The position numbers and the translations under genes are program-made. The notes beneath the pieces were generated by a model. That model was given only the letters and a program-made list of their open reading frames with translations, was not told the origin of the DNA and ran no database searches. From assembly GCA_045545475.1 (NCBI GenBank), contig JAZQAZ010000015.1, positions 1-64,000 on the forward strand: a stretch of 64,000 bases of DNA, given 5' to 3'. The stretch comes from Clostridia bacterium. GTDB lineage: Bacteria; Bacillota; Clostridia; CAKSNL01; HGM11501. Of this stretch, positions 1-64,000 are shown piece by piece (within the stretch, counting starts at the first letter, position 1; every line of letters starts with the position of its first letter).

Positions 1-6
1 TTCGCA

Positions 7-113
7 GTTTTGGGTTAGGAATTTTTCGCCTTAGAGAAGTTAAAAAACGCAGTCATACTGGCGTATGTCTGCGTTTTTTTGCGCACTATCAGCGGAAAAT
101 AACAAGCCAAAAC
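7..113. repeat. Long imperfect nested palindrome (REP/MITE-like element), possibly truncated by the window edge
   Basis: GTTTTGG(7-13)/CCAAAAC(107-113), ATTTTTCGC(21-29)/GCGGAAAAT(92-100), AAAAAACGCAG(42-52)/CTGCGTTTTTT(69-79), apex CATAC-tggc-GTATG. Confidence 0.6.
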
Positions 114-158
114 CGGCTTCTCCCTAAGAAGTACCGCCGAAAGTGCATCGGTTTTTTA

Positions 159-1232
159 TTATTTTGAATACTTGTCAACAACCTTCGCCATATCGTCCAT
201 CTTGCTTTCCATATCGGCAACAAGTTTGAACTGATTTCTTGCTCTGTCAAGGTTATGAGAAGGCTTATGGATTTTGAAATATGTATCTCCGTTTATATAG
301 TCTGCAAGAAAACGGATTCCGCATTCCAAAGTAAGAAGCTTTGCAGAGAAAGGAAGATATTCTCTTTCAGTTTCCGTAAGAATTGCACCTGTCTCTTCAA
401 GATAGCCCTTTGCAAAGGCCTCGTAAAGTTCCATATCAAACCAGATTTTAGAAAGGTCTGTCTCATCTTCAGCACCACTTGATGCACCGAATCTTAAAGC
501 ATCTCCAAAATCGTATAAAAGAGAACCGGGCATAACAGTATCAAGATCCACAACGCAAACGCCTTCGCCTGTCTTTTCGTCAAGCATAACGTTATTAAGC
601 TTTGTATCGTTGTGAGTTACTCTTACAGGAATTTTTCCCTCTGCTATTGCACGTACAACCTTACCTGCTTCTTCTCTTCTTGCCATTGCAAAATCAATTT
701 CTGCCTGAACCTCGGCTACTCTGCCCTTGGGATCGGCTTTAATTGCGGCATCAAGCTGTTCATAGCGAACGGGAGTATTGTGGAAGTCAACTATTGTCTC
801 ATGAAGAGTTTCTGCCGGATATTTATCAAGGAACATTGCAAAACGGCCGAATGACTTTGCAGCATTGTAAAACTGAGTGGGGTTTTCAACCTTGTTATAG
901 CTTAACGCCTTATCTATAAACTTATAAATTCTGTAGCAGCTTCCGTCAGACGCCTTATAATAGTTATCACCCTTCTTGGTCTTGATAACAGTAAGAGTTT
1001 CTCTGTCGGGATCTCCGCCTACAGCTTTAATCTTTTCTCTTAAATATTCAGTTACATTCGCAATATTTTCCATAAGACCGTCGGCATCTTTAAATATACC
1101 GGTGTTTATCTTCTGCAAAATATAACTTTTTCTTGTAAGAAGATATGTGTCATTTATATGTCCGTCTCCATAAGGTGATGCTTTATCTTCAAGATCGTAT
1201 TCCTTTAATATCTCATTTAAGCAATCCATCAT
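159..1232 (-). CDS. Aminoglycoside-phosphotransferase-fold sugar kinase, N-acetylhexosamine 1-kinase (NahK/LnpB)-like
   Basis: GDGHINDTY N-terminal loop, LQKIN, Brenner motif HNDTKLNN, DLDT, RFLADYINGDTYFK and HNLDRARNQ. Confidence 0.8.
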   Translation of the reverse strand: MMDCLNEILKEYDLEDKASPYGDGHINDTYLLTRKSYILQKINTGIFKDADGLMENIANVTEYLREKIKAVGGDPDRETLTVIKTKKGDNYYKASDGSCYRIYKFIDKALSYNKVENPTQFYNAAKSFGRFAMFLDKYPAETLHETIVDFHNTPVRYEQLDAAIKADPKGRVAEVQAEIDFAMARREEAGKVVRAIAEGKIPVRVTHNDTKLNNVMLDEKTGEGVCVVDLDTVMPGSLLYDFGDALRFGASSGAEDETDLSKIWFDMELYEAFAKGYLEETGAILTETEREYLPFSAKLLTLECGIRFLADYINGDTYFKIHKPSHNLDRARNQFKLVADMESKMDDMAKVVDKYSK

Positions 1233-2061
1233 ATAATCCCCTTTTCTGCATATCCTGAAGAGCCTCTCTTACTCCGTCGGCGTCTTCTCTGTAGGTAACT
1301 CCGTACCACTTATCATCTGTTTCATAAACCTTAACTTTTGTGTTACCTTCCTTTATGGCACGGTCTATTGCCGTAGGAAGGAAAAATTCGCTCTTTGGAA
1401 CAGAAATTTTTTCTGTTAAAAATTCGCTGAAATAAGGTCTTAAAAAATCAAAAATCTTAGGAGTAAGTCCCCACATATTCATAGATACAAGAGTATCTTC
1501 GGCATATCCGCTGTTTTTATCAACGCTTGTTTCATCGATATTTGCAAGATAGTCATCTTCAACCTTACATACACCTCTTGAAACCTTACCTGTTTCAGAA
1601 AGAGTATTGTAGAGCTTATAGCCTGCAAGTGCAAAGTCCTCAGACTCATCAAGATGTGCCTTTAACTTCTTGAGCCCTTCCTTGCCGTAGTAGTCATCGG
1701 CATTGATTATTACAAAAGGAGAATCTATAAGGCTCTGTGCACATAAAAGTGCATGGCCGGTTCCCCAAGGCTTCGTTCTGTCCGAGGGAACTGCAAATCC
1801 CATGGGAATTTTATTAAGTTCCTGATAAGCGTACTTTACAGGAATCTTAGCCTCAGTTCTCTTTCCTACAGTTTCCTTAAAATCCTTTTCAATTTCTTTC
1901 TTTATTATGAATATAACTTCGCTGAAACCTGCTTCAATGGCGTCATTTACAGAAAAGTCAAGGATTGCTTCTCCGTTAAGGCCAAAAGGCTCCATCTGCT
2001 TGAGTCCGCCAAATCGGCTACCCATACCTGCTGCCAAAACTACCAAAGCTGTCTTTTTCAT
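1213..2061 (-). CDS. Sugar-phosphate nucleotidyltransferase (NTP_transferase family)
   Basis: LAAGMGSRFGGLKQ, KPWGTGHA and INADDYYG motifs; overlaps the kinase gene. Confidence 0.85.
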   Translation of the reverse strand: MKKTALVVLAAGMGSRFGGLKQMEPFGLNGEAILDFSVNDAIEAGFSEVIFIIKKEIEKDFKETVGKRTEAKIPVKYAYQELNKIPMGFAVPSDRTKPWGTGHALLCAQSLIDSPFVIINADDYYGKEGLKKLKAHLDESEDFALAGYKLYNTLSETGKVSRGVCKVEDDYLANIDETSVDKNSGYAEDTLVSMNMWGLTPKIFDFLRPYFSEFLTEKISVPKSEFFLPTAIDRAIKEGNTKVKVYETDDKWYGVTYREDADGVREALQDMQKRGLYDGLLK

Positions 2062-2084
2062 AATCCTTCATTCCTTCCTTTTAA

Positions 2085-3071
2085 TCAAACTTCTTCTTTT
2101 TTACCTCGCATCATAAGATCGAGAACCGCTGTCCTCGGATTTTTATTTTCATAAAGAACGGCATACGCCTCGTTTACAATGGGCATATCCACGTTCAGTT
2201 TTTTCGCCAGTTCATATGCTGCAGAGCAGCTTGTTATACCTTCTGTAACCATTTTAATTTCAGAAAGTGTTTCATCAAGGCTTTTGCCCTGACCAAGCAG
2301 AATTCCCGCACGGCGATTTCTGCTGTGCATACTGGTACAGGTAACAATCAAGTCCCCTATTCCGGTAAGTCCCATAAAGGTTTCTCTTTTTCCGCCAAGT
2401 GCCACTCCAAGCCTTGTGATTTCAGAAAGCCCCCTTGTCATGAGTGCCGCTTTGGTATTGTCTCCGTAAGAGAGTCCGTCAACCATTCCGGCACAAAGGG
2501 CAATGACATTTTTAAGTGCACCGCCTATTTCAACTCCGCATACGTCAGTATTCGTATAAACTCTGAAGCTTTCGCACATAAAAATATCCTGCACTTTTTC
2601 CGCCAGAACCTGATTTTCAGATGCCGCAACAACGGTTGTCGGTATGAAACGTGCAACTTCCTCTGCATGAGATGGGCCTGACAAGACAACAACATTGGAA
2701 TCCGGAATTTCTTCTTCGATACACTCTGACATAGTCTTTAGACTTCCCTGTTCCAAACCTTTAGTGCAGTTAACAATTATTCTGTCGCCTATAAAAGGAG
2801 CCATTAATTTGGCATATGCCCGAAGTCTGTGGCTGGGAAGCACCGTAACTACAACCTCTGCCCAAGTCACAGCCTTTTCAAGATCACTTGTGTATATTAT
2901 ACTATCCGGAAGCTTAATTCCCGGAAGATATGCTTTGTTTTCTTTTTCAGACAACAAAACATCGCTCTCTTCCTTACACCAGGACCAGAGCGTCACATCA
3001 TGACCTTTTTTGTCGAGCAGGACAGCCAGAGCAGTGCCCCAGCCACCTGAACCTATTACAGATACTTTCAT
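2085..3071 (-). CDS. gpsA: NAD(P)H-dependent glycerol-3-phosphate dehydrogenase
   Basis: GSGGWGTA Rossmann motif, SGPSHAEEV, GGALKNVIA, GDLIVTCTSMHSRN; start moved to ATG 3071 after an SD. Confidence 0.95.
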   Translation of the reverse strand: MKVSVIGSGGWGTALAVLLDKKGHDVTLWSWCKEESDVLLSEKENKAYLPGIKLPDSIIYTSDLEKAVTWAEVVVTVLPSHRLRAYAKLMAPFIGDRIIVNCTKGLEQGSLKTMSECIEEEIPDSNVVVLSGPSHAEEVARFIPTTVVAASENQVLAEKVQDIFMCESFRVYTNTDVCGVEIGGALKNVIALCAGMVDGLSYGDNTKAALMTRGLSEITRLGVALGGKRETFMGLTGIGDLIVTCTSMHSRNRRAGILLGQGKSLDETLSEIKMVTEGITSCSAAYELAKKLNVDMPIVNEAYAVLYENKNPRTAVLDLMMRGKKEEV

Positions 3072-3110
3072 TATATACCCTTTCTTAGTACATGTCAACC
3101 ATCAAATTGA

Positions 3111-3728
3111 CTATTTTTTACTAAATGTAGTCTTAGTTTCTGTGCCTTTTATCAATCTTACTATATTTGTTCTGTGCCTTATTATCGTCAAAACCGCCGC
3201 AAAAGCAACAAACCAGAAAACCTCTGTCTCCGATATAAAAAGTGATGCCGCAACCGCAATGCAGGCACTCATTATGGAGCCAAGGGACACAAAACGGCTG
3301 AGAGAAAATATTACGATAAAGCTTAAAAGAGCAACAAGACCGATTCTCCAGTCAATCATAAATAGGGATGTTGCAGAAACCACAACACCTTTTCCTCCCT
3401 TAAATCCGAAATAAAGGGGAAAATTATGTCCAAGTATGCAGCCTGCAGCCGCAAAATATTCACACAAAACCTGACCGAAATCCACAAATCTGTCTGCTAT
3501 AATACCGGCTGTAATTACTGCAACAACACATTTTAATATATCGCCAAACATTACAATAAGTGCAGAAGCTTTTCCGTAGTTTCTGAGCATATTGGTCGCT
3601 CCTGCATTTCCGCTACCCATGGTACGCACATCCTTGCCCATTGCTTTTGAAAGGATAATTGCAGGATTGATGCTTCCGAAAAGGTAGCCTATCAAAAGGC
3701 TTATTGCAAAAAAAAGATAATTTTCCAT
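3111..3728 (-). CDS. plsY: Glycerol-3-phosphate acyltransferase PlsY
   Basis: GSGNAGATNMLR, GHNFP, FKGGKGV, RHRTNIVRL; der-plsY-gpsA synteny. Confidence 0.95.
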   Translation of the reverse strand: MENYLFFAISLLIGYLFGSINPAIILSKAMGKDVRTMGSGNAGATNMLRNYGKASALIVMFGDILKCVVAVITAGIIADRFVDFGQVLCEYFAAAGCILGHNFPLYFGFKGGKGVVVSATSLFMIDWRIGLVALLSFIVIFSLSRFVSLGSIMSACIAVAASLFISETEVFWFVAFAAVLTIIRHRTNIVRLIKGTETKTTFSKK

Positions 3729-3739
3729 AGCTTTTCTCC

Positions 3740-5074
3740 TTACTTCTTTTCGTCTTCGTTACGTTCTCTTATGACGAACTTAACAGGCGTTCCGGTTAAG
3801 TCAAAGGCATTTCTTATCTGATTTTCAATATAGCGAAGATATGAAAAATGGAAAAGTTCCTTATCGTTTACAAAAAGAACAAATGTGGGAGGTGCAGTCG
3901 AAGCCTGGGTTGCATAATAAATTTTAAGCCTTTTACCCTTATCTGAAGGTGCCTGATTTTTATTTACAGCCTCATTTATTATATCATTAAGTGCTCCTGT
4001 TGAAATGTGGGTGTTATGTGCCTTATGAACAAACTTTACGGTTTCAAGCAGTTTTTCTGTTCGCTGGCCTGTTTTCGCACTTATATAAACCTGAGGTGCA
4101 TAGTTCATAAAAGGAAGTTTTTCTTCTATACTCTTTTTGAATTCAGACATGGTCTTATCGTCTTTTTCGATTAAGTCCCATTTATTTACGGCAATTATGC
4201 TCGCCCTTCCGTTATCATGGGCATAGCCTGCAATTTTTGAATCCTGTTCACTTATGCCTTCGGATGCGTCTATCATCAAAATAGATACATCACTTTTTTC
4301 AATGGCATTCAAAGAACGTACAACGCTGTAGCGTTCAACATTGTCGTCTATCTTTCCTCTCTTACGCATTCCGGCCGTGTCAACAATAATGTACTTCTGT
4401 CCGTCCTTTTCAAGATAAGAGTCTATCGCATCTCTGGTAGTTCCCGGAATATTACTTACAATAACTCTTTCTTCTCCCAGAAGATGATTAAATAGAGTGG
4501 ATTTTCCTGCATTCGGTTTGCCTGTTACGGCAACACGGATTACATCTTCTTCGCTGCTTTCATCAAAGTCGGATTCGTCAAAATATGAGCAAACTTCATC
4601 CAAAAGCTCGCCAAGTCCCATACCGTGGGTGGAGCTTACAGCAATCGGTTCTCCTATTCCCAAATTGTAAAACTCATAAAACTCCATGGGAGGGTTTCCG
4701 GGAGAGTCACTCTTATTCACCGCAAGAACCACAGGCTTTCCGGACTTTTGCAATATTGCCGCAACTTCGGCATCGGACGCCGTCATAGATGTTTTAACAT
4801 CAACCATGAATATAATAACATCCGCCTGTTCTATTGCAAGGTCAGCCTGACGCTTCATCTGTGATAAAATTATATCATCACTTTTAGGCTCAATACCGCC
4901 GGTATCGATTAAAGTAAATACCTTTCCGCACCATTCTGCATCTTTATAAATTCTGTCACGGGTAATACCCGGAGTATCTTCAACGATAGCTGTTCTTCCG
5001 CCGGTAAGTCTGTTAAAAAGTGTTGATTTTCCTACGTTAGGTCTTCCTACTATGGCAACACAAGGTTTTGACAT
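3740..5074 (-). CDS. der: Ribosome biogenesis GTPase Der (EngA)
   Basis: Two GTPase domains (GRPNVGKS...DTGG; GKPNAGKS...DTAG...NKWD) plus KH-like C-terminus. Confidence 0.97.
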   Translation of the reverse strand: MSKPCVAIVGRPNVGKSTLFNRLTGGRTAIVEDTPGITRDRIYKDAEWCGKVFTLIDTGGIEPKSDDIILSQMKRQADLAIEQADVIIFMVDVKTSMTASDAEVAAILQKSGKPVVLAVNKSDSPGNPPMEFYEFYNLGIGEPIAVSSTHGMGLGELLDEVCSYFDESDFDESSEEDVIRVAVTGKPNAGKSTLFNHLLGEERVIVSNIPGTTRDAIDSYLEKDGQKYIIVDTAGMRKRGKIDDNVERYSVVRSLNAIEKSDVSILMIDASEGISEQDSKIAGYAHDNGRASIIAVNKWDLIEKDDKTMSEFKKSIEEKLPFMNYAPQVYISAKTGQRTEKLLETVKFVHKAHNTHISTGALNDIINEAVNKNQAPSDKGKRLKIYYATQASTAPPTFVLFVNDKELFHFSYLRYIENQIRNAFDLTGTPVKFVIRERNEDEKK

Positions 5075-5092
5075 AAAAAGACCTCCTTTCTT

Positions 5093-6403
5093 TTATTCTG
5101 CTATATTGCAGATTGCATCAACGGTTGAAAAACCGTCAGTCTTAATTTTTGTGATTTTAACCCCAAGCTCTTTTTCAAGAGTTTCTATTGTAATATCGTC
5201 AAGCATAATGTCTGTTGAATCCCGGAACATAACTTCGGGCATAAGCATTTCCTTCGGAAGCACCTTTCCCCTTAACTGCGATATAACATCGCTTCCGGTA
5301 ACCAGTCCCGAAACTGTTACACTCTCTCCGAAAAAGTCGTTTCTTATTGCAAAAACTTTTGTATCAACCGAAGAGCATTTCTCCTTTACCTTCTTTGCAG
5401 TTTCACACATTAAGTCATATGCGGCAAATCCCGTGATGATTCCGATTTCTCTCTCCGGAAGATTTTCAGGCAGCTCAGAAATGGCAAGTCCCGCCTCCTC
5501 ACGGAAGGAGGTTATCATTCCGACTCCGTTTTCGATCTGCGGATAACCGTCATAGCTTTCTTCAGAGGGCAGAGGTATTTCAGCTTTCAGGTAAAACTCA
5601 TCCGAGGCATACACAAAATTCACGCCGTATTTCTTATATGCCTTTTTCTGAAAAACTTCAATCTGTTTTACGACTTCCAGCGAATCTTCCTTACCGAAGG
5701 GCAAAAGCTGCGGCAGATTGTCTCTATATTTCGTAAGTCCTACGGGCACAACACTTAAACTTGCCACATAAGGATAAAGCTTTAAAAGCTTTCCTATTGT
5801 TTTTGAAAGCTCTTTTTTATCGTTTACTCCCTTAACCAAGACCACCTGACAGTTCATGATTATTTTATGTCTTGCCAGTTTTTTCATAAGTTTGTAAACC
5901 TTTCCGGCATCCTTATTCTTAAGCATATCCACCCTAAGCGAAGGATTTACCGTATGGACAGATACATTCACAGGACTTATATGCTGACGGATAATTCTTT
6001 CGATGTCCTCGTCAGAAAGATTTGTAAGAGTTATATAGCTTCCCGTAAGAAAGGAAAGACGGACATCGTCGTCCTTGACATATAAGCTCTCGCGCATCCC
6101 CTTAGGCATCTGGTCAATAAAGCAGAAGATACACTTATTTTTGCATCTTCTGGTCTTATCCGCATCTCCAAAACAAAGAGTAAGCCCTATATCTTCGCCT
6201 GTCTCATTTCCAATTTCAAAATTCAGCGACGCACCGTCCCTTTCCGCCTCAATAATAACAAAAGGATCTGCCGAGAAAAAACGAAAATCCAGTATGTCGC
6301 GGATTTTTTCATTATTTATACTTTTTATAAGGTCGCCGCATTTAATGCCCGCCTTATCTGCAAGGCTTTCTTGCGAAACCTCCGTGACAACAGGATAATT
6401 CAT
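5093..6403 (-). CDS. PDZ + radical-SAM-like DUF512 Fe-S protein
   Basis: N-terminal PDZ-like segment, CKNKCIFCFIDQMP (CxxxCxxC), YVKDDDVRLSFL, YPQIENGVGM; commonly sits next to der; start chosen by SD spacing. Confidence 0.85.
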   Translation of the reverse strand: MNYPVVTEVSQESLADKAGIKCGDLIKSINNEKIRDILDFRFFSADPFVIIEAERDGASLNFEIGNETGEDIGLTLCFGDADKTRRCKNKCIFCFIDQMPKGMRESLYVKDDDVRLSFLTGSYITLTNLSDEDIERIIRQHISPVNVSVHTVNPSLRVDMLKNKDAGKVYKLMKKLARHKIIMNCQVVLVKGVNDKKELSKTIGKLLKLYPYVASLSVVPVGLTKYRDNLPQLLPFGKEDSLEVVKQIEVFQKKAYKKYGVNFVYASDEFYLKAEIPLPSEESYDGYPQIENGVGMITSFREEAGLAISELPENLPEREIGIITGFAAYDLMCETAKKVKEKCSSVDTKVFAIRNDFFGESVTVSGLVTGSDVISQLRGKVLPKEMLMPEVMFRDSTDIMLDDITIETLEKELGVKITKIKTDGFSTVDAICNIAE

Positions 6404-6405
6404 TT

Positions 6406-7719
6406 TCATAACTCCTTGATTAAACTCAAAATCTTTTCCACATATTTTTTCTGAATGGTAAATTCCATCTCGCCGTTTCTCAAAACAGCATAGTTCATGG
6501 CATCGTACTTTATATATCTTGTTACATCTTTTCCGTCTGCCGTATGGAAAGTTATAATAACTTCTGAAACGTCGGTATCAATTTCTTTTTCCACATTTCC
6601 CTGATAAGTAAGTGAAATGAGATTTCTGTAAAAATCCTGGGCTGCTTCAAGCTCCAGAGCTTTTCCGGAAATAGTTGGTGTATCCCCCGTAACAAGTTCA
6701 TATTTTTCGCCGTGTGCTTCAATCGTGACTTTGGAGACTTCGTCAAAATAATAAAGGGCGATATGCTTATCCACAAGGTCGAAGGCTGTATAATCCATAA
6801 ACGCAAGTTCTTCTTTTGATACCTTGTAGGCTCCCTTTTTACCCTCCGGTTTTACATAGAAATCTCCGTCAGAGGTTTTGTTTCCTACGATAAATTTGCC
6901 CGAAGAATCCTTTGCAGTATAGGAAAAATATTTTCCGCTTTCCGTAAATCCGCACTCTTCATCTGATGCATACGGATTATACTCTGTAGCCACGGTATTT
7001 GCCAGCATTTCAAAAAGGTGCTGCACATCATTTGGGGAAGCATTCTCCTTAACCGGGCTTATAAGTCCGTAAGAGAAAAGTGCGTCGGCACTTTCTTCCT
7101 TAAGCTCTTCCTCACTCTTTTTCGAAACAGTAACATTTTCTCCGGATGAGAAAATCGTAACGGAAGAAATTTCAGAAATTTCTTCATCTATCAATGTCAT
7201 ATCGGCAAAAGCACGCATTCCCACAAGGAAGAGTCCCGCCTCCGATATATCCATGGTATAAACATTTTTATCGTCTAAAGTGAAATAATGTTTTGCTCCT
7301 ACTATGGAATTACCTATTTTTATAAAACCGGCATTTCCTCCTGCTGTCACATATTTCGCAGTTGCCACAGGCTTGTCCAGGCCGTATTTCGCCATGGACG
7401 CAACATCTTTTTCGATTTCGTCAACTGCATAAGTTTCTCTGATGATGCTTTCTATTCCGTAAATTGTATTTCCGCTTGTCTTTACATATTCGGTGAAAAT
7501 ATTCATCCATTCCCCGTTTTTCTTTTCAAAGCCGAAAACTCCGGATGTGTTCACAAGCGAAATTTCACTTATGTCTTCTTCAACGGTTTTTACCGTGAAA
7601 TATGTTGTTTCGCCTATTTCCTCTTTATTTTCAACATTCTCATCACGAGTCAGAAAATAAAGGGACAACGCCAATGCAAGCACCACAATGAATAAAATTA
7701 TAAGTCTTAATTTTTTCAC
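6406..7719 (-). CDS. DUF4340-family membrane-anchored protein
   Basis: N-terminal TM anchor, KYGLDKP motif, repeated beta-rich units; downstream of the GldG-like gene with overlapping stop/start. Confidence 0.7.
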   Translation of the reverse strand: MKKLRLIILFIVVLALALSLYFLTRDENVENKEEIGETTYFTVKTVEEDISEISLVNTSGVFGFEKKNGEWMNIFTEYVKTSGNTIYGIESIIRETYAVDEIEKDVASMAKYGLDKPVATAKYVTAGGNAGFIKIGNSIVGAKHYFTLDDKNVYTMDISEAGLFLVGMRAFADMTLIDEEISEISSVTIFSSGENVTVSKKSEEELKEESADALFSYGLISPVKENASPNDVQHLFEMLANTVATEYNPYASDEECGFTESGKYFSYTAKDSSGKFIVGNKTSDGDFYVKPEGKKGAYKVSKEELAFMDYTAFDLVDKHIALYYFDEVSKVTIEAHGEKYELVTGDTPTISGKALELEAAQDFYRNLISLTYQGNVEKEIDTDVSEVIITFHTADGKDVTRYIKYDAMNYAVLRNGEMEFTIQKKYVEKILSLIKEL

Positions 7720-9161
7720 AGACGGTGCCTCCTTACAAATACATATATTCCGTATGCAAACATTATTGCCGGAATCACTCCCACAAGAAGTGCAATGTAT
7801 ACGCCAAGGGTATTCTGATCAAGAATTTCCATTTTTTCCTTAACCACATTTTTCGACGCCACAGAAACAGGTGCGTCTTCAATTCCTGACATGTAATTTA
7901 TGCTCTTTATAACAAGATCCTTGTCTCCGTATCCGCCTGTTGCATCAAAATAGCGGTCAAAAAGCATGTAGCAGGAGCCTGACACCAAAAGTCTCGCTGT
8001 GGTTTCTTCATTATAAAGAGGATTTTTTCTTAAGTATACGGAAATATTCTGTTTTCCTTCTTTTGTTACGCTGTAGTTTTCCCTGTTATTTTTCTGCACC
8101 CAGGCCTCTCTCGTCATTGATACGCCGCTTTCGCTTGTTGATACCAAGACATTTGCCTCAATGCCGTCCTTCTCCGTAATTTCTATGGAGTTGGTATCTC
8201 CCTCAAGCACACGAAGATTTGCTCCCGTGGAACGAAGATAACTTGTAATGGCATGCTCATTTATTACAGGAATGAGATAATTTCCTGAAAGACTCTGAGC
8301 AATATATCCCGAATTTTTATCGGAAACACAATCGCTGTTTACTGTAATCCCCCAGTTCTGCTTAAAATAATCATTGATATTTGAAAGCTCATAGGAGGGG
8401 TTGGAATAATACTGTACTCTTCCGCCAATTTCAAGATAGTCGTCTATTTTCTCAATTTCTGTATCGCTGAAGTCTGTTGTAGGACCTGCAAACAAAAGCA
8501 TATCAGCATCCTCGGGAAGTTCATCCGTGGTAAGGTCAATAATTTTTACACTCATGCCTTCTGCATAAAGCATATTCATAAGATAGTCAAGCATCGAAGG
8601 ATTTTCAATCACTTCACCATGCCCCATAGCAATATATACCATCAAAGGCTCTGTTCCCGTAACATAGCGTATTGCAGCCGCCACATATCCTTCAAGATAA
8701 TTTACTTTATTGTTCTCAATTCCGTTATCATTAACCAGGCTCTGTTCTATCATGCTGTTGTCAACAACCCTTTTTTTACCTGTATCGGCACTTTCAACAA
8801 CAACTGAGTTGTAGCTCTTTATCTGGTACTGCCTTGTGAAACCTGGGTCTATATCTATATTAACTTCAGTCACACTGATAAACTCCGAAGATTTCTCAAA
8901 CTCCTCCAGTATTTCTTTATAGCGGCTGTTACGTGAAGATGCATTTGTGGCGTAATAAATCATTATTTCCTTATCAATGGCGGAAATAACCTCCTTTGTC
9001 TCATCGGAAAGAGTAAACACGCCTCCGCCGGTAAGGTCGGCCTTAAGGTCATATTTATCTCCCAAAACGCCGGCCACCAAATTAAGAAGTATAACCGCTG
9101 CAATTACCATGGCAGCAAAGGCTGCACCCTCAAGACGAAATTTTAATTTTCTGTTCTTCAT
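7716..9161 (-). CDS. GldG-like ABC-transporter auxiliary component
   Basis: N-terminal TM, DLTGGGVFTLSDET, GHGE, GPTTDFS, C-terminal TM ending VRRHRL. Confidence 0.8.
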   Translation of the reverse strand: MKNRKLKFRLEGAAFAAMVIAAVILLNLVAGVLGDKYDLKADLTGGGVFTLSDETKEVISAIDKEIMIYYATNASSRNSRYKEILEEFEKSSEFISVTEVNIDIDPGFTRQYQIKSYNSVVVESADTGKKRVVDNSMIEQSLVNDNGIENNKVNYLEGYVAAAIRYVTGTEPLMVYIAMGHGEVIENPSMLDYLMNMLYAEGMSVKIIDLTTDELPEDADMLLFAGPTTDFSDTEIEKIDDYLEIGGRVQYYSNPSYELSNINDYFKQNWGITVNSDCVSDKNSGYIAQSLSGNYLIPVINEHAITSYLRSTGANLRVLEGDTNSIEITEKDGIEANVLVSTSESGVSMTREAWVQKNNRENYSVTKEGKQNISVYLRKNPLYNEETTARLLVSGSCYMLFDRYFDATGGYGDKDLVIKSINYMSGIEDAPVSVASKNVVKEKMEILDQNTLGVYIALLVGVIPAIMFAYGIYVFVRRHRL

Positions 9162-9174
9162 AAAGTGCACCTCC

Positions 9175-9882
9175 TTACCATCTTCTCTTCTCTATGCTAA
9201 GCACCGTAAGGCAATTAAACATAAAAGCAACACTTATATAATAAATAACCGATGTAATGTTAAGTATTCCCAACGAAAAATCATCATAGCGGGCAGCAAA
9301 GGATATGCTTCCCAGAATGTTGTAAAGTACAGGACTTTGAATTGACGGTAAAAGCAAAAGTTCAATTGCCAGCATGGCAATGAAAATCGCAAATGTGATA
9401 ACAGATGAAACCACCTGATTTTCCGTTAATGATGATATAAAAAGTCCTATTGAAGCATAAACCGCAGAATAGAGCAAAAAGCCGAAATATGCCAAAGCGG
9501 TGGTGGCAAATGCCGGATTTCCTCTTAATGCCAATATCACAATATGCGGCACAGTGAATAAAAGAGCAAAGATACAAAGTGCCATAACAGCGAAAAATTT
9601 ACCTGCCACAATAGCTGTGGAAGATACAGGGCTTGTAAGCAGAAGCTGGTCGGTTTTTGCAGCCTTTTCCTCTGAAAGAAGTCTCATTGTCAAAAGGGGC
9701 ATAAGACCAAGCATTGCATAAATCATCCACCTGAATGTGTAGGAAATATCCGAGCTTGTAAGGCCATAGAGATTTACATAGCAGAAAATGCCGGAAAACA
9801 TCAAAATGAAAATCCCAAGAAAAACATATCCCATGGGGTTATTAAGATAGTTTCCGATTTCTCTTTTAAATATTGCCTTCAC
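9175..9882 (-). CDS. ABC-2 type permease, GldF-like
   Basis: AIFKREI, PLLTMRLLSEEK, TDQLLLTSP, GKFFA, IGLFISSLTENQ; GTG start after a GGAGGTG SD. Confidence 0.85.
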   Translation of the reverse strand: MKAIFKREIGNYLNNPMGYVFLGIFILMFSGIFCYVNLYGLTSSDISYTFRWMIYAMLGLMPLLTMRLLSEEKAAKTDQLLLTSPVSSTAIVAGKFFAVMALCIFALLFTVPHIVILALRGNPAFATTALAYFGFLLYSAVYASIGLFISSLTENQVVSSVITFAIFIAMLAIELLLLPSIQSPVLYNILGSISFAARYDDFSLGILNITSVIYYISVAFMFNCLTVLSIEKRRW

Positions 9883-10837
9883 GCTCTTCACCTCCCACAT
9901 ATTTAAGGAAAATATCCTCAAGGCTCATGGTATCAATACCGAAATACTTTACCGCAACATTTTTTTCAATAAGACGGCTCATAATTCCGCTTCTTATATC
10001 TTTTGTGGTATGTATTAAAGCTTCAGATACTCCTTCTTCTTCGGAAACGATTTCTATTTTTTCAATTCCGAAGGTTGCCGAAAACATCTTCATGATGGCT
10101 TCCGAAGTACACTCCGCCCTTAAGCGAAGACGTTTTACATCCTCAAACTCGGCTATAAGCTTATCCGTAAATGCTGCAGCGGCAATTCTTCCGCCGTTTA
10201 TAATTATTATTTTTTCGCATACCGCAGAAACCTCGGAAAGAATGTGAGAGCTTAAAATAACCGTATGCTCACGTCCAAGTTCTCTTATAAGGTTTCTTAT
10301 TTCAATTATCTGAACCGGATCAAGACCTACTGTGGGTTCATCAAGAATCAGTATTTCGGGATCTCCGATTAATGCCTGAGCAAGTCCTACTCTCTGGCAA
10401 TAACCTTTGGAGAGATTGCCGATAAGGCGACCCTTAACATCAAGAATACCGCAACGCTCACACACTTCATTGATATGTGCTTCCTTTTCACTTACCTCTC
10501 CCTTCTTTGCTTTGCCCGAAAGCTTTAAACCTTTAAGGTCGCATACGAAATCCAGATACTCCGAAACCGTCATATTGGTATAAAGCGGAGGCTTTTCAGG
10601 AAGATAACCGATATGTTTCTTAGCCTCTTTCGGATTTTCAGACATATCAATACCATCTATAAGAACACTTCCGGTATCTTGAGAAAGATATCCGGTTATT
10701 ATATTCATTGTGGTGCTTTTACCCGCTCCGTTGGCACCAAGGAATCCCATTACCTCTCCTTTTCCGACACGGAAGGTTATATTATCCAAAACCTTATGTG
10801 TGCCGAAACTCTTTGTCAGGCCTTTAATCTCTATCAT
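9866..10837 (-). CDS. ABC transporter ATP-binding protein, GldA-like
   Basis: Walker A GANGAGKS, signature LSKGYCQR, Walker B ILILDEPT, H-loop SSH. Confidence 0.9.
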   Translation of the reverse strand: MIEIKGLTKSFGTHKVLDNITFRVGKGEVMGFLGANGAGKSTTMNIITGYLSQDTGSVLIDGIDMSENPKEAKKHIGYLPEKPPLYTNMTVSEYLDFVCDLKGLKLSGKAKKGEVSEKEAHINEVCERCGILDVKGRLIGNLSKGYCQRVGLAQALIGDPEILILDEPTVGLDPVQIIEIRNLIRELGREHTVILSSHILSEVSAVCEKIIIINGGRIAAAAFTDKLIAEFEDVKRLRLRAECTSEAIMKMFSATFGIEKIEIVSEEEGVSEALIHTTKDIRSGIMSRLIEKNVAVKYFGIDTMSLEDIFLKYVGGEEREGNI

Positions 10838-10859
10838 GACAGTTAAGTCCCTCCGAAAA

Positions 10860-12623
10860 TTATTCAGTAACTTTAATATGAAGTTCGCTAAGCTGTGCTG
10901 CATCAACAACATCAGGTGCATTGCTCATAAGCTCAGATGCATTCTGTACCTTCGGGAATGCAACAACATCACGAAGGCTCTCCGCACCGCACATAATCAT
11001 GGAAATTCTATCAAGACCGATTCCCATACCGCCGTGGGGTGCAGCACCGTATTTGTATGCATCAACAAGGAATCCGAATTTTGCCTGGATTTCTTCTTCC
11101 TTAAGTCCCAGTGCCTCAAACATTCTCTGCTGAAGTGCTGCATCTGTGATACGGATAGATCCGCTGGAAAGCTCGGTTCCGTTAAGCACAAGGTCATACG
11201 CCTTTGCACGAACCTTGCCGGGATCTGTATCAAGATATTCTATGCACTCATCCATGGGCATTGTGAATGGGTGATGCATCGCATCCCAGTGATTTGTCTC
11301 TTCGTTATATTCAAAGAAGGGGAATTCAGTAATCCAGAGGAAATTAAATCCTTCGGGGATTATGTCAAGCTTCTTTGCAACAGTAAGACGAAGTGAACCG
11401 AGGGTGGATAAAACTGTGCTTGTCTTATCAGCAACGATTAATACGGTATCGCCTTTCTTTGCACCAAGCTCTTTTAAAATTGCAGAAAGCTCGCCTTCCT
11501 TTAAGAATTTGGAGAATGAGCATGTAGGTTCATCTTCAACCCAACGTACATAGGCAAGGCCTTTAGCACCTATTCCCTTTACATATTCTGTAAGCTTGTC
11601 AATTTCCTTACGGGTTAATACATCTGCACTTCCTTCGGCAACGATTGCACGAACAGAACCTCCATTTGCTATCGCTCCTGAGAATACGGAAAATTCAGAA
11701 TCCTTGACAAGGCGAGAAATATCTTTAAGTTCCATGCCGAATCTGGTATCGGGCTTATCAGAGCCGTAACGCTCCATGGCTTCCGCATAGGTCATTCTGG
11801 GAAGAGGTGTGGGAATGTCCTTATCGAGAACATCCTTAAAGAGTCTCTTAACCAATCCTTCTCCGATTTCCAATATATCCTCTACGTCAACAAAAGACAT
11901 TTCAAGGTCGATCTGTGTAAACTCGGGCTGACGGTCAGCACGAAGGTCCTCGTCACGGAAGCAGCGTGCAAGCTGAATGTAGCGGTCAAAACCGGAAATC
12001 ATCAAAAGCTGCTTGTAAATCTGAGGAGACTGAGGAAGAGCATAGAATTTACCCTCATGAATACGGGATGGCACGATATAGTCTCTTGCACCTTCGGGAG
12101 TGGACTTTATCATCATGGGAGTTTCAATTTCAATGAAGCCGTTTTCATAGAAATAGTCTCTTGCACTCTTTGCAATTTTACTTCTCTTAATGATGTTATC
12201 CTGAAGAACATTGCGACGAAGGTCAAGATAACGGTACTTAAGTCTTAATTCTTCGTTTACGTTGGTGTCGTCCTTAATTTCAAAGGGAGGTGTTTCAGCC
12301 TTTGCAAGGATTCTTAAATCCTTAACGTCGATTTCAACATTACCTGTCTTTATGTCGGGGTTCTTGCTTTCTCTTTCCCTTACAACGCCCTTTGCCATAA
12401 GTACATATTCGCTGTGGCAAGTTCCTGCCTTTTCAAATACGCTTCTATCTGTGTTATCGTCAAATGCAAGCTGAACAATACCTGTTCTGTCTCTTAAATC
12501 AATGAATATAAGTGTTCCCATATCACGGATTTTCTGAACGTATCCGCCAACTGTTACTTCCTTGCCTACCTCTAAAACCTCTCCGCAATAGCAAGTTCTC
12601 TTTAAACCTTTCATTGTATCCAT
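10860..12623 (-). CDS. aspS: Aspartate--tRNA ligase
   Basis: FIDLRDRTG, STPEGARDY, LPQSPQ, RCFRDEDLRADRQPEFTQID, PHGGMGIGLDR. Confidence 0.98.
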   Translation of the reverse strand: MDTMKGLKRTCYCGEVLEVGKEVTVGGYVQKIRDMGTLIFIDLRDRTGIVQLAFDDNTDRSVFEKAGTCHSEYVLMAKGVVRERESKNPDIKTGNVEIDVKDLRILAKAETPPFEIKDDTNVNEELRLKYRYLDLRRNVLQDNIIKRSKIAKSARDYFYENGFIEIETPMMIKSTPEGARDYIVPSRIHEGKFYALPQSPQIYKQLLMISGFDRYIQLARCFRDEDLRADRQPEFTQIDLEMSFVDVEDILEIGEGLVKRLFKDVLDKDIPTPLPRMTYAEAMERYGSDKPDTRFGMELKDISRLVKDSEFSVFSGAIANGGSVRAIVAEGSADVLTRKEIDKLTEYVKGIGAKGLAYVRWVEDEPTCSFSKFLKEGELSAILKELGAKKGDTVLIVADKTSTVLSTLGSLRLTVAKKLDIIPEGFNFLWITEFPFFEYNEETNHWDAMHHPFTMPMDECIEYLDTDPGKVRAKAYDLVLNGTELSSGSIRITDAALQQRMFEALGLKEEEIQAKFGFLVDAYKYGAAPHGGMGIGLDRISMIMCGAESLRDVVAFPKVQNASELMSNAPDVVDAAQLSELHIKVTE

Positions 12624-12642
12624 AAAAACTACCTTCTTTCGA

Positions 12643-13896
12643 TTAATTTAACACAAAATCTGAAAGCTCCGAAAGCATAACTTCCGTCTGCTCGCCTGTT
12701 TCCATATCTTTAACGTTTGCCTTTCCGGATGCTATTTCATTATCTCCAAGCACCACGGAATACTTTGCACCGATTTTGTCGGCATATTTCATCTGTGCCT
12801 TAACACTTCTTCCGAGAAGCTCAGAAGAAACAGAAATTCCCTTTTCCCTTAATTCATATGAAAGCTTTATGGCTGCTTTTTCCGCATCCTCTCCCATGTG
12901 AGCTATGAAAATATCCGGACCTGCATCTATCGGAAGAAACGCCCCTTCTGCCTCCATTGTCATAAGAAGTCTTTCTATACCCATTGCAAAGCCGATACCC
13001 GGTGTCGGATCTCCGCCGATGGTTTCCACAAGTCCGTCATAACGACCGCCGCCGCACACGGTGTTCTGTGCACCGATTTCAAGATTTGCCTTTATTTCAA
13101 ACACCGTTTTAGTGTAATAATCAAGACCTCTTACAATTGCCGTGTCTATATTATATTCAATTCCGAGATTTGTAAGGGATGATTTAACACCTTCAAAGTG
13201 GTCTCTGCACTCATCACAGATATAATCGATTAAAACAGGTGCTCCCGATGCGATTTTTCCGCAGATAGGACTCTTGCAGTCAAGAACTCGCAAAGGATTC
13301 TTTTCAAGTCTTCCAAGGCATGTTTCACAAAGCTCGTCCTTATATTCCGACAAGTACTCTCTGAGCTTTTCGTTATATACTTTACGACAGGAAGGACATC
13401 CTATTGAGTTTATATTTATCGTAATATTCTTTATGGAAAGTTCCTTTAAGAAAAGTGCCGCAAGACTTATTATCTCAGCGTCAATTGCAGGGCCCTTTGC
13501 ACCGTAAGCTTCAATTCCAAGCTGATGAAATTCCCTTAAACGTCCTGCCTGAGGCTTTTCGTGACGGTAGCAGGTTATATCATAGTAAAGCTTGTTTATG
13601 GGACTCTTCGCATATATGCCGTCCTCCAGAAAAGCTCTGGCCGCACCTGCAGTTCCCTCGGGACGGAGGGTTATGCTTCTGTCGCCCTTGTCGGCAAATG
13701 TATACATTTCCTTTTGCACAACGTCGGTTGTGTCACCCACACCACGCTGGAAAAGCTCGGTATATTCAAAAACGGGAGTTCTTATTTCCTTATAGTCAAA
13801 GCGACGGCAGATGTCGCGAAATTTACCCTGTACATAACGCCACTTTGAAACTTCCTCGGGAAGGATATCAAGAGTTCCCTTAGGTCTTTTAATCAT
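12643..13896 (-). CDS. hisS: Histidine--tRNA ligase
   Basis: PKGTLD, LRPEGTAG, GRLREFHQ, VRGLDYYT, GGGRYDGL; start at ATG 13896 after AAAGGA. Confidence 0.98.
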   Translation of the reverse strand: MIKRPKGTLDILPEEVSKWRYVQGKFRDICRRFDYKEIRTPVFEYTELFQRGVGDTTDVVQKEMYTFADKGDRSITLRPEGTAGAARAFLEDGIYAKSPINKLYYDITCYRHEKPQAGRLREFHQLGIEAYGAKGPAIDAEIISLAALFLKELSIKNITININSIGCPSCRKVYNEKLREYLSEYKDELCETCLGRLEKNPLRVLDCKSPICGKIASGAPVLIDYICDECRDHFEGVKSSLTNLGIEYNIDTAIVRGLDYYTKTVFEIKANLEIGAQNTVCGGGRYDGLVETIGGDPTPGIGFAMGIERLLMTMEAEGAFLPIDAGPDIFIAHMGEDAEKAAIKLSYELREKGISVSSELLGRSVKAQMKYADKIGAKYSVVLGDNEIASGKANVKDMETGEQTEVMLSELSDFVLN

Positions 13897-13971
13897 TGTT
13901 ATCATCCTTTCTGGCAAGGCACCTTAATGCCCGCACTTTTGCATACTATCACCATTATATTCTATCCTAAT

Positions 13972-14000
13972 ATTTTAATCTTTTTTCTTCATTTTGTCAA
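13972..14000 (-). promoter_or_regulatory. Sigma-A promoter of the hisS-aspS operon
   Basis: TTGACA-17 bp-TAAAAT on the minus strand. Confidence 0.7.
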
Positions 14001-14119
14001 GTAAAACAGCCCTTTATTCAAAAAAACTTCATTATTAAGGAAAAGTATTATTTTTTCTTTGTCACCCATTTATCCGTTTCCCATAAAATGGTATAAGATT
14101 CGGAAAAAGGAGTGTTTTT

Positions 14120-14968
14120 ATGAAAAAGCTGAAATTCACATTTGTAGGAGGAGATTTGCGTCTTGCCGCCGCACACTTTTTTATAAAGGAGTCGGGGTAT
14201 CTTTCCGATACCTTTTTGCTCGAAAAGGCTGAAACTATAGAAAAAAGTGACAAGTGCATAGTCTTCCCTGTTTCTGACATCTATGTTCTTCCCCTACCGG
14301 TGACTCAGGACAAATCCAATATCAATTCTCCCTTAAGCGACCTGTCGCTGTCCTTTGATGACTTTTTTTCCATGCTGCCAGAAAACGCAACAGTTTTCGG
14401 CGGAATGATTCCCGAGGAAATAAAAATTAAGGCTGAAAAATCCGGCATTCGCCTATATGATTATTATGATTCCGAAGAGCTTCAGATCAAAAACGCAGTT
14501 CCCACGGCAGAAGGTGCGATTGAAATTGCAATCCGTGAAATGCCCGTAACGCTTTTTGGCACAAAAACTCTTGTTATAGGTTCAGGCAGAATAGGAAAAG
14601 TATTATCCCCCATCCTTCGTGCTTTCGGCAGTCGTGTCACCGTTGCCGGCAGAAATCATGAAGCCTTAGTGTGGAACGAAATATATGGCTTTGATACTTT
14701 AAATACCGCTCTTATTTCCGAATCAATAAAAGAATATGACCTTATCATAAACACTGCCCCATCAAAAATAATAACGAAAGAAGTTTTATCCGGCTTAAAA
14801 AAAGATGCCCTTATAATAGATCTTGCCTCCCGTCCCGGAGGAGTTGATATGGATGCGGCAGCTCAGTTGGGCATCCGTGTAATATGGGCGTTGGGCCTTC
14901 CGGGCAAATGTGCCCCGGTTTCGGCAGGCCGCATCATCGGAAGCAGTGTTCTTAATTTACTTAAATAA
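14120..14968 (+). CDS. spoVFA: Dipicolinate synthase subunit A
   Basis: GGDLR, NAVPTAEGAI, GSGRIG, IDLASRPGGVD, ALGLPGK; adjacent to spoVFB. Confidence 0.92.
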   Translation: MKKLKFTFVGGDLRLAAAHFFIKESGYLSDTFLLEKAETIEKSDKCIVFPVSDIYVLPLPVTQDKSNINSPLSDLSLSFDDFFSMLPENATVFGGMIPEEIKIKAEKSGIRLYDYYDSEELQIKNAVPTAEGAIEIAIREMPVTLFGTKTLVIGSGRIGKVLSPILRAFGSRVTVAGRNHEALVWNEIYGFDTLNTALISESIKEYDLIINTAPSKIITKEVLSGLKKDALIIDLASRPGGVDMDAAAQLGIRVIWALGLPGKCAPVSAGRIIGSSVLNLLK

Positions 14969-14987
14969 TAAGTTCTGATAAAAGGAG

Positions 14988-15578
14988 GTGTTTTTTACGG
15001 AAAATGATGACAGATTAAAAGTCGGCTTTGCCATGACTGCCTCTTTTTGCACCTTTTCCAAGGTGATTCCTCAAATGGAAAAGTTAATGTCTTCTGGCAT
15101 TGATGTAATTCCCATAATGAGCGAAAAATCCACCTCGACCGACACAAGATTCGGCACGGCAGAAGACTTCATAAAAAGAATTAAAACCATAACCGGGCGA
15201 GATGTTTTAACAAAGGAAACGGAAGTTGAACCTCTCGGCCCGAAAAGAATAGTCGATGCTTTAATCATCGCTCCATGCTCGGGAGCCACCCTTGCCCGCC
15301 TTGCATCCGGTCTTCACGAAAACACGGTTACGCTGGCAGCAAAGTCGGTTCTTCGTAACAATTCTCCGGTAATTCTTGCCGTTTCCACCAATGACGGACT
15401 TTCTATGAGTGCAAAGAACATAGGTACCTTACTGAATTCCAAAAACATATTTTTTGTTCCCTTCGGTCAGGATGATCCGGAAAAAAAGCCACGCTCACTG
15501 GTTGCCGATATGGATAAAATTCTTCCAACGTTATCCTCCGCCATGGCAGGGCGGCAAATTCAGCCGATGTTGTATTAG
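14988..15578 (+). CDS. spoVFB: Dipicolinate synthase subunit B (start codon uncertain, see findings)
   Basis: GFAMTASFCT, TDTRFG, EPLGPK, AVSTNDGL, FVPFGQDDPEKKPRSL. Confidence 0.93.
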   Translation: MFFTENDDRLKVGFAMTASFCTFSKVIPQMEKLMSSGIDVIPIMSEKSTSTDTRFGTAEDFIKRIKTITGRDVLTKETEVEPLGPKRIVDALIIAPCSGATLARLASGLHENTVTLAAKSVLRNNSPVILAVSTNDGLSMSAKNIGTLLNSKNIFFVPFGQDDPEKKPRSLVADMDKILPTLSSAMAGRQIQPMLY

Positions 15579-15673
15579 ATTAAAAGGAGATGTAAAAAAA
15601 GTCCAGACCGCAAAAAGGCAAATAAATTAGTGGATTGGGTAAAGTTACAAACTCTATGTTGTAAAATAGTGTT

Positions 15674-15780
15674 GAAAAATCGCATTCCTGCGATTTTTCT
15701 TCATTTTAAGCCTTTTTGCTACGAACAAACTTCACCCTCAACGTATCTATATACGCCTTCGGGCGGTGCAGTTTGTCCGT
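15674..15780. repeat. Intergenic palindromic element (REP/MITE-like)
   Basis: GAAAAATCGCA-ttcc-TGCGATTTTTC (15674-15699), then a long hairpin ACGAACAAACT..CACC..CGTAT-ctat-ATACG..GGTG..AGTTTGTCCGT (15721-15780). Confidence 0.55.
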
Positions 15781-15806
15781 TCTGAAGCATTTTTTCCTAT
15801 CTCCTG

Positions 15807-15841
15807 AAAAAGGGGCTGTAATTATTTTACAGCCCCTTTTT
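15807..15841. terminator. Bidirectional intrinsic terminator
   Basis: AAAAAGGGGCTGTA...TACAGCCCCTTTTT between convergent spoVFB and nfnB. Confidence 0.8.
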
Positions 15842-17230
15842 TTATTTTTTATTTTTAATATAATCGTCTATTGCTTTTGCACTTTGCTTTCCTGCACCCA
15901 TGGCAAGAATTACGGTAGCGGCACCTGTTACCGCATCGCCTCCGGCATATACCCCTTCAATAGAGGTAAGTCCGGTATCGTCGTCTGCAACTATGCCTCC
16001 CCACTTCTTTGTTTCAAGCCCGTCCGTTGTGGACTTTATAAGAGGATTGGGACTTGTACCGATTGACATTATAACTGTGTCGCACTGGATTGAAAATTCT
16101 GAGCCTTCCTTAACAACAGGACTTCTTCTTCCGGATTCGTCAGGCTCTCCAAGCTCCATTTCAACGCATTTTATTCCGGATACATTGCCGTTTTCATCAC
16201 CCAGTATTTCCACAGGATTTGTTAAAAGCTTAAAGATTATACCTTCCTCCATAGCATGCTCTACTTCCTCACGACGTGCGGGAAGCTCGTCCATAGAACG
16301 GCGGTATATGATATAAACCTCGTCGGCGCCTAAGCGGAGTGCACACCTTGCGGCATCCATTGCAACGTTTCCGCCACCAACCACAGCACAGCGTTTACCT
16401 TTCTTTACAGGAGTCGCACTGTCTTCCTTATACGCCTTCATAAGATTGATCCTCGTAAGGAATTCGTTAGCCGAATATACTCCCTTTAAATTTTCTCCTG
16501 GGATATTCATAAATCTGGGAAGACCTGCTCCCGAGCCTATAAATATAGCATCAAATTCTTCTTTAAGTTCTGCTATTGTAATGGTTTTACCGACAACCGT
16601 ATTGGTTTCGATTTTTACGCCCATCGCCTTAAGGCCGTCAATTTCCTTTTCAACGATTTTTTTAGGCAGACGAAATTCCGGAATTCCGTAAACAAGTACG
16701 CCACCGGGAGTGTGAAGTGCTTCAAATACCGTTACATCATAGCCTTTTTTAGCCAGCTCTCCCGCACAGGTAAGTCCCGAAGGACCGGAGCCGATAACTG
16801 CCGCCTTAAAGCCGTTTTTCAGAGTTTCCTTTACGGATGCTTCCTCTTTTTTATTATGGTAGTCTGCCACAAATCTCTCCAGGCGACCGATTGCGACGCT
16901 TTCGCCCTTTATGCCTCTTACGCACTTACCCTCACACTGATTTTCCTGTGGGCACACTCTTCCGCAAACTGCAGGAAGTGAGCTTGCTTCGGCAATTATA
17001 TCATAAGCAGCGTCAAAATTTCCTTTTGCAACTTCCGCAATAAATTCGGGAATATGGATTTTAACCGGGCAGCCCAAAATGCATGGCTTATTTTTGCATG
17101 AAAGGCAACGCTTTGCCTCGTTAATTGCCGTTTCCTCATCGTAGCCTAACGCAACCTCAGAGAAGTTGCGGCTTCTTACCTTTGGATCCTGAAGCGGCAT
17201 TTCATATTTTGTCATTCTCATATCAGCCAT
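15842..17230 (-). CDS. nfnB: NfnB/SudA-type (GltD-like) electron-bifurcating transhydrogenase large subunit
   Basis: RCLSCKNKPCILGCP, CGRVCPQENQCE, GSGPSG, GGGNVAMDAAR, GGDAVTGAATVILAMGAG; no gltB nearby; paired with NfnA. Confidence 0.85.
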   Translation of the reverse strand: MADMRMTKYEMPLQDPKVRSRNFSEVALGYDEETAINEAKRCLSCKNKPCILGCPVKIHIPEFIAEVAKGNFDAAYDIIAEASSLPAVCGRVCPQENQCEGKCVRGIKGESVAIGRLERFVADYHNKKEEASVKETLKNGFKAAVIGSGPSGLTCAGELAKKGYDVTVFEALHTPGGVLVYGIPEFRLPKKIVEKEIDGLKAMGVKIETNTVVGKTITIAELKEEFDAIFIGSGAGLPRFMNIPGENLKGVYSANEFLTRINLMKAYKEDSATPVKKGKRCAVVGGGNVAMDAARCALRLGADEVYIIYRRSMDELPARREEVEHAMEEGIIFKLLTNPVEILGDENGNVSGIKCVEMELGEPDESGRRSPVVKEGSEFSIQCDTVIMSIGTSPNPLIKSTTDGLETKKWGGIVADDDTGLTSIEGVYAGGDAVTGAATVILAMGAGKQSAKAIDDYIKNKK

Positions 17231-18074
17231 TTACATCACCGCCTTTTTTAAGAAGATTGCAGCTTTCCTCGTGCCTTCTTCTCTCAAAATCCTTATACAT
17301 TGCGCCGCGCATCATTGCCTCGTCAAAGTCGATTAAATGACCGTCAAATTCAGGGCCGTCAACGCAGGCGAACTTAACCTCTCCGCCAACAGTAAGGCGG
17401 CAACCACCACACATTCCCGTTCCGTCAATCATAATAGGATTCATGCTGGCAACTGTTTTTATTCCGTATTCTTTTGTGAGAGCACAAACAAACTTCATCA
17501 TAATAAGAGGACCGATTGTAATTACTTCATCGTACTTATTTCCGTCTTCAATTAATTTTTTAAGACCGTCGGTAACAAGCCCTTTTTCCCCTTTTGAACC
17601 GTCGTCGGTCATAAGGGTAAAGGTACTTGAAGCAGCTTTAAATTCATCCTCTAAAATCACAAGTTCTTCACTGCGGAAGCCTGCAACAACGTCCACGTGG
17701 CAGCCCGATTCATAAAGCTTTTTAGCCACGGGATAGGCTATGGCACAGCCTACGCCGCCACCCACAATTGCCACCTTTTTAAGACCTTCTGTTTCTGTTG
17801 CTTTTCCGAGCGGCCCCGCAAAGTCAGAAATATAGTCCCCCTCAGAAAGAGCGTTAAGCTTTTCCGTAGTTTCTCCCACTATCTGAAAAATTATTGTAAC
17901 GGTTCCCTTATCTCTGTCAAAATCAGCGATGGTTAAAGGAATTCTCTCTCCTTCTTCATCCACTCTCAGGATAATAAACTGCCCCGGCTCCGCCTTTTTT
18001 GCCACACGGGGAGAAGCAATGTCCATAAGAGTAACCGTATTATTCAATGATTTTTTTCTTACAATTTTATACAT
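17223..18074 (-). CDS. nfnA: NfnA/SudB-type ferredoxin-NADP reductase-like small subunit
   Basis: PGQFIILR, GERIPLTIAD, GGGVG, MIDGTGMCGGCR...ACVDGPEF 2Fe-2S motif. Confidence 0.88.
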   Translation of the reverse strand: MYKIVRKKSLNNTVTLMDIASPRVAKKAEPGQFIILRVDEEGERIPLTIADFDRDKGTVTIIFQIVGETTEKLNALSEGDYISDFAGPLGKATETEGLKKVAIVGGGVGCAIAYPVAKKLYESGCHVDVVAGFRSEELVILEDEFKAASSTFTLMTDDGSKGEKGLVTDGLKKLIEDGNKYDEVITIGPLIMMKFVCALTKEYGIKTVASMNPIMIDGTGMCGGCRLTVGGEVKFACVDGPEFDGHLIDFDEAMMRGAMYKDFERRRHEESCNLLKKGGDVNG

Positions 18075-18103
18075 AAAAACACATCCGTTATCTGTAGTAG
18101 AGG

Positions 18104-18171
18104 TTGGCCCTTGCTTATAAAAACGCTTTTTCCGTCCTTATAAGCAAGGGCCAATCGCAAGCGATCAGCCC
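18104..18171 (-). terminator. Two overlapping hairpins between gdhA and nfnA
   Basis: 17-bp perfect IR TTGGCCCTTGCTTATAA (18104-18120/18138-18154) overlapping GGGCTGATCGC-tt-GCGATTGGCCC (18171-18148 on the minus strand). Confidence 0.6.
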
Positions 18172-18202
18172 TTTTTACATGATTTTATCTCAGGAATAAT
18201 TA

Positions 18203-19555
18203 TTATACACAACCCTGAGCCTTCATAGCCTCTGCAACCTTTATGAAGCCTGCAATGTTTGCACCTGCAACAAGGTCGTCGCCGAGACCATATTCATTTG
18301 CTGCCTTTACGGAAGCATCGAAAATATTCTTCATGATGGTCTTAAGCTTTTCATCAACTTCTTCAGCACTCCAGCTGTAACGCATGGAGTTCTGAGACAT
18401 TTCAAGACCGGATACAGATACGCCGCCTGCGTTAACTGCCTTGGAAGGAGCGATGATTACGCCGTTTTCCTTAAGGTATGCAACAGCTTCGTTTGTTGTG
18501 GGCATGTTGGAAACTTCAACATAGTACTTAATGCCGTTAGCAACGATTTTTTCTGCTTCAGCCATACCGACTTCATTCTGGGTTGCACAGGGCATAACAA
18601 TGTCAACCTTTGTACCCCAGGGCTTTTCACCCTTGAAGAAGGGAACGCCGAACTTATCAGCATAATCTTCAACACGGTTTCTGCAGGATGCTCTCATTTC
18701 AAGCATGAAGTTAATCTTTTCTTCTGTGCATACGCCGTCTTCATCGTATATGTAACCGTCGGGACCGGAGATTGTTACAACCTTACCGCCGAGCTCGGTT
18801 ATCTTCTTAACTGTACCCCATGCAACGTTACCGAAACCGGAAATTGCAAAGGTCTTGCCCTTTATGTCATCGCCGAAGTGCTTGAGCATTTCAACTGTAT
18901 AGTAAACTGCACCAAAGCCTGTTGCTTCGGGACGGATTAAAGAACCGCCGTAGGGAATTCCCTTACCTGTAAGAACGCCTGTAAATTCGTTCTTAAGTCT
19001 CTTATACTGACCGAAAAGGTATCCGATTTCTCTTGCACCTACACCGATGTCACCTGCGGGAACGTCAAGGTCAGCACCGATATGTCTGTAAAGCTCTGTC
19101 ATAAAGCTCTGACAAAAACGCATAACTTCAGCATCAGACTTACCCTGAGGATCAAAGTCAGATCCGCCTTTACCGCCACCCATGGGAAGGGATGTCAAGC
19201 TGTTTTTAAATGTCTGCTCAAAGCCTAAGAACTTAATGATACCGGAATATACGTTGGGAGCAAAACGAAGGCCGCCCTTATAAGGACCTATAGCAGAGTT
19301 AAACTGCACTCTGAACCCTCTGTTTACCTGAACCTTACCGTTGTCGTCAACCCAGGGAACACGGAATGTAATCTGACGCTCAGGTTCAACCATTCTCTCA
19401 ACTACGCCTGCATCAATTAAATCCTGTCTCTGCTCAATTACGGGTTCGATTGTTTCGAGTACCTCCGTAACCGTCTGAATAAACTCAGGTTCTCCTTCGT
19501 TTCTCTTCTTAACTTGTTCCAATACATCGATTAAATACTGGTTTTTCAAGCTCAT
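18203..19555 (-). CDS. gdhA: NADP-specific glutamate dehydrogenase
   Basis: GPYKGGLRF, LPMGGGKGGSDF, DVPAGDIGVG, RPEATGFG, GFGNV, NAGGVSVSGLEMSQN. Confidence 0.96.
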   Translation of the reverse strand: MSLKNQYLIDVLEQVKKRNEGEPEFIQTVTEVLETIEPVIEQRQDLIDAGVVERMVEPERQITFRVPWVDDNGKVQVNRGFRVQFNSAIGPYKGGLRFAPNVYSGIIKFLGFEQTFKNSLTSLPMGGGKGGSDFDPQGKSDAEVMRFCQSFMTELYRHIGADLDVPAGDIGVGAREIGYLFGQYKRLKNEFTGVLTGKGIPYGGSLIRPEATGFGAVYYTVEMLKHFGDDIKGKTFAISGFGNVAWGTVKKITELGGKVVTISGPDGYIYDEDGVCTEEKINFMLEMRASCRNRVEDYADKFGVPFFKGEKPWGTKVDIVMPCATQNEVGMAEAEKIVANGIKYYVEVSNMPTTNEAVAYLKENGVIIAPSKAVNAGGVSVSGLEMSQNSMRYSWSAEEVDEKLKTIMKNIFDASVKAANEYGLGDDLVAGANIAGFIKVAEAMKAQGCV

Positions 19556-19607
19556 AATGATACCTCCAAAATACAAAACTTCCAATAATAACTTATTGTT
19601 GCATAAC

Positions 19608-19636
19608 AGTATATATTATTTTTTTCGACATGTCAA
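19608..19636 (-). promoter_or_regulatory. Sigma-A promoter of gdhA
   Basis: TTGACA-17 bp-TATACT on the minus strand. Confidence 0.75.
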
Positions 19637-19761
19637 TAAAAAAACTTTTCCAAAATTTCCATATGAAAACTTTTTTGAAAATATGTCATAGTGAAGGAAA
19701 AATGAGAAAAAGTTTTTGTGTATTTTTTATACAAATTTGTGAATAATTAAACATACTATCA

Positions 19762-19795
19762 AAAAAACCGTACTGCAAACGCAGTACGGTTTTTT
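19762..19795 (-). terminator. Intrinsic terminator after the potD-like gene
   Basis: AAAAAACCGTACTGC-aaac-GCAGTACGGTTTTTT. Confidence 0.85.
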
Positions 19796-19796
19796 A

Positions 19797-20855
19797 TTAT
19801 GATGCCAATATTTTAGTCCAAGCATCTGACCAGAGCTTTTCAGCTTCTTCCGGAAGATATAAGAAAATCTCGCAGCGATCAAGCTCCTCTTCCGTAGGAT
19901 AATAATTTGTATTTTGTGCAATCTCGGCAGGAAGACTTTTCACCGCCTCGGTGTTGGGTGATGTATAGCCTGTTTCCTGGGCATTACGAAGTGCAATGTC
20001 GGGACGAAGCATAAAGTTTACAAACTTTTCAGCCAGTTCTTTATGTTCACTCTTTTCAAGAATAACCATTGTATCTATGGCAAGGTTACTTCCCTCCGTG
20101 GGAACGGCTGTCATTTTAAGCATTCCGTCGCTTTCTGCCACAGCCTTGTTTCCTTCACCCGAGAAGACAAGAGCAAGAGCCGCCTCGCCGTTTAACATCT
20201 TATCTCTTACTTCATCGCCTACATACGCAAGAACGTTATCTTTCTGCTCTATAAGAAGTGCTTTTGCTTCTTCAATTTCAGCAGCATTATTTGTATTCAT
20301 GGAATATCCGAGATATTTAAGTGTCATACCAAGTGTGTCTCTCATGCCGTTTAACATAAGCACATTACCCTCATACTTTTCGTCAAAAAGTATTCCTATG
20401 CTTGTAACGTCTTCATTAACCATTTCGGTATTGTAGAGTATCCCCAGAGTGTTCATCATATAGGGCACGGAATATTTGTTTTCAGGATCGTATGAAAGTC
20501 CTTTATATGCCTCGTTTATGTAGGAAGCATTTGGAATATTTTCATAATTAAGCTCATGAAGCATGCCAAGCTCTATCATTTTGGAAACGGTGTATTCCGA
20601 AGGGAACACCACGTCATAACTGGAAGAGCCTGAATTCTGAACCTTAGCCATCATTGCCTCGTTACTGTCGAAGGTCTCATATATTACTCGGCAGTTATAT
20701 TCTTTCTCGAAATCCTCAATAACGCCGTCTGCGATATACTCGCCCCAGTTAAATACCTTCAATGTCTCTTTCTTCTCCCCACCGCATCCTGCAAGGAGTA
20801 AGGATGCCATAGCGACAACAAGTGCCAATGCCAAAATTTTTTTCACCTTTACCAA
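19797..20855 (-). CDS. potD: Spermidine/putrescine-binding lipoprotein (PotD family), no potABC adjacent
   Basis: Lipobox LLAGC, LKVFNWGEYI, FDSNEAM, YDVVFPSEY, YDPENKYSVPY, PTEGS. Confidence 0.85.
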   Translation of the reverse strand: MVKVKKILALALVVAMASLLLAGCGGEKKETLKVFNWGEYIADGVIEDFEKEYNCRVIYETFDSNEAMMAKVQNSGSSSYDVVFPSEYTVSKMIELGMLHELNYENIPNASYINEAYKGLSYDPENKYSVPYMMNTLGILYNTEMVNEDVTSIGILFDEKYEGNVLMLNGMRDTLGMTLKYLGYSMNTNNAAEIEEAKALLIEQKDNVLAYVGDEVRDKMLNGEAALALVFSGEGNKAVAESDGMLKMTAVPTEGSNLAIDTMVILEKSEHKELAEKFVNFMLRPDIALRNAQETGYTSPNTEAVKSLPAEIAQNTNYYPTEEELDRCEIFLYLPEEAEKLWSDAWTKILAS

Positions 20856-20890
20856 TCTTTCCTTTCGTTTCTTAAATTATATAAACACCC

Positions 20891-21604
20891 TCAGCCCATT
20901 TCGCCGAGCATGCTCATTACTATTGCAATAACCGTACTTCCTGCAGTTTCCGTACGAAGTATTCTTTTGCCCAGTGTAATTATTCTTGCACCCTTTTCGC
21001 TTCCGAGTTCTACTTCAGATGGATCAAATCCGCCCTCGGGACCGATTATTATACCGACGGCTTTAACGTCCTTAGGTATATCCCGAAGAGAGCCGTCCTT
21101 AGCTTCCTCATATGGGAAAAGCGCCAGCTCCTTTTCGGTAAGTGAATCTATTGCTTCCTTAAAACTTACTGAAGGGTGTACTTTTGGTATAATCCCTCTT
21201 CCACATTGCTTTGCCGCCTCATATGCAATTTTCTGCCAGCGGTCGCTTTTTTCTCCCTTGGCAACGCATCTTTTTGAAAGCACGGGGTAAATTTCATAAG
21301 CTCCAAGCTCAACAGCCTTTTGAATTATAGAATCCATTTTGCCGGATTTCGGAATGCACTGATAAAGCGTCACTTTCGTTTCGGGTTCGGCTACGCATTT
21401 TTCTTTATCGTTTATTTTTAATAAAACATCTTCCTTTGTGATTTTTTCAATCTCACAAAAATAATCGATGCCTTCCTTGTCGCAGACGGTTAATTCGTCT
21501 CCCACCTGCATACGGAGCACTCTTGATATATGACTTACATCGTCCCCGGTGACAGTTATATTATCACTTAAAACCTGACTTTTGTCAACAAAAAATTTAG
21601 GCAT
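20891..21604 (-). CDS. rsmE: 16S rRNA m3U1498 methyltransferase
   Basis: HISRVLRM, KAVELG, EAAKQCGR, IGPEGGF, LGKRILRTETA. Confidence 0.96.
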   Translation of the reverse strand: MPKFFVDKSQVLSDNITVTGDDVSHISRVLRMQVGDELTVCDKEGIDYFCEIEKITKEDVLLKINDKEKCVAEPETKVTLYQCIPKSGKMDSIIQKAVELGAYEIYPVLSKRCVAKGEKSDRWQKIAYEAAKQCGRGIIPKVHPSVSFKEAIDSLTEKELALFPYEEAKDGSLRDIPKDVKAVGIIIGPEGGFDPSEVELGSEKGARIITLGKRILRTETAGSTVIAIVMSMLGEMG

Positions 21605-22300
21605 TTATTTCACCTTATTTCCTTCCGCTTCACTTAGCAGAGTTTTTTTAAGCTTTGCATAGCTTTTAAGCTCTTTTCTGCATTTATCCGTTATGTTATA
21701 GGTTTTACCGTCCTTTATAAACCAGCCGTAGTAATTGCTTTCAATTATGGACTTTGCCTTGGGATTTCCCGATAAATACGGAATATCAGCGATTTTTATT
21801 TCGCCGTATTTCTCAGAAAGTGCCGCAATTAAAATGGCTCGCTCGCGGTAAACCGTCATCGTCTTTCCGTTGGTGCCTCCCACGTTTTCATCCCCGTGGC
21901 GAAGGGTAAATTCATCCATCATTTTTTCCCTGGTCTTTTTCGCCCGTGTTATCGCTCCCTTTATGTCAAACTTCTTTGCTTCAAAGGAAATTTTTGCCTC
22001 ATCCTCCCTTACGGTGATAAGGCCTATTTCAAGCCGACGCAATACATGAGATATGTTCTGTCTTTTCTTTAAGGATGCCCTTTTTGCAGGAGGTACGGCA
22101 ATATATACCTTATCTGCCACCTTTTGCCTGAGTGCCGCCTGAACGATTACGTCAAGATTTAAGGAAAGCTTAAGCTCAATTGCAACGGTTTCCCCGTCCT
22201 TTACCGCAAGGACATCGGCATCAAGCACTTCCGCCTTCACGGAGTATCCCATATTTTCAAAAAGAGTTTTTACCGGCATGTATAAATCTGTTTCCGGCAT
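21605..22300 (-). CDS. DUF2161-family putative PD-(D/E)XK nuclease-like protein
   Basis: ETDLYMPVK, VKAEV.DADV, IELKLSLNL, MTVYRERA, NYYGWF; stop abuts the rsmE start. Confidence 0.75.
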   Translation of the reverse strand: MPETDLYMPVKTLFENMGYSVKAEVLDADVLAVKDGETVAIELKLSLNLDVIVQAALRQKVADKVYIAVPPAKRASLKKRQNISHVLRRLEIGLITVREDEAKISFEAKKFDIKGAITRAKKTREKMMDEFTLRHGDENVGGTNGKTMTVYRERAILIAALSEKYGEIKIADIPYLSGNPKAKSIIESNYYGWFIKDGKTYNITDKCRKELKSYAKLKKTLLSEAEGNKVK

Positions 22301-22318
22301 TTTTATAACTCCTTTCCG

Positions 22319-22366
22319 TTGACTTAATATAAAATATAGTGTATAATATTTCCGAGGTGTTGTCAA
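22319..22366. promoter_or_regulatory. Overlapping face-to-face sigma-A promoters for exoA (+) and DUF2161-rsmE (-)
   Basis: + strand TTGACT(22319)-17-TATAAT(22342); - strand TTGACA(22366-22361)-17-TACACT(22343-22338). Confidence 0.7.
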
Positions 22367-23115
22367 TGAAAAAATTTATTTCGTGGAATGTAAACGGTCT
22401 TCGTGCCGTATATCAGAAAGGCTTTGCCGATATCTTTTCAAATCTTAATGCGGATATTTTTTGTCTGCAGGAAACGAAGATGCAAGAAGGTCAGCTGGAT
22501 GTTGACTTTCCCGGCTACCATAAATACTTTAACTATGCAGAGAAAAAGGGTTATTCAGGCACTGCGGTTTTCTCAAAAGAAGAGCCACTGGCCGTAACCT
22601 ACGGTCTTGGAATTCCCGAGCACGATACCGAGGGCAGAGTGATAACATTAGAATTCCCCAAGTTCTATTTCGTATGTTGCTACACTCCCAATTCACAGGA
22701 CGGATTGAAGCGTCTTTCCTACCGTATGGAATGGGAGGATGCAATGCGTGTATACCTTTCTTCATTAAAGGAGAAAAAGCATGTCGTTTACACCGGGGAC
22801 TTAAATGTTGCCCATGAGGAAATTGACCTTAAAAATCCCAAAACCAACACGAAAAACCCGGGCTTTACAATAGAAGAGCGTGAAAAGTTTACAGAGCTTT
22901 TATCATCCGGCTTTCACGATACTTTCCGCTCTCTTTATCCCGACACTGTGACCTACTCCTGGTGGAGTTATCGTTTCAGTGCCAGAGAGAAGAACGCAGG
23001 GTGGAGAATTGACTATTTTATAACCGACACAATGGATTTTGTTATAGACAGCAAAATTCACACGGAGATTTACGGCTCCGACCATTGCCCGGTAGAATTA
23101 CTTGCCGATTTATGA
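22366..23115 (+). CDS. exoA: Exodeoxyribonuclease III / AP endonuclease
   Basis: SWNVNGLRA, LQETK, GYSGTA, GDLNVAH, YSWWSYR, GWRIDYF, SDHCP. Confidence 0.96.
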   Translation: MKKFISWNVNGLRAVYQKGFADIFSNLNADIFCLQETKMQEGQLDVDFPGYHKYFNYAEKKGYSGTAVFSKEEPLAVTYGLGIPEHDTEGRVITLEFPKFYFVCCYTPNSQDGLKRLSYRMEWEDAMRVYLSSLKEKKHVVYTGDLNVAHEEIDLKNPKTNTKNPGFTIEEREKFTELLSSGFHDTFRSLYPDTVTYSWWSYRFSAREKNAGWRIDYFITDTMDFVIDSKIHTEIYGSDHCPVELLADL

Positions 23116-23117
23116 TA

Positions 23118-23146
23118 AAAACGGAACTGCAATGCAGTTCCGTTTT
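23118..23146. terminator. Bidirectional terminator
   Basis: AAAACGGAACTGC-aat-GCAGTTCCGTTTT between convergent genes. Confidence 0.85.
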
Positions 23147-23151
23147 CTTAT

Positions 23152-23565
23152 TTATAAAACCATTAATAGTGTGCCGATACCTATAAGAATGCACCCTGCC
23201 ACGGATTTTACCGTCATTTTTTCATGGAGAAACAAAAATGCAAGGATGAGTGTAATCACTACGCTCATTTTATCAATGGGAACAACCTTGCTTGCCTCGC
23301 CTATTTGAAGTGCCTTGTAATAGCAAAGCCAGGACGCACCTGTCGCAAGGCCTGAAAGAATTAAAAACACCCAGCTTTTTGTACTGATTCCGGCAAGTCC
23401 CTTCTGGGCATCTGTCAGAAATACCATTCCCCACGCCATTATGAGGACAACCAAAGTTCTTATTGCCGTTGCAAGATTTGAGTTTACCCCGTCAATTCCC
23501 ACCTTGGCAAGAATTGATGTAAGTGCCGCAAAAACGGCGGATAAAAGTGCTAAAACAAACCACAT
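23152..23565 (-). CDS. EamA/DMT family small transporter
   Basis: ALLSAVFAALTSILAKVG, SNLATAIRT, SWLCYYKALQ, VVPIDK. Confidence 0.88.
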   Translation of the reverse strand: MWFVLALLSAVFAALTSILAKVGIDGVNSNLATAIRTLVVLIMAWGMVFLTDAQKGLAGISTKSWVFLILSGLATGASWLCYYKALQIGEASKVVPIDKMSVVITLILAFLFLHEKMTVKSVAGCILIGIGTLLMVL

Positions 23566-23586
23566 ACGCTTATTTCCTCCCCTTTA

Positions 23587-24279
23587 TTAAAAGAAAAGCT
23601 TTCTTTCCATAGTTTCTCTCGCAGATTTATTTATTGCAAGATATAAAAGAAGTCCTCCAAGCATTATAAGTGCTGAAAGAGGATAAATTGACCAGCCCAA
23701 AAACTTTATATCAAAAGTAATTGTCAGGAAAAACTCCGTCAGCATGATAAATCCTCCGGTCAGCATAAATGCCCCGCCAAAGATATATAACTTTCCTTTT
23801 TTCAGATAATAAAGAAGCGTTACAACCGCAGTTACAATAAGGCCGAATCCTCCTGCCACAGGAAAGGCAAAGCTTAAAAACCATTCCCCGCCCGTCACGC
23901 AGTTTATATATAAAAGATAGCCTATAGCCTCCGCAAATACGCAGGGAGTAAATATAACCGGATTTGGTTTTTCAAACCACAAAGGAAGGGCAAATGCAGT
24001 ATAACCCATCAGAATAGCTCCCAATACATATCCGAACCAGTCAATTTTTCCGTCCAGGCAAAAATCTGCCAGGAAAGACACCACCACCGGAATGAGGAAC
24101 ATTATGATGACCGCTCCATTGAAGGCCTTGGAGCGATGTTTTATTTCAGGTACTCTGTTCTTTGGAAAAAGTCCTGCTTCCTTTTCCGGTATAAAATCCG
24201 GATGGCAAACAACCGTGCCGCACAAAGGGCACTTTTCTTCACTTTTTTCAAGCTTTACGCCACAATTTATACAATACAT
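23587..24279 (-). CDS. Zinc-ribbon + multi-TM membrane protein (DUF6320-like)
   Basis: MYCINCG...CPLCGT followed by several hydrophobic helices. Confidence 0.7.
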   Translation of the reverse strand: MYCINCGVKLEKSEEKCPLCGTVVCHPDFIPEKEAGLFPKNRVPEIKHRSKAFNGAVIIMFLIPVVVSFLADFCLDGKIDWFGYVLGAILMGYTAFALPLWFEKPNPVIFTPCVFAEAIGYLLYINCVTGGEWFLSFAFPVAGGFGLIVTAVVTLLYYLKKGKLYIFGGAFMLTGGFIMLTEFFLTITFDIKFLGWSIYPLSALIMLGGLLLYLAINKSARETMERKLFF

Positions 24280-24286
24280 TTTAATC

Positions 24287-25576
24287 TCACTTTCTGTTGC
24301 TCTCTAAAACCGCTTCTATTCCGAGTTCCTTTAATACCTTGTAAAAATGTTTTTCAAGGTTATTCTCGCATATATTTCTTATGAAGTTGACATACACCGT
24401 ATCCCCAAAGGATAAAACCCCGCAGTTATACGGAGTCGCCGCCTGAACACCCAAAATAAAATCCATGCGGGTTATATATTTTTTCATAATATCGGGCATT
24501 TTTACAAGGCCTAAATTAGAAAGATTAAGGCAGGATGTCACTTCTCCCACACTGTCATACACTGCTTTCATAACCGCATTTTTTATCGGAAGAGGCACCA
24601 GCCTTAAAAAGAGATTTTTCTCATCCTTTACATTTGCCGCAATAACAGCACCCATATGCTTTCTTGTAACCTCGGTTCCCATTTTATGATAAATTACTTT
24701 CACAATTTCATCTATCGTATATTCTCCCTGTCTCGGATCAATTTCCGGAATTGTGAACATTGCAAAATTTCTTAAAGTTTTACTTTCAAATAAGCTTCTT
24801 AAATTAACAGGAATCAAAAGTTTTACCGGTTTTTGCTTCTTCACGTCAGGATTTTTTTCAAGCTGCATGTTGGCCAAGGCCTTCATCAAAACCGCACTTA
24901 AAAAAATTGTAGCGGTGGTATTATATTCGTGTGCCTTCTCCAAAACCTTACCTACCGGAAGCTTAAAGCATGTAAGATTAAGATAACCGCCTGTTTCAGC
25001 CTCGCCGCTTATTTGCCATGCCGCTTTTTCACCTCTGGAAAGCGGTGCATTTCCCGCATATTTCGGAAAACAATCTTCTGTCTCCTCAGGCGGCGGTGCT
25101 GCTTTTCTGTCAACAATTCCGTCTTCTAACGGAATTTCTATTTTGTATTTTTGCTCCAGGTACTCTGCCACGAGATTTTTCAGAAACACAAGTGCTCCCG
25201 TACCGTCGGTTAAGGAATGGAAATATTCCACCGCAATTCTGTTTTTGTATACAATCACGCGGAAAGCACACTTACGCATTTCCTTTTTACTCATAAAGGT
25301 CAAAGGGAAGCTAAATTCATCCATAATTTCAGGCGGTTCACTTAGCTCCTGAAGGTAGTACCAGAAGGCACCTTTTCTCAGTCTTGCACAAATTGTGGGG
25401 AATCTTTTTACAATTACTTTAATGGCCGATGAAAGCACTTCTTTATCAATTTCCTCTGTAAGCGTTGCCGACTGGCGGTAAACATTACTCCAGTTTTTTC
25501 TTCTTACCGCAGGGTAAATTTTTGCCGCATTGTCAAGCTTTACCCAGCCAAGAGCTTTCTTTTTTGTATTTTCCAT
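24287..25576 (-). CDS. Alcohol acetyltransferase / condensation-fold acyltransferase
   Basis: LDNAAKIYP, FHSLTDGTG (HxxxDG), IPVNLR...TLRNF, LSNLG. Confidence 0.75.
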   Translation of the reverse strand: MENTKKKALGWVKLDNAAKIYPAVRRKNWSNVYRQSATLTEEIDKEVLSSAIKVIVKRFPTICARLRKGAFWYYLQELSEPPEIMDEFSFPLTFMSKKEMRKCAFRVIVYKNRIAVEYFHSLTDGTGALVFLKNLVAEYLEQKYKIEIPLEDGIVDRKAAPPPEETEDCFPKYAGNAPLSRGEKAAWQISGEAETGGYLNLTCFKLPVGKVLEKAHEYNTTATIFLSAVLMKALANMQLEKNPDVKKQKPVKLLIPVNLRSLFESKTLRNFAMFTIPEIDPRQGEYTIDEIVKVIYHKMGTEVTRKHMGAVIAANVKDEKNLFLRLVPLPIKNAVMKAVYDSVGEVTSCLNLSNLGLVKMPDIMKKYITRMDFILGVQAATPYNCGVLSFGDTVYVNFIRNICENNLEKHFYKVLKELGIEAVLESNRK

Positions 25577-25630
25577 GCCTTCACCTCCGTTTTTCTGATT
25601 AAATATATTTAATAATATCATAAAAGTGTA

Positions 25631-25660
25631 AAAACCGCAAGACTTTTGTCTTGCGGTTTT
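25631..25660 (-). terminator. Terminator ending module 1
   Basis: AAAACCGCAAGAC-tttt-GTCTTGCGGTTTT. Confidence 0.85.
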
Positions 25661-25664
25661 AAGA

Positions 25665-27650
25665 TTATTTAGTTATCGTAATTTCTCTTGTTTCGCCGTT
25701 CCACTCTACGGTATAGCCAAGCTGCTCAGATACGAAACGAAGCGGAATAAATGTTCTTGAATCGCGGATTTTCGGTGCAACCGTCAAGGTGTATCTCACT
25801 TCGCCGTATAGAGAATCGTCAACATAAACCAAAGGATCCTGAATCCTCATTCTGATATCACCGTTTTCGGTCGAAAGAGTAATTCTTTCTTCTTCACCGT
25901 TCCAGGAAACACTTGCACCCATTTCCTCAAGTAACCCTCTTAAAGGAATCAAAGTTGTTCCGCTGCTGCCGTAAATAAAAGGTGCCACATCCAAAACTTT
26001 TTCGTAGCTTTCCGTGCCCTTTTCAACCTTTATGGTTTTATCGTCAATCTTAAGGACATATTTTTCCCTTGATGCTTCCTCTGCCGCAACTTTATCCTGA
26101 TAGGTGTAGAAGAAATTAAGTTCAGCGCAGGCCATCTTTTTATAGTTACCTGTCAATATTTCAAAATCCCAATATCTTGCAATCACGGTTTCGGGAAGTT
26201 CGAAAAATCTGGTGTCAAGAGAAGCGTCCTTTTCTGCCACCGTACTCTTTTCATAGTAAACCATTTGCATATTTTCTCTGTCATTACCTGCGTAAACTGC
26301 GAATTCTCTCCATATACCGTGCTTATCCGGAGTCTGTCTCGGCATATAGGAAAATGCGCATACCGGCTGAGGAGATCCCATATCAATGAAAAGTGTTGCA
26401 GGAGCAACGTGGTCTGATGCCGCCTGCCAGAAGGAGTTTGTACCGCCGTCAAAAATCATTATCGGCTCGTGACCTGCCCATACTTCGCAGTCATCGGTTA
26501 CGCTGAACTTACTTCTGTCAAGGGTGTAGAGTTTGTTTTCTTCTTCAAACTTTTTATATTCCGAAAGACTCTTTTCGGGAAGCTCGTCATTCATGGGTAG
26601 AAAGTCAATTTCCGCCGCTGTACCAACCGAGCCGTCAACCTCGGTTATTATAAGCTTAAGCCTTTTTACCTTAAGGTTTGCAACGAAGTTGTTGGTCTTA
26701 AAGGTGTTATCTCCGTTCATTTTAAGGTCGGTAAGGTGAATAAAATCGTCATCGTCTCCTGTAGTTCCGTAAACGGACATTGCGGTTATGTGACCGCCAC
26801 CCGATTTTCTCGGCTGATAGGTAAGACCTGAAATTGTTACAACCTCGGGGAATTTAACATTGAATTCATACGGAGGAGACTCCTTCCAGGTTACAGCGCC
26901 GTTTTCTGCGGTATACTTTGAATGCCAGAAGGAATCAGCTGAACCATCAAATGCCGCCTTTGCATTATTTCCGGATGCCACGAAGCTTGAAACCGAAACC
27001 TCCCACTTGCTTTTATCTTTAAGTGCTCCGAGGCGCTTGTTGAGTGCTTCCTCTGCACCGCCCTTTTCTTCGCCTGTCCGGGTGTTATAGGTTTTATTTA
27101 CAAGAGGCTCTGCCAAAGCAGAAATTGTTGTCGCATTTCCTTTAGCAGCAAAAAGGTCAAACTCCGCCATTGTGCCGTACCCCGACACGCCCATAACATA
27201 TTTAAGGACAATTTTCTTAGCCTTTATATCTCCGCCGAAGAAAACATCCTTCGGTCTTGCATCCGCTTCAAACTTTCCCTTACTTACCATTGTAACAATA
27301 TCAGAATCCGTTTCGGAAACGTAAAGCTCATAGTCCGTAAGCTCACCGGAGCCACGTTCGGGACGGGGTGTATAGCGCCATCCGGAAATATCGGTTGCAT
27401 CGGGAAGCACTATCGTTACATAGAAAGGCGGATAATCATGACCAACAATATTTCCGTCCTCTACGGTATAATCCGAGTGCCAGAAGGTATTGATATTTCC
27501 GTCAAGGATATTTTCAGGCTTTGTCTTATTGGAATTTGCCGAAACCGACCAGAATTCCTTTCCGGAAACAAGCTCATCCCCGGCAAAAACTGCCACGCTT
27601 AAGGAGAGCATCATAAGAAAAGTGAGTAATAAAGATATTAATTTTTTCAT
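25665..27650 (-). CDS. Secreted protein: 3 discoidin (F5/8C, CBM32-like) domains + C-terminal copper amine oxidase N-terminal (stalk) domain
   Basis: Signal peptide MKKLISLLL..AVFA; three DG...W[HQ]...Y.PR...AE units; tail APFI..TLIPLRGLLEEMGA...RTFIPLRFVSEQLGY. Confidence 0.85.
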   Translation of the reverse strand: MKKLISLLLTFLMMLSLSVAVFAGDELVSGKEFWSVSANSNKTKPENILDGNINTFWHSDYTVEDGNIVGHDYPPFYVTIVLPDATDISGWRYTPRPERGSGELTDYELYVSETDSDIVTMVSKGKFEADARPKDVFFGGDIKAKKIVLKYVMGVSGYGTMAEFDLFAAKGNATTISALAEPLVNKTYNTRTGEEKGGAEEALNKRLGALKDKSKWEVSVSSFVASGNNAKAAFDGSADSFWHSKYTAENGAVTWKESPPYEFNVKFPEVVTISGLTYQPRKSGGGHITAMSVYGTTGDDDDFIHLTDLKMNGDNTFKTNNFVANLKVKRLKLIITEVDGSVGTAAEIDFLPMNDELPEKSLSEYKKFEEENKLYTLDRSKFSVTDDCEVWAGHEPIMIFDGGTNSFWQAASDHVAPATLFIDMGSPQPVCAFSYMPRQTPDKHGIWREFAVYAGNDRENMQMVYYEKSTVAEKDASLDTRFFELPETVIARYWDFEILTGNYKKMACAELNFFYTYQDKVAAEEASREKYVLKIDDKTIKVEKGTESYEKVLDVAPFIYGSSGTTLIPLRGLLEEMGASVSWNGEEERITLSTENGDIRMRIQDPLVYVDDSLYGEVRYTLTVAPKIRDSRTFIPLRFVSEQLGYTVEWNGETREITITK

Positions 27651-27667
27651 AAAAGCATCTCCTTTCA

Positions 27668-30370
27668 TCAACCTATATGTGCTGCCGCACTCTTCACGGC
27701 TTCAACATCCGCTTTTCCGTAACGGCTTACAGCGTAAATTCCCGATTCTGACCAAAGCTCAAATCCCATACATTCGGACAGATATGTAAGGGGAATATAG
27801 AAAATTCCGTCATTAGCCACAATAGGTGCCGAAAGTGTAACGGTCTTTCCGTTTACCTTCACCTCGTAAGAACCTAAAGTTGTATAGGTCAGGAGGCGAT
27901 CTGCAAGCTCTCTTCCCTTAAGGTCAAAGGACTGAATTCTTACCGTATTGTCGTTTGCATCATATTCAAACTTTGATTCGCCGTACATAAGTTCCATGAC
28001 CGCATCAGAGGGAACATAGAGTGTTCCGTTCATTTCAAAGGAGGTTACTCTTGTATCGGGCTCGTAAACATTCATCTTACCGCCGGAAATTACCATACGG
28101 TTAGAATTTGCCTTAAATACGCCTACGCCGTAAAGGAGATTTCTCTCGCTTTCGGAAAGTGCAGTCTGCTCTATTTCTGTATAGAGGTAGTTAAAGCGTC
28201 CCATAGGAGCAACGCTGCCCCTTACATAAAGCTCCAAAAATTCATTTGCCGCAATTTCGCCTGCATTGTCAACCCATTTGAATTCAAAGTCAACGGTTTC
28301 TGTTTCGGAAAGCAAGCTCCTCGGAACAGAAAGGGTAAGTGTATCGCCCTTTATGATATAAGAGCAATCGCCGATTGTGCTCCATGCACCGTCAAACTTT
28401 TCAACTTTGCCCTTCTGCCTTCCTATTGCAAAGTCATAGCCTTCCCAGCCTGTTGCACGGTTTCGGTCGATATTTATATAAAGGTGCATAAACTCCGTGC
28501 CTTCTTCTTTTATAGCATCACGGCACTTAACATAGAAATAGAAATTTCCAGCATCTCTTGCAACCTTTGCACCGGAGATGGAGTTTATGATTTTCGTCTC
28601 ATATTTTCCGCCACCGCGTTTTTCTGCATCTCTTTCATACGCATCATAATCGTTGATAAATTCAGGCGCTACATTTGCCCACTGAGCTGCATCGCCGGAT
28701 ACATCGATTGTAACTTCCGCTGATGCTACGGGTGCAGGACGAACGCCCTTATACTTTCTTACGAAGTCGCAAAGCAGGTTATAATAGTCGTCCTTCAAAG
28801 GGCCACGGTTAGGCTCCATATCACGGCTGTTTTCATAGTCGCAGGTATCAACAAAACCATTGGTAAAGCCTGCATATTCCTGCTGACGGCCTGCCGTCCA
28901 TTCGTTCCAGCCGTCCACATAGACGAAGGCAGGATCGGTGTCTAAAATCTGTGAAGCCTGCTCGCGCATAAACGCCGCACTTCTTGCATTGCCCGGAGTG
29001 TAGTCTTCTCCGAAGCCTTCTGTATATCCTCTTCCCTTTGTATAGGGGTCAGATGCAAGACCTGTTGCACCGTAGCCGTAAACATAAGAATGGTTTATGG
29101 CAACGCCAAGAGTCATTGCTTCAACTCTGCCGTCTTCTCTTTCTGCGCCCCATTCGTGGAGAGGATAGTTTTCAAGCCATATCCACGAGGGTTTAGCGGA
29201 ATTTGTCTGTCCTTTTTCACGGCTACCGCCACTTCTGTTTTCAACCATAGCATAGAATTTTCCCACTATATCAGCCTCCGCGGCATCAGTTGAATCCAGA
29301 TACGGCTTTACGGTTGATTCGTAACTACAGATTATAAAGGGCTTTCCCTGCCATTTGAACACAATATCGTGATTTTCTTCATCGGCATAAAGATTAAACC
29401 AAAGAGCCTCTGCCATGTCGGAAACATTCTGCGGACCTCCGAGGTGAGCGCTGATTCCCGGAACCTTGATGCCCGATTCCTTTGCGTCCTTGAATGCTTC
29501 CATAAGTATGCGGAGAGGCTTTATGTATGCCATTGTACCATTGGTGTAGTCAAAGAATATAGCATCAACCCCTACGTTTGCAAGCCACTGGGCGTGCTTT
29601 CTGTATACAAAATAGTCATAGCTTGTGTAAAAGCCTAAAAGCGGCTCACCCCAGTAATAAACTCCGTTTGTGTCCCATACGGGGTCTGAATATACATTTT
29701 TTGCTTCAGGCTTTAATGCATAAATTTCGGGAATTACATAAGGAGTGTCGCTAAGCTGATCATGCCAGTCCCAGTACATTATGCCTACAAAATGGTCTCC
29801 CTCTTTAACGGGACCGGTTTCTTCAAAGTCTGCCACCTTTCGTCCCAAATCGTCCGTTGCTGCCCAGGTATCGGAAAAATTGTCAATTATTGCAGAGTCC
29901 GGCACCGATTTAATTTCTTCTGTCAGAGGAGCCTCCGTTAAAAGCTCGATGCTCTTTAATCTCACATAGCTGCTTATTATGTAGGTGGAAGTAAAATAAA
30001 CATCGTGTGTTCCTTCATCAGGCACGATATCTCCGAAAAACTCCGTTTTTTCATCGTCATTTATTACAACATAGCCTATGGCTTTTGCCTTCGGGCTATC
30101 AAGACGGATTGCAATGGCATCACCGTTTGAGCCATAGGGCATTACACACTTAGCCTCAATTTTCACAGATTTTATTCCGGTTAAATCAACGCCCTTAAAG
30201 CCGATATAGCCGTTTTTGGAAAGTGCAATTCCTTCCGCTGTTACATTTGTCCCACTCTCAGACTTTATGTCGGGCTGAGTGGGATTTAATGCTTTTTCAC
30301 TTGCAAAGCTGACCGTCGCAAAGGATAGCAGCATAGCAAGCGTCAAAAGCAGTGCCGAAATTTTTTTCAT
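27668..30370 (-). CDS. Secreted CBM6-like + GH99/GH71-like TIM-barrel + beta-sandwich + divergent stalk-domain protein (paralog 1)
   Basis: Signal peptide; GVDLTG..IRLDSP..GTHDVYF (CBM6-like); YWGEPLLGFY..KHA..GVDAIFFDYTNG; GWNEW; SRDMEP; NGTLYVP..YIPL tail. Confidence 0.7.
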   Translation of the reverse strand: MKKISALLLTLAMLLSFATVSFASEKALNPTQPDIKSESGTNVTAEGIALSKNGYIGFKGVDLTGIKSVKIEAKCVMPYGSNGDAIAIRLDSPKAKAIGYVVINDDEKTEFFGDIVPDEGTHDVYFTSTYIISSYVRLKSIELLTEAPLTEEIKSVPDSAIIDNFSDTWAATDDLGRKVADFEETGPVKEGDHFVGIMYWDWHDQLSDTPYVIPEIYALKPEAKNVYSDPVWDTNGVYYWGEPLLGFYTSYDYFVYRKHAQWLANVGVDAIFFDYTNGTMAYIKPLRILMEAFKDAKESGIKVPGISAHLGGPQNVSDMAEALWFNLYADEENHDIVFKWQGKPFIICSYESTVKPYLDSTDAAEADIVGKFYAMVENRSGGSREKGQTNSAKPSWIWLENYPLHEWGAEREDGRVEAMTLGVAINHSYVYGYGATGLASDPYTKGRGYTEGFGEDYTPGNARSAAFMREQASQILDTDPAFVYVDGWNEWTAGRQQEYAGFTNGFVDTCDYENSRDMEPNRGPLKDDYYNLLCDFVRKYKGVRPAPVASAEVTIDVSGDAAQWANVAPEFINDYDAYERDAEKRGGGKYETKIINSISGAKVARDAGNFYFYVKCRDAIKEEGTEFMHLYINIDRNRATGWEGYDFAIGRQKGKVEKFDGAWSTIGDCSYIIKGDTLTLSVPRSLLSETETVDFEFKWVDNAGEIAANEFLELYVRGSVAPMGRFNYLYTEIEQTALSESERNLLYGVGVFKANSNRMVISGGKMNVYEPDTRVTSFEMNGTLYVPSDAVMELMYGESKFEYDANDNTVRIQSFDLKGRELADRLLTYTTLGSYEVKVNGKTVTLSAPIVANDGIFYIPLTYLSECMGFELWSESGIYAVSRYGKADVEAVKSAAAHIG

Positions 30371-30389
30371 ATTTTATTCCTCCTTTTTA

Positions 30390-31847
30390 TTACTTCAAAA
30401 GTTCTTTATCAATCTTCCACAAAAGCATATGGTTTGAATCGTGAAAGTTGTTCGGCTTGTTAAACGCCGACCTTACCGCAACTAAAAATCCGCTATCCTC
30501 CGCCAATACCGAAGGGTACTGAAAGCCTGTTGTGCTGACAGGCTCGGTTTCTCTGTTTACAATGTCATAAACAAATTCCCAGTTTTCAAGATCACTTGAT
30601 GAAAATATGGACAAAACATTTCTGAATGCATTGTTGTAAAGCTTTGCCGATACCTCTGTCTTTCTGTTTGTCACGAGATAATATTTATCCTCATATCTTA
30701 TAATCCTGAAAAGAGAATCCATTACGGGCATTTTTACTATCTTTTCAAAATTCAAGGGAGCCTCCGGCTCTTTTTCGTCAATGGAAAACACCAATACTTC
30801 TCCGGGCTTCCATCTCAAATAATTATAAAGCCTTCCGTCAGGGCCTGCTACCACATTGCCTTCGATTCCCTCGCCTCTTTTTGAATCAGTTTCTGTTACT
30901 TCTCCACTTCCGACAGCTTGCCGACTTTCATCCGATGCCTTTTCGCTTTCTTCCTTCCATTTGCCTTCATAGGGGGCAAAGTCTGTACAGTTCCAGTTTT
31001 CGGGACAAAGCAGATCCGCATTTTCGTCTATGGAAATAACAGCCGGATAAAAGTCAGCTCTTCCGTCAAGGTTTCTGCTTTCAAGAAAAGAAGCATATTC
31101 CACCGTTGTATAGAGCCTGCCCTTGTGGTTTATCACCTGCATGGGACCTCTGTGCAATCCTCCGCCATAGGACTTTGCACGACCGCCGTACATTAAAGTA
31201 ACGGGAACAGTCCAGCTTTCGCCCTCATCGTAGGATGCTGAAATATGTAAATTTCCGTTAAGAGTAGTTACTCCCAATATGTATAAAACATCTTTATGAA
31301 CGAAAATTGTGCTCCAGAAAAACTGCGTAAGGTCTGTTACATACTTAAATGTTTTACCATTGTCCGTGGATTTATATATAATGACGAGATTTTCCGTTCC
31401 GTACCACATATGGGTATCCATGGATGCAATTATTGCTCCGCTTTTAAGCCTTGCAATTGAAGGAGATGCAAGATACTGTCCGCTGGGGATATAGTTGTCA
31501 TCTTCGGGATGCAGATAATTTATAACAACAGCACCCTCGGGAATCGCTCCCGTTCTGACCTTTCTTGTCCTGCTCACTTCTCCGTTTTCAGATTTTATAT
31601 AAACCTTTACTTCCGCGTTTTCCGCTATTCCCGAAGCGGAAAAATGCATATCTTTTAAGTCCAAATCCTTAAATTCTTCGTCATTTACCGAATAATACAG
31701 CCTGCAGGGTAAATCCTTTTCGTATAAATAGTCACCGGAAAAGCCGTTTTTTTCAGGAATAAGTCTGCAAATGTAGGGCTTCCCCTCGTCCCCTGCCCTT
31801 GAAATTGGGTAATAGGGTTTGTGGTAAATTTTATTTGTGCATTTCAT
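30390..31847 (-). CDS. BNR/Asp-box beta-propeller, sialidase-like, no signal peptide
   Basis: Asp boxes STDNGKTF, SYDEGESW, SSDLENW; ASPSI and FQYP motifs. Confidence 0.7.
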   Translation of the reverse strand: MKCTNKIYHKPYYPISRAGDEGKPYICRLIPEKNGFSGDYLYEKDLPCRLYYSVNDEEFKDLDLKDMHFSASGIAENAEVKVYIKSENGEVSRTRKVRTGAIPEGAVVINYLHPEDDNYIPSGQYLASPSIARLKSGAIIASMDTHMWYGTENLVIIYKSTDNGKTFKYVTDLTQFFWSTIFVHKDVLYILGVTTLNGNLHISASYDEGESWTVPVTLMYGGRAKSYGGGLHRGPMQVINHKGRLYTTVEYASFLESRNLDGRADFYPAVISIDENADLLCPENWNCTDFAPYEGKWKEESEKASDESRQAVGSGEVTETDSKRGEGIEGNVVAGPDGRLYNYLRWKPGEVLVFSIDEKEPEAPLNFEKIVKMPVMDSLFRIIRYEDKYYLVTNRKTEVSAKLYNNAFRNVLSIFSSSDLENWEFVYDIVNRETEPVSTTGFQYPSVLAEDSGFLVAVRSAFNKPNNFHDSNHMLLWKIDKELLK

Positions 31848-31993
31848 AGCTTAAAGCCTCTCTTTAATCCCAAGTGGGACAAACTTTCCCCGTAGCCGGG
31901 TTCAGCTATCATATTACTATGCTTTAAGTTCTTGGTCAATATTAAAACCGGACATTTCTTTATCAAAACAATACACAATTTTTCCGTCTGTCC

Positions 31994-33397
31994 TTATTTA
32001 ATATATACCTTTTCCGCAAAGGGGCCTATCTGGGTATCCAATCCGGAAAGTTCATTAACCTTTTCACCGTTTATAAAAATATCCTCAAAGAAAATGTTCC
32101 AGGTCTTGTGTTCCTCGTCCTTACCTGAAATAATTACAGGAGGCTTACCAAGTCCTTCATCCACATAGATATTAATATTTTTCAAAGTTACATCGTGGTT
32201 TTTGCCGTAGCGTCCCGTTCCTTCAACTCTCGGGAGAGGATAAATCCAGGCGTGGAAAAGCGGAGGCATATAGCCCGCTTTTCCGGTGTATTCAGCATCA
32301 TCGGAGCTTTGATATTTAGGCTCTAAGCAGTTTTTGTCGTATTCAACACGAATGTCCTCATACAAAATGTGGTGAGCATCTGCAAAAACTCTGTTCTGCA
32401 TACTCATAGCACCGTGCATATTGTGAATCAAGTCCAAATTTTTATAGTGTATGTTTCTTATTTCAGATGCCTGGGTTATTGCACCAAGCTCCAGCGTTCT
32501 TCCCCAGTCGCACCACATAACTGAGTTTTCAACCAGTAGATTTTCCGTTACCTCGTCTTCCCAGTCTTTTCTGCCGTTGGGAACAATGATATCATCAAAG
32601 TTTCTGAAGAAGGAATTTTTAACCGTCATATTTTTGCAGTTTATAAAGTCAATTCCGTCTGCATTGTATCGCCACATACCGATATGGCGTATATCGTTTA
32701 TTTCAATGTTTTCACAGTGGTAAAATGTATGTGTCCAGCAGGCGGAATCCATAAAGGTAATTCCGTCAATTAAAATATTTTTGCTTTCGTAAATTCTCAT
32801 TGCACCGATTGCAAAGTTTCCCTCATCATCCGGGGCAGATTCGGTTTTAGCCGTTCTTTCCTCCCAGGAGCCATCAATTATGCCGTGTCCCACAAAGGCG
32901 ATGTTTTCTGCATTTCTTGCAATGAAGTTTCCGTAAAGGCGTGAGCCCTTATCCACATATACCACAGTGTCGGATTTTATTTCCGTCGTTCCTACATGGT
33001 GCTCGCCCTTGCCGTAGTATAAAAGATTTTTCGCATTTTTATATTTTGAATAGTCCTTTTCGGGGACAATGAAAATGTGAAGTGCGTTATGAAAATCGTC
33101 ACATTCCAGGCTGTAGTGTCCTATCGGAAATGTGGCTTTTATTGTTTTTCCCGAAATTTCGGGAGTGATATTTTTTGAAAGAGGGCGAAAAAGCACCTCT
33201 TTAAAAGACAAAGAAGGTGTGATTTCAAGTGTTACCTCCCCCTTTGCTTCAAGCAGAATAAAGCCCGCTTCCTCCGTCTGATCAATGGGCCGCTGATGCC
33301 CCGGCCAAACGGTGTTAAAGGGGATTTTTGATACCCTGCAAAAGTATACAGGAATATCCTTTTCGCCTGACTTTACCTTATATAAATCGGTAAACAC
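31994..33397 (-). CDS. Right-handed beta-helix glycoside hydrolase (GH28/GH49-like), cytoplasmic
   Basis: GHGIIDGS, NADGIDF, FDDII, VMWCDWG; likely GTG start at 33397 after AAAGGTG (ATG 33415 is the alternative). Confidence 0.7.
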   Translation of the reverse strand: MFTDLYKVKSGEKDIPVYFCRVSKIPFNTVWPGHQRPIDQTEEAGFILLEAKGEVTLEITPSLSFKEVLFRPLSKNITPEISGKTIKATFPIGHYSLECDDFHNALHIFIVPEKDYSKYKNAKNLLYYGKGEHHVGTTEIKSDTVVYVDKGSRLYGNFIARNAENIAFVGHGIIDGSWEERTAKTESAPDDEGNFAIGAMRIYESKNILIDGITFMDSACWTHTFYHCENIEINDIRHIGMWRYNADGIDFINCKNMTVKNSFFRNFDDIIVPNGRKDWEDEVTENLLVENSVMWCDWGRTLELGAITQASEIRNIHYKNLDLIHNMHGAMSMQNRVFADAHHILYEDIRVEYDKNCLEPKYQSSDDAEYTGKAGYMPPLFHAWIYPLPRVEGTGRYGKNHDVTLKNINIYVDEGLGKPPVIISGKDEEHKTWNIFFEDIFINGEKVNELSGLDTQIGPFAEKVYIK

Positions 33398-33428
33398 ACT
33401 ATCACACCTTTTCATATTAATTTTTAAG

Positions 33429-34280
33429 TTAGATCCATTCAAGCCCGGCAACCGATACACTCCCGCCGTTTGGTATTGGCTTATTTTTCCATCCGCAGGT
33501 TGTTATGTAATATTTTCCGTTGTCACAAATAATTTCGGGAGCATGTGCCGTAAGCTTAGTGACAGGAATCGTGCCGCCTTTGCCTCCGTTGTATTCGCCG
33601 AAAAATTCAGGATTTTCCGATGCGAAAACTAATGTATCTGAATATGTGGCATCCGAGCAGTCGGTATAAGTTATAAATAAATAGTAAAGCCCGTCCTTTT
33701 TTACCACAAAAGGAGACTCAAAAGCACCCCAAGCCACTTTAAGCGGTGCATCGTCACCCGAGGTTAATGCATAGCCTGAAAACTCCCAGTTAATCAGGTC
33801 TTCTGATGAAAAGCAGCTTACCGCACCCTTTTTATCCTTTACCCCGACAACATACATAAGATATTTATTTTCAGAAATTTTAATTACAAAATGGTCACGG
33901 TGTGCGCCCATCAAAGGCTCATTGTTAAGATTAACCTTTGTTCCGAACCACTCTGTCATATCAAATGAAACTGCCAAGGATGTGGGTGACGGCCCGTAAA
34001 ACATATAATATATTCCGTCCTTTTCTATGACGGAAGGTGCCCAGGCAAGGGTTCCTTTGTCAATTGAACGGCCCACTTCCCGAAGCTCGCCTTCAAGGCT
34101 TTCGCCCTTTCCGTGAGCAAAATAGCGTTCCGCTCCCGGCGTTCCTTCAAAGCTTGTAATTCCGTATATATGCCACAGCCCGTCGCTGCCCTTTACTATG
34201 GAATGGTCATTCACATAGTTTCCGTGTACTTCTGGCTTAAACAAAACTCGCCATTCACCTGTTATGCAAGGTATTTTCAT
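33429..34280 (-). CDS. Five-bladed beta-propeller glycosidase (GH32/GH43/GH117 superfamily)
   Basis: VNDHS, WAPSV, HRDHFV, FESPFVV, HAPEI acidic motifs. Confidence 0.72.
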   Translation of the reverse strand: MKIPCITGEWRVLFKPEVHGNYVNDHSIVKGSDGLWHIYGITSFEGTPGAERYFAHGKGESLEGELREVGRSIDKGTLAWAPSVIEKDGIYYMFYGPSPTSLAVSFDMTEWFGTKVNLNNEPLMGAHRDHFVIKISENKYLMYVVGVKDKKGAVSCFSSEDLINWEFSGYALTSGDDAPLKVAWGAFESPFVVKKDGLYYLFITYTDCSDATYSDTLVFASENPEFFGEYNGGKGGTIPVTKLTAHAPEIICDNGKYYITTCGWKNKPIPNGGSVSVAGLEWI

Positions 34281-34415
34281 AATGCAAGTCCCCTTTCTTT
34301 TTTTAGTTTATCATACCGCACATCAAAAAGCAAGGTTATTGCTCATAAACATAATGCCATATCCCGGATTTTCAGTCAACGGCAAATTGTTGTCAATGAC
34401 TTGTAAAATGTTTTG

Positions 34416-35183
34416 TCACTTTGAAAGCATCTTCGCGCTGTCCTTGTCTAAATACAGTTTTGCACTTTCATGCTTTCTTAAAATGCTGGCAGGGCATAAA
34501 ATGCTTATTTCGCCCTCCATTGTATTTTTAACAGCCTCAGCCTTTGTAAAGCAGGGTACTATGCAAAACATATGCGATGCAGCCGTTAAAGCAGGAATTG
34601 TTAATGTCAGGGCAAACTTTGGAACATCGTCTATTTTTTCAAAACAGCCGTCATTTACCTGCTGTTTTCTGCAAACCTCATCAAGGTCCACCTTTTTAAC
34701 CAATGCCTTGTCGTTAAAATCGGCAACGTGGGGGTCGTTAAATGCAATATGGCCGTTTTCCCCTATTCCGAGAACCACTATATCAACGGGATTTTTTAAG
34801 AGCAATTTGCTATAACGCTCAATTTCTTTTTCGGGTTCCGTTGCAGAATAATCAATTAAATTTACCGACTTAAAGGGCTTTTTTGAAAATATTTTTTCCA
34901 TAAGGAAATTTGCAAAGCCCTGGGGTGCACCCTTGGGAAGCTCTATATATTCATCCATATGAAAAGCATTGATTTTTTCCCATTCAATGCTGCAGCTTTC
35001 GCAAAGGTGGTAAAGCACATCATTCTGCGACGGTGCCGCCGCAAATATCATATTTACTTCATCCTTGCTTTCAAGGATTTTTTTGATGCATTTTTCAATA
35101 TCTTTGGCTGCGAAATATCCCATTTCATCACGGGTATCGTAAATTTCCGCAGTTAAATTATCATTTTTCAAACTTCTGATCAT
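34416..35183 (-). CDS. Glucosamine-6-phosphate deaminase/isomerase family protein (NagB-like, AAAPSQ subtype)
   Basis: FHMDEY, LGIGENGHIAFNDP, CPASILRKH. Confidence 0.8.
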   Translation of the reverse strand: MIRSLKNDNLTAEIYDTRDEMGYFAAKDIEKCIKKILESKDEVNMIFAAAPSQNDVLYHLCESCSIEWEKINAFHMDEYIELPKGAPQGFANFLMEKIFSKKPFKSVNLIDYSATEPEKEIERYSKLLLKNPVDIVVLGIGENGHIAFNDPHVADFNDKALVKKVDLDEVCRKQQVNDGCFEKIDDVPKFALTLTIPALTAASHMFCIVPCFTKAEAVKNTMEGEISILCPASILRKHESAKLYLDKDSAKMLSK

Positions 35184-35197
35184 AGTAAGACCTCTCT

Positions 35198-37066
35198 TTA
35201 TTCAAAATCATACCATTTATCCGGCACAAAAGCTCTTTCCGCTTTGCCTGTGCAAGGTATCATAATTCCGTATCCGTCGTTATCCTCCCTGAAGCTGTCG
35301 TATCTTGTCATATACAAAAGCTCGGGGTTGATGTTTTCATATTCTCTGATTGGCTGATAAACCAAAGATGCGGCATTTTCCTCCCTCGTTTCAAGGTCCG
35401 AGTAGCGGAATGCCATTCTCATAAGCCTTACGTTGTTTCTTTCGCGGGGCGTTTCTGCTGATAACAACGCCTTTTCGTAGCAGTCATACATATACTCCTT
35501 GTCGATATTCTCCATAAGATAAATTCCGCAACGCGAAATCTGCATCTGTCCGTCCATACACTCCTCTGCCTTTCTGATTGCATCGGCGATGTAGGGCGCA
35601 CCCTTTCCGAATATCTTAGTGAAATGCCAAAGGTTATCCTCCATCGAAAGCTCTACGTTATATGCCGTTCTTCCGAAGGTGTAGAAATTGAAAATATGGT
35701 TCCATATATGAAAGCACTCTATCTGGGTTGTAGCACCTATAATTTCATCTTTTATAAACCCCTTCCATATTGCCTGCACCTCGTCAGCCATAGGAAGATA
35801 GCGCTGTCTTTCTGCGTATATGCCCATATAATAATCGTAATAGCTTACCTCGGCTCCCGTCTTTTTCCAGCTAAGGAGATTTTCGTGGAAGTGGGTGCCG
35901 ATTAATGCAGAACCGTCCTTCTTTCCGATGCGCCTTAGTCCGTTTGCCGCCCAGGTTGCCTCCCAGACATCAACATTTGAGCAAAGCTTTATATTTTCGG
36001 GGCACTCCCATATATCCACATAAATCAAAAGGCTTATCTTAATTTCGGGATACACCTTGCCCACTCTTTTTGCAACCTCGTTTACAAAATAGCAGTAGTT
36101 TTCCGTTTTGCTCTTATCCTTGCACAAAGGACAACAGCACTGTGGAGCCGTTCCGTCGTGAGGCGGAAGGCTTAAGCTTACAAGGTCTTCATTGTAGCTT
36201 AACCACGTTATCACATTTTTGCTGAATTCTTCTATTAATTCAGGATTTTGGTAGCAGAAAATCATCTGTCCCATATGGTCAACGGGATGAAATCTCGTAC
36301 CGTCCTCTTCAAGACGGAAAAACTCAGGGTGGGTTTCATAATATTTTTCCGGGAAATATTTGTTTCCGTCGGCAGGCATAAAGATGTCCGATGCGTCGTG
36401 ATGTCCTACCTCCACCCCTATGCCCCTTTTGCTGAGTTCTTCAATTAATCCCGCATCCTTCATTTTTTCATAGACGCCTGCCCAGGTGCTGAAAAGATTG
36501 TATCTGTTTTTTGAAAGGAAATCGAAAAACTCTGTGTTAAGCTTTCTTAAAGGGTTTCCCGCACAGTCGGAATACTGTACGCAGGCACCTCTTTTAATTG
36601 ATGTTGCGCATTTAACTATATGCTCCTTGTTTTCTATTATAAGCTCGTCCATTTCCGGAACAAATTCCCCCGCATCTACGGAGGGACTTGAATAGGCAGA
36701 AAGAGCGCATCCGCAAAAGATTTCAAGAAAATCATATACAGCATAAATCGTTCCGCGGTTTTTATCCCCTTCGCTGCCTGCAATAAGCAAGGTGTTATCA
36801 TCAAGTGTTTTTACCATTGCACCCTCGGGGCCGGGAACAAGCTTATTGAATATATCCACCGAAATATACTCTTCGGCCGCCATATTCCGGGAAGGCCCGC
36901 CTATTATAAAAGATGTATTTTCTTTATTGTGAGTGCCTGTAATATTTACCTCTGCCATAAGCATAAGCTTAAGATATTTACAAAGCTCTTCTGATGCAAA
37001 AATTTCCCTTTTTGTTGCATTTTGAGAAATAACAATATCAACCTTATCGAATTTACATATTTTCAT
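35198..37066 (-). CDS. DUF4838-family putative glycoside hydrolase
   Basis: N-terminal FASEELCKYL..RGTIYAVYDFLE domain (GH20/GH67 N-terminal-like), HPEFF..QMIFCYQNP, CCCPLC. Confidence 0.65.
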   Translation of the reverse strand: MKICKFDKVDIVISQNATKREIFASEELCKYLKLMLMAEVNITGTHNKENTSFIIGGPSRNMAAEEYISVDIFNKLVPGPEGAMVKTLDDNTLLIAGSEGDKNRGTIYAVYDFLEIFCGCALSAYSSPSVDAGEFVPEMDELIIENKEHIVKCATSIKRGACVQYSDCAGNPLRKLNTEFFDFLSKNRYNLFSTWAGVYEKMKDAGLIEELSKRGIGVEVGHHDASDIFMPADGNKYFPEKYYETHPEFFRLEEDGTRFHPVDHMGQMIFCYQNPELIEEFSKNVITWLSYNEDLVSLSLPPHDGTAPQCCCPLCKDKSKTENYCYFVNEVAKRVGKVYPEIKISLLIYVDIWECPENIKLCSNVDVWEATWAANGLRRIGKKDGSALIGTHFHENLLSWKKTGAEVSYYDYYMGIYAERQRYLPMADEVQAIWKGFIKDEIIGATTQIECFHIWNHIFNFYTFGRTAYNVELSMEDNLWHFTKIFGKGAPYIADAIRKAEECMDGQMQISRCGIYLMENIDKEYMYDCYEKALLSAETPRERNNVRLMRMAFRYSDLETREENAASLVYQPIREYENINPELLYMTRYDSFREDNDGYGIMIPCTGKAERAFVPDKWYDFE

Positions 37067-37068
37067 TC

Positions 37069-38157
37069 TTAAAGCTTCCTCTCAAAGAAATCCATAAATA
37101 CGTTCCAGTCTTCCCTTGACATAAAGTGTCCGCCTTCTCTTACATAAAAGCCAAGGTCACCGTCTATCAAAGCCTCTCCCGCTTTTACCATTTTCCCGTT
37201 ATGGATAAGCCCATTTCTTCCGAGCAATTCATAAACCCTGCTTGCATCCGTAAGGGACAAAAATTCAGAGAAAGGATCCATTCCGTCATCCTCTGTTGCA
37301 CCCGTCACAAAGGCATAGCCTGGCGCCTGACAAGCCATAAGATAATGCATATCATAGGGAAGCTTGACGTGAGGGGTATCTAAAAAGGTCTTGAATTTTT
37401 CGCAGAAGAAGTTATAGCTTCCGATTTTTATAAAATCGGAAATATCCTCACCCTTATGACCGCGGATAACGCCGCATCCTCCGTAGTTGGAATTGTTTCC
37501 GTATGCCATAAAAAATCTGTCATCCTGCGCTCTTGTCCAGAGTGCGGTCTTCCCCAGGCGGGAGTGACCTGCCACGGCAATTCTTTTTGTATTTAAATCA
37601 TCCCTTGTAATAAGATAATCCATAATTCTGCTTGCACCGTATGCCCAGATGCCAACAAGCCCCCACTCTGTTAAAGTGCGGTCTCTGTCCCCTATAAAAT
37701 GACCTGCAAGTCCGCCCTTAAAATCTCCGAATACGCTATCGGGCGTAATATCCTTATAATCAACCGTAACAAGGGCAAAGCCTCTGTCAATTATTTCCTC
37801 TTCGGGAACGGGGTAGCCGGGGCCGAAGCTTAAATACAAAATCACAGGTGGCTTTTCTGCCTTTTCCGGAACGGTTATTTCAACGGGAAAGCTGTACTTT
37901 CCCTTCGGCGTGTCAAACTCTATCATTTTGCACTCGGTTTTAGCCTTTCCGCCAAACATTTTATATCTGTTTTTCTGAATATCTTTCCCGCAGACATTCA
38001 TTGGAGCTTTTGGGGTAAATCCGAACAAATTTAAGGAGAGAATATCAAGTAGTTCTTTTTTCCTTTCTGCCCAGTTTTTCTCTGTTACAGCTTCGCCGTT
38101 ATTCATCAAAAGAATGCCCGGCAGTTTTCTTTTTTCAAGCTCGTCTCTGATATTCAT
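37069..38157 (-). CDS. CE15 glucuronoyl-esterase-like alpha/beta hydrolase
   Basis: WAYGASRIMDYL, GHSRLGKTALW nucleophile motif, LPYDMHYL, GGH. Confidence 0.82.
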   Translation of the reverse strand: MNIRDELEKRKLPGILLMNNGEAVTEKNWAERKKELLDILSLNLFGFTPKAPMNVCGKDIQKNRYKMFGGKAKTECKMIEFDTPKGKYSFPVEITVPEKAEKPPVILYLSFGPGYPVPEEEIIDRGFALVTVDYKDITPDSVFGDFKGGLAGHFIGDRDRTLTEWGLVGIWAYGASRIMDYLITRDDLNTKRIAVAGHSRLGKTALWTRAQDDRFFMAYGNNSNYGGCGVIRGHKGEDISDFIKIGSYNFFCEKFKTFLDTPHVKLPYDMHYLMACQAPGYAFVTGATEDDGMDPFSEFLSLTDASRVYELLGRNGLIHNGKMVKAGEALIDGDLGFYVREGGHFMSREDWNVFMDFFERKL

Positions 38158-38261
38158 AAAGCTCTCTCCTTTCCTATCTTTATTTTAACTTAACATAAAT
38201 TAAGTTTGTGGTCAATGAAAATTGTTTTGTCAATCTTATGGAATGTTTTATCCGCCGCCAA

Positions 38262-39326
38262 TTACACACCGAAATCGTAATTTACCTTTACGCTGTTTCC
38301 TGTCTTTGCAGATTCAATTACCGCAGAGCAAACCGCAACGGTTTTTGCCCCTTCAAGGCCTGTCATAACAAGGCTCTTTCCGCAGATAACCGCATCACGG
38401 AATGCCTTATGCTCACCCGGAAGATTGTGATTGTTGATTTCCACCTTTATCTTGTGTGCCATTGTTCTCTCGCTTCCGTTTCCGTAAATGATGCCGCCTG
38501 CAAAGGGTGCTCCCTCTGCTGATTTTTCAAGATAAAGGCTCATTTCGGGGGATGTGTTATCAAAAATAAGTGTACCCTTTGTTCCGTAAAGGCAGGTTCT
38601 CATTGTATAGTCGCGCTTACATCCGATGGATGTGAATATTTTTCCGATTGTGCCGTTTTCCCACTTCATAATTCCGATGGTGGCATCGGATATGGGCCAA
38701 TCTTTCAAAACCATTCTGTTGGAGTAGGCTGTAACCTCGACAGGATCACCTATAAGCCAGCGAAGAAGATCGATCGAATGACAGCCTCCGCCTAAGATCG
38801 GCTCTCTGTCGGGGTGCATTCTCCACTTGTCAACTCCGGGAATTGTTGCATAGTCGTGGGCATATTCGCCCTCGGCAAAGAAAATGTCACCAAGGATGCC
38901 CGATTCCACAATCTGCTTTGCTCTTACAAAGGCAGGTGTGAAACGGCATACCTGACCAACCATCAAAAGCTTTCCGCTTTCCTTTTCTGCCATAAGCATT
39001 TCCCGGCAGTCCTCATGTCTTAATGCCATAGGCTTTTCGCACATTACGTTAAAGCCCGCCTTAAGAGCTGCAACTGTTGCATCCTTGTGGGCGTGGTCCG
39101 CAGTTGCAACAACCACTATGTCCGCTTCGATATTTTCAAGCATTTCGTTATAGTCTGAAAAGCACGCGGCATTAAGGGCGTACTTTTCGTTTTTCTCCTC
39201 GGTAAATTCCTTATGTACGTCGCAAAGTGCCACAATTTCAATGTCCTTTGTCTGAAGGAGTGCTTCAATGTGCATTCCGCCAAAGCTTCCGCATCCGATA
39301 ATCGCATATTTAATTTTTCTTTCCAT
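38262..39326 (-). CDS. Gfo/Idh/MocA NAD-dependent sugar oxidoreductase
   Basis: IIGCGSFG, CEKPMA, GCHSIDL. Confidence 0.9.
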   Translation of the reverse strand: MERKIKYAIIGCGSFGGMHIEALLQTKDIEIVALCDVHKEFTEEKNEKYALNAACFSDYNEMLENIEADIVVVATADHAHKDATVAALKAGFNVMCEKPMALRHEDCREMLMAEKESGKLLMVGQVCRFTPAFVRAKQIVESGILGDIFFAEGEYAHDYATIPGVDKWRMHPDREPILGGGCHSIDLLRWLIGDPVEVTAYSNRMVLKDWPISDATIGIMKWENGTIGKIFTSIGCKRDYTMRTCLYGTKGTLIFDNTSPEMSLYLEKSAEGAPFAGGIIYGNGSERTMAHKIKVEINNHNLPGEHKAFRDAVICGKSLVMTGLEGAKTVAVCSAVIESAKTGNSVKVNYDFGV

Positions 39327-39447
39327 AAATAAACCCTCTTTTCTTTCATTTTATAAACATTATAAAACGAGGCTGTTTTTATATCAATGGAAATACATTC
39401 TCATTTTTGTATACTTTTGTTCACTTAAATTTCTTTGTGAATTTTTA

Positions 39448-39476
39448 TTGACATTCTGCATCCGATAAGTTAAACT
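39448..39476 (+). promoter_or_regulatory. Sigma-A promoter of the first araC-type gene
   Basis: TTGACA-17 bp-TAAACT. Confidence 0.6.
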
Positions 39477-39492
39477 ATGAAAAGGTGATCAG

Positions 39493-40365
39493 ATGAGTAC
39501 ATATATAAGCCACTTTATTAAAAACGTAATTAGCGTATCATCCATAATAAACTGCTACAGAAAGGACTTTGCACCCGATTTTTGCGATATCCCCGAAAGC
39601 CACGATTTCTGGGAAGCGGTTTATCTTGACAAGGGCAGCATTTTCGTTTCCGCAGGCGGAAACAAAACCTTATTGAAGCCCGGAGACATATATTTTCACA
39701 AGCCCGGCGAAAGCCATCACATAATCATAAACGGAAAAGAAAATGTCATTGTTTATTTTATCTCCTTTTCATCAAAAAGCAGCTCAATGAATCTTTTTTA
39801 TGATGCGAAGCTTTCCCTTACGCCCTATCTTAAAAATCTGCTTTACATAATGCACGAGGAAGCGAAAAAGTCATTTATTTCAAAAAGAGTCGGCACTTCA
39901 TGCAGTGTTACCGCTTCCCCCGATGCACCGATAGGAGGTGCCCAGCTTTACAAAAACTATCTTGAAAGCTTTTTAATAAACCTACTCCGCTTCAAAATCG
40001 AAGCGGAAAAGGCAACGGTGTATTCCGAAAAAGAGGAATTTCACAAGGCCATTGTAAGAAAGATAACGGAAGAGGTATCACAAAGCCTCTATTCTCACTT
40101 TTCTATCAGTACACTCACCAAAAAGCTCAACTACGGAAGAACCTTTCTCTGCAATGTCTTCAAGGCAGAAACGGGCTATACCATAAACGGCTTTTACAAT
40201 CACCTTAAGATAAACGAGGCAAAAAAGCTTATGGCAGAAGGTCGTCATTCATTGGCGGAAATTTCCGAAATATTAAATTTTTCAAGCCGATATTATTTTT
40301 CCAAGGTATTTAAAAAGGAAACGGGCTATGCCCCGTCCGAATACAAGAAAACCTTAATAAAGTAA
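39493..40365 (+). CDS. AraC family transcriptional regulator
   Basis: Cupin ESHDFWE..PGESH; C-terminal ISEILNFSSRYYFSKVFKKETGYAPSEYK. Confidence 0.92.
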   Translation: MSTYISHFIKNVISVSSIINCYRKDFAPDFCDIPESHDFWEAVYLDKGSIFVSAGGNKTLLKPGDIYFHKPGESHHIIINGKENVIVYFISFSSKSSSMNLFYDAKLSLTPYLKNLLYIMHEEAKKSFISKRVGTSCSVTASPDAPIGGAQLYKNYLESFLINLLRFKIEAEKATVYSEKEEFHKAIVRKITEEVSQSLYSHFSISTLTKKLNYGRTFLCNVFKAETGYTINGFYNHLKINEAKKLMAEGRHSLAEISEILNFSSRYYFSKVFKKETGYAPSEYKKTLIK

Positions 40366-40460
40366 GTTAAGTATATTCTACATCAAGAGCAAAATCAATA
40401 AAGAATATTGCTATCTGATATAAATATATTGCTATCTTATATGTTGCGAAAGGAATTATT

Positions 40461-41267
40461 ATGGATAATCTGCTTAAATTTGAACAGCATACCGAAAAAT
40501 ATACCGTGTCAAAACGCCCATTTATATACACCGGCGAAGACCACAGTGCTTACAGAAACTGGCACGAAAACATTGAAATTTTATATGTATTCAAGGGAAG
40601 CGGAGTTTTGCACTATGACTCCAACATTTATAACATCAGCGAAGGAGACCTTGTTATAATAAACTCCTTTGCCGTTCACTACACGGAAAAGGAAAACAAT
40701 CTTTCCTACCATGTTTTCATTCCCTACAATGACTATTTTTCATCAAACGGCTTAAATCTTGCATCTACGAACTTTACGCCCATTGTGCGGGATCTCCCGG
40801 CAAAAGAGAAATTTCTTGCTTTAATTGATGCCATAGCAGAAAAAGACAAGCTTTCTGAAGCAAAAATCCGCCTTGCCGCTATGGATTTTCTTATTTACTT
40901 ATCTGAAAAACACTCGGAAAATTCTCAGGAAATTTCCGTAAAAAAGATAGACCTTTCAATAAGGCAGGCTCTTTCCTGCATTTTTTCAAACTACAGCGAA
41001 AACATAAGTGCCGAGGCTATATCAAAGCACGTGGGCTTTTCAAAATTTCATTTTTTACGGCAGTTTAAAAATGCAACGGGCCTGACATTTTCAAGCTTTC
41101 TTAATTCCGTAAGGATTGACAATGCAAAAAAGCTTTTGTCGGAAACCACTCTTCCCATAAAGGAAATATGTTATATGACAGGCTTTGAATCGGAGGCTTA
41201 CTTTTCAAAAATTTTCAGGGAAAAGGAAGGCTTTACCCCAAGTGAATACAGAAAAAAGGAACTGTAG
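40461..41267 (+). CDS. AraC family transcriptional regulator
   Basis: NWHENIEI cupin; GFESEAYFSKIFREKEGFTPSEYR. Confidence 0.92.
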   Translation: MDNLLKFEQHTEKYTVSKRPFIYTGEDHSAYRNWHENIEILYVFKGSGVLHYDSNIYNISEGDLVIINSFAVHYTEKENNLSYHVFIPYNDYFSSNGLNLASTNFTPIVRDLPAKEKFLALIDAIAEKDKLSEAKIRLAAMDFLIYLSEKHSENSQEISVKKIDLSIRQALSCIFSNYSENISAEAISKHVGFSKFHFLRQFKNATGLTFSSFLNSVRIDNAKKLLSETTLPIKEICYMTGFESEAYFSKIFREKEGFTPSEYRKKEL

Positions 41268-41321
41268 TTATGTGACCACAAAAAGTTAAGCTTTTTATAG
41301 CATTGTAGTTTGAATGACTGC

Positions 41322-41460
41322 AAATAAAAACCACCCGCTATGCGGATGGTTTTTATTTTTCGGGCATAACCCTAATATTACCGGCTACGCACAAGTGCGT
41401 TTTTTATCGGCATGCCAGCCATGCATCTTTTACTTACTACCCATAAATGGTTGTATAGTC
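41322..41460 (-). mobile_element. Probable IS200/IS605-family right-end remnant; its terminal hairpin can also act as a bidirectional terminator
   Basis: Minus strand reads ..ATA CAA CCA TTT ATG GGT AGT AAG TAA (IQPFMGSK*, recalling the DPFTGSK* end of clostridial Y1 TnpA), then short hairpins and AAATAAAAACCACCCGC-tat-GCGGATGGTTTTTATTT; no transposase ORF remains. Confidence 0.5.
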
Positions 41461-41487
41461 TATTTTTTCCTTTTAGAAGAAGATTAA

Positions 41488-43491
41488 TTATTTTATAACA
41501 TTATCTTCGAATATGGAATTGGCACCCTTTTTAGACACCATTCTTTTTCCTATTATTACATTATTTCTTACAATATTATTATCCGATGTACCGGCTTCCA
41601 CTATCGCCTTTGAACCTTCTGGAATATCAATAGTACAGTTTTCAATGACACAGTCTGTAAGATTTATAATATATATAGCAGGAGTAGAACCCAGACTTTG
41701 TGAGGTTTTAATTGTAAGTCCTTTTACAATAGCTCCGCTGTTATTAACAGCCACTCTGCGGTTTACAATGCCTCCGACTATCTCTTTTGCACTCTTTATA
41801 CTTGTCCCAGCCACTCCATCGTTTATATAGATTTCTGTATTATAAACTTTATCCATCTTACTTATTCCTACAGGGAAAGCACAATTTTTTATAATACATC
41901 CCGAAACCGTGGAATTTGTATAATTACTCTGATAAATCGCTCCTGTTTTTGACTCTGCCCCAGAAAGTCCTACACCATCCATCAAAACATTTTCAAAAAG
42001 TAAATCCTTCGAGGTATTGAAAAGAACAGCATTCTGACAGTTTTTTAAGGTCCCGTCACGCACTATTACTTCTGAAGACCCAATTATTTTTATGGCAGTA
42101 TCTTTTATTTCTTCGCAAAAGAAATTATTGATTAAAATATTTTTATTATTTTGCGAACTGGTTGTATCAACCACAGCATTGACATTTACAACCTTCATAT
42201 TTGATATTGTTACATTTTCTTTCGTGCCTTTGCCGGAAAATCTAACCCCCACATTGCATCCCGCTACACTGTTATTATCTATTAAAACATTAATAATATC
42301 TCCACCTGGTGCGCCTATATTTATTGCATTTCCACGTATATTTTTAATTTCATTATTTCTTATTATAACATTTTTCACTGCCGTACCTTTCACCAGTGAT
42401 TCCACGGCTATCCCGAAATTCCCCTTGCCTTCTATGGTTCCGTCCACAACATTATTTTCAACAATCGCACCGTCGCAGCCGTCTCCTACGGAAATCGCAC
42501 CGCCGGCAGAGCCTGCCCCGGGGCTATTTATTACAATGTTGTCGTGAATATATGCATCTTTGCAAAAAACAAGATCCAAAGCCTCGTCTCCCACATTGTT
42601 TATTTTGCAATTTCTGTATGTTGCTCTCACAGTATACTGTATATCAAAGCCGTGAGTTTCCTCTTTGGTGCCGTTTTTTTCTATAGTCCACGCATGATTA
42701 ACAGGGTCAGTATCATATACTCCCATATCAGAAAATGTGATATCGTGCAAGTATTCGCTTTCGTTTTCTGGCTTTCTTTCAGGTTGTATTCTTACAGCAA
42801 CCCAACTTCCGTTTGTTTCCCAATTTTCAAGATATTTAATTACAGATTTGTCTCCGCCATCACCTAGTACTGTCAATCCTCCTGAACCATTAGGCAGACT
42901 TATATACATACCGCCTTCCAGAATCCCGTATTCACCTTCAGGGAAATACACCGTTGCAGGCAGATTATCTACAGCATATGCGAATGCATTTAAAATCGCT
43001 TCCTTATCGTCAGTTAAGCCATCACCAACAGCCCCAAAATCTTTAACATTAACCATTTGTTCTCTACTGTATATATGTACTTCTTTTTTTGTGTTGTCCC
43101 ACTTTACTATACAATCAAAGGCCTCACTTATAGCTCGTACAGGCACCATCGTTCTCGAATCAATCAGTTTTGCAGGGACATCAAGAACCTTTACCTCTCC
43201 ATTTACTGTAAGCTCCGATGCCTCTATTTTTATAGAAACATTTTTATCTTCTTTTTTAGCGGTTACAGTCTTTGTTTTATCATCCCAAAATACCTCAGCA
43301 CCTAATTTTTCAAAAATTTTACGCATTGGAACCATTGTGCGTCCGTCAATAATTACAGGTTCTACATCAAACTCAAGTTTAGTGTTGTCAATAAAAACTC
43401 CGAGACTCTCGTTCGCGTAAACTGACACCATAGAACCACCCAATAAAAGAAAAATCACAATAAAACATACCATTTTTCTCATTTTATTCAT
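41488..43491 (-). CDS. Secreted protein: N-terminal stalk (copper amine oxidase N-terminal) domain + pectate_lyase_3-type right-handed beta-helix
   Basis: Signal peptide; DVEPVIIDGRTMVPMR..RTMVPVRAISE; VNVKDFGAVGDGLTDD..VYFPEGEY; Asn/Ile-rich repeats; SD AGGAGG at 43505-43500. Confidence 0.82.
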   Translation of the reverse strand: MNKMRKMVCFIVIFLLLGGSMVSVYANESLGVFIDNTKLEFDVEPVIIDGRTMVPMRKIFEKLGAEVFWDDKTKTVTAKKEDKNVSIKIEASELTVNGEVKVLDVPAKLIDSRTMVPVRAISEAFDCIVKWDNTKKEVHIYSREQMVNVKDFGAVGDGLTDDKEAILNAFAYAVDNLPATVYFPEGEYGILEGGMYISLPNGSGGLTVLGDGGDKSVIKYLENWETNGSWVAVRIQPERKPENESEYLHDITFSDMGVYDTDPVNHAWTIEKNGTKEETHGFDIQYTVRATYRNCKINNVGDEALDLVFCKDAYIHDNIVINSPGAGSAGGAISVGDGCDGAIVENNVVDGTIEGKGNFGIAVESLVKGTAVKNVIIRNNEIKNIRGNAINIGAPGGDIINVLIDNNSVAGCNVGVRFSGKGTKENVTISNMKVVNVNAVVDTTSSQNNKNILINNFFCEEIKDTAIKIIGSSEVIVRDGTLKNCQNAVLFNTSKDLLFENVLMDGVGLSGAESKTGAIYQSNYTNSTVSGCIIKNCAFPVGISKMDKVYNTEIYINDGVAGTSIKSAKEIVGGIVNRRVAVNNSGAIVKGLTIKTSQSLGSTPAIYIINLTDCVIENCTIDIPEGSKAIVEAGTSDNNIVRNNVIIGKRMVSKKGANSIFEDNVIK

Positions 43492-43510
43492 ACCAAAACC
43501 CTCCTGAAAT

Positions 43511-43720
43511 AAAAAAATGCCCCAACCGAAGTCAGCGCAAAAAAAGGCAAACTCCGATTGTCGCCAAACAAATTGAATAACATGGGATATTTTATATATC
43601 GCTGCTATCTGGAGTGTTGCATTTTTAACAATATAAAATAGCAGCATTACAAGAAAAGGGTATAATACTCCCATGAAATAAAATACCCCTATTTCTTGCT
43701 TTTTATTCAATTTGTTTGGC
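43511..43720 (-). ncRNA. Unclassified structured 5' leader / small RNA with tandem intrinsic terminators
   Basis: Perfect 18-bp IR 43563-43580/43703-43720, nested stems, two hairpin+U7 elements, directly after a sigma-A promoter. Confidence 0.6.
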
Positions 43721-43726
43721 AAAAGC

Positions 43727-43755
43727 ATTATATCACACATATTATATTTTTGCAA
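43727..43755 (-). promoter_or_regulatory. Extended -10 sigma-A promoter driving the leader RNA and beta-helix gene
   Basis: TTGCAA(43755-43750)-17 bp-TATAAT(43732-43727) with TGn extension. Confidence 0.75.
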
Positions 43756-43861
43756 CAAATTTATTTTTATTTCAAACAACTATTGACAAATGAGTAAAAA
43801 AACGTTTAGGGACTTCATCGTGCCGAATAAATCGGCAGAATAATTGAGTAGTATAGCATAA

Positions 43862-43899
43862 AAAATGATGGCAGACGCTTTTATGTCTACCATCATTTT
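43862..43899 (-). terminator. Terminator ending module 2
   Basis: AAAATGATGGCAGAC...GTCTACCATCATTTT. Confidence 0.8.
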
Positions 43900-43902
43900 C
43901 AT

Positions 43903-46320
43903 TTATTTAGTAATTGTAATTTCCTGAGTCTCTCCGTTCCACTCTACGTTATATCCGAGCTGTTCAGAAATAAATCTTACAGGAATGAAGGTTCGGGAAT
44001 CCTTGATTTTAGGCGGTACGTTAAGAGTATATCTTACTTCCTTACCCTTTGAATCAATGATATAAACGCTTCTGGACATAATCTGCATTTCGATTATTGT
44101 TCCGTCCTTTTCGATTAATATCTGCTGAATATTTCCGTTCCATTCAATTGTTGCGCCCATTTCCTCTAAGAGTCCTCTTAAAGGAATAAGGGTGTAGCCT
44201 GCACCTGCAATGTAAGGAGCAACGTCAATCGTTCTTACAGAATCAACTCCGCCTTTATGGGACTTAATCTCGTTTGAACCGATTTTAAGGATGTAGCTTT
44301 CCTTTTCATCCTCTGCCCTCTGCTCTGCTGAATTGGTGCTTTCATAGAAGGTGATTTCAGCACAGCTTGCTCTTCCGTCATTACCCTGATTGATGTAGAA
44401 ACGGATGAATCCTGCATGTATGGGTTCATCAAACCTTATAACCTGCTCGCCCTTTTTCTTTTCAAAGGTTAAAAGCTCCTTTGCGATTTTGTAATTTTCA
44501 CCATCAACGGAGTAAAGCACGTCAAAATCAAGCCACAAGCCGTGATAGTCATCTGACTGACGAGGAAGCACGTTAATCTGTGCCACATAGTAATTGTCGT
44601 TTAAGTCAATATCTAAAACGTAGGGCCCTTCAACCTTGGTTGTCTGCCATACAGATTGGGGTGAGCCGTCAACCACCGCAGAAACCTTACCTGTATCGGG
44701 CCACTGCAAAGGAGCATCGCACTTTGCTGTCATTCCCTTTTTAGGAATTGCGATAAGGCCGCCTTCTTCGTATGCCGCTGCATAATCCTTCGGCTCAACA
44801 ATTGCCATATTGGGATCATACGGTTTAAGATTAAGCTCGGCACAAGTTCCGTAACCGCCGGCACCGTCCAGAAATTCAAGCTTCAAGGCGTCAAGCTTTA
44901 CGTTGAAGGACCACTCGGAATTCTTAAGTCCCATATCGTTTGCCCATTCACCGCCGCCGATCAAATATTCCTCTCCGCCCAAAATTGCATAGGCGTTATA
45001 TTTGAATATTCTTCCCGACTTTATGTTGTCCTGTCTGGGGGTATAGGTAAAGCCGCCGATTGTAACTGTGCCTGGAAGGGTTATTGTTACATAGAAGGGT
45101 GGGTTGTCCTTTGAAAGAATGGTGGAGCCGGATGCTTTATAGTTTGTGTGCCAGTAGGTGGAGCTGTCACCGTCAATCATTTTCTCGGCTGTGTTGTTTC
45201 CGATGTGGCTTGATGCCTTTATTTTCCATTCGGACTTGTCGGGGATGAAGCCGGGTTCATATTCCTCACGGGGGCCCATAAGTTCAGCCTTTTCCTCGGC
45301 AGACTTGATTTCGTCAATATCTTTCTTCGTCAAAATGTCAATTTCCCCGCAGGTGCCTACTCTTCCCGTTGTCGATCTGAACACAAGGCGGATTCCCGCG
45401 ATTTCCGTTTCCTTCCAAGAAACAACTTCAACAGTTCTGTCACCAATAAAGGTGCCCGATGCAAGCTTTTCACCCTGGGCTGTACCGGAAAGTGCGTATA
45501 CATCATAGTCCTTTATATAACCTGTATCGCTGGTCTGTCTTGGAGTATAACGTATACCTGCAGCCTTAACTCTGGCAGGTAGGTTTATGTCAATTGTAAA
45601 GGGGGCAGGATCTGTTGTGTCAACCTTTCCATCCTTTACAGTGTACTTTGAGTGCCAGTAAGTCACAGGATCGCCGTCTATCATTTTTTCTGCTTTTTCT
45701 GTGTTAAGCTCGCTTGATGCCTTGATTTTCCAGGTGGATTTTTCCGGAACAGTTTCCACCAAAGGAAGCTTTGCCGCATCGTTGGCAGATGCCATTTCCG
45801 CGGGGCTTATAAGGTCAATTTCCGCACAGGTTCCGACACCGCCCGATGCCACCGTACTTGTGAAAATTATTCTTATGCCGGAAAGATTAACGGCATCCCA
45901 GCTGAAAGTTTCGATTGTATCGTCTCCAACAAATGTGCCCTTTGCAAGAAGCTTTCCCTGAGTTTCGCCCGAAAGCTCATAAAATTCAAAGCCCTTTACA
46001 TAGCCCGTGTTGCTGTTCTGTCTCGGAGTATAACGGATACCTGCAACAGTTGCCTCGGAAGGAAGGGTAATGTCTATTATATAGGGAGGCTGAACCTTGT
46101 TTACAGCCTTTCCGTCTTCCGTGTCGTACTTGGAGTGCCAGATAGTATCTGTTTTTCCGTCAATCATCAACTCTGCCTTGCCCCAACCCATTTCCGTGTT
46201 GGCGGTAATTTTCCAGGTGGACTTTTCGGGGATTGGCAAATCTTCTGCACTTATATAAAGTACACTTACAGTTGAAAGCACTAAGATAAGAGAAAGCATT
46301 AAGCTTAAAATCTTTTTCAT
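43903..46320 (-). CDS. Secreted protein: 4 discoidin (CBM32-like) domains + C-terminal stalk domain
   Basis: Signal peptide from ATG 46320; WHSKY, WHSKY, WHTNY, WQTT units each with PRQ and C[AG]E; TLIPLRGLLEEMGA tail. Confidence 0.85.
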   Translation of the reverse strand: MKKILSLMLSLILVLSTVSVLYISAEDLPIPEKSTWKITANTEMGWGKAELMIDGKTDTIWHSKYDTEDGKAVNKVQPPYIIDITLPSEATVAGIRYTPRQNSNTGYVKGFEFYELSGETQGKLLAKGTFVGDDTIETFSWDAVNLSGIRIIFTSTVASGGVGTCAEIDLISPAEMASANDAAKLPLVETVPEKSTWKIKASSELNTEKAEKMIDGDPVTYWHSKYTVKDGKVDTTDPAPFTIDINLPARVKAAGIRYTPRQTSDTGYIKDYDVYALSGTAQGEKLASGTFIGDRTVEVVSWKETEIAGIRLVFRSTTGRVGTCGEIDILTKKDIDEIKSAEEKAELMGPREEYEPGFIPDKSEWKIKASSHIGNNTAEKMIDGDSSTYWHTNYKASGSTILSKDNPPFYVTITLPGTVTIGGFTYTPRQDNIKSGRIFKYNAYAILGGEEYLIGGGEWANDMGLKNSEWSFNVKLDALKLEFLDGAGGYGTCAELNLKPYDPNMAIVEPKDYAAAYEEGGLIAIPKKGMTAKCDAPLQWPDTGKVSAVVDGSPQSVWQTTKVEGPYVLDIDLNDNYYVAQINVLPRQSDDYHGLWLDFDVLYSVDGENYKIAKELLTFEKKKGEQVIRFDEPIHAGFIRFYINQGNDGRASCAEITFYESTNSAEQRAEDEKESYILKIGSNEIKSHKGGVDSVRTIDVAPYIAGAGYTLIPLRGLLEEMGATIEWNGNIQQILIEKDGTIIEMQIMSRSVYIIDSKGKEVRYTLNVPPKIKDSRTFIPVRFISEQLGYNVEWNGETQEITITK

Positions 46321-46334
46321 TTTTGTCCCTCCCC

Positions 46335-48980
46335 TTATAAAATTTCCGCAGCCTTTAATACTGCATCCACATTTATTTCTCCGCCGCTTATTGCAAATGT
46401 ATCTCCATTTACATAGGCTTTCCAACCGAACACCTCGGTTAAATAGCTTAAAGGAATGTATCTTAAGCCATCTACTACCTTAACGGGAGCAGAAAGTGCC
46501 ACTACCGCACCGTTCTTTCTTGCTTCCATACTTCCAACGATGGTGTATGACCAGATATGGTCAACAATTTCTATGCCCTTACGGTTATAATTTGAAACAT
46601 ACTGAGCATTATCCTCTGCATAATATTCCGTCTTTGTTTCGCCGTAGCCCATTATATCTTCCACAGCAAGTTCCGGAACGTAAAGTGTTCCGTTTTCCAT
46701 AAAGGCGGTGATTCTTGTATCGGCGTCATAAATATTCATTTTACCGCCCGATACCACCATTTTATTACTTCCAGCCTTAAATACCGCTGTATCATTAAGT
46801 GCCACCCTTGTATCATCATCAAGAGAAACCTGGGCAATTTCGGTGTAAAGATAGTTAAAGCGTCCATTGGGTGCAACGGATCCAAACTCGTAAAATCTTA
46901 ATACATCGCCGTTTTCTTCTGCATTGTCGGCAACCTTGAATTCAAGGTCAATTGCACCGGTTTCGCCTATCATCTCTCTTGTAAGAGCGAATATAACGCT
47001 CTTACCATTTATCTTTACTTCTGCATTTCCAACTGCGTTCCATGTGCCGTTATAGGAAGAAACATTACCGTCACCTGCAATAAGGTAGTCATAACCTTCC
47101 CATCCTGTCGCATAGTTACGGTCGGTATTTAAGTAAATGTGAAGCTTTGATGTATCCGTAACCTTCGCTTCTGCATCTACCTTTATGTAGAGCTTTGCGT
47201 CATCACGTGCCATTTTTGCACCGGTGATTACGTTTACATAGCTTGTTACATAGTGGAAGTTTTCGCCCGTCTTATAGTTGATGAGTCCGTATTCATCACG
47301 TTCTTCGCCGAAGTTATCGTTGATAAATTCCGGGCCAACGTTATCCCACTGGGAAAGGTCACCTGCGATATCTATGGTCTTATCCTCTGTTGCAAGAGGT
47401 GCAGGACGAACACCCTTATATTTTCTTACAAAGTCGCAAAGTAAATTATAATAGTCATCTCTTAAAGGACCTCTGGATGGCTCAAAGTCACGGCTTCCCT
47501 CATCGTCAAAGGAGTCAACAAAGGAGTTATCGTGGCCTGAATACTGAGCCTGTCTTCCCGCAGTCCACTCGTTCCAGCCGTCAACATAGATAAATGCAGG
47601 ATCTTCCCTTAGTGCCTGAATAGCCTCTTCCCTGAAGAAGTAACCCATATTCGTTGCGCCTTCTCTGTAGTCCTCGCCGAAGCCTTCTGTATAGCTTCTT
47701 CCCTTGGTGTAAGGATCGGAGAATACGCAGGTATGACTCCAGCCGTCAACATAGGATTCGTTTACTCCGGTACCCACAACCATAAATTCCGTTCTTCCGT
47801 CTTCTTCGGTGTTCCACTTGGTTAAGGGAGAAGCCTGGAGCCAGTGCCAATAGCGGTCGCCTCCCACATATTCAACGGGCTCACGGGAACCTGACATACG
47901 GAATGTGTAAAATTCAAAAATTTCTCTTATATATGCTGTTTCGTCAAGCTTTTTTGTATCAAGATTGGTAGACCACTTGGAGTTGTTACCAAACATAAGG
48001 GGCTTACCGTCCCACTCATACCAAAGATCTTTATATCTTTCGTTTTCAAAGAAATATGTATGGACATTTACAAGCTGAGTACGTCGCTGGGAATGGTCTA
48101 CATACCAGGAGTTAAGAGCATTAATCTTGGGAACACGGATTCCGTCCGCCTTTGCATCGGCATATGCCTCGCAGAGAAGATTAAGTGTCTGTCCGCCCGA
48201 AGCAGTACCGTTTGACCAGTCAAAGAAGATTACGTCAACGCCTGCATTTGCAAGCATAATGGCGTGGCGGCGGATTACCCAGTAGTCGGACATCATATAG
48301 TAGCCGAACAAGGGCTCGTTCCAGTAGTAGGCTGTTGCACCCTCCGGCCATGCCTCGTGATAGAAATCATCATATGCATCGGGGTGTGCAGCTATAATTT
48401 CCGAGGGAATTCTTGCTGTTGTTATGGGCTTTTCCTCCGATCCCCTGAGCCAGTACATCATACCGACCTGGCGCATTCCCTCTTTAACGGGTCCAACCTC
48501 TTCAAAGTCAGCCACCTTAACGCCTGCGGCACTTGTCGCAACCCAGGTGTCCGAATAGTTATCGATGAGGCAATCATCTGACGGAATGGTGTAGGGGCTT
48601 ACATACTTTTCCTTGGAAAATGTAACGGATTTAATTGCCGCTCTTCCGATATGCGCCGTTACATAAACGTCATGTACTCCTGAAATTTCTCTGATATTTG
48701 AGGAGTATTCCGTTATGCGATTGTCGCAGATTCTTAAAAATGTAATAATATGTCCTCCGTCTGCCTTATCTGCCGTAATTCTCAAGGTTGCTTCGCTGTA
48801 TGAATCAAGTGTAACCTTTACGGACTTTATGTCAGTAAGGTCAACCTTTTCAAAAACAACGCTTTCCCCCTCCTTGATGCTTTTTGAAACATCAAGAACT
48901 GTTTTTGTCCCTTCTGCAAATGACGGTATCATAGATAAAACCATCAGAAGCACAAGAAACAAAGCTGCAAGTTTTTTCAT
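46335..48980 (-). CDS. Secreted CBM6-like + GH99/GH71-like + divergent stalk-domain protein (paralog 2)
   Basis: SDTWVATS, YWNEPLFGYY, AGVDVIFFDWSNG, DGWNEWTAGRQ, FVDSFDDEGSRDFEP, YYNLLCDFVRKYKGVRP. Confidence 0.7.
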   Translation of the reverse strand: MKKLAALFLVLLMVLSMIPSFAEGTKTVLDVSKSIKEGESVVFEKVDLTDIKSVKVTLDSYSEATLRITADKADGGHIITFLRICDNRITEYSSNIREISGVHDVYVTAHIGRAAIKSVTFSKEKYVSPYTIPSDDCLIDNYSDTWVATSAAGVKVADFEEVGPVKEGMRQVGMMYWLRGSEEKPITTARIPSEIIAAHPDAYDDFYHEAWPEGATAYYWNEPLFGYYMMSDYWVIRRHAIMLANAGVDVIFFDWSNGTASGGQTLNLLCEAYADAKADGIRVPKINALNSWYVDHSQRRTQLVNVHTYFFENERYKDLWYEWDGKPLMFGNNSKWSTNLDTKKLDETAYIREIFEFYTFRMSGSREPVEYVGGDRYWHWLQASPLTKWNTEEDGRTEFMVVGTGVNESYVDGWSHTCVFSDPYTKGRSYTEGFGEDYREGATNMGYFFREEAIQALREDPAFIYVDGWNEWTAGRQAQYSGHDNSFVDSFDDEGSRDFEPSRGPLRDDYYNLLCDFVRKYKGVRPAPLATEDKTIDIAGDLSQWDNVGPEFINDNFGEERDEYGLINYKTGENFHYVTSYVNVITGAKMARDDAKLYIKVDAEAKVTDTSKLHIYLNTDRNYATGWEGYDYLIAGDGNVSSYNGTWNAVGNAEVKINGKSVIFALTREMIGETGAIDLEFKVADNAEENGDVLRFYEFGSVAPNGRFNYLYTEIAQVSLDDDTRVALNDTAVFKAGSNKMVVSGGKMNIYDADTRITAFMENGTLYVPELAVEDIMGYGETKTEYYAEDNAQYVSNYNRKGIEIVDHIWSYTIVGSMEARKNGAVVALSAPVKVVDGLRYIPLSYLTEVFGWKAYVNGDTFAISGGEINVDAVLKAAEIL

Positions 48981-49169
48981 ATTTTTTCTTCCTTTCTTTT
49001 ATGCGGATAAAATCCCCATAATTCTTAGTTTTATTTTACCACAAATCACTTTTTATTTCCTTAATTTTTTTTACCGATTATGTGCCTTATTTCTTCAATT
49101 TTTTGTCATTTATTAAAATTCGTCTCATACAGTATACAATACCTGAAACTATAATTCAAGCGATTAAAG

Positions 49170-49202
49170 AAAACAGGGCGTAGAAAATCTACGTCCTGTT
49201 TT
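49170..49202 (-). terminator. Terminator ending module 3
   Basis: AAAACAGGGCGTAGA-aaa-TCTACGTCCTGTTTT. Confidence 0.85.
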
Positions 49203-49214
49203 GGTTATTATGCC

Positions 49215-52200
49215 TTATTTGGTTATGGTTACCTGCCTTGTCTCTCCGTTCCACTCCACGTTATAGCCTAAGTGTTCGGAGATAAATCTTATGGGAATAA
49301 AGGTTCTTCCGTCCTTTATTCTGGGAGCCTGAGGAAGGGTGTAGCGCACTGTTCCGTACTTTCCGCCCGTTTCAACGAAAACAAGATTGTAGCGGTTCTG
49401 CAAGGTAATTGTTATGCCGTCCTTTTTAATTATGATGGTCTGATCTTCGTCAATCCATGTAATTTCAGCACCCATCATTTCAAGCAATCCACGAAGAGGA
49501 ATCAAGGTCGAGCCTCCTGCGATGTAGGGTGCAACATCCAGCGTTTTTTCTTCTGCTACGCCTTCTTTAACCGCACTTATCACGGGTGAATCAATTTTGA
49601 GAACGTACTTTTCGTTGTTTCCGCCGGTTCTCTTTTTCATTGTGGCAACGGTTTCATAAAATTTAAGTTCGCCCACAGATGCCTTGTCTGTATAGCCCTT
49701 TGTAATTCTGAATTCCACATACTGTGCCTTGACGGGTGTATCCAGAACAATTCTCTTAACATCGAGATTTTTTTCAAAGCTTAAATTTTCAAACATAACC
49801 TCATAGTTTTCACCGTCGAGTGAATAGTATACGCTAAACTCTTCCCATGTTCCGTGGAAATCCTTTGTCTGTCTGGGGAACACATCAATTGCAGCAATTT
49901 CCTGTACCCTTGCAAGGTTTATGTTAAGGGTATAAGGCGCTTTTTCATTACTTGCTGTCTGCCACCAGGTTTCCGGTCTTCCGTCAAGTACGTTTTTGAG
50001 CGGTCCGTTTACATAGGCAGGCTTGTTTGATGTTGCTATACCATCTTTTGTGTTAATTTCGGAAAGTCCCTTTTTATCGTAAAGAGCCTCATAACCTGAT
50101 GCCTTAACAGTATCAGATCCATCCTTTGCCTTAAAGAGCTTAAGCTCTGCACAGGTGCCGTAACCGTTACCGCCGTTTGTAATAACAAAACGGAATTTCT
50201 TTGCGGTAATGTTGCCAACATAGTGCTTTTCGCTTTTACTTGCCGGAATAAGGGTAGAAAATGCGGTATTCATTGTTCCCGATTCCAGGAAATACCACTC
50301 TCCGTCATCGGAATCTGATGCATAGGTTTCATAGCTTGTGCAAATGCCGCTCGTTCCGTCATGTCTTGCCTGATACATAAAGCCTGAGAAGGTTTCTTCC
50401 TTATCAAATATGATATCAATGTTATAAGGTGCACTGTCACGGCTAACGATATTGCTTCCCTCTGCCACATAGTTTGAGTGCCAGTAGCTGTTTTCTTTTC
50501 CGTCAATAACCTTATAGGGAGCATATCCCTCTCTTACACTGGAGGCTTCTGCCTTCCACCCGGAAGAAGAAAGGAAGTTATCAACTTCTTCTGTTTTTGC
50601 TTCGTCGTCTTTCTTTTCCTCGGTTTTCTGCACTACAACCTTACCGTCTGCATCCTTTACAGTTACATCGGAATCGCTTAAAGCCCCTTTTGCAAGAAGG
50701 TCTATTTCCGCAGCTGTTGCATAGCCGCCGTTTCCGTCTGTAACCTTTATCATAATACCCTTATAGCTTCCCCCGGGAATTGCAACATCACGATACTCTC
50801 TTGAAGAGATGATGCTTGTGGGAAATTCTGCCGTTACCATATGCTTGAAATTATTGCCGTCTTCCGTTACATATATTTCTATAACTTTTGCAATACCTGC
50901 ATCGGAGGCATCTTTTCCGTTTATTTGTCTTGGAGTATAACGGATACCGCCAAAGGTAATGGGTGCATCAAAAACTGCGGTTATCGAATGAGGGGGATCG
51001 TGTTTTGTGCTTGCTCCCGATTCATCGGAGAAATTGGAGTGCCAGTAGGTGTTTTCCTTTCCGTCAAACGCCTTATCCGCTTCATACCACTTCTGAACGC
51101 AGCTTGCAGATACTGTCCACTTTTTCTTATCTGCAGAAATAATGCTGTTTCCTTCGGAAACTTCTCCTCCGACTGTTTCTGTCTTGAGAGAATAGGTATC
51201 AGTTCTTCCGTCGCCCTTTACGGTACCTACATTTGCGGTGTTTTTCGCTCCACTTTCAATAAATGTAATTTCTGCCGCACTTCCGTGTCCCGATACACCT
51301 GAAACCTTAAAACGGATTGCCTTGAATTTTCCGGCTGCATAAAGTGCCGCTGTCGCAGTTTCTCTCTGCTGAGCAACCGCTACGGTATCATAAACGAGCT
51401 TTGTATTATATGTAAACTTTACTCCGTCCTCGGAGGTATAAACCTCAACTATCTGCCAGATACCTGCTTCGGAGGTATCCTTTTCAGTTTTCTGTCTCGG
51501 AACATATGTTACACCTGAAATTTCACGTATCTCGGGGAATATCACGGTAATCATATGGGGATTTTCGTGCTTTGTTGATACCCCGTCCTTTGAATATTCC
51601 GAGTGCCAGTAGGTTTTTTCGTTTCCGTCAAACGCTTTTATAATTTCGTTACCCTTCTGGAAACAGCTTACATAAACCGTTCCGACACTTGTTTCAGTTC
51701 CGGCTTCTGTAATTACAGTCTTTGCCGGCTCTTTAGCTTCGGTTTCTTTCTTGCTTTCATCCTTTTCTGTCGCACCGTCGCCCTTTACGGTTCCTACATT
51801 TGCGGTGTTTTTCGCTCCGCTTTTTATGAATTTGATTTCTGCCGCACTTCCGTGTCCCGATACTCCCGACACTTTAAAACGGATTGCCTTGAAACTTCCG
51901 CCTGCATAAAGCGCCGCCGTTGCAGTTTCTCTCTGCTGAGCCACCGCTACGGTATCATAAACAAGCTTGGTGTTGTATGTGTAATTAACTCCGTCCTCGG
52001 AGGTATATACCTCAACTATCTGCCAGATACCTGCTTCGGATGAGTCCTTTTCCGTTTTCTGTCTCGGAACATATGTTACGCCGGAAATATCCCTTTTATC
52101 GGGAAACTCAACAGTTATTGTGTGGGGAGGATTGTGCTTTGTCGATGCACCGTCCTTTGAATATTCCGAATGCCAGTAAGTGGATTCGTTTCCGTCAAAT

Positions 52201-52352
52201 GCCTTTTCGATTCCATACCACTGCTGATTACAGCTTGCCGTAATCGTCCAGGATGAAGAATCCTCATAATATTCTTCTGCACTTACTCCAATAGCCGATA
52301 CGAGAGAAAGCATAAGTGCAAAAACAAGTATTAAAGATAATGTTTTTTTCAT
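49215..52352 (-). CDS. Secreted protein: 5 discoidin (CBM32-like) domains + C-terminal stalk domain
   Basis: Signal peptide; WHSEY x2, WHSNF, WHSNY, WQTA units; TLIPLRGLLEMMGA..RTFIPIRFISEHLGY tail. Confidence 0.85.
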   Translation of the reverse strand: MKKTLSLILVFALMLSLVSAIGVSAEEYYEDSSSWTITASCNQQWYGIEKAFDGNESTYWHSEYSKDGASTKHNPPHTITVEFPDKRDISGVTYVPRQKTEKDSSEAGIWQIVEVYTSEDGVNYTYNTKLVYDTVAVAQQRETATAALYAGGSFKAIRFKVSGVSGHGSAAEIKFIKSGAKNTANVGTVKGDGATEKDESKKETEAKEPAKTVITEAGTETSVGTVYVSCFQKGNEIIKAFDGNEKTYWHSEYSKDGVSTKHENPHMITVIFPEIREISGVTYVPRQKTEKDTSEAGIWQIVEVYTSEDGVKFTYNTKLVYDTVAVAQQRETATAALYAAGKFKAIRFKVSGVSGHGSAAEITFIESGAKNTANVGTVKGDGRTDTYSLKTETVGGEVSEGNSIISADKKKWTVSASCVQKWYEADKAFDGKENTYWHSNFSDESGASTKHDPPHSITAVFDAPITFGGIRYTPRQINGKDASDAGIAKVIEIYVTEDGNNFKHMVTAEFPTSIISSREYRDVAIPGGSYKGIMIKVTDGNGGYATAAEIDLLAKGALSDSDVTVKDADGKVVVQKTEEKKDDEAKTEEVDNFLSSSGWKAEASSVREGYAPYKVIDGKENSYWHSNYVAEGSNIVSRDSAPYNIDIIFDKEETFSGFMYQARHDGTSGICTSYETYASDSDDGEWYFLESGTMNTAFSTLIPASKSEKHYVGNITAKKFRFVITNGGNGYGTCAELKLFKAKDGSDTVKASGYEALYDKKGLSEINTKDGIATSNKPAYVNGPLKNVLDGRPETWWQTASNEKAPYTLNINLARVQEIAAIDVFPRQTKDFHGTWEEFSVYYSLDGENYEVMFENLSFEKNLDVKRIVLDTPVKAQYVEFRITKGYTDKASVGELKFYETVATMKKRTGGNNEKYVLKIDSPVISAVKEGVAEEKTLDVAPYIAGGSTLIPLRGLLEMMGAEITWIDEDQTIIIKKDGITITLQNRYNLVFVETGGKYGTVRYTLPQAPRIKDGRTFIPIRFISEHLGYNVEWNGETRQVTITK
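51208..52202. repeat. Intragenic direct repeat, two copies of about 430 bp (51208-51635 and 51775-52202), period 567 bp
   Basis: Near-identical DNA, e.g. CCGTCGCCCTTTACGG.CCTACATTTGCGGTGTTTTTCGCTCC and CTCAACTATCTGCCAGATACCTGCTTCGGA in both copies. Confidence 0.92.
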
Positions 52353-52367
52353 ATTCTTTCCCTCCTA

Positions 52368-55130
52368 TCAGAGATTTTCCGCAGCTTTTAGTGCCGCAGA
52401 TTCATTTATTCCGTAACGACCTATTGCAAATATGCCTCCGCCTAAATCCTTAACCTCTAAATCGAATGCTTCTGCAAAATAGGTTATGGGCATATAGGGA
52501 ATTCCGTCCACCAGCTTCAATGGGTTGGAAAGTGTTCTTATCTTTCCGTTCACCCTCACTTCATAGGTTCCGATGAAGGAATATGTCCAGCGGTTATCAA
52601 CTATTTCATAGTTTTCAAGCTTGTGGCTTTTTACATATACAAGATTTTCATCGCTATAGAATTCGATTTTTGTTTCACCATAGCCGAGGATATCCTCTGC
52701 CGCCTTAACAGGAACATAAACTGTTCCGTTTTCAGCAAATGTTCCGTATCTTGTATCGGCTTCAAATGCAAACATCTTTCCGCCTTCAACATTTATATAC
52801 TTGCTTCCTGCCTTTACTACTGAAGTTTCAAAAAGAAGGCTTCTTGTATGTGCATCAAGTGTTACCTGAGGAATTTCCGTGTATAAATAGTTCATTCTTC
52901 CAAGGGGTGCAACTGTTCCGTGTTCGTAAACATTCAGGAAGTTTTCTCTTTCCTTTGCCACGTCTGCAATTTTATATTCAAATTCAACAGCTCCGGTTTC
53001 GCCAACTATCCATCTGGGAACAGAAACCGTCATTGCATTTCCTTTTACAGCAACCGAAACGTCAGCCACCTTGCCGAAATTAAGTCCGTCTGTGCAGGAA
53101 GAAAGTGTTCCCTTACCGCCAAGGTTTACTGCAAAGTCATAGCCTTCCCATCCGGTTGCCCGGTTACGGTCAATGTCAATGTAGATATGCATAAAGCCAT
53201 CTGCCTCAACTATATCCTTTTGCGCTTTTACAAGGAAATAGATATTTGCATCGTCTCTTGAAACCTTGGATGATAAAATGCGGTTTACTTCCTTTGTAAC
53301 ATAGTGGTATTTTTCTCCTGTTAAGTGGTTTCTCATACCATAGATGTCTCTTTCATATCCTCCACCGATATTTAAATATTCGGGAGTTACGCTGTCCCAC
53401 TGTGAAAGGTCACCTGCTATATCAATAGCCTTTGCTTCGCCTGCAACACGGGCAGGGCGAACACCCTTATATTTTCTGACGAAGTCTATAAGGAGCATAT
53501 AATAATCGTCTCTGAGCTTTCCTTTTGAAGGCTCGATATCACGGCTGTTTTCATCGTCAAAGGTGTCAACAAAGGCATTTTCAAAGCCTGAATACATACT
53601 CTGTCGGGCGGCAATCCATTCGTTCCAGCCACCAACCATTACCATAGCAGGATCTAAATCAAGGACACGTGATTCCTGCTCACGGAAGAAATATCCCTCG
53701 TTCATTGCGCCTTCGCGATAATCCTCACCAAAGGCTTCGGTGTAGCTTCTTCCTCTTGTGTATGGGTCTGAAAATACGCCTGTCTTTTCATATTCGAAAA
53801 CATAGGACTGATTTATCGCAACACCGAGGCTTATACACTCAGGTCTTCCGTCTTCTTCCAAATCCCAGGCTGTCTGAGGATATTTCTGAAGCCATACCCA
53901 GCTGTTTGCACCGTCTGTATATTCTCCGGCACTTCTGTTTCCCATATCCCTTACAGTGCAGTTATCAAAAATTTCATTTAAAAGTCTGTCGCTTTCCGCG
54001 TCACCTGAACCGAAGGACTTATTGGATAAATACTCTCTTGTGGTTCCGCCGAATAAAAGGGGCTTGTCATCCCATGTAAACCAAAGGTCTTTATACTGTT
54101 CATTTTTAATAAAGTTTAAGTAAATTGCCTTTACCTGCTTTTCTCTTTCCTTATAATCGGATGCCCAGGAATCCATAGCACAGATTTTCGGAACATTTAC
54201 ACCTGCTGCCTTTGCATCGGAAAATGCCTGAAACATCAGAATTGTAGTATCAAGGAAAATGTTGCTTCCGTTGGTCCAGTCAAGGAAAACGGTATCAACG
54301 CCCGCCATTGCAAGCATTTCTGCGTGACGGCGGAATTTGAAGTAGTCATAGTTACTTGTATAACCGAATATAGGCTCTGCCCAGTGATATACCGCATTGG
54401 TATCCCATGCCTTATGGTTGTAATCATCCTTTGCATCGGGATTTTCCGCAATTATTTCAGAAGGAATTCTTGCATTTGAACCGCTAGAGGGCTTTGCGGT
54501 CGAAAGACTTCTTCCGCCTGACCAGTTCCAGTAGGTTATTCCGACTTTGTGAGTGCCGTTTTTTACATCTCCTACCTCGGCATAATCTGCAATTTTTCTT
54601 CCGAGAGCGTCAGTTGCCGCCAACGTGTCATACCATCCGTCAACAATGGCAGAATCGGGCACAATTGTATATGTATTTTCCACCGCCTTGTCGGAAAGTA
54701 TTATTTCCGATACTCTGAACTCGCTTCCCGTATCACCATAGGTTGATTTAAGATATAAATCGTGAACGCCTTCGGTTGCTTCTATATTTGTATAAAACAC
54801 CTTGTCATAGGATTCCTTGTCGCTTAAAACAATGTATCCTATGCACTTACCCTTTATGGGATCATCGATGCGAAGAGAAATTGCATCACCGTTTGAAGAT
54901 GTTGATGACATATAAAAATCCGCCTTGATTCCGACAGATTTTATACCGGTGAAATCTATCCCCTTATAGCCCGCATACTGATCCATACGGCTTAAATTTA
55001 CCTTTTCACCCGAAAGCGATGCTCCCGATAAATCAAAAGCCGTATTTGCCTTTATTGTTTCTTCTGCCTTAACTAAAATGCAGGATGAAATCATTACAAG
55101 GCAAAGTATTAAGCTAAGTAATTTTTTCAT
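52368..55130 (-). CDS. Secreted CBM6-like + GH99/GH71-like + divergent stalk-domain protein (paralog 3)
   Basis: GIDFTG..LRIDDP..GVHDLYL; HWAEPIFGY; AGVDTVFLDWTNG; GGWNEWIAARQ; FVDTFDDENSRDIEP; FVRKYKGVRP. Confidence 0.7.
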   Translation of the reverse strand: MKKLLSLILCLVMISSCILVKAEETIKANTAFDLSGASLSGEKVNLSRMDQYAGYKGIDFTGIKSVGIKADFYMSSTSSNGDAISLRIDDPIKGKCIGYIVLSDKESYDKVFYTNIEATEGVHDLYLKSTYGDTGSEFRVSEIILSDKAVENTYTIVPDSAIVDGWYDTLAATDALGRKIADYAEVGDVKNGTHKVGITYWNWSGGRSLSTAKPSSGSNARIPSEIIAENPDAKDDYNHKAWDTNAVYHWAEPIFGYTSNYDYFKFRRHAEMLAMAGVDTVFLDWTNGSNIFLDTTILMFQAFSDAKAAGVNVPKICAMDSWASDYKEREKQVKAIYLNFIKNEQYKDLWFTWDDKPLLFGGTTREYLSNKSFGSGDAESDRLLNEIFDNCTVRDMGNRSAGEYTDGANSWVWLQKYPQTAWDLEEDGRPECISLGVAINQSYVFEYEKTGVFSDPYTRGRSYTEAFGEDYREGAMNEGYFFREQESRVLDLDPAMVMVGGWNEWIAARQSMYSGFENAFVDTFDDENSRDIEPSKGKLRDDYYMLLIDFVRKYKGVRPARVAGEAKAIDIAGDLSQWDSVTPEYLNIGGGYERDIYGMRNHLTGEKYHYVTKEVNRILSSKVSRDDANIYFLVKAQKDIVEADGFMHIYIDIDRNRATGWEGYDFAVNLGGKGTLSSCTDGLNFGKVADVSVAVKGNAMTVSVPRWIVGETGAVEFEYKIADVAKERENFLNVYEHGTVAPLGRMNYLYTEIPQVTLDAHTRSLLFETSVVKAGSKYINVEGGKMFAFEADTRYGTFAENGTVYVPVKAAEDILGYGETKIEFYSDENLVYVKSHKLENYEIVDNRWTYSFIGTYEVRVNGKIRTLSNPLKLVDGIPYMPITYFAEAFDLEVKDLGGGIFAIGRYGINESAALKAAENL

Positions 55131-55146
55131 ATTTTGTCCCCCTTAA

Positions 55147-55947
55147 TTATTTCCCGATTTTTTCTTTTCTTTTCATAAATTCTTCTCTCAGGCTTTCAAC
55201 TACCGTGTCTTCTTTCAAAGCCAGAATGTCCTTTGCAAGTCTCTTTGCATATAATTCGATAAGCTTATCCCCTTTTTCCTTTGTAGCTTTGGAGGGGCTT
55301 CCCGTAACGTGTTCGGGATAGCTTGCATACCAGGAGAAAGGTGTTTTAACCCTTCCTAAATGCTTGACACGTTTAAGCGCCTCAATAGGCTCCGGAGCTT
55401 TGCAGTTTTCAAGCTTTACGCTGCCCGGTGCCGCAGACATTGCAAGGCTTGTTTCCCAGGCATCTGCGTGACCTCCGTCAGGCTTAACATATTTATATAC
55501 CTCATCAAGTTCACTTGAGCTTAATCCCACATCAAAGCTTACGGCATAGAGGGTATAAGGAACATCTCTGTCCATATTTGAGAAAAGGAAATAATTAAGC
55601 ATCGGCATATTTCCGCCGTGGCCGTTTACAAACATAATTTTTGTAAAGCCGTTTCGCCCTATTTCATCGCATAGATTGCGAAGAATGGTAAGTGTTAAAT
55701 CCGAATCAAAAACTATTGCTCCGGGAGAATGTGTTGCCTCGTGTCCCTGCCCGAACCAATAGCCGGGGAAAACCACACAAGGTTCAAGCTTTGCGGCTTC
55801 GACCGCTATTTTGTGAGCCGCCAGAACGTCTGTCCCAAGGGGGCCGTGGTCTCCGTGACGTTCCAGTATTCCTATGGGTATCAGGCAAATTTTTTCTTTT
55901 TTCGCCATTTCCTCAAGTTCTTTAGATGTTAAAAGTTCCCATTGCAT
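55147..55947 (-). CDS. Creatininase-family amidohydrolase (copy 1)
   Basis: PIGILERHGDHGPLGTD, NGHGGN, GGHADAWETS. Confidence 0.88.
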   Translation of the reverse strand: MQWELLTSKELEEMAKKEKICLIPIGILERHGDHGPLGTDVLAAHKIAVEAAKLEPCVVFPGYWFGQGHEATHSPGAIVFDSDLTLTILRNLCDEIGRNGFTKIMFVNGHGGNMPMLNYFLFSNMDRDVPYTLYAVSFDVGLSSSELDEVYKYVKPDGGHADAWETSLAMSAAPGSVKLENCKAPEPIEALKRVKHLGRVKTPFSWYASYPEHVTGSPSKATKEKGDKLIELYAKRLAKDILALKEDTVVESLREEFMKRKEKIGK

Positions 55948-55963
55948 ACTGCCGCCTCCTTAA

Positions 55964-56767
55964 TTATTTCCCGATTTTTTCCGACCTTTCCATAAATTCT
56001 TCTTTAAGGCTTTCCACAACAGTATCTTCCTTAACAGCCTTTATATCTCTTGCAAGAACCTTTGCATAAAGCTCTATAAGCTTGTCGCCCGCTTCTTTAT
56101 TCGCCATGGAAGGATTACCCGTAACGTGTTCGGGGAAGCTTGCATACCATGAAAAGGGTGTAAAAACTCTTCCCAAATGATTTACCCTTCCCATAGCCTT
56201 TATGGGTTCAGGAAATCTTTGATATTCCATCTTCACGCTTTCGGGCGCAACAGACATAACAAGGCTTGTCTCCCATTTATCTGCGTGTCCGCCCGAATCT
56301 GCCGCCATGTAGCTATCCGCCTCTTCCCTTTCAGAAGGTGTAAGACCTGAATCGTACATTACGGAATAAAGTGTGTAAGGAACATTTTTATCCATTGTTG
56401 AAAAAAGGAAATAGGAAAGCAACGAACCGTTTCCGCCGTGGCCGTTTACAAACATAATTTTTGTAAAACCGTTTCTTGCAATTTCGTCGCAGAGATTTTT
56501 AAGAAGGGTTAATGTGAAATCCGATTCAAAGCTTACCGCACCAACTGAAAACTTTGCTTCGTGAACCTGACCGAACCAGTAAACGGGGAAAACCGCACAA
56601 GGCTCGATTTTTGCAGCTTCAACCGCAATTTTATGTGCAACAAGTCCGTCTGTTCCGAGGGGCAGATGCTCTCCGTGACGCTCAAGTACACCGATCGGAA
56701 CAATACAAAGCTTTTCTTCCTTTGCCATTTTTTCAAGATCTACAGGTGTTGATAATTCCCACTGCAT
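55964..56767 (-). CDS. Creatininase-family amidohydrolase (copy 2)
   Basis: PIGVLERHGEHLPLGTD, NGHGGN, GGHADKWETS; tandem paralog of copy 1. Confidence 0.88.
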   Translation of the reverse strand: MQWELSTPVDLEKMAKEEKLCIVPIGVLERHGEHLPLGTDGLVAHKIAVEAAKIEPCAVFPVYWFGQVHEAKFSVGAVSFESDFTLTLLKNLCDEIARNGFTKIMFVNGHGGNGSLLSYFLFSTMDKNVPYTLYSVMYDSGLTPSEREEADSYMAADSGGHADKWETSLVMSVAPESVKMEYQRFPEPIKAMGRVNHLGRVFTPFSWYASFPEHVTGNPSMANKEAGDKLIELYAKVLARDIKAVKEDTVVESLKEEFMERSEKIGK

Positions 56768-56779
56768 AGTGCCGCCTCC

Positions 56780-57646
56780 TTATCTGTAAATGCCCTTTTC
56801 GGGCTCATACATAAAATATCCAACGCCAAAGCCAACGCTTTTGCCGTCTTTAAGATACTTATAAAAGCTCTTCTGAAAGCTTGTCTTAAGGTCTTCTTCC
56901 TTTACATCGTCAAAATTCAATTTGTCGAAAACCCGCCAGTAATCGCAATTGCCGCTATCCTTTTTAAATACAATTTCAAAGCAATCGTAAAACATTTTCA
57001 TATTGCTTCCCTCTTTATAGCAGGAGGCGATTCCCGGATGTATAAGCCAGGATGCACATCTTACAGGCATCGGGCCTGTATATCCGAAAAAGTCATAGGC
57101 TTTTTTAAGGGAATCCATTAAAAGCTCTTCTGTAAGAGGACCGGTTGAAGGAATGTGGCAGTTTAATACAGTATCGCCCTTTTTCACATAGTCCTTAAAA
57201 TCAACGTCCGAAGCCATAGGCTCATACTGAAGTCTCCCCAGACCGTAAATTTTAAGCCAGTAATAAAGGCTCATCCAGTCGGAAACAAAGGTGCCGACGA
57301 TTCCGTAAACCTTCTTGCACTCGTCATTTTTTGTGGACAAATCAAGCACGGAATTGTAATATACATCCTCTGATATTCCCTTTGCCTTGTAGATATAGCG
57401 AAGAGGTCTTGCCGCAAGGAGCAAAAATGCCAGATTTACTGTGTAAATATGTATATTTTTCTCCTCCGAAAGCTGTTTTAATATTTCATTATATTTTCTT
57501 TCACGGCAAAGGAACAAATCGTCAAGCGCACACTTTATATCGTCTCTTGATTCCTTATCTTCTGTTAAAGTGTCGCATACAGAAGAAAGGTAAGCCGAAT
57601 CCTCCTTTGAAAAGCCGATTTTTACTAAAAATTCATACATTTTCAT
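56780..57646 (-). CDS. N-acyltransferase (helical N-domain + GNAT-like C-domain, DUF5596-like)
   Basis: LGRLQYE, LNCHIPSTGPL, CASWLIHP, FYDCF, TSFQK motifs. Confidence 0.65.
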   Translation of the reverse strand: MKMYEFLVKIGFSKEDSAYLSSVCDTLTEDKESRDDIKCALDDLFLCRERKYNEILKQLSEEKNIHIYTVNLAFLLLAARPLRYIYKAKGISEDVYYNSVLDLSTKNDECKKVYGIVGTFVSDWMSLYYWLKIYGLGRLQYEPMASDVDFKDYVKKGDTVLNCHIPSTGPLTEELLMDSLKKAYDFFGYTGPMPVRCASWLIHPGIASCYKEGSNMKMFYDCFEIVFKKDSGNCDYWRVFDKLNFDDVKEEDLKTSFQKSFYKYLKDGKSVGFGVGYFMYEPEKGIYR

Positions 57647-57754
57647 TTCACTTCCTGTAAATATATTGTTACTGTAAATTATAATATTTTAATGGTTAAT
57701 TGTCAAATAATTTAAGCCTTATTACAATCAGAAAATGTACCGGTTTCCAATTAC

Positions 57755-59191
57755 TTATATGCTAAGCTTATCTGCAAATTTCAGTATCTTTTCCGAGTTT
57801 TCAAAAAATTCTTTTTCGCTGTAATGGTCTTCAGAGTTCCAGGTTCTGTCAACGGTCTGGGCAAGATTGAGAATAACTCTTTCTCTCATTCCCTCAAATG
57901 AGCTTCCCCACTGGCAAAGCATACCGCCGAGCACCATTTCCGGAGGCTCCAATTTAAGTCCGTTAAACGCCTTTGATGGCCAAGCCCAATGCTGAAGCTC
58001 GTGAACCTTCCAGTCTTCCCCTGCAACCGTCCACTTAAATTCGTGATTCAAGTCTTTTTCAATCCATTCAGGAACAACATACATAGGCTTCCAGGAGGCA
58101 TTTACCACCTTAAATCCCGCTTCGATAAGTTCGGGGCCTATCTGATAATAATTTTCCCAAGAAATAACTATGCATTCCCTTGAAATTTTTTCTGTTCCCT
58201 CTTTCGGAAATCCTTCCCACACAATGGGCGTTCTTCCCAAAGAAAGACAAATATCAACTATTTTAGCCGTAAAATGCGAGTAAAGCTCCTTTGTTGAGCC
58301 AATGCCGTTTTTCTTCATATACTCTGTGCAAAGTGTGCAGTCTGCCCACTTTTCGTGCTTCGCCTCGTCGCATCCTATGTGGATGTATTTTGAATATTTG
58401 AAAATTTCCGCAATTTCGGAAAGCATTTTTTCTATATTTTCAAAAATGTGAGGTTTTCCTATACACATTATGTTTTCTGTCCATTTTTTCTTGTCAGCCG
58501 GGTTCATAAGTACCTTTGCCGTTTCGCTTTCTTTGAAAAACTCGTTTGCAAATTCATCGGGACAGTTTCTGATTAATTCCGCCGAGTGACCTATTCCCTC
58601 AAACTCCGGGATAAGCTCCACTCCTGCCTCATTGGCATATTCTACAAGATATTCAATTTCTTCCCTCTTATAACTTTTCCCCTTTGTTGCTGCATCAGGG
58701 AAACATTTAAGAGGCAGTGTCCATGCCTTATTATCCATCAGGTGAAGCTGTATGTACTTTACCTTATACAGCCAGCAAATATCCACAAGTGCAATAAGGC
58801 TGTCGAAATCGGTTAATTCCGTCTTTACGTCTTCCATATATGCACGAAAATCCTTGTCGGGCTTATCAACTATCTCTGTATCCCGCAGTTTAAAACCATT
58901 TTCGGCTTTTTCCATAAGCTGAATCATGGTTGCAAGTCCGTATGCCGCCCCCTCTGTATCCGATGCATATACAAAAGCACCATTTATTTTATATTCGTCT
59001 TTATTTAAACTTTCATCATATAAAAGCTTAATTCCCGCATCTCCGCTTTTAAGTCTGACACCGTAAATTTTACGACACATTCTTAAAAAAGTCTTTTTGC
59101 AAAAGGAAAGTCTTTCATCAGATGAAAATTCAGGCGAAATGAAAATTTCTCCCTTTTCTTTTATGCTTTTAACCTTTGGTATAATATTCAT
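57755..59191 (-). CDS. GH20-like beta-N-acetylhexosaminidase, cytoplasmic and divergent
   Basis: MNIIPKVK start, LHLMD, LIPEFEGIGHS, catalytic HIGCDEA pair, GGMLCQW. Confidence 0.8.
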   Translation of the reverse strand: MNIIPKVKSIKEKGEIFISPEFSSDERLSFCKKTFLRMCRKIYGVRLKSGDAGIKLLYDESLNKDEYKINGAFVYASDTEGAAYGLATMIQLMEKAENGFKLRDTEIVDKPDKDFRAYMEDVKTELTDFDSLIALVDICWLYKVKYIQLHLMDNKAWTLPLKCFPDAATKGKSYKREEIEYLVEYANEAGVELIPEFEGIGHSAELIRNCPDEFANEFFKESETAKVLMNPADKKKWTENIMCIGKPHIFENIEKMLSEIAEIFKYSKYIHIGCDEAKHEKWADCTLCTEYMKKNGIGSTKELYSHFTAKIVDICLSLGRTPIVWEGFPKEGTEKISRECIVISWENYYQIGPELIEAGFKVVNASWKPMYVVPEWIEKDLNHEFKWTVAGEDWKVHELQHWAWPSKAFNGLKLEPPEMVLGGMLCQWGSSFEGMRERVILNLAQTVDRTWNSEDHYSEKEFFENSEKILKFADKLSI

Positions 59192-59205
59192 TTAACCTCT
59201 TCCCT

Positions 59206-59955
59206 TCATTCTTTTGCTATTATATCGCAAAGTCTCTTTTCACAGAAGTCCAGAAATTCGCCCCAGCTTTCACCGTCAATAAAGAGGTTTTCTCCGGTGG
59301 TTGCAAGAATCTCCGCCTTGTCCTCCGTATTGTTGTTCCACACGTGGTTTCCGATAAATACATCAACCTTTTTTTCTTTTAATCTTTTAAGTGAGTTAAA
59401 ATAATCCTCTCTGCAGTTATCATAGTCAAACCTTTCTTTCACAAGAGTGTTTGCTCCCGCACCGCCAAAGGTTCCCACCTTGTATGTTATGCCATTTTCT
59501 TCGGTTTCGTAAAAAAGTGAAATTGTACCTTCTGTGTGACCAGGCGTTTCCATAACCTCAATTCTTGTATTGCCGAGGGAGACAACATCTCCATCTTTCA
59601 AAAGAGCATCGGCAATAAAATATTTTTCTGCCTTTTTGGCATCCTTTCTTCCGATAAAGGTTTTAGCTCCCGTAAGATCAGAAAGTGCCGCCGTTGCCTC
59701 GGTATGATCCCCGTGCCAGTGAGTGAGAATGATATATTTTATATCATAAGGTGAAAAGCCAAGCTTGTATATGGAGTTTATCAAAAGAAACAAAGTATCG
59801 CTGTAGCCGACATCAATAAGAATAAGTCCGTCACCGGTGTCAATAAGATGGGCTGAAGCAGGATAAGTTCCGACAAAATAGGTGTTGCCCACAATCTTAA
59901 ATGGCTCCATTTTTCCTTCGTAATGGGCAGCAAAATTCTTCACTTTTCTGTACAT
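59206..59955 (-). CDS. Metallo-beta-lactamase-fold hydrolase, subclass B3-like
   Basis: PFKIVGNTYFVGT, HLIDTGDGLILID, THWHGDH, TPGHTEG, GNH; no signal peptide. Confidence 0.8.
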   Translation of the reverse strand: MYRKVKNFAAHYEGKMEPFKIVGNTYFVGTYPASAHLIDTGDGLILIDVGYSDTLFLLINSIYKLGFSPYDIKYIILTHWHGDHTEATAALSDLTGAKTFIGRKDAKKAEKYFIADALLKDGDVVSLGNTRIEVMETPGHTEGTISLFYETEENGITYKVGTFGGAGANTLVKERFDYDNCREDYFNSLKRLKEKKVDVFIGNHVWNNNTEDKAEILATTGENLFIDGESWGEFLDFCEKRLCDIIAKE

Positions 59956-60137
59956 AAAACACATCTCCTTTTACATATCAAACCCTGTTTAATAAAATCA
60001 TAGCATAAGACTTTTTCCTTGTCAACGTTTTCAAATCGAAAGTTTTTCGAAAACAAAAAATTGTGTAATATATTTGTTTTTTTCGCATTTTTTCGTAATA
60101 TTTCAAAAAGTGTTTTTTGCCTCATATAAAAAAATAT

Positions 60138-60170
60138 AGTGGCTGATGTCTATATCAGCCACTGATTTTT
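60138..60170. terminator. Hairpin terminator after the CE15 gene
   Basis: AGTGGCTGAT-gtctat-ATCAGCCACT flanked by A/T tracts. Confidence 0.7.
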
Positions 60171-60180
60171 ATTCAGTATT

Positions 60181-61314
60181 TTACCATTCAAAGTTCTTCT
60201 CTATCTGAGGATAGGGATTTATTGTAAGATGCTCGCTTAAGGGAAGGCCCTTTCTTACTCTGTCCATAAAGTTTAAAAATTCAATATAATCAGGAAGCTT
60301 ATGGCGATGCTGACCGGGACGGAACCATGCAGCAGCATGATCTTCGCAGCCTAAGTATTTATAGCATTCCTTTACAGCCATAAAGTTCTGCCATGCACCG
60401 ATGGGGTTTATCCAGTAGTCCTGCATACCTTCGCACTGGAGGTAGTATCTCGGTGCAACAAGTGCTCCGAAATAGTGCATATCGTAAGGAAGATCCTCTT
60501 CTCTGTCGCGGTAAGGTGTAAGACCGTCACCCATCCATGTGGGGAAAGCATCAAGCATATCGGCAAGTCGCTCTGTTCTTCTGCCCGCATCACCCTGGTC
60601 TGTTACAACCGCGCGGTAGGAAACTGCACCGTGACAACCGGAGTTATTGGGGCAGGTGTACTTAATTCTTTCGTCTATTACTGCCGCAAGCATAGCGGTT
60701 TTTCCGCCGCGGGAATGGCCTGTTACACCAACCTCTGTTTCGTCAACGAATGAGAGCTTTTCGAATACATCCATACAAACCATATAGCCCCACGCCCAGG
60801 CACCGATATCGGTGAAGCGGACATCGGGATATACTCTGTGAAGTCCGCCCTCGCGGCTTCCCTTAATGTCATTTGCAAGCTCCAGACGGTTAAAGCGCGC
60901 GGCAATATAGCCTCTTCTCATAGCTTCCCATGCAACATCGCTTTCCATATTCTGATAGCAGCCGTCACCCGTTAATACAACGGGATATTTTTCTGTTTCG
61001 CTTAAGGGGGTGTCGCCTCCTCCGGGGCTTACACCGGGAACATAAGGAATGTTTAATTCAAGTGTAAAGGAAACCTGACGTTCCTTTGTTCCCGCATAAA
61101 TCTTGTACCATGTGGGAACATGGTTTCTTGTAAGCGTATTAAGCCGTTCAAATTCAACAACCTCGGGATGGGGCGGAATTTCGCCGTATTCCGTCTCAAC
61201 AATCCTTTTCTTAATGGCTTCTCTTTCCTTTTCCCACTCTGCGGGAGTCATTCTTGTTCCGTCTTCCTTTAAAAACGGATCGGGCATTTTTCCTAAAAAT
61301 GTAATCTGTCTCAT
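60181..61314 (-). CDS. CE15 glucuronoyl-esterase-like hydrolase (second copy)
   Basis: GAWAWG, TGHSRGGKTA, NNSGCHG, LPYDMHY..LVAPR, RPGQH. Confidence 0.85.
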   Translation of the reverse strand: MRQITFLGKMPDPFLKEDGTRMTPAEWEKEREAIKKRIVETEYGEIPPHPEVVEFERLNTLTRNHVPTWYKIYAGTKERQVSFTLELNIPYVPGVSPGGGDTPLSETEKYPVVLTGDGCYQNMESDVAWEAMRRGYIAARFNRLELANDIKGSREGGLHRVYPDVRFTDIGAWAWGYMVCMDVFEKLSFVDETEVGVTGHSRGGKTAMLAAVIDERIKYTCPNNSGCHGAVSYRAVVTDQGDAGRRTERLADMLDAFPTWMGDGLTPYRDREEDLPYDMHYFGALVAPRYYLQCEGMQDYWINPIGAWQNFMAVKECYKYLGCEDHAAAWFRPGQHRHKLPDYIEFLNFMDRVRKGLPLSEHLTINPYPQIEKNFEW

Positions 61315-61327
61315 GCTAACTACTCCT

Positions 61328-61813
61328 TTACTCTTTTATATACTGATAGGCAATCCTGGGACTGCCGTCCTCTACATAAATTATACCGCAGCGCTTAAAG
61401 CCGTTTTTTTCGATTAAATACTGCATTTTTTTATTGTCATTGTGGGTGTCTATGCGAAGATTTGAAAAATCCTCCTTACAGAAATCGCACACCTTTTTCA
61501 TTATTCCCTTGCCGTTTTTACCTGCCCCCACACGGTGAATTGTTTTATAGGGTTCGTCAGAAAGCCATGCACCGTCCTCTATGTAAGCGTAGGTTTTATC
61601 CCTTCCTCCGATATAGGCAAAAACTCCGGTGATTTCGCCATCTTCATCCACAACGTAAAGCTGACCTTTTTCTATATCATCTGTTAAAAGTTCTCTTTTC
61701 GGGTAGCCGCCTGCCCACTGGGTTGGATTTCCCGACTCCCGCATAAAGTTCCTTGCAAACTCGTAAACGGAAAGAATCTCATCAAGCTCTTCCATTTTTG
61801 CTTTTCTTATCAT
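61328..61813 (-). CDS. GNAT family acetyltransferase
   Basis: GNPTQW..GYP, IHRVG, LRIDTHNDNKKMQ..KNGFKRCGII. Confidence 0.88.
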   Translation of the reverse strand: MIRKAKMEELDEILSVYEFARNFMRESGNPTQWAGGYPKRELLTDDIEKGQLYVVDEDGEITGVFAYIGGRDKTYAYIEDGAWLSDEPYKTIHRVGAGKNGKGIMKKVCDFCKEDFSNLRIDTHNDNKKMQYLIEKNGFKRCGIIYVEDGSPRIAYQYIKE

Positions 61814-61916
61814 TGTTCCACCTGCTTTCAATACACCGACAGTATAACATTATCAAATGTCTTTTGCAAGACAAAAACGAAAAATTCTTTGTCTTTATTT
61901 TGTCAAAAGAGTAAAA

Positions 61917-61946
61917 TTTAACGGAGTATTTATGCACTCCGTTAAA
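61917..61946 (-). terminator. Hairpin at the end of the RACo-like gene
   Basis: TTTAACGGAGT...ACTCCGTTAAA overlapping the stop codon. Confidence 0.6.
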
Positions 61947-63441
61947 ACATCATATTTTTAATATATTCTTCTGTGAAAAAACTACTTTCGGCAAGGGAAA
62001 TTGTCACTGCTTTTTTTGAAATTTCATTGGCTTTTTCAAGCATCTCCTCACTTAAAAGAAGCATTGCCGCCCCCATAACGGCACCATTTCCTATGCACTT
62101 TGTTTTTTCCTTTATTCCTTTCGGGAAGAGACCTATCGTTTCAGCCGAATAAAGGTTAAGCGTTTTTCCGAAACCTCCACAAATAACTACACTGCCGATT
62201 TCCAAAGTCTTCACATTTTCAAAATGCAAAAGCGTTTCTATCCCTGAAAAAACGGCACTTTTGGCAAGTTGTATCTGCCTTATATCCTCGGGCGTAATGA
62301 AAACATCTTCGCATATATCAAAAACCTTTTCCATATAGCCGGTTTTATCAACAGTTCCTTTTTTTATAAGACTTGCTACAGCATCTATAATTCCGCTTCC
62401 GCAGATTCCTGCAGGACTTTCATCTCCTATTACATGAAAATCAATTTTTCCGTTTTCAAGCCATACCTTGTCAACAGCACCTTTTCCGCCCTGCACTCCG
62501 CACTTTATTCCCACTCCTTCAAATGCCGGACCTGCCGCAGTTGAACAAACGGTAAGCCTTCCGTCCTTACAAAGCGCCATTTCTCCGTTTGTGCCTATAT
62601 CTGCTAAAAGATGTATCCCTTCTTTATCCGTTATTTCAGACGCTAAGAGTGCACATACCATATCTGCCCCTACAAAGGCCGATATACACGGCGGAATGTA
62701 AATTTCAGCATCTCCCCTTAAGGCGGAGATCCCCACCTCATATGCCGTAAGTATATTTCCGAAAAGCCGCTTTGTGGTAAAAGGGGCACAAGATAGCGGT
62801 GTTGTATCGGTATTGGTGAGCAGATGAAGCATTACCGTATTTCCGGTTATTACCGCCCTGTCAATATATCCCGGATTGATTTCAGCATGCTTTGCCATAT
62901 CAAGTATCAGGCTTGTTATATCCTCTCTCACAAGAGCAGAAAGAATCTTTCCCTTTCCTGAAAGCTGTGCTTCAATTCTGCTTACCACATCATAGCCAAA
63001 CCTTTTCTGGGAGTTTAATCGGCTGCTTTCTGAAAGCAAAGCTCCCTTTGAATCATAGAGTCTTGCACAAACGGTGGTGGTTCCTATGTCAATTGCTACG
63101 CCATAACGTGAAAAAACAGGATTAATGGTTATTGCCGGCAAAATTCCGTCTGATATTATTACATTTTCCGAAATGCCTTCAAAAATGCGTATCTCTCCGT
63201 CTCCAAAAGCTTTAAGACAACAGGCAAGACGAATTCCTTTTTCAAGCTCACTTTTCGTAAGCAGACTTAATTCATCCGCCGTTGGAGGATTAAAACATCC
63301 TTTGGCATACACTTTACATTTACCACACTTTCCGTGACCGCCACAGGGCATTGAAGATTTTTTTGTATTTTTCAAAATTTCTTTTACATTAAGGTTTTCT
63401 TCAAACTCAAAAGTGACATCTTCTATTTTGAGAATCGGCAA
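61942..63441 (-). CDS. ASKHA-domain / 2Fe-2S reductive activator of corrinoid proteins (RACo, DUF4445)
   Basis: CGGHGKCGKC..RLAC, IDIGTTT, DIGTNGE, AAGPAFEG, GICGSG; TTG start after AGGAGG. Confidence 0.88.
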   Translation of the reverse strand: MPILKIEDVTFEFEENLNVKEILKNTKKSSMPCGGHGKCGKCKVYAKGCFNPPTADELSLLTKSELEKGIRLACCLKAFGDGEIRIFEGISENVIISDGILPAITINPVFSRYGVAIDIGTTTVCARLYDSKGALLSESSRLNSQKRFGYDVVSRIEAQLSGKGKILSALVREDITSLILDMAKHAEINPGYIDRAVITGNTVMLHLLTNTDTTPLSCAPFTTKRLFGNILTAYEVGISALRGDAEIYIPPCISAFVGADMVCALLASEITDKEGIHLLADIGTNGEMALCKDGRLTVCSTAAGPAFEGVGIKCGVQGGKGAVDKVWLENGKIDFHVIGDESPAGICGSGIIDAVASLIKKGTVDKTGYMEKVFDICEDVFITPEDIRQIQLAKSAVFSGIETLLHFENVKTLEIGSVVICGGFGKTLNLYSAETIGLFPKGIKEKTKCIGNGAVMGAAMLLLSEEMLEKANEISKKAVTISLAESSFFTEEYIKNMMF

Positions 63442-63494
63442 AGCACACACCTCCTTTCTAATATTTTAACATACAATCTCTTTTTAGTAAACAA

Positions 63495-63524
63495 AAAGTT
63501 GCCACGCATCTTCGTGGCAACTTT
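63495..63524 (-). terminator. Terminator after the fourth discoidin/stalk gene
   Basis: AAAGTTGCCACG-catctt-CGTGGCAACTTT. Confidence 0.85.
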
Positions 63525-63527
63525 AAG

Positions 63528-64000
63528 TCATTCTGCTATTTTGCTTTCAATTGTAATTTCCCTTGTTTCACCGTTCCATGAAACGTTATAGCCAAGATGT
63601 TCAGATACGAATCTTAAGGGAATGAAGGTTCTTCCGTCCTTAATTCTCGGATACTGCGGAAGGGTGTATCTTACCGTTCCGTACTTGGTGCCTTCAATGG
63701 TTACGAGGTTGTTCCATATCTGGATATGGATAACCTTACCGTCCTTTTTAATTGTAACTTTCTGCTCTTCACCTTCCCATAAAACTTCAGCTCCCATTTC
63801 CTCCAAGAGTCCTCTTAAAGGAATCATTGTGCTTCCGCTTACGATGTATGGTGCAACGTCGGTTGTAACCGTTTTTTCACTGCCGTTTTTCTTAACGTAA
63901 ATTTCATTTTTGTCAACGGTTAATACGTATTTTTCCTGAGCTTTTAAAAGTCTTTCTTCTTTGTCTTTTCTGGTTTCGTAAATTTCAAGCTCTGCGCACG
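63528..64000 (-). CDS. 3' end of a fourth discoidin + stalk-domain protein (partial, runs off the window)
   Basis: Frame is open to the window edge: CAELEIYE (end of a discoidin unit)..EKYVLTVD..DVAPYIVSGSTMIPLRGLLEEMGA..RTFIPLRFVSEHLGY. Confidence 0.88.
   Translation of the reverse strand, partial: CAELEIYETRKDKEERLLKAQEKYVLTVDKNEIYVKKNGSEKTVTTDVAPYIVSGSTMIPLRGLLEEMGAEVLWEGEEQKVTIKKDGKVIHIQIWNNLVTIEGTKYGTVRYTLPQYPRIKDGRTFIPLRFVSEHLGYNVSWNGETREITIESKIAE

Follow-up and report, generated by a model that had tools for sequence, protein, structure and literature searches.

What is the structured stretch that lies on the minus strand between the terminator of one gene and the ribosome-binding site of the next, and what could it do there? 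The question arose in the 64,000-nt stretch of clostridial DNA analysed here, referred to as the window, for which an initial annotation had proposed an unrecognised structured leader RNA, interpreted as a riboswitch or attenuator, a processive-antitermination leader or a stand-alone sRNA. Judged by comparison with its relatives, the stretch represents a leader RNA family of gut Clostridia that is widespread and uncatalogued, and its most likely role is to decide if transcription ends shortly before the surface-protein gene that follows. Its parts, in the order of transcription, are the following:

43862..43899 (-), hairpin and T run that terminate the upstream gene (43906-46425); 5′ limit of the cassette
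43727..43755 (-), promoter: -35 box TTGCAA (43755-43750), 17-nt spacer, TG-extended -10 box TATAAT (43732-43727)
43703..43720 (-), 5′ arm of closing stem P1, GCCAAACAAAUUGAAUAA; perfect 18-nt inverted repeat
43581..43702 (-), variable middle domain, containing P2 (43698-43650) and P3 (43645-43601) in the minimum free energy (MFE) fold
43689-43680 (GGGGUAUUUU) with 43594-43585 (AAAAUAUCCC) (-), alternative, family-like helix within that domain; 10 bp, -13.1 kcal/mol
43611..43626 (-), M1: A run and 3′ strand of the apical hairpin of P3 (AAAAAUGCAACACUCC); family consensus AAAAAUGCAAAUUCC
43563..43580 (-), 3′ arm of P1, UUAUUCAAUUUGUUUGGC; perfect 18-nt inverted repeat, covarying in the family
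43539..43560 (-), M2: switching strand CAAUCGGAGUUUGCC with U run 1 (43545-43539); most conserved block of the family
43511..43538 (-), terminator T2: GCGCUGAC-UUCG-GUUGGGGC, then A and U7; conserved in the family
41488..43505 (-), ribosome-binding site AGGAGGG (43505-43499) and the presumably controlled gene, ATG at 43491-43489

The Locus and Its Promoter

The upstream open reading frame (43906-46425) carries the domains F5_F8_type_C and Cu_amine_oxidN1, and the inverted repeat of its terminator hairpin (I4) has arms of 15 nt with 93% complementarity. The promoter that had been read as TTGCAA-17-TGnTATAAT, with a start near 43720, was found again on the minus strand, where TTGCAA-17-TATAAT matches 10 of the 12 consensus positions and is the top site within 43000-44300. 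The -10 box ends at 43727 and P1 begins at 43720, as befits a leader that brings its own promoter, and we infer that +1 is G43720, the first base of P1. The same spacing is a property of the family: of 201 members, 189 have a -10-like hexamer whose end lies 5-8 nt upstream of the first paired base (exactly 6 nt in 160), and among the 189 members with a placed -10 box the TG extension is present in 157 and a -35 box in 158.

Downstream, the gene at 41488..43505 encodes a protein with Cu_amine_oxidN1 (2.6e-39), Pect-lyase_RHGA_epim and Beta_helix matches in Pfam, and with an N-terminus that is signal-peptide-like by a crude rule. A ribosome-binding site and open reading frame in the same orientation follow within 200 nt in 178/193 family members; in 131 of these 193 they lie 40 nt or less past the U tract, which leaves no space for a second promoter. 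The genes that follow the leader are unrelated to each other and often related to the envelope, with 52 of 87 N-terminal fragments lacking a Pfam hit and the remaining hits scattered. A leader peptide or an N-terminal extension of the gene was considered and rejected, firstly, because the AUG in M1 is not preceded by a Shine-Dalgarno sequence and is ACG in 27-28 of 123 members, and also because the reading frame of the gene, followed upstream of its start, stays open for a median of 24 codons and as far as +1 in only 4/144 members, the 96-codon open frame that runs through the leader in the window being an outlier.

The Fold of the Leader

Folding of the 221-nt RNA gives an MFE of -79.1 kcal/mol, as against -42.7 ± 4.5 for 200 shuffles, none of which folds as well (z -8.08). 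The perfect 18-bp stem that had been drawn between 43720-43703 and 43580-43563 is present as an inverted repeat, its 18-mer occurring in the window at just these two sites even when up to two mismatches are allowed, and its pairs covary in the family: 95.4% of the cells are paired and 10 of 14 pairs show changes on both sides, while pairs 1 and 2 never covary (GC in 123/123, CG in 122/123). Stems P2 and P3, also part of the initial drawing, appear together with P1 in the MFE fold of the window copy.

The middle domain, whose family layout was read from the folds of 16 members, contains a conserved motif resembling P2, GGnnnAnUAUACCC plus a U run, and a multi-branch junction is found in the MFE folds of 187/189 members; the junction region is nevertheless the least conserved part of the RNA. 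The lengths of the helices on the P1 side and in P3 differ in these folds by a median of 6 bp-equivalents and are not visibly correlated (Pearson r 0.12, p 0.11). As to the pseudoknot suggested between CAUGGGA and UCCCAUG, the two strings are complementary (7 bp, -11.2 kcal/mol), but the relatives lend the pseudoknot no support; GGGG at 43689-43686 offers UCCC another partner, within the alternative 10-bp helix listed above, which agrees with the family layout.

Switching Strands and Terminator

M1, at the apex of P3, is almost invariant in alignment A1, and of 114 loci gathered by M2 alone, 111 have a motif like M1 and the other three a variant. In the window, the P3 apex (43626-43611) can pair over a long range with the strand directly after P1 (43555-43541), a complementarity between M1 and M2 worth -13.3 kcal/mol. 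The same M2 block supplies, with bases 43560-43552, the 5′ strand of an antiterminator, of which the 3′ strand is formed by T2 bases 43531-43523 (CUUCGGUUG); the long-range M1:M2 helix and the antiterminator share bases and exclude each other. T2 and the antiterminator are likewise both conserved and built on shared bases, as in a terminator/antiterminator attenuator, whereas the 3′ arm of P1 (43580-43563) has no overlap with the antiterminator strand (43560-43552).

This changes the reading of the two terminators described in tandem. The second hairpin is the conserved T2, 98.9% paired in the family and with both-side changes in 6 of 10 pairs; the first (43565-43539) has only about 5 bp, is not retained as a hairpin in divergent relatives, and corresponds to the M2 strand of the long-range helix. 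A simple terminator scan of 43000-44300 returned no terminator-like site. In the window copy, T2 (43538-43519 plus U7) contains a G.G mismatch and reaches -9.0 kcal/mol, in contrast to -13.9 kcal/mol for the antiterminator duplex, which is also the MFE structure of the 3′ module; with its terminator weakened by the mismatch, this copy probably leans towards read-through.

Covariation

The comparison of homologues that had been proposed as a check revealed covariation for P1, T2 and the antiterminator, and for M1:M2 in divergent subfamilies. Taken together, P1, the apical hairpin and T2 have 96.6% of their cells paired and 19/31 pairs changed on both sides, and their covariation score of 0.342 compares with 0.140 in shuffled alignments (0/500 reach it), although the shuffle controls, here and below, overstate significance, the compared sequences being relatives; sliding the partner columns leaves 31-42% paired. 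The antiterminator, formed by M2 with the loop and 3′ arm of T2, has 97.4% pairing and 47 cells with changes on both sides, and its score is reached by 0/500 shuffles. In the divergent member L280, CWAUCGGAG/CUUCGGUWG is replaced by CAAUUAAGGA/UCCUUAAUUG, so that the antiterminator pairing outlasts a complete change of sequence. The strand on which these helices form can also be told from the ratio of G.U to A.C on the transcribed strand, which is 58 to 8 for P1, 229 to 1 for T2 and 279 to 11 for the antiterminator.

For M1:M2, in the main family, there are no both-side changes and the score does not exceed that of the shuffles, since the columns are nearly invariant, in part because the sequences were gathered via these motifs. 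Complementarity between M1 and M2 is, in turn, kept with entirely different sequences in L271, L272/L283, L273, L276, L279, L280, L282 and L270, the covariation of this helix resting on some ten divergent members inspected by eye. In seven metagenome members GGAGUCUGC stands opposite M1, itself unchanged, so that a C.A mismatch results. The divergent members are plain rods without P2, and they retain the relay. Median energies over 200 members are -4.0 kcal/mol for the apical hairpin, -16.9 for M1:M2, -10.4 for the antiterminator and -14.7 for T2.

A Family of Leaders

The anatomy shared by the members consists of a sigma-70 promoter whose -10 box ends 6 nt upstream of the first paired base, then a rod or three-way domain with M1 at the apex, M2 with its U run, the UUCG terminator T2, and then the ribosome-binding site of a gene. 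Pattern scans gave at least 120 loci in genomes and at least 119 in metagenomes. A covariance model (R1), built from 123 members and covering P1, the apical hairpin, M2 and T2, is positive in 11/14 genomes of the organism's own family and in 35/151 genomes of the class, distributed over 27 of 107 genera; the highest number of copies in one genome is at least 14. The organism itself has two copies, the second lying outside the window and scoring 167.8 bits; the window copy, 43512-43720(-), scores 148.5 bits over model positions 1-214, a match that is partly by construction, as both copies are among the 123 training rows. No plasmid match was found among 72,556 records. Among phages there is one partial match, in an unannotated faecal phage record, and four viral contigs were found by pattern, all of them full-length by the model.

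Some arrangements depart from the single leader. There are tandem arrays in which complete units follow one another with no intervening genes, each unit with its own promoter and terminator and a gene only after the last, such as G088:C6 with three scored units and the end of a fourth; these gene-free arrays would suit the role of an sRNA better than that of a leader. The locus G004:C3 has promoter, M2 and T2, with neither rod nor M1, in a genome that also has a full copy with the consensus M1, and differing M1/M2 pairs coexist within one genome in G001 and G004.

Searches for a Known Identity

That the RNA belongs to no recognised family, as had been supposed, agrees with the searches of Rfam 15: its covariance models have no match at gathering score in the whole 64-kb window, and at E<=10 around the site there are only chance-level hits, the best being fstAT with 17.7 bits, as against a gathering score of 72 (E 2.5). 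For eight relatives searched at E<=0.1, nothing falls on the element, and the sub-threshold hits lie on other strands or in other places. 6S RNA was rejected as an identity, since RF00013 is absent at the element even at E<=10 and the single match of the genome is at C15:112625-112807 (95.1 bits). A dependence on Hfq was also discarded: an Hfq match is absent from the organism's own genome and from 5/5 sampled genomes of its family, and is present in only 9/35 of the RNA-positive genomes of the class, a figure obtained by comparing the genome lists of the class sample.

In the literature, the M2 string and its complement, in DNA and RNA forms, led in full texts to unrelated papers only. The motif is absent from the supplement files of PMC8040213 covered by the search, which extended to all but files 7 and 8, and the main texts of two 2026 bioRxiv preprints contain no passage on Clostridia or antitermination. 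The family may be listed, nameless, in motif-discovery supplements.

A Proposed Relay of Four Strands and Its Alternatives

On this evidence, we consider it rather probable that the locus is a self-contained expression cassette that acts at the level of RNA through a relay of four strands. Its operation could have the following steps: (i) the strong sigma-70 promoter would start the RNA at the first base of the closing stem; (ii) the first ~158 nt would fold into a stable rod or three-way domain which presents M1 at its apex; (iii) M2 would then have a choice of two mutually exclusive partners, in such a way that, paired with the loop and 3′ arm of T2, it would form the antiterminator, block T2 and let the polymerase read into the gene, whereas, paired with the 3′ strand of M1, it would form an anti-antiterminator followed by its own U run, T2 would form, and transcription would stop 20 nt before the start codon; (iv) and finally, M1 itself would be either free or locked in its own weak apical hairpin. 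In other words, the order of the relay would be apical hairpin, M1:M2, antiterminator and terminator. The trigger, at our best guess, would act by opening or occupying the apical hairpin, whether as a factor or as a condition; a protein or an RNA would be a better candidate than a small metabolite. With respect to the initial annotation, its idea of an attenuator, possibly of an sRNA, is thus maintained, but the switching elements differ from those it drew, and P1 does not overlap the expression platform as it would in a classical riboswitch.

The geometry of the relay leads to its main competitor. M1 sits atop a helix of about 25-31 bp-equivalents and M2 begins 7-9 nt from the base of that helix, so that pairing in cis is sterically doubtful while the rod is intact, and apical loops are the usual sites of RNA-RNA kissing, as in plasmid countertranscripts. 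It is possible, if rather unlikely, that the elements are stand-alone, multi-copy sRNAs of ~200 nt that end at T2 and act in trans, the A-rich apical loop and M1 of a finished RNA pairing with other targets or with the M2 strand of family transcripts still being made; attenuation would then be brought about by a sense "self-antisense" RNA, and the downstream genes would be reached by read-through only. This would fit the tandem arrays with a gene after the last unit (G088:C6), the copy number of the most loaded genome (at least 14) and the "target-only" form G004:C3 beside a full copy; however, the proximity of the gene to T2 (40 nt or less in 131/193 members) makes the RNA a leader at most loci, none of the 193 members has a tandem neighbour of the main type, and M1 and M2 co-occur in 114/114 loci gathered by M2 alone, their presence in every finished RNA implying mutual titration. 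A further idea, which we regard as doubtful, is that of a self-referential RNA network, in which each transcript would have both an "antisense" loop, M1, and a target, M2, and finished leaders would force termination in trans within their specificity group. If so, each genome would have dozens of surface and accessory genes, otherwise unrelated, linked through its pool of free leader RNA, and subfamilies with different M1/M2 pairs would be orthogonal groups, comparable to the incompatibility groups of plasmids.

Three further explanations were considered. A riboswitch for a metabolite or second messenger, with the three-way junction as aptamer and M1, M2 and T2 as platform, would account for the 5′ domain closed by P1, the P2-like motif with its U run and the terminator/antiterminator arrangement; it is improbable, since P1 shares no bases with the switching strands, conservation is lowest at the junction, rod-only members without P2 keep the relay, the downstream genes share no pathway (52/87 fragments without a Pfam hit) and no Rfam aptamer matches; neither a conserved ligand core nor a strand of the core or of P1 that competes with the platform was found. 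We would give no greater chance to a constitutive cassette for expression and stability, in which a strong promoter is joined to a 5′ stem that guards against decay dependent on the 5′ end and the helices are not regulatory. 5′ stems do stabilise mRNAs in Firmicutes, nearly all members would have their RNA start at the first paired base, pairs 1 and 2 of P1 show no covariation and the genes downstream are unrelated accessory genes, but a strong terminator between promoter and gene in every member, and an antiterminator and anti-antiterminator that both covary with it, would be left unexplained. Finally, an invertible DNA switch of the Clostridioides difficile cwpV type, or a mobile repeat similar to a MITE, is suggested by the perfect 18-bp inverted repeat between a promoter and the gene of a secreted protein, by the CUUUUUAUU that a flipped segment would place after P2, and by contig breaks that lie inside the element in the relative G002. 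This we rejected as hardly credible: the orientation of M1 with respect to the promoter is the same in every member aligned or inspected; the excess of G.U over A.C in P1 (58 to 8) speaks for a helix in the RNA of one strand, against a DNA palindrome; contigs of four metagenome runs, in which uncovered parts of the stretch carry no meaning and rare variants can be missed, span both arms in the reference orientation with no strand-change joint listed; and the genome has only two copies, with no plasmid match.

Relation to Known Systems and Significance

The proposed relay of four strands resembles the pyr operon leaders of Bacillus subtilis, where terminator, antiterminator and anti-antiterminator depend on PyrR. 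In both, a Firmicute 5′ leader has mutually exclusive helices that govern an intrinsic terminator before a gene, and an anti-antiterminator situated upstream takes up the antiterminator's 5′ strand; in the present leader, in contrast, there is an additional layer, as the anti-antiterminator strand is held in an apical hairpin, the captured strand is ~70 nt away across a long rod, the genes are unrelated accessory or envelope genes instead of one pathway, and the element is multi-copy and always has its own promoter. With riboswitch and T-box platforms it shares the 5′ domain closed by P1, the competition of antiterminator and terminator, the U tract and the ribosome-binding site, but it has no Rfam match, its P1 stands outside the switch, its core is variable and may be a plain rod, and no common function is found downstream.

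Plasmids pT181 and pIP501/pAMbeta1 control transcription by attenuation driven by a countertranscript, and here, too, RNA-RNA pairing upstream of a terminator would decide and a stable stem presents the recognition loop; the plasmid regulator is, however, an antisense RNA from the opposite strand, whereas in the clostridial leader the complement is found within the same sense transcript, action in trans is a hypothesis, and no plasmid record matches. The cwpV-type switch of C. difficile is invertible and its terminator sets the OFF state; it has in common with this locus the inverted repeats between a promoter and a surface-protein gene, but there is no sign of inversion here, and the strand-specific G.U pairs and compensatory changes indicate that the repeat acts as an RNA helix. 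The resemblance to 6S RNA, a rod of ~200 nt with a closing stem made of 5′ and 3′ parts, of which Firmicutes can have two copies, ends with the genuine 6S RNA located elsewhere in the genome and RF00013 without a match at the element.

If the cassette works as proposed, a large share of the uncultured Clostridia of the gut and rumen would have placed many unrelated genes, for envelope proteins, lipoproteins, zinc-ribbon proteins and functions resembling phage defence, under one portable RNA device that is absent from the catalogues and combines a promoter, a stabilising 5′ stem and a terminator relay of four layers. The mechanism is directly testable with the helices listed here and their compensatory variants, and the cassette could become a ready module of expression and regulation for organisms that are hard to engineer. 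Identifying the input signal would expose a global control of surface and accessory genes in important gut commensals.

The leader RNA and its locus

The leader is read from the minus strand, between two genes, and its elements are arranged as follows:

43899-43862, minus: hairpin and T run closing the upstream gene
43755-43727, minus: promoter, TTGCAA, 17-nt spacer and TG-extended TATAAT (10 of 12 consensus positions)
5' arm from G43720, partner 43580-43563, minus: P1, the closing stem, a perfect 18-nt inverted repeat beginning six bases past the -10 box
43626-43611, minus: M1, the conserved apical motif on inner stem P3
43560-43546, minus: M2, the conserved 3' switching strand just after P1, with its U run at 43545-43539
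43505-43499, minus: ribosome-binding site AGGAGGG
ATG at 43491, minus: controlled gene, for a secreted-looking protein with Cu_amine_oxidN1 and a pectate-lyase-like beta-helix

The promoter is the top-ranked site within 43000-44300, and the 221-nt RNA has a minimum free energy (MFE) of -79.1 kcal/mol, against -42.7 +/- 4.5 for shuffles (z -8.08), in a fold that includes P1 and both inner stems, P2 and P3; the initial annotation had therefore read the promoter, the perfect 18-nt P1, P2 and P3 correctly. A simple terminator scan listed none at the leader element.

The upstream gene product carries F5/8 type C domains and, like the beta-helix protein, a Cu_amine_oxidN1 domain (Pfam), which is C-terminal in the former and N-terminal in the latter; the sharing of this domain by both flanking genes (41488-46425, minus) suggests a cluster of cell-surface carbohydrate-active or binding proteins. 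The frame of the beta-helix gene is open for 96 codons upstream, across the entire leader (43779-43492, minus). In the family, the upstream open frame has a median of 24 codons and reaches back to +1 in just 4 of 144 members, so the window copy is an outlier, its open frame is probably due to chance, and a leader peptide is unsupported. R1, the covariance model made from 123 family members, gives scores on the other strand of the rod too, over model positions 1-162, both in the window (43563-43720, plus, 39.9 bits) and at another locus (L260:1522-1673, plus, 88.5 bits); the rod is nearly palindromic, and these matches echo it rather than mark a further gene.

A family with a common anatomy

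A second copy lies 56 kb away on the same contig, outside the window (G000:C15:99702-99898, minus; about 1510-1706 of locus L002), with the same layout, its own promoter and an R1 score of 167.8 bits, before a 362-aa lipoprotein-like gene without a Pfam match. Relatives are found in 10 (BLAST) or 11 (covariance model) of the 14 genomes of its own family, and R1 matches occur in 35 of 151 genomes drawn evenly from the class, representing 27 of 107 genera, with at least 14 copies in one genome, a floor, as 15 candidates per genome were scored. Scanning for the 3' motif gave at least 120 loci in species-representative genomes, the matches listed being all Clostridia MAGs by record title (Oscillospiraceae, Acutalibacteraceae, Christensenellaceae, Lachnospiraceae, Ruminococcus and others) from human, ruminant and rabbit guts; the apical motif gave at least 119 loci in metagenomes. 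The 3' module (43542-43585) reaches a summed contig depth of 300-766 in four metagenome assemblies from gut or faeces, against 2-5 for its flanks, and is common to many organisms in those samples. Contigs of one metagenome run (X4) show joints, 43572->43711 and 43573->43654, that skip 138 and 80 core bases; their matched sides are just 24-27 letters at 90% likeness, and they probably derive from shorter variants in other organisms.

Members share a common anatomy, in a collection most of which was gathered through the very motifs under study. In 189 of 201 distinct members with enough upstream sequence, a -10-like hexamer ends 5-8 nt before the first paired base (exactly 6 nt in 160), accompanied by a TG extension in 157 of these 189 and a -35 box in 158, and all 123 aligned members have G as the predicted first RNA base. 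Covariation reaches 10 of the 14 pairs of P1 but never pairs 1 and 2, which suggests that transcription initiation, and not pairing alone, constrains the first bases of the RNA. Past P1 there follow a variable extension and, in 187 of 189 MFE folds, a junction from which a short P2 and a long P3 branch, P3 being capped by the conserved hairpin of M1, GAAUUUG-AUAAAAAUG-CAAAUUC(C); after the 3' arm of P1 come the nearly invariant M2, GAC-W-AUCGGAGUUUGCG, a run of 5-6 U, a UUCG-capped terminator (T2), a second U run and the ribosome-binding site.

A co-oriented ORF begins within 200 nt downstream in 178 of 193 members, and within 40 nt in 131. These genes are mutually unrelated: by a crude rule, 58 of 113 have a signal-peptide-like N-terminus (17 of them with a lipobox), and among 87 N-terminal fragments 52 have no Pfam match, the remainder including BspA-type LRR, zinc ribbons, SPFH, AMP-binding, MazE/AbrB-like, dockerin, collagen, Ltp lipoprotein and superinfection immunity.

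Tandem arrays (L296, G088:C6:111018-111681; also G141:C125, G041:C14, G088:C23 and G088:C2) consist of units of promoter, RNA and terminator about 57 nt apart, adjacent units differing in M1 and M2, with a gene downstream of the last unit only. In L296 (705-822, plus; G088:C6, about 110690-110807) a drum RNA (RF02958, 76.3 bits against a gathering threshold of 43) sits directly upstream of an array of at least three or four units. A short form (L014/L275, G004:C3:57628-57743) has a promoter, a remnant of the P1 3' arm, M2 and T2, with neither rod nor M1, and precedes a superinfection-immunity-like gene.

Four competing helices

In the alignment of 123 members, pairing reaches 96.6% across P1, the apical hairpin and T2 taken together, with 19 of 31 pairs changed on both sides (388 cells) and a covariation score of 0.342, against 0.140 for shuffles (0 of 500 reach it), a control that overstates significance because the sequences are mutually related; with slid partner columns only 31-42% of cells pair. 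On the transcribed strand G.U exceeds A.C by 58 to 8 in P1 and 229 to 1 in T2, an asymmetry that marks both as helices of RNA on that strand and not as palindromes in DNA.

In a third helix, C-W-R-U-C-G-G-A-G from the 5' part of M2 pairs with C-U-U-C-G-G-Y-W-G, which runs from the final base of the T2 5' arm through the loop into the upper end of the 3' arm; since these bases belong to T2, the helix is an antiterminator. Of its cells 97.4% are paired and 47 differ on both sides, mostly at the W:W pair (UA 49, AU 44, UG 19, unpaired 11), and the divergent L280 rewrites both strands, CAAUUAAGGA with UCCUUAAUUG, so that pairing survives. The covariation proposed as a check on the leader thus stands above shuffles for P1, the apical hairpin and T2 taken together, and for the antiterminator.

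The fourth helix pairs the 3' strand of M1 and its A run, AAAAAUGCAAAUUCC, with the 3' part of M2 and its U run, GGAGUUUGCGUUUUU. In the main family it is 99.2% paired, with no both-side change, and shuffles are not beaten, since the columns are almost invariant, partly through the mode of collection. What supports M1:M2 is a set of divergent members that the model detected in sister genomes; their putative pairings were read by eye and carry no statistical score:

L271: GCAGACUU with AAGUCUGC
L279: GUAGGCUCU with GGAGCUUGC
L276: GCAUGCUCU with GGAGC-U-AUGC
L272/L283: GUGUUU-U-CCUU with AAGGAAACAC
L280: as L272/L283, plus a 2x2 U.U internal loop
L273: CUCUGAC with GUCAGAG, plus a second segment
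L270: GCAGGCUC with GAGCC-A-UGC

Against it, an unchanged M1 faces GGAGUCUGC in seven metagenome members. M1:M2 and the antiterminator are mutually exclusive, as both use GGAG of M2 (AAGGA in L280).

These helices alter two earlier proposals. Of the tandem terminators, T2 is conserved across the family; the first, 43565-43539, is a 5-bp hairpin lost in divergent members, whose 3' strand and U run form the M2 side of the long-range M1:M2 helix. The complementarity of CAUGGGA and UCCCAUG, suggested as a pseudoknot, is present (-11.2 kcal/mol), but relatives give it no support; UCCC has a possible alternative partner in GGGG at 43689-43686, and the 10-bp helix so formed (-13.1 kcal/mol) agrees with the P1 extension of other members.

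Proposed mechanism

The conserved logic is most likely a relay of four alternative pairings, with predicted median energies of -4.0 (apical hairpin), -16.9 (M1:M2), -10.4 (antiterminator) and -14.7 kcal/mol (T2). With M1 locked in the apical hairpin, M2 would be free to seize the T2 loop as it emerges, T2 would be delayed and the polymerase would pass the U tract; with M1 available to M2, the antiterminator would be blocked and T2 would form, the M1:M2 helix itself being trailed by a U run. We regard the element, with somewhat better than even confidence, as a predicted cis-acting conditional terminator. Given the variable junction, the plain-rod form of some members and the lack of a common pathway among the downstream genes, we favour a macromolecular or physical input at the apical hairpin over a metabolite pocket. 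Geometry is a real difficulty for the putative M1:M2 pairing in cis with the rod intact: the helix that has M1 at its apex is about 25-31 bp-equivalents long, M2 begins 7-9 nt from its base, and in MFE folds the lengths of the two arms do not co-vary, their median difference being 6 bp-equivalents.

In the window copy, M1:M2 amounts to -13.3 kcal/mol (one bulged C, one U.C mismatch), the antiterminator (43560-43550 with 43533-43523) to -13.9, and T2 to only -9.0, owing to a G.G mismatch absent from the close relative G002. The MFE structure of the 3' module is the antiterminator, and this copy probably leans towards read-through. In G002, a fragmented assembly, contigs break within the element (L004 end, L013 start; G002:C345, C177), one stopping 38 nt past the P1 5' arm and another beginning 3 nt before the 3' arm, with an A.G mismatch between the arms; the breaks may reflect the hairpin or a strain mixture.

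Alternative explanations

A stand-alone sRNA was among the possibilities raised initially. A family of trans-acting sRNAs would accord with the high copy numbers, with the tandem arrays (G088:C6) in which every complete unit has a promoter and a terminator to itself, and with the one "target-only" form without rod and M1 (G004:C3); it is weakened by the start codon that follows closely at most loci, and by every RNA bearing both M1 and M2. A dependence on Hfq was rejected, the protein being present in only 9 of the 35 RNA-positive genomes and missing from the source genome and all 5 sampled genomes of its family. Nor does a pure stability or expression cassette explain the element, for it leaves the co-varying terminator and antiterminator unaccounted for. 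DNA inversion was rejected on constant orientation and G.U asymmetry, and contigs of four runs bridge both arms in the reference orientation with no strand-change joint, a test resting on contigs, which can miss rare variants. The RNA is not 6S RNA, the genome's RF00013 match lying elsewhere on the same contig, outside the window (G000:C15:112625-112807, minus, 95.1 bits).

Place among known attenuators

Neither the window nor any of eight relatives matches a family in Rfam 15, so the family remains as unrecognised as the initial annotation had it, and no description of it was found in the literature, some supplements lying outside the reach of the search. An attenuator of alternative helices is a known kind of device. 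The pyr attenuators of B. subtilis work by this logic, and the predicted relay of the leader family is alike with one layer added. What appears to be undescribed, within Rfam 15 and the literature searched, is a family with a four-layer relay and a fixed promoter of its own, spread in multiple copies before unrelated accessory genes.
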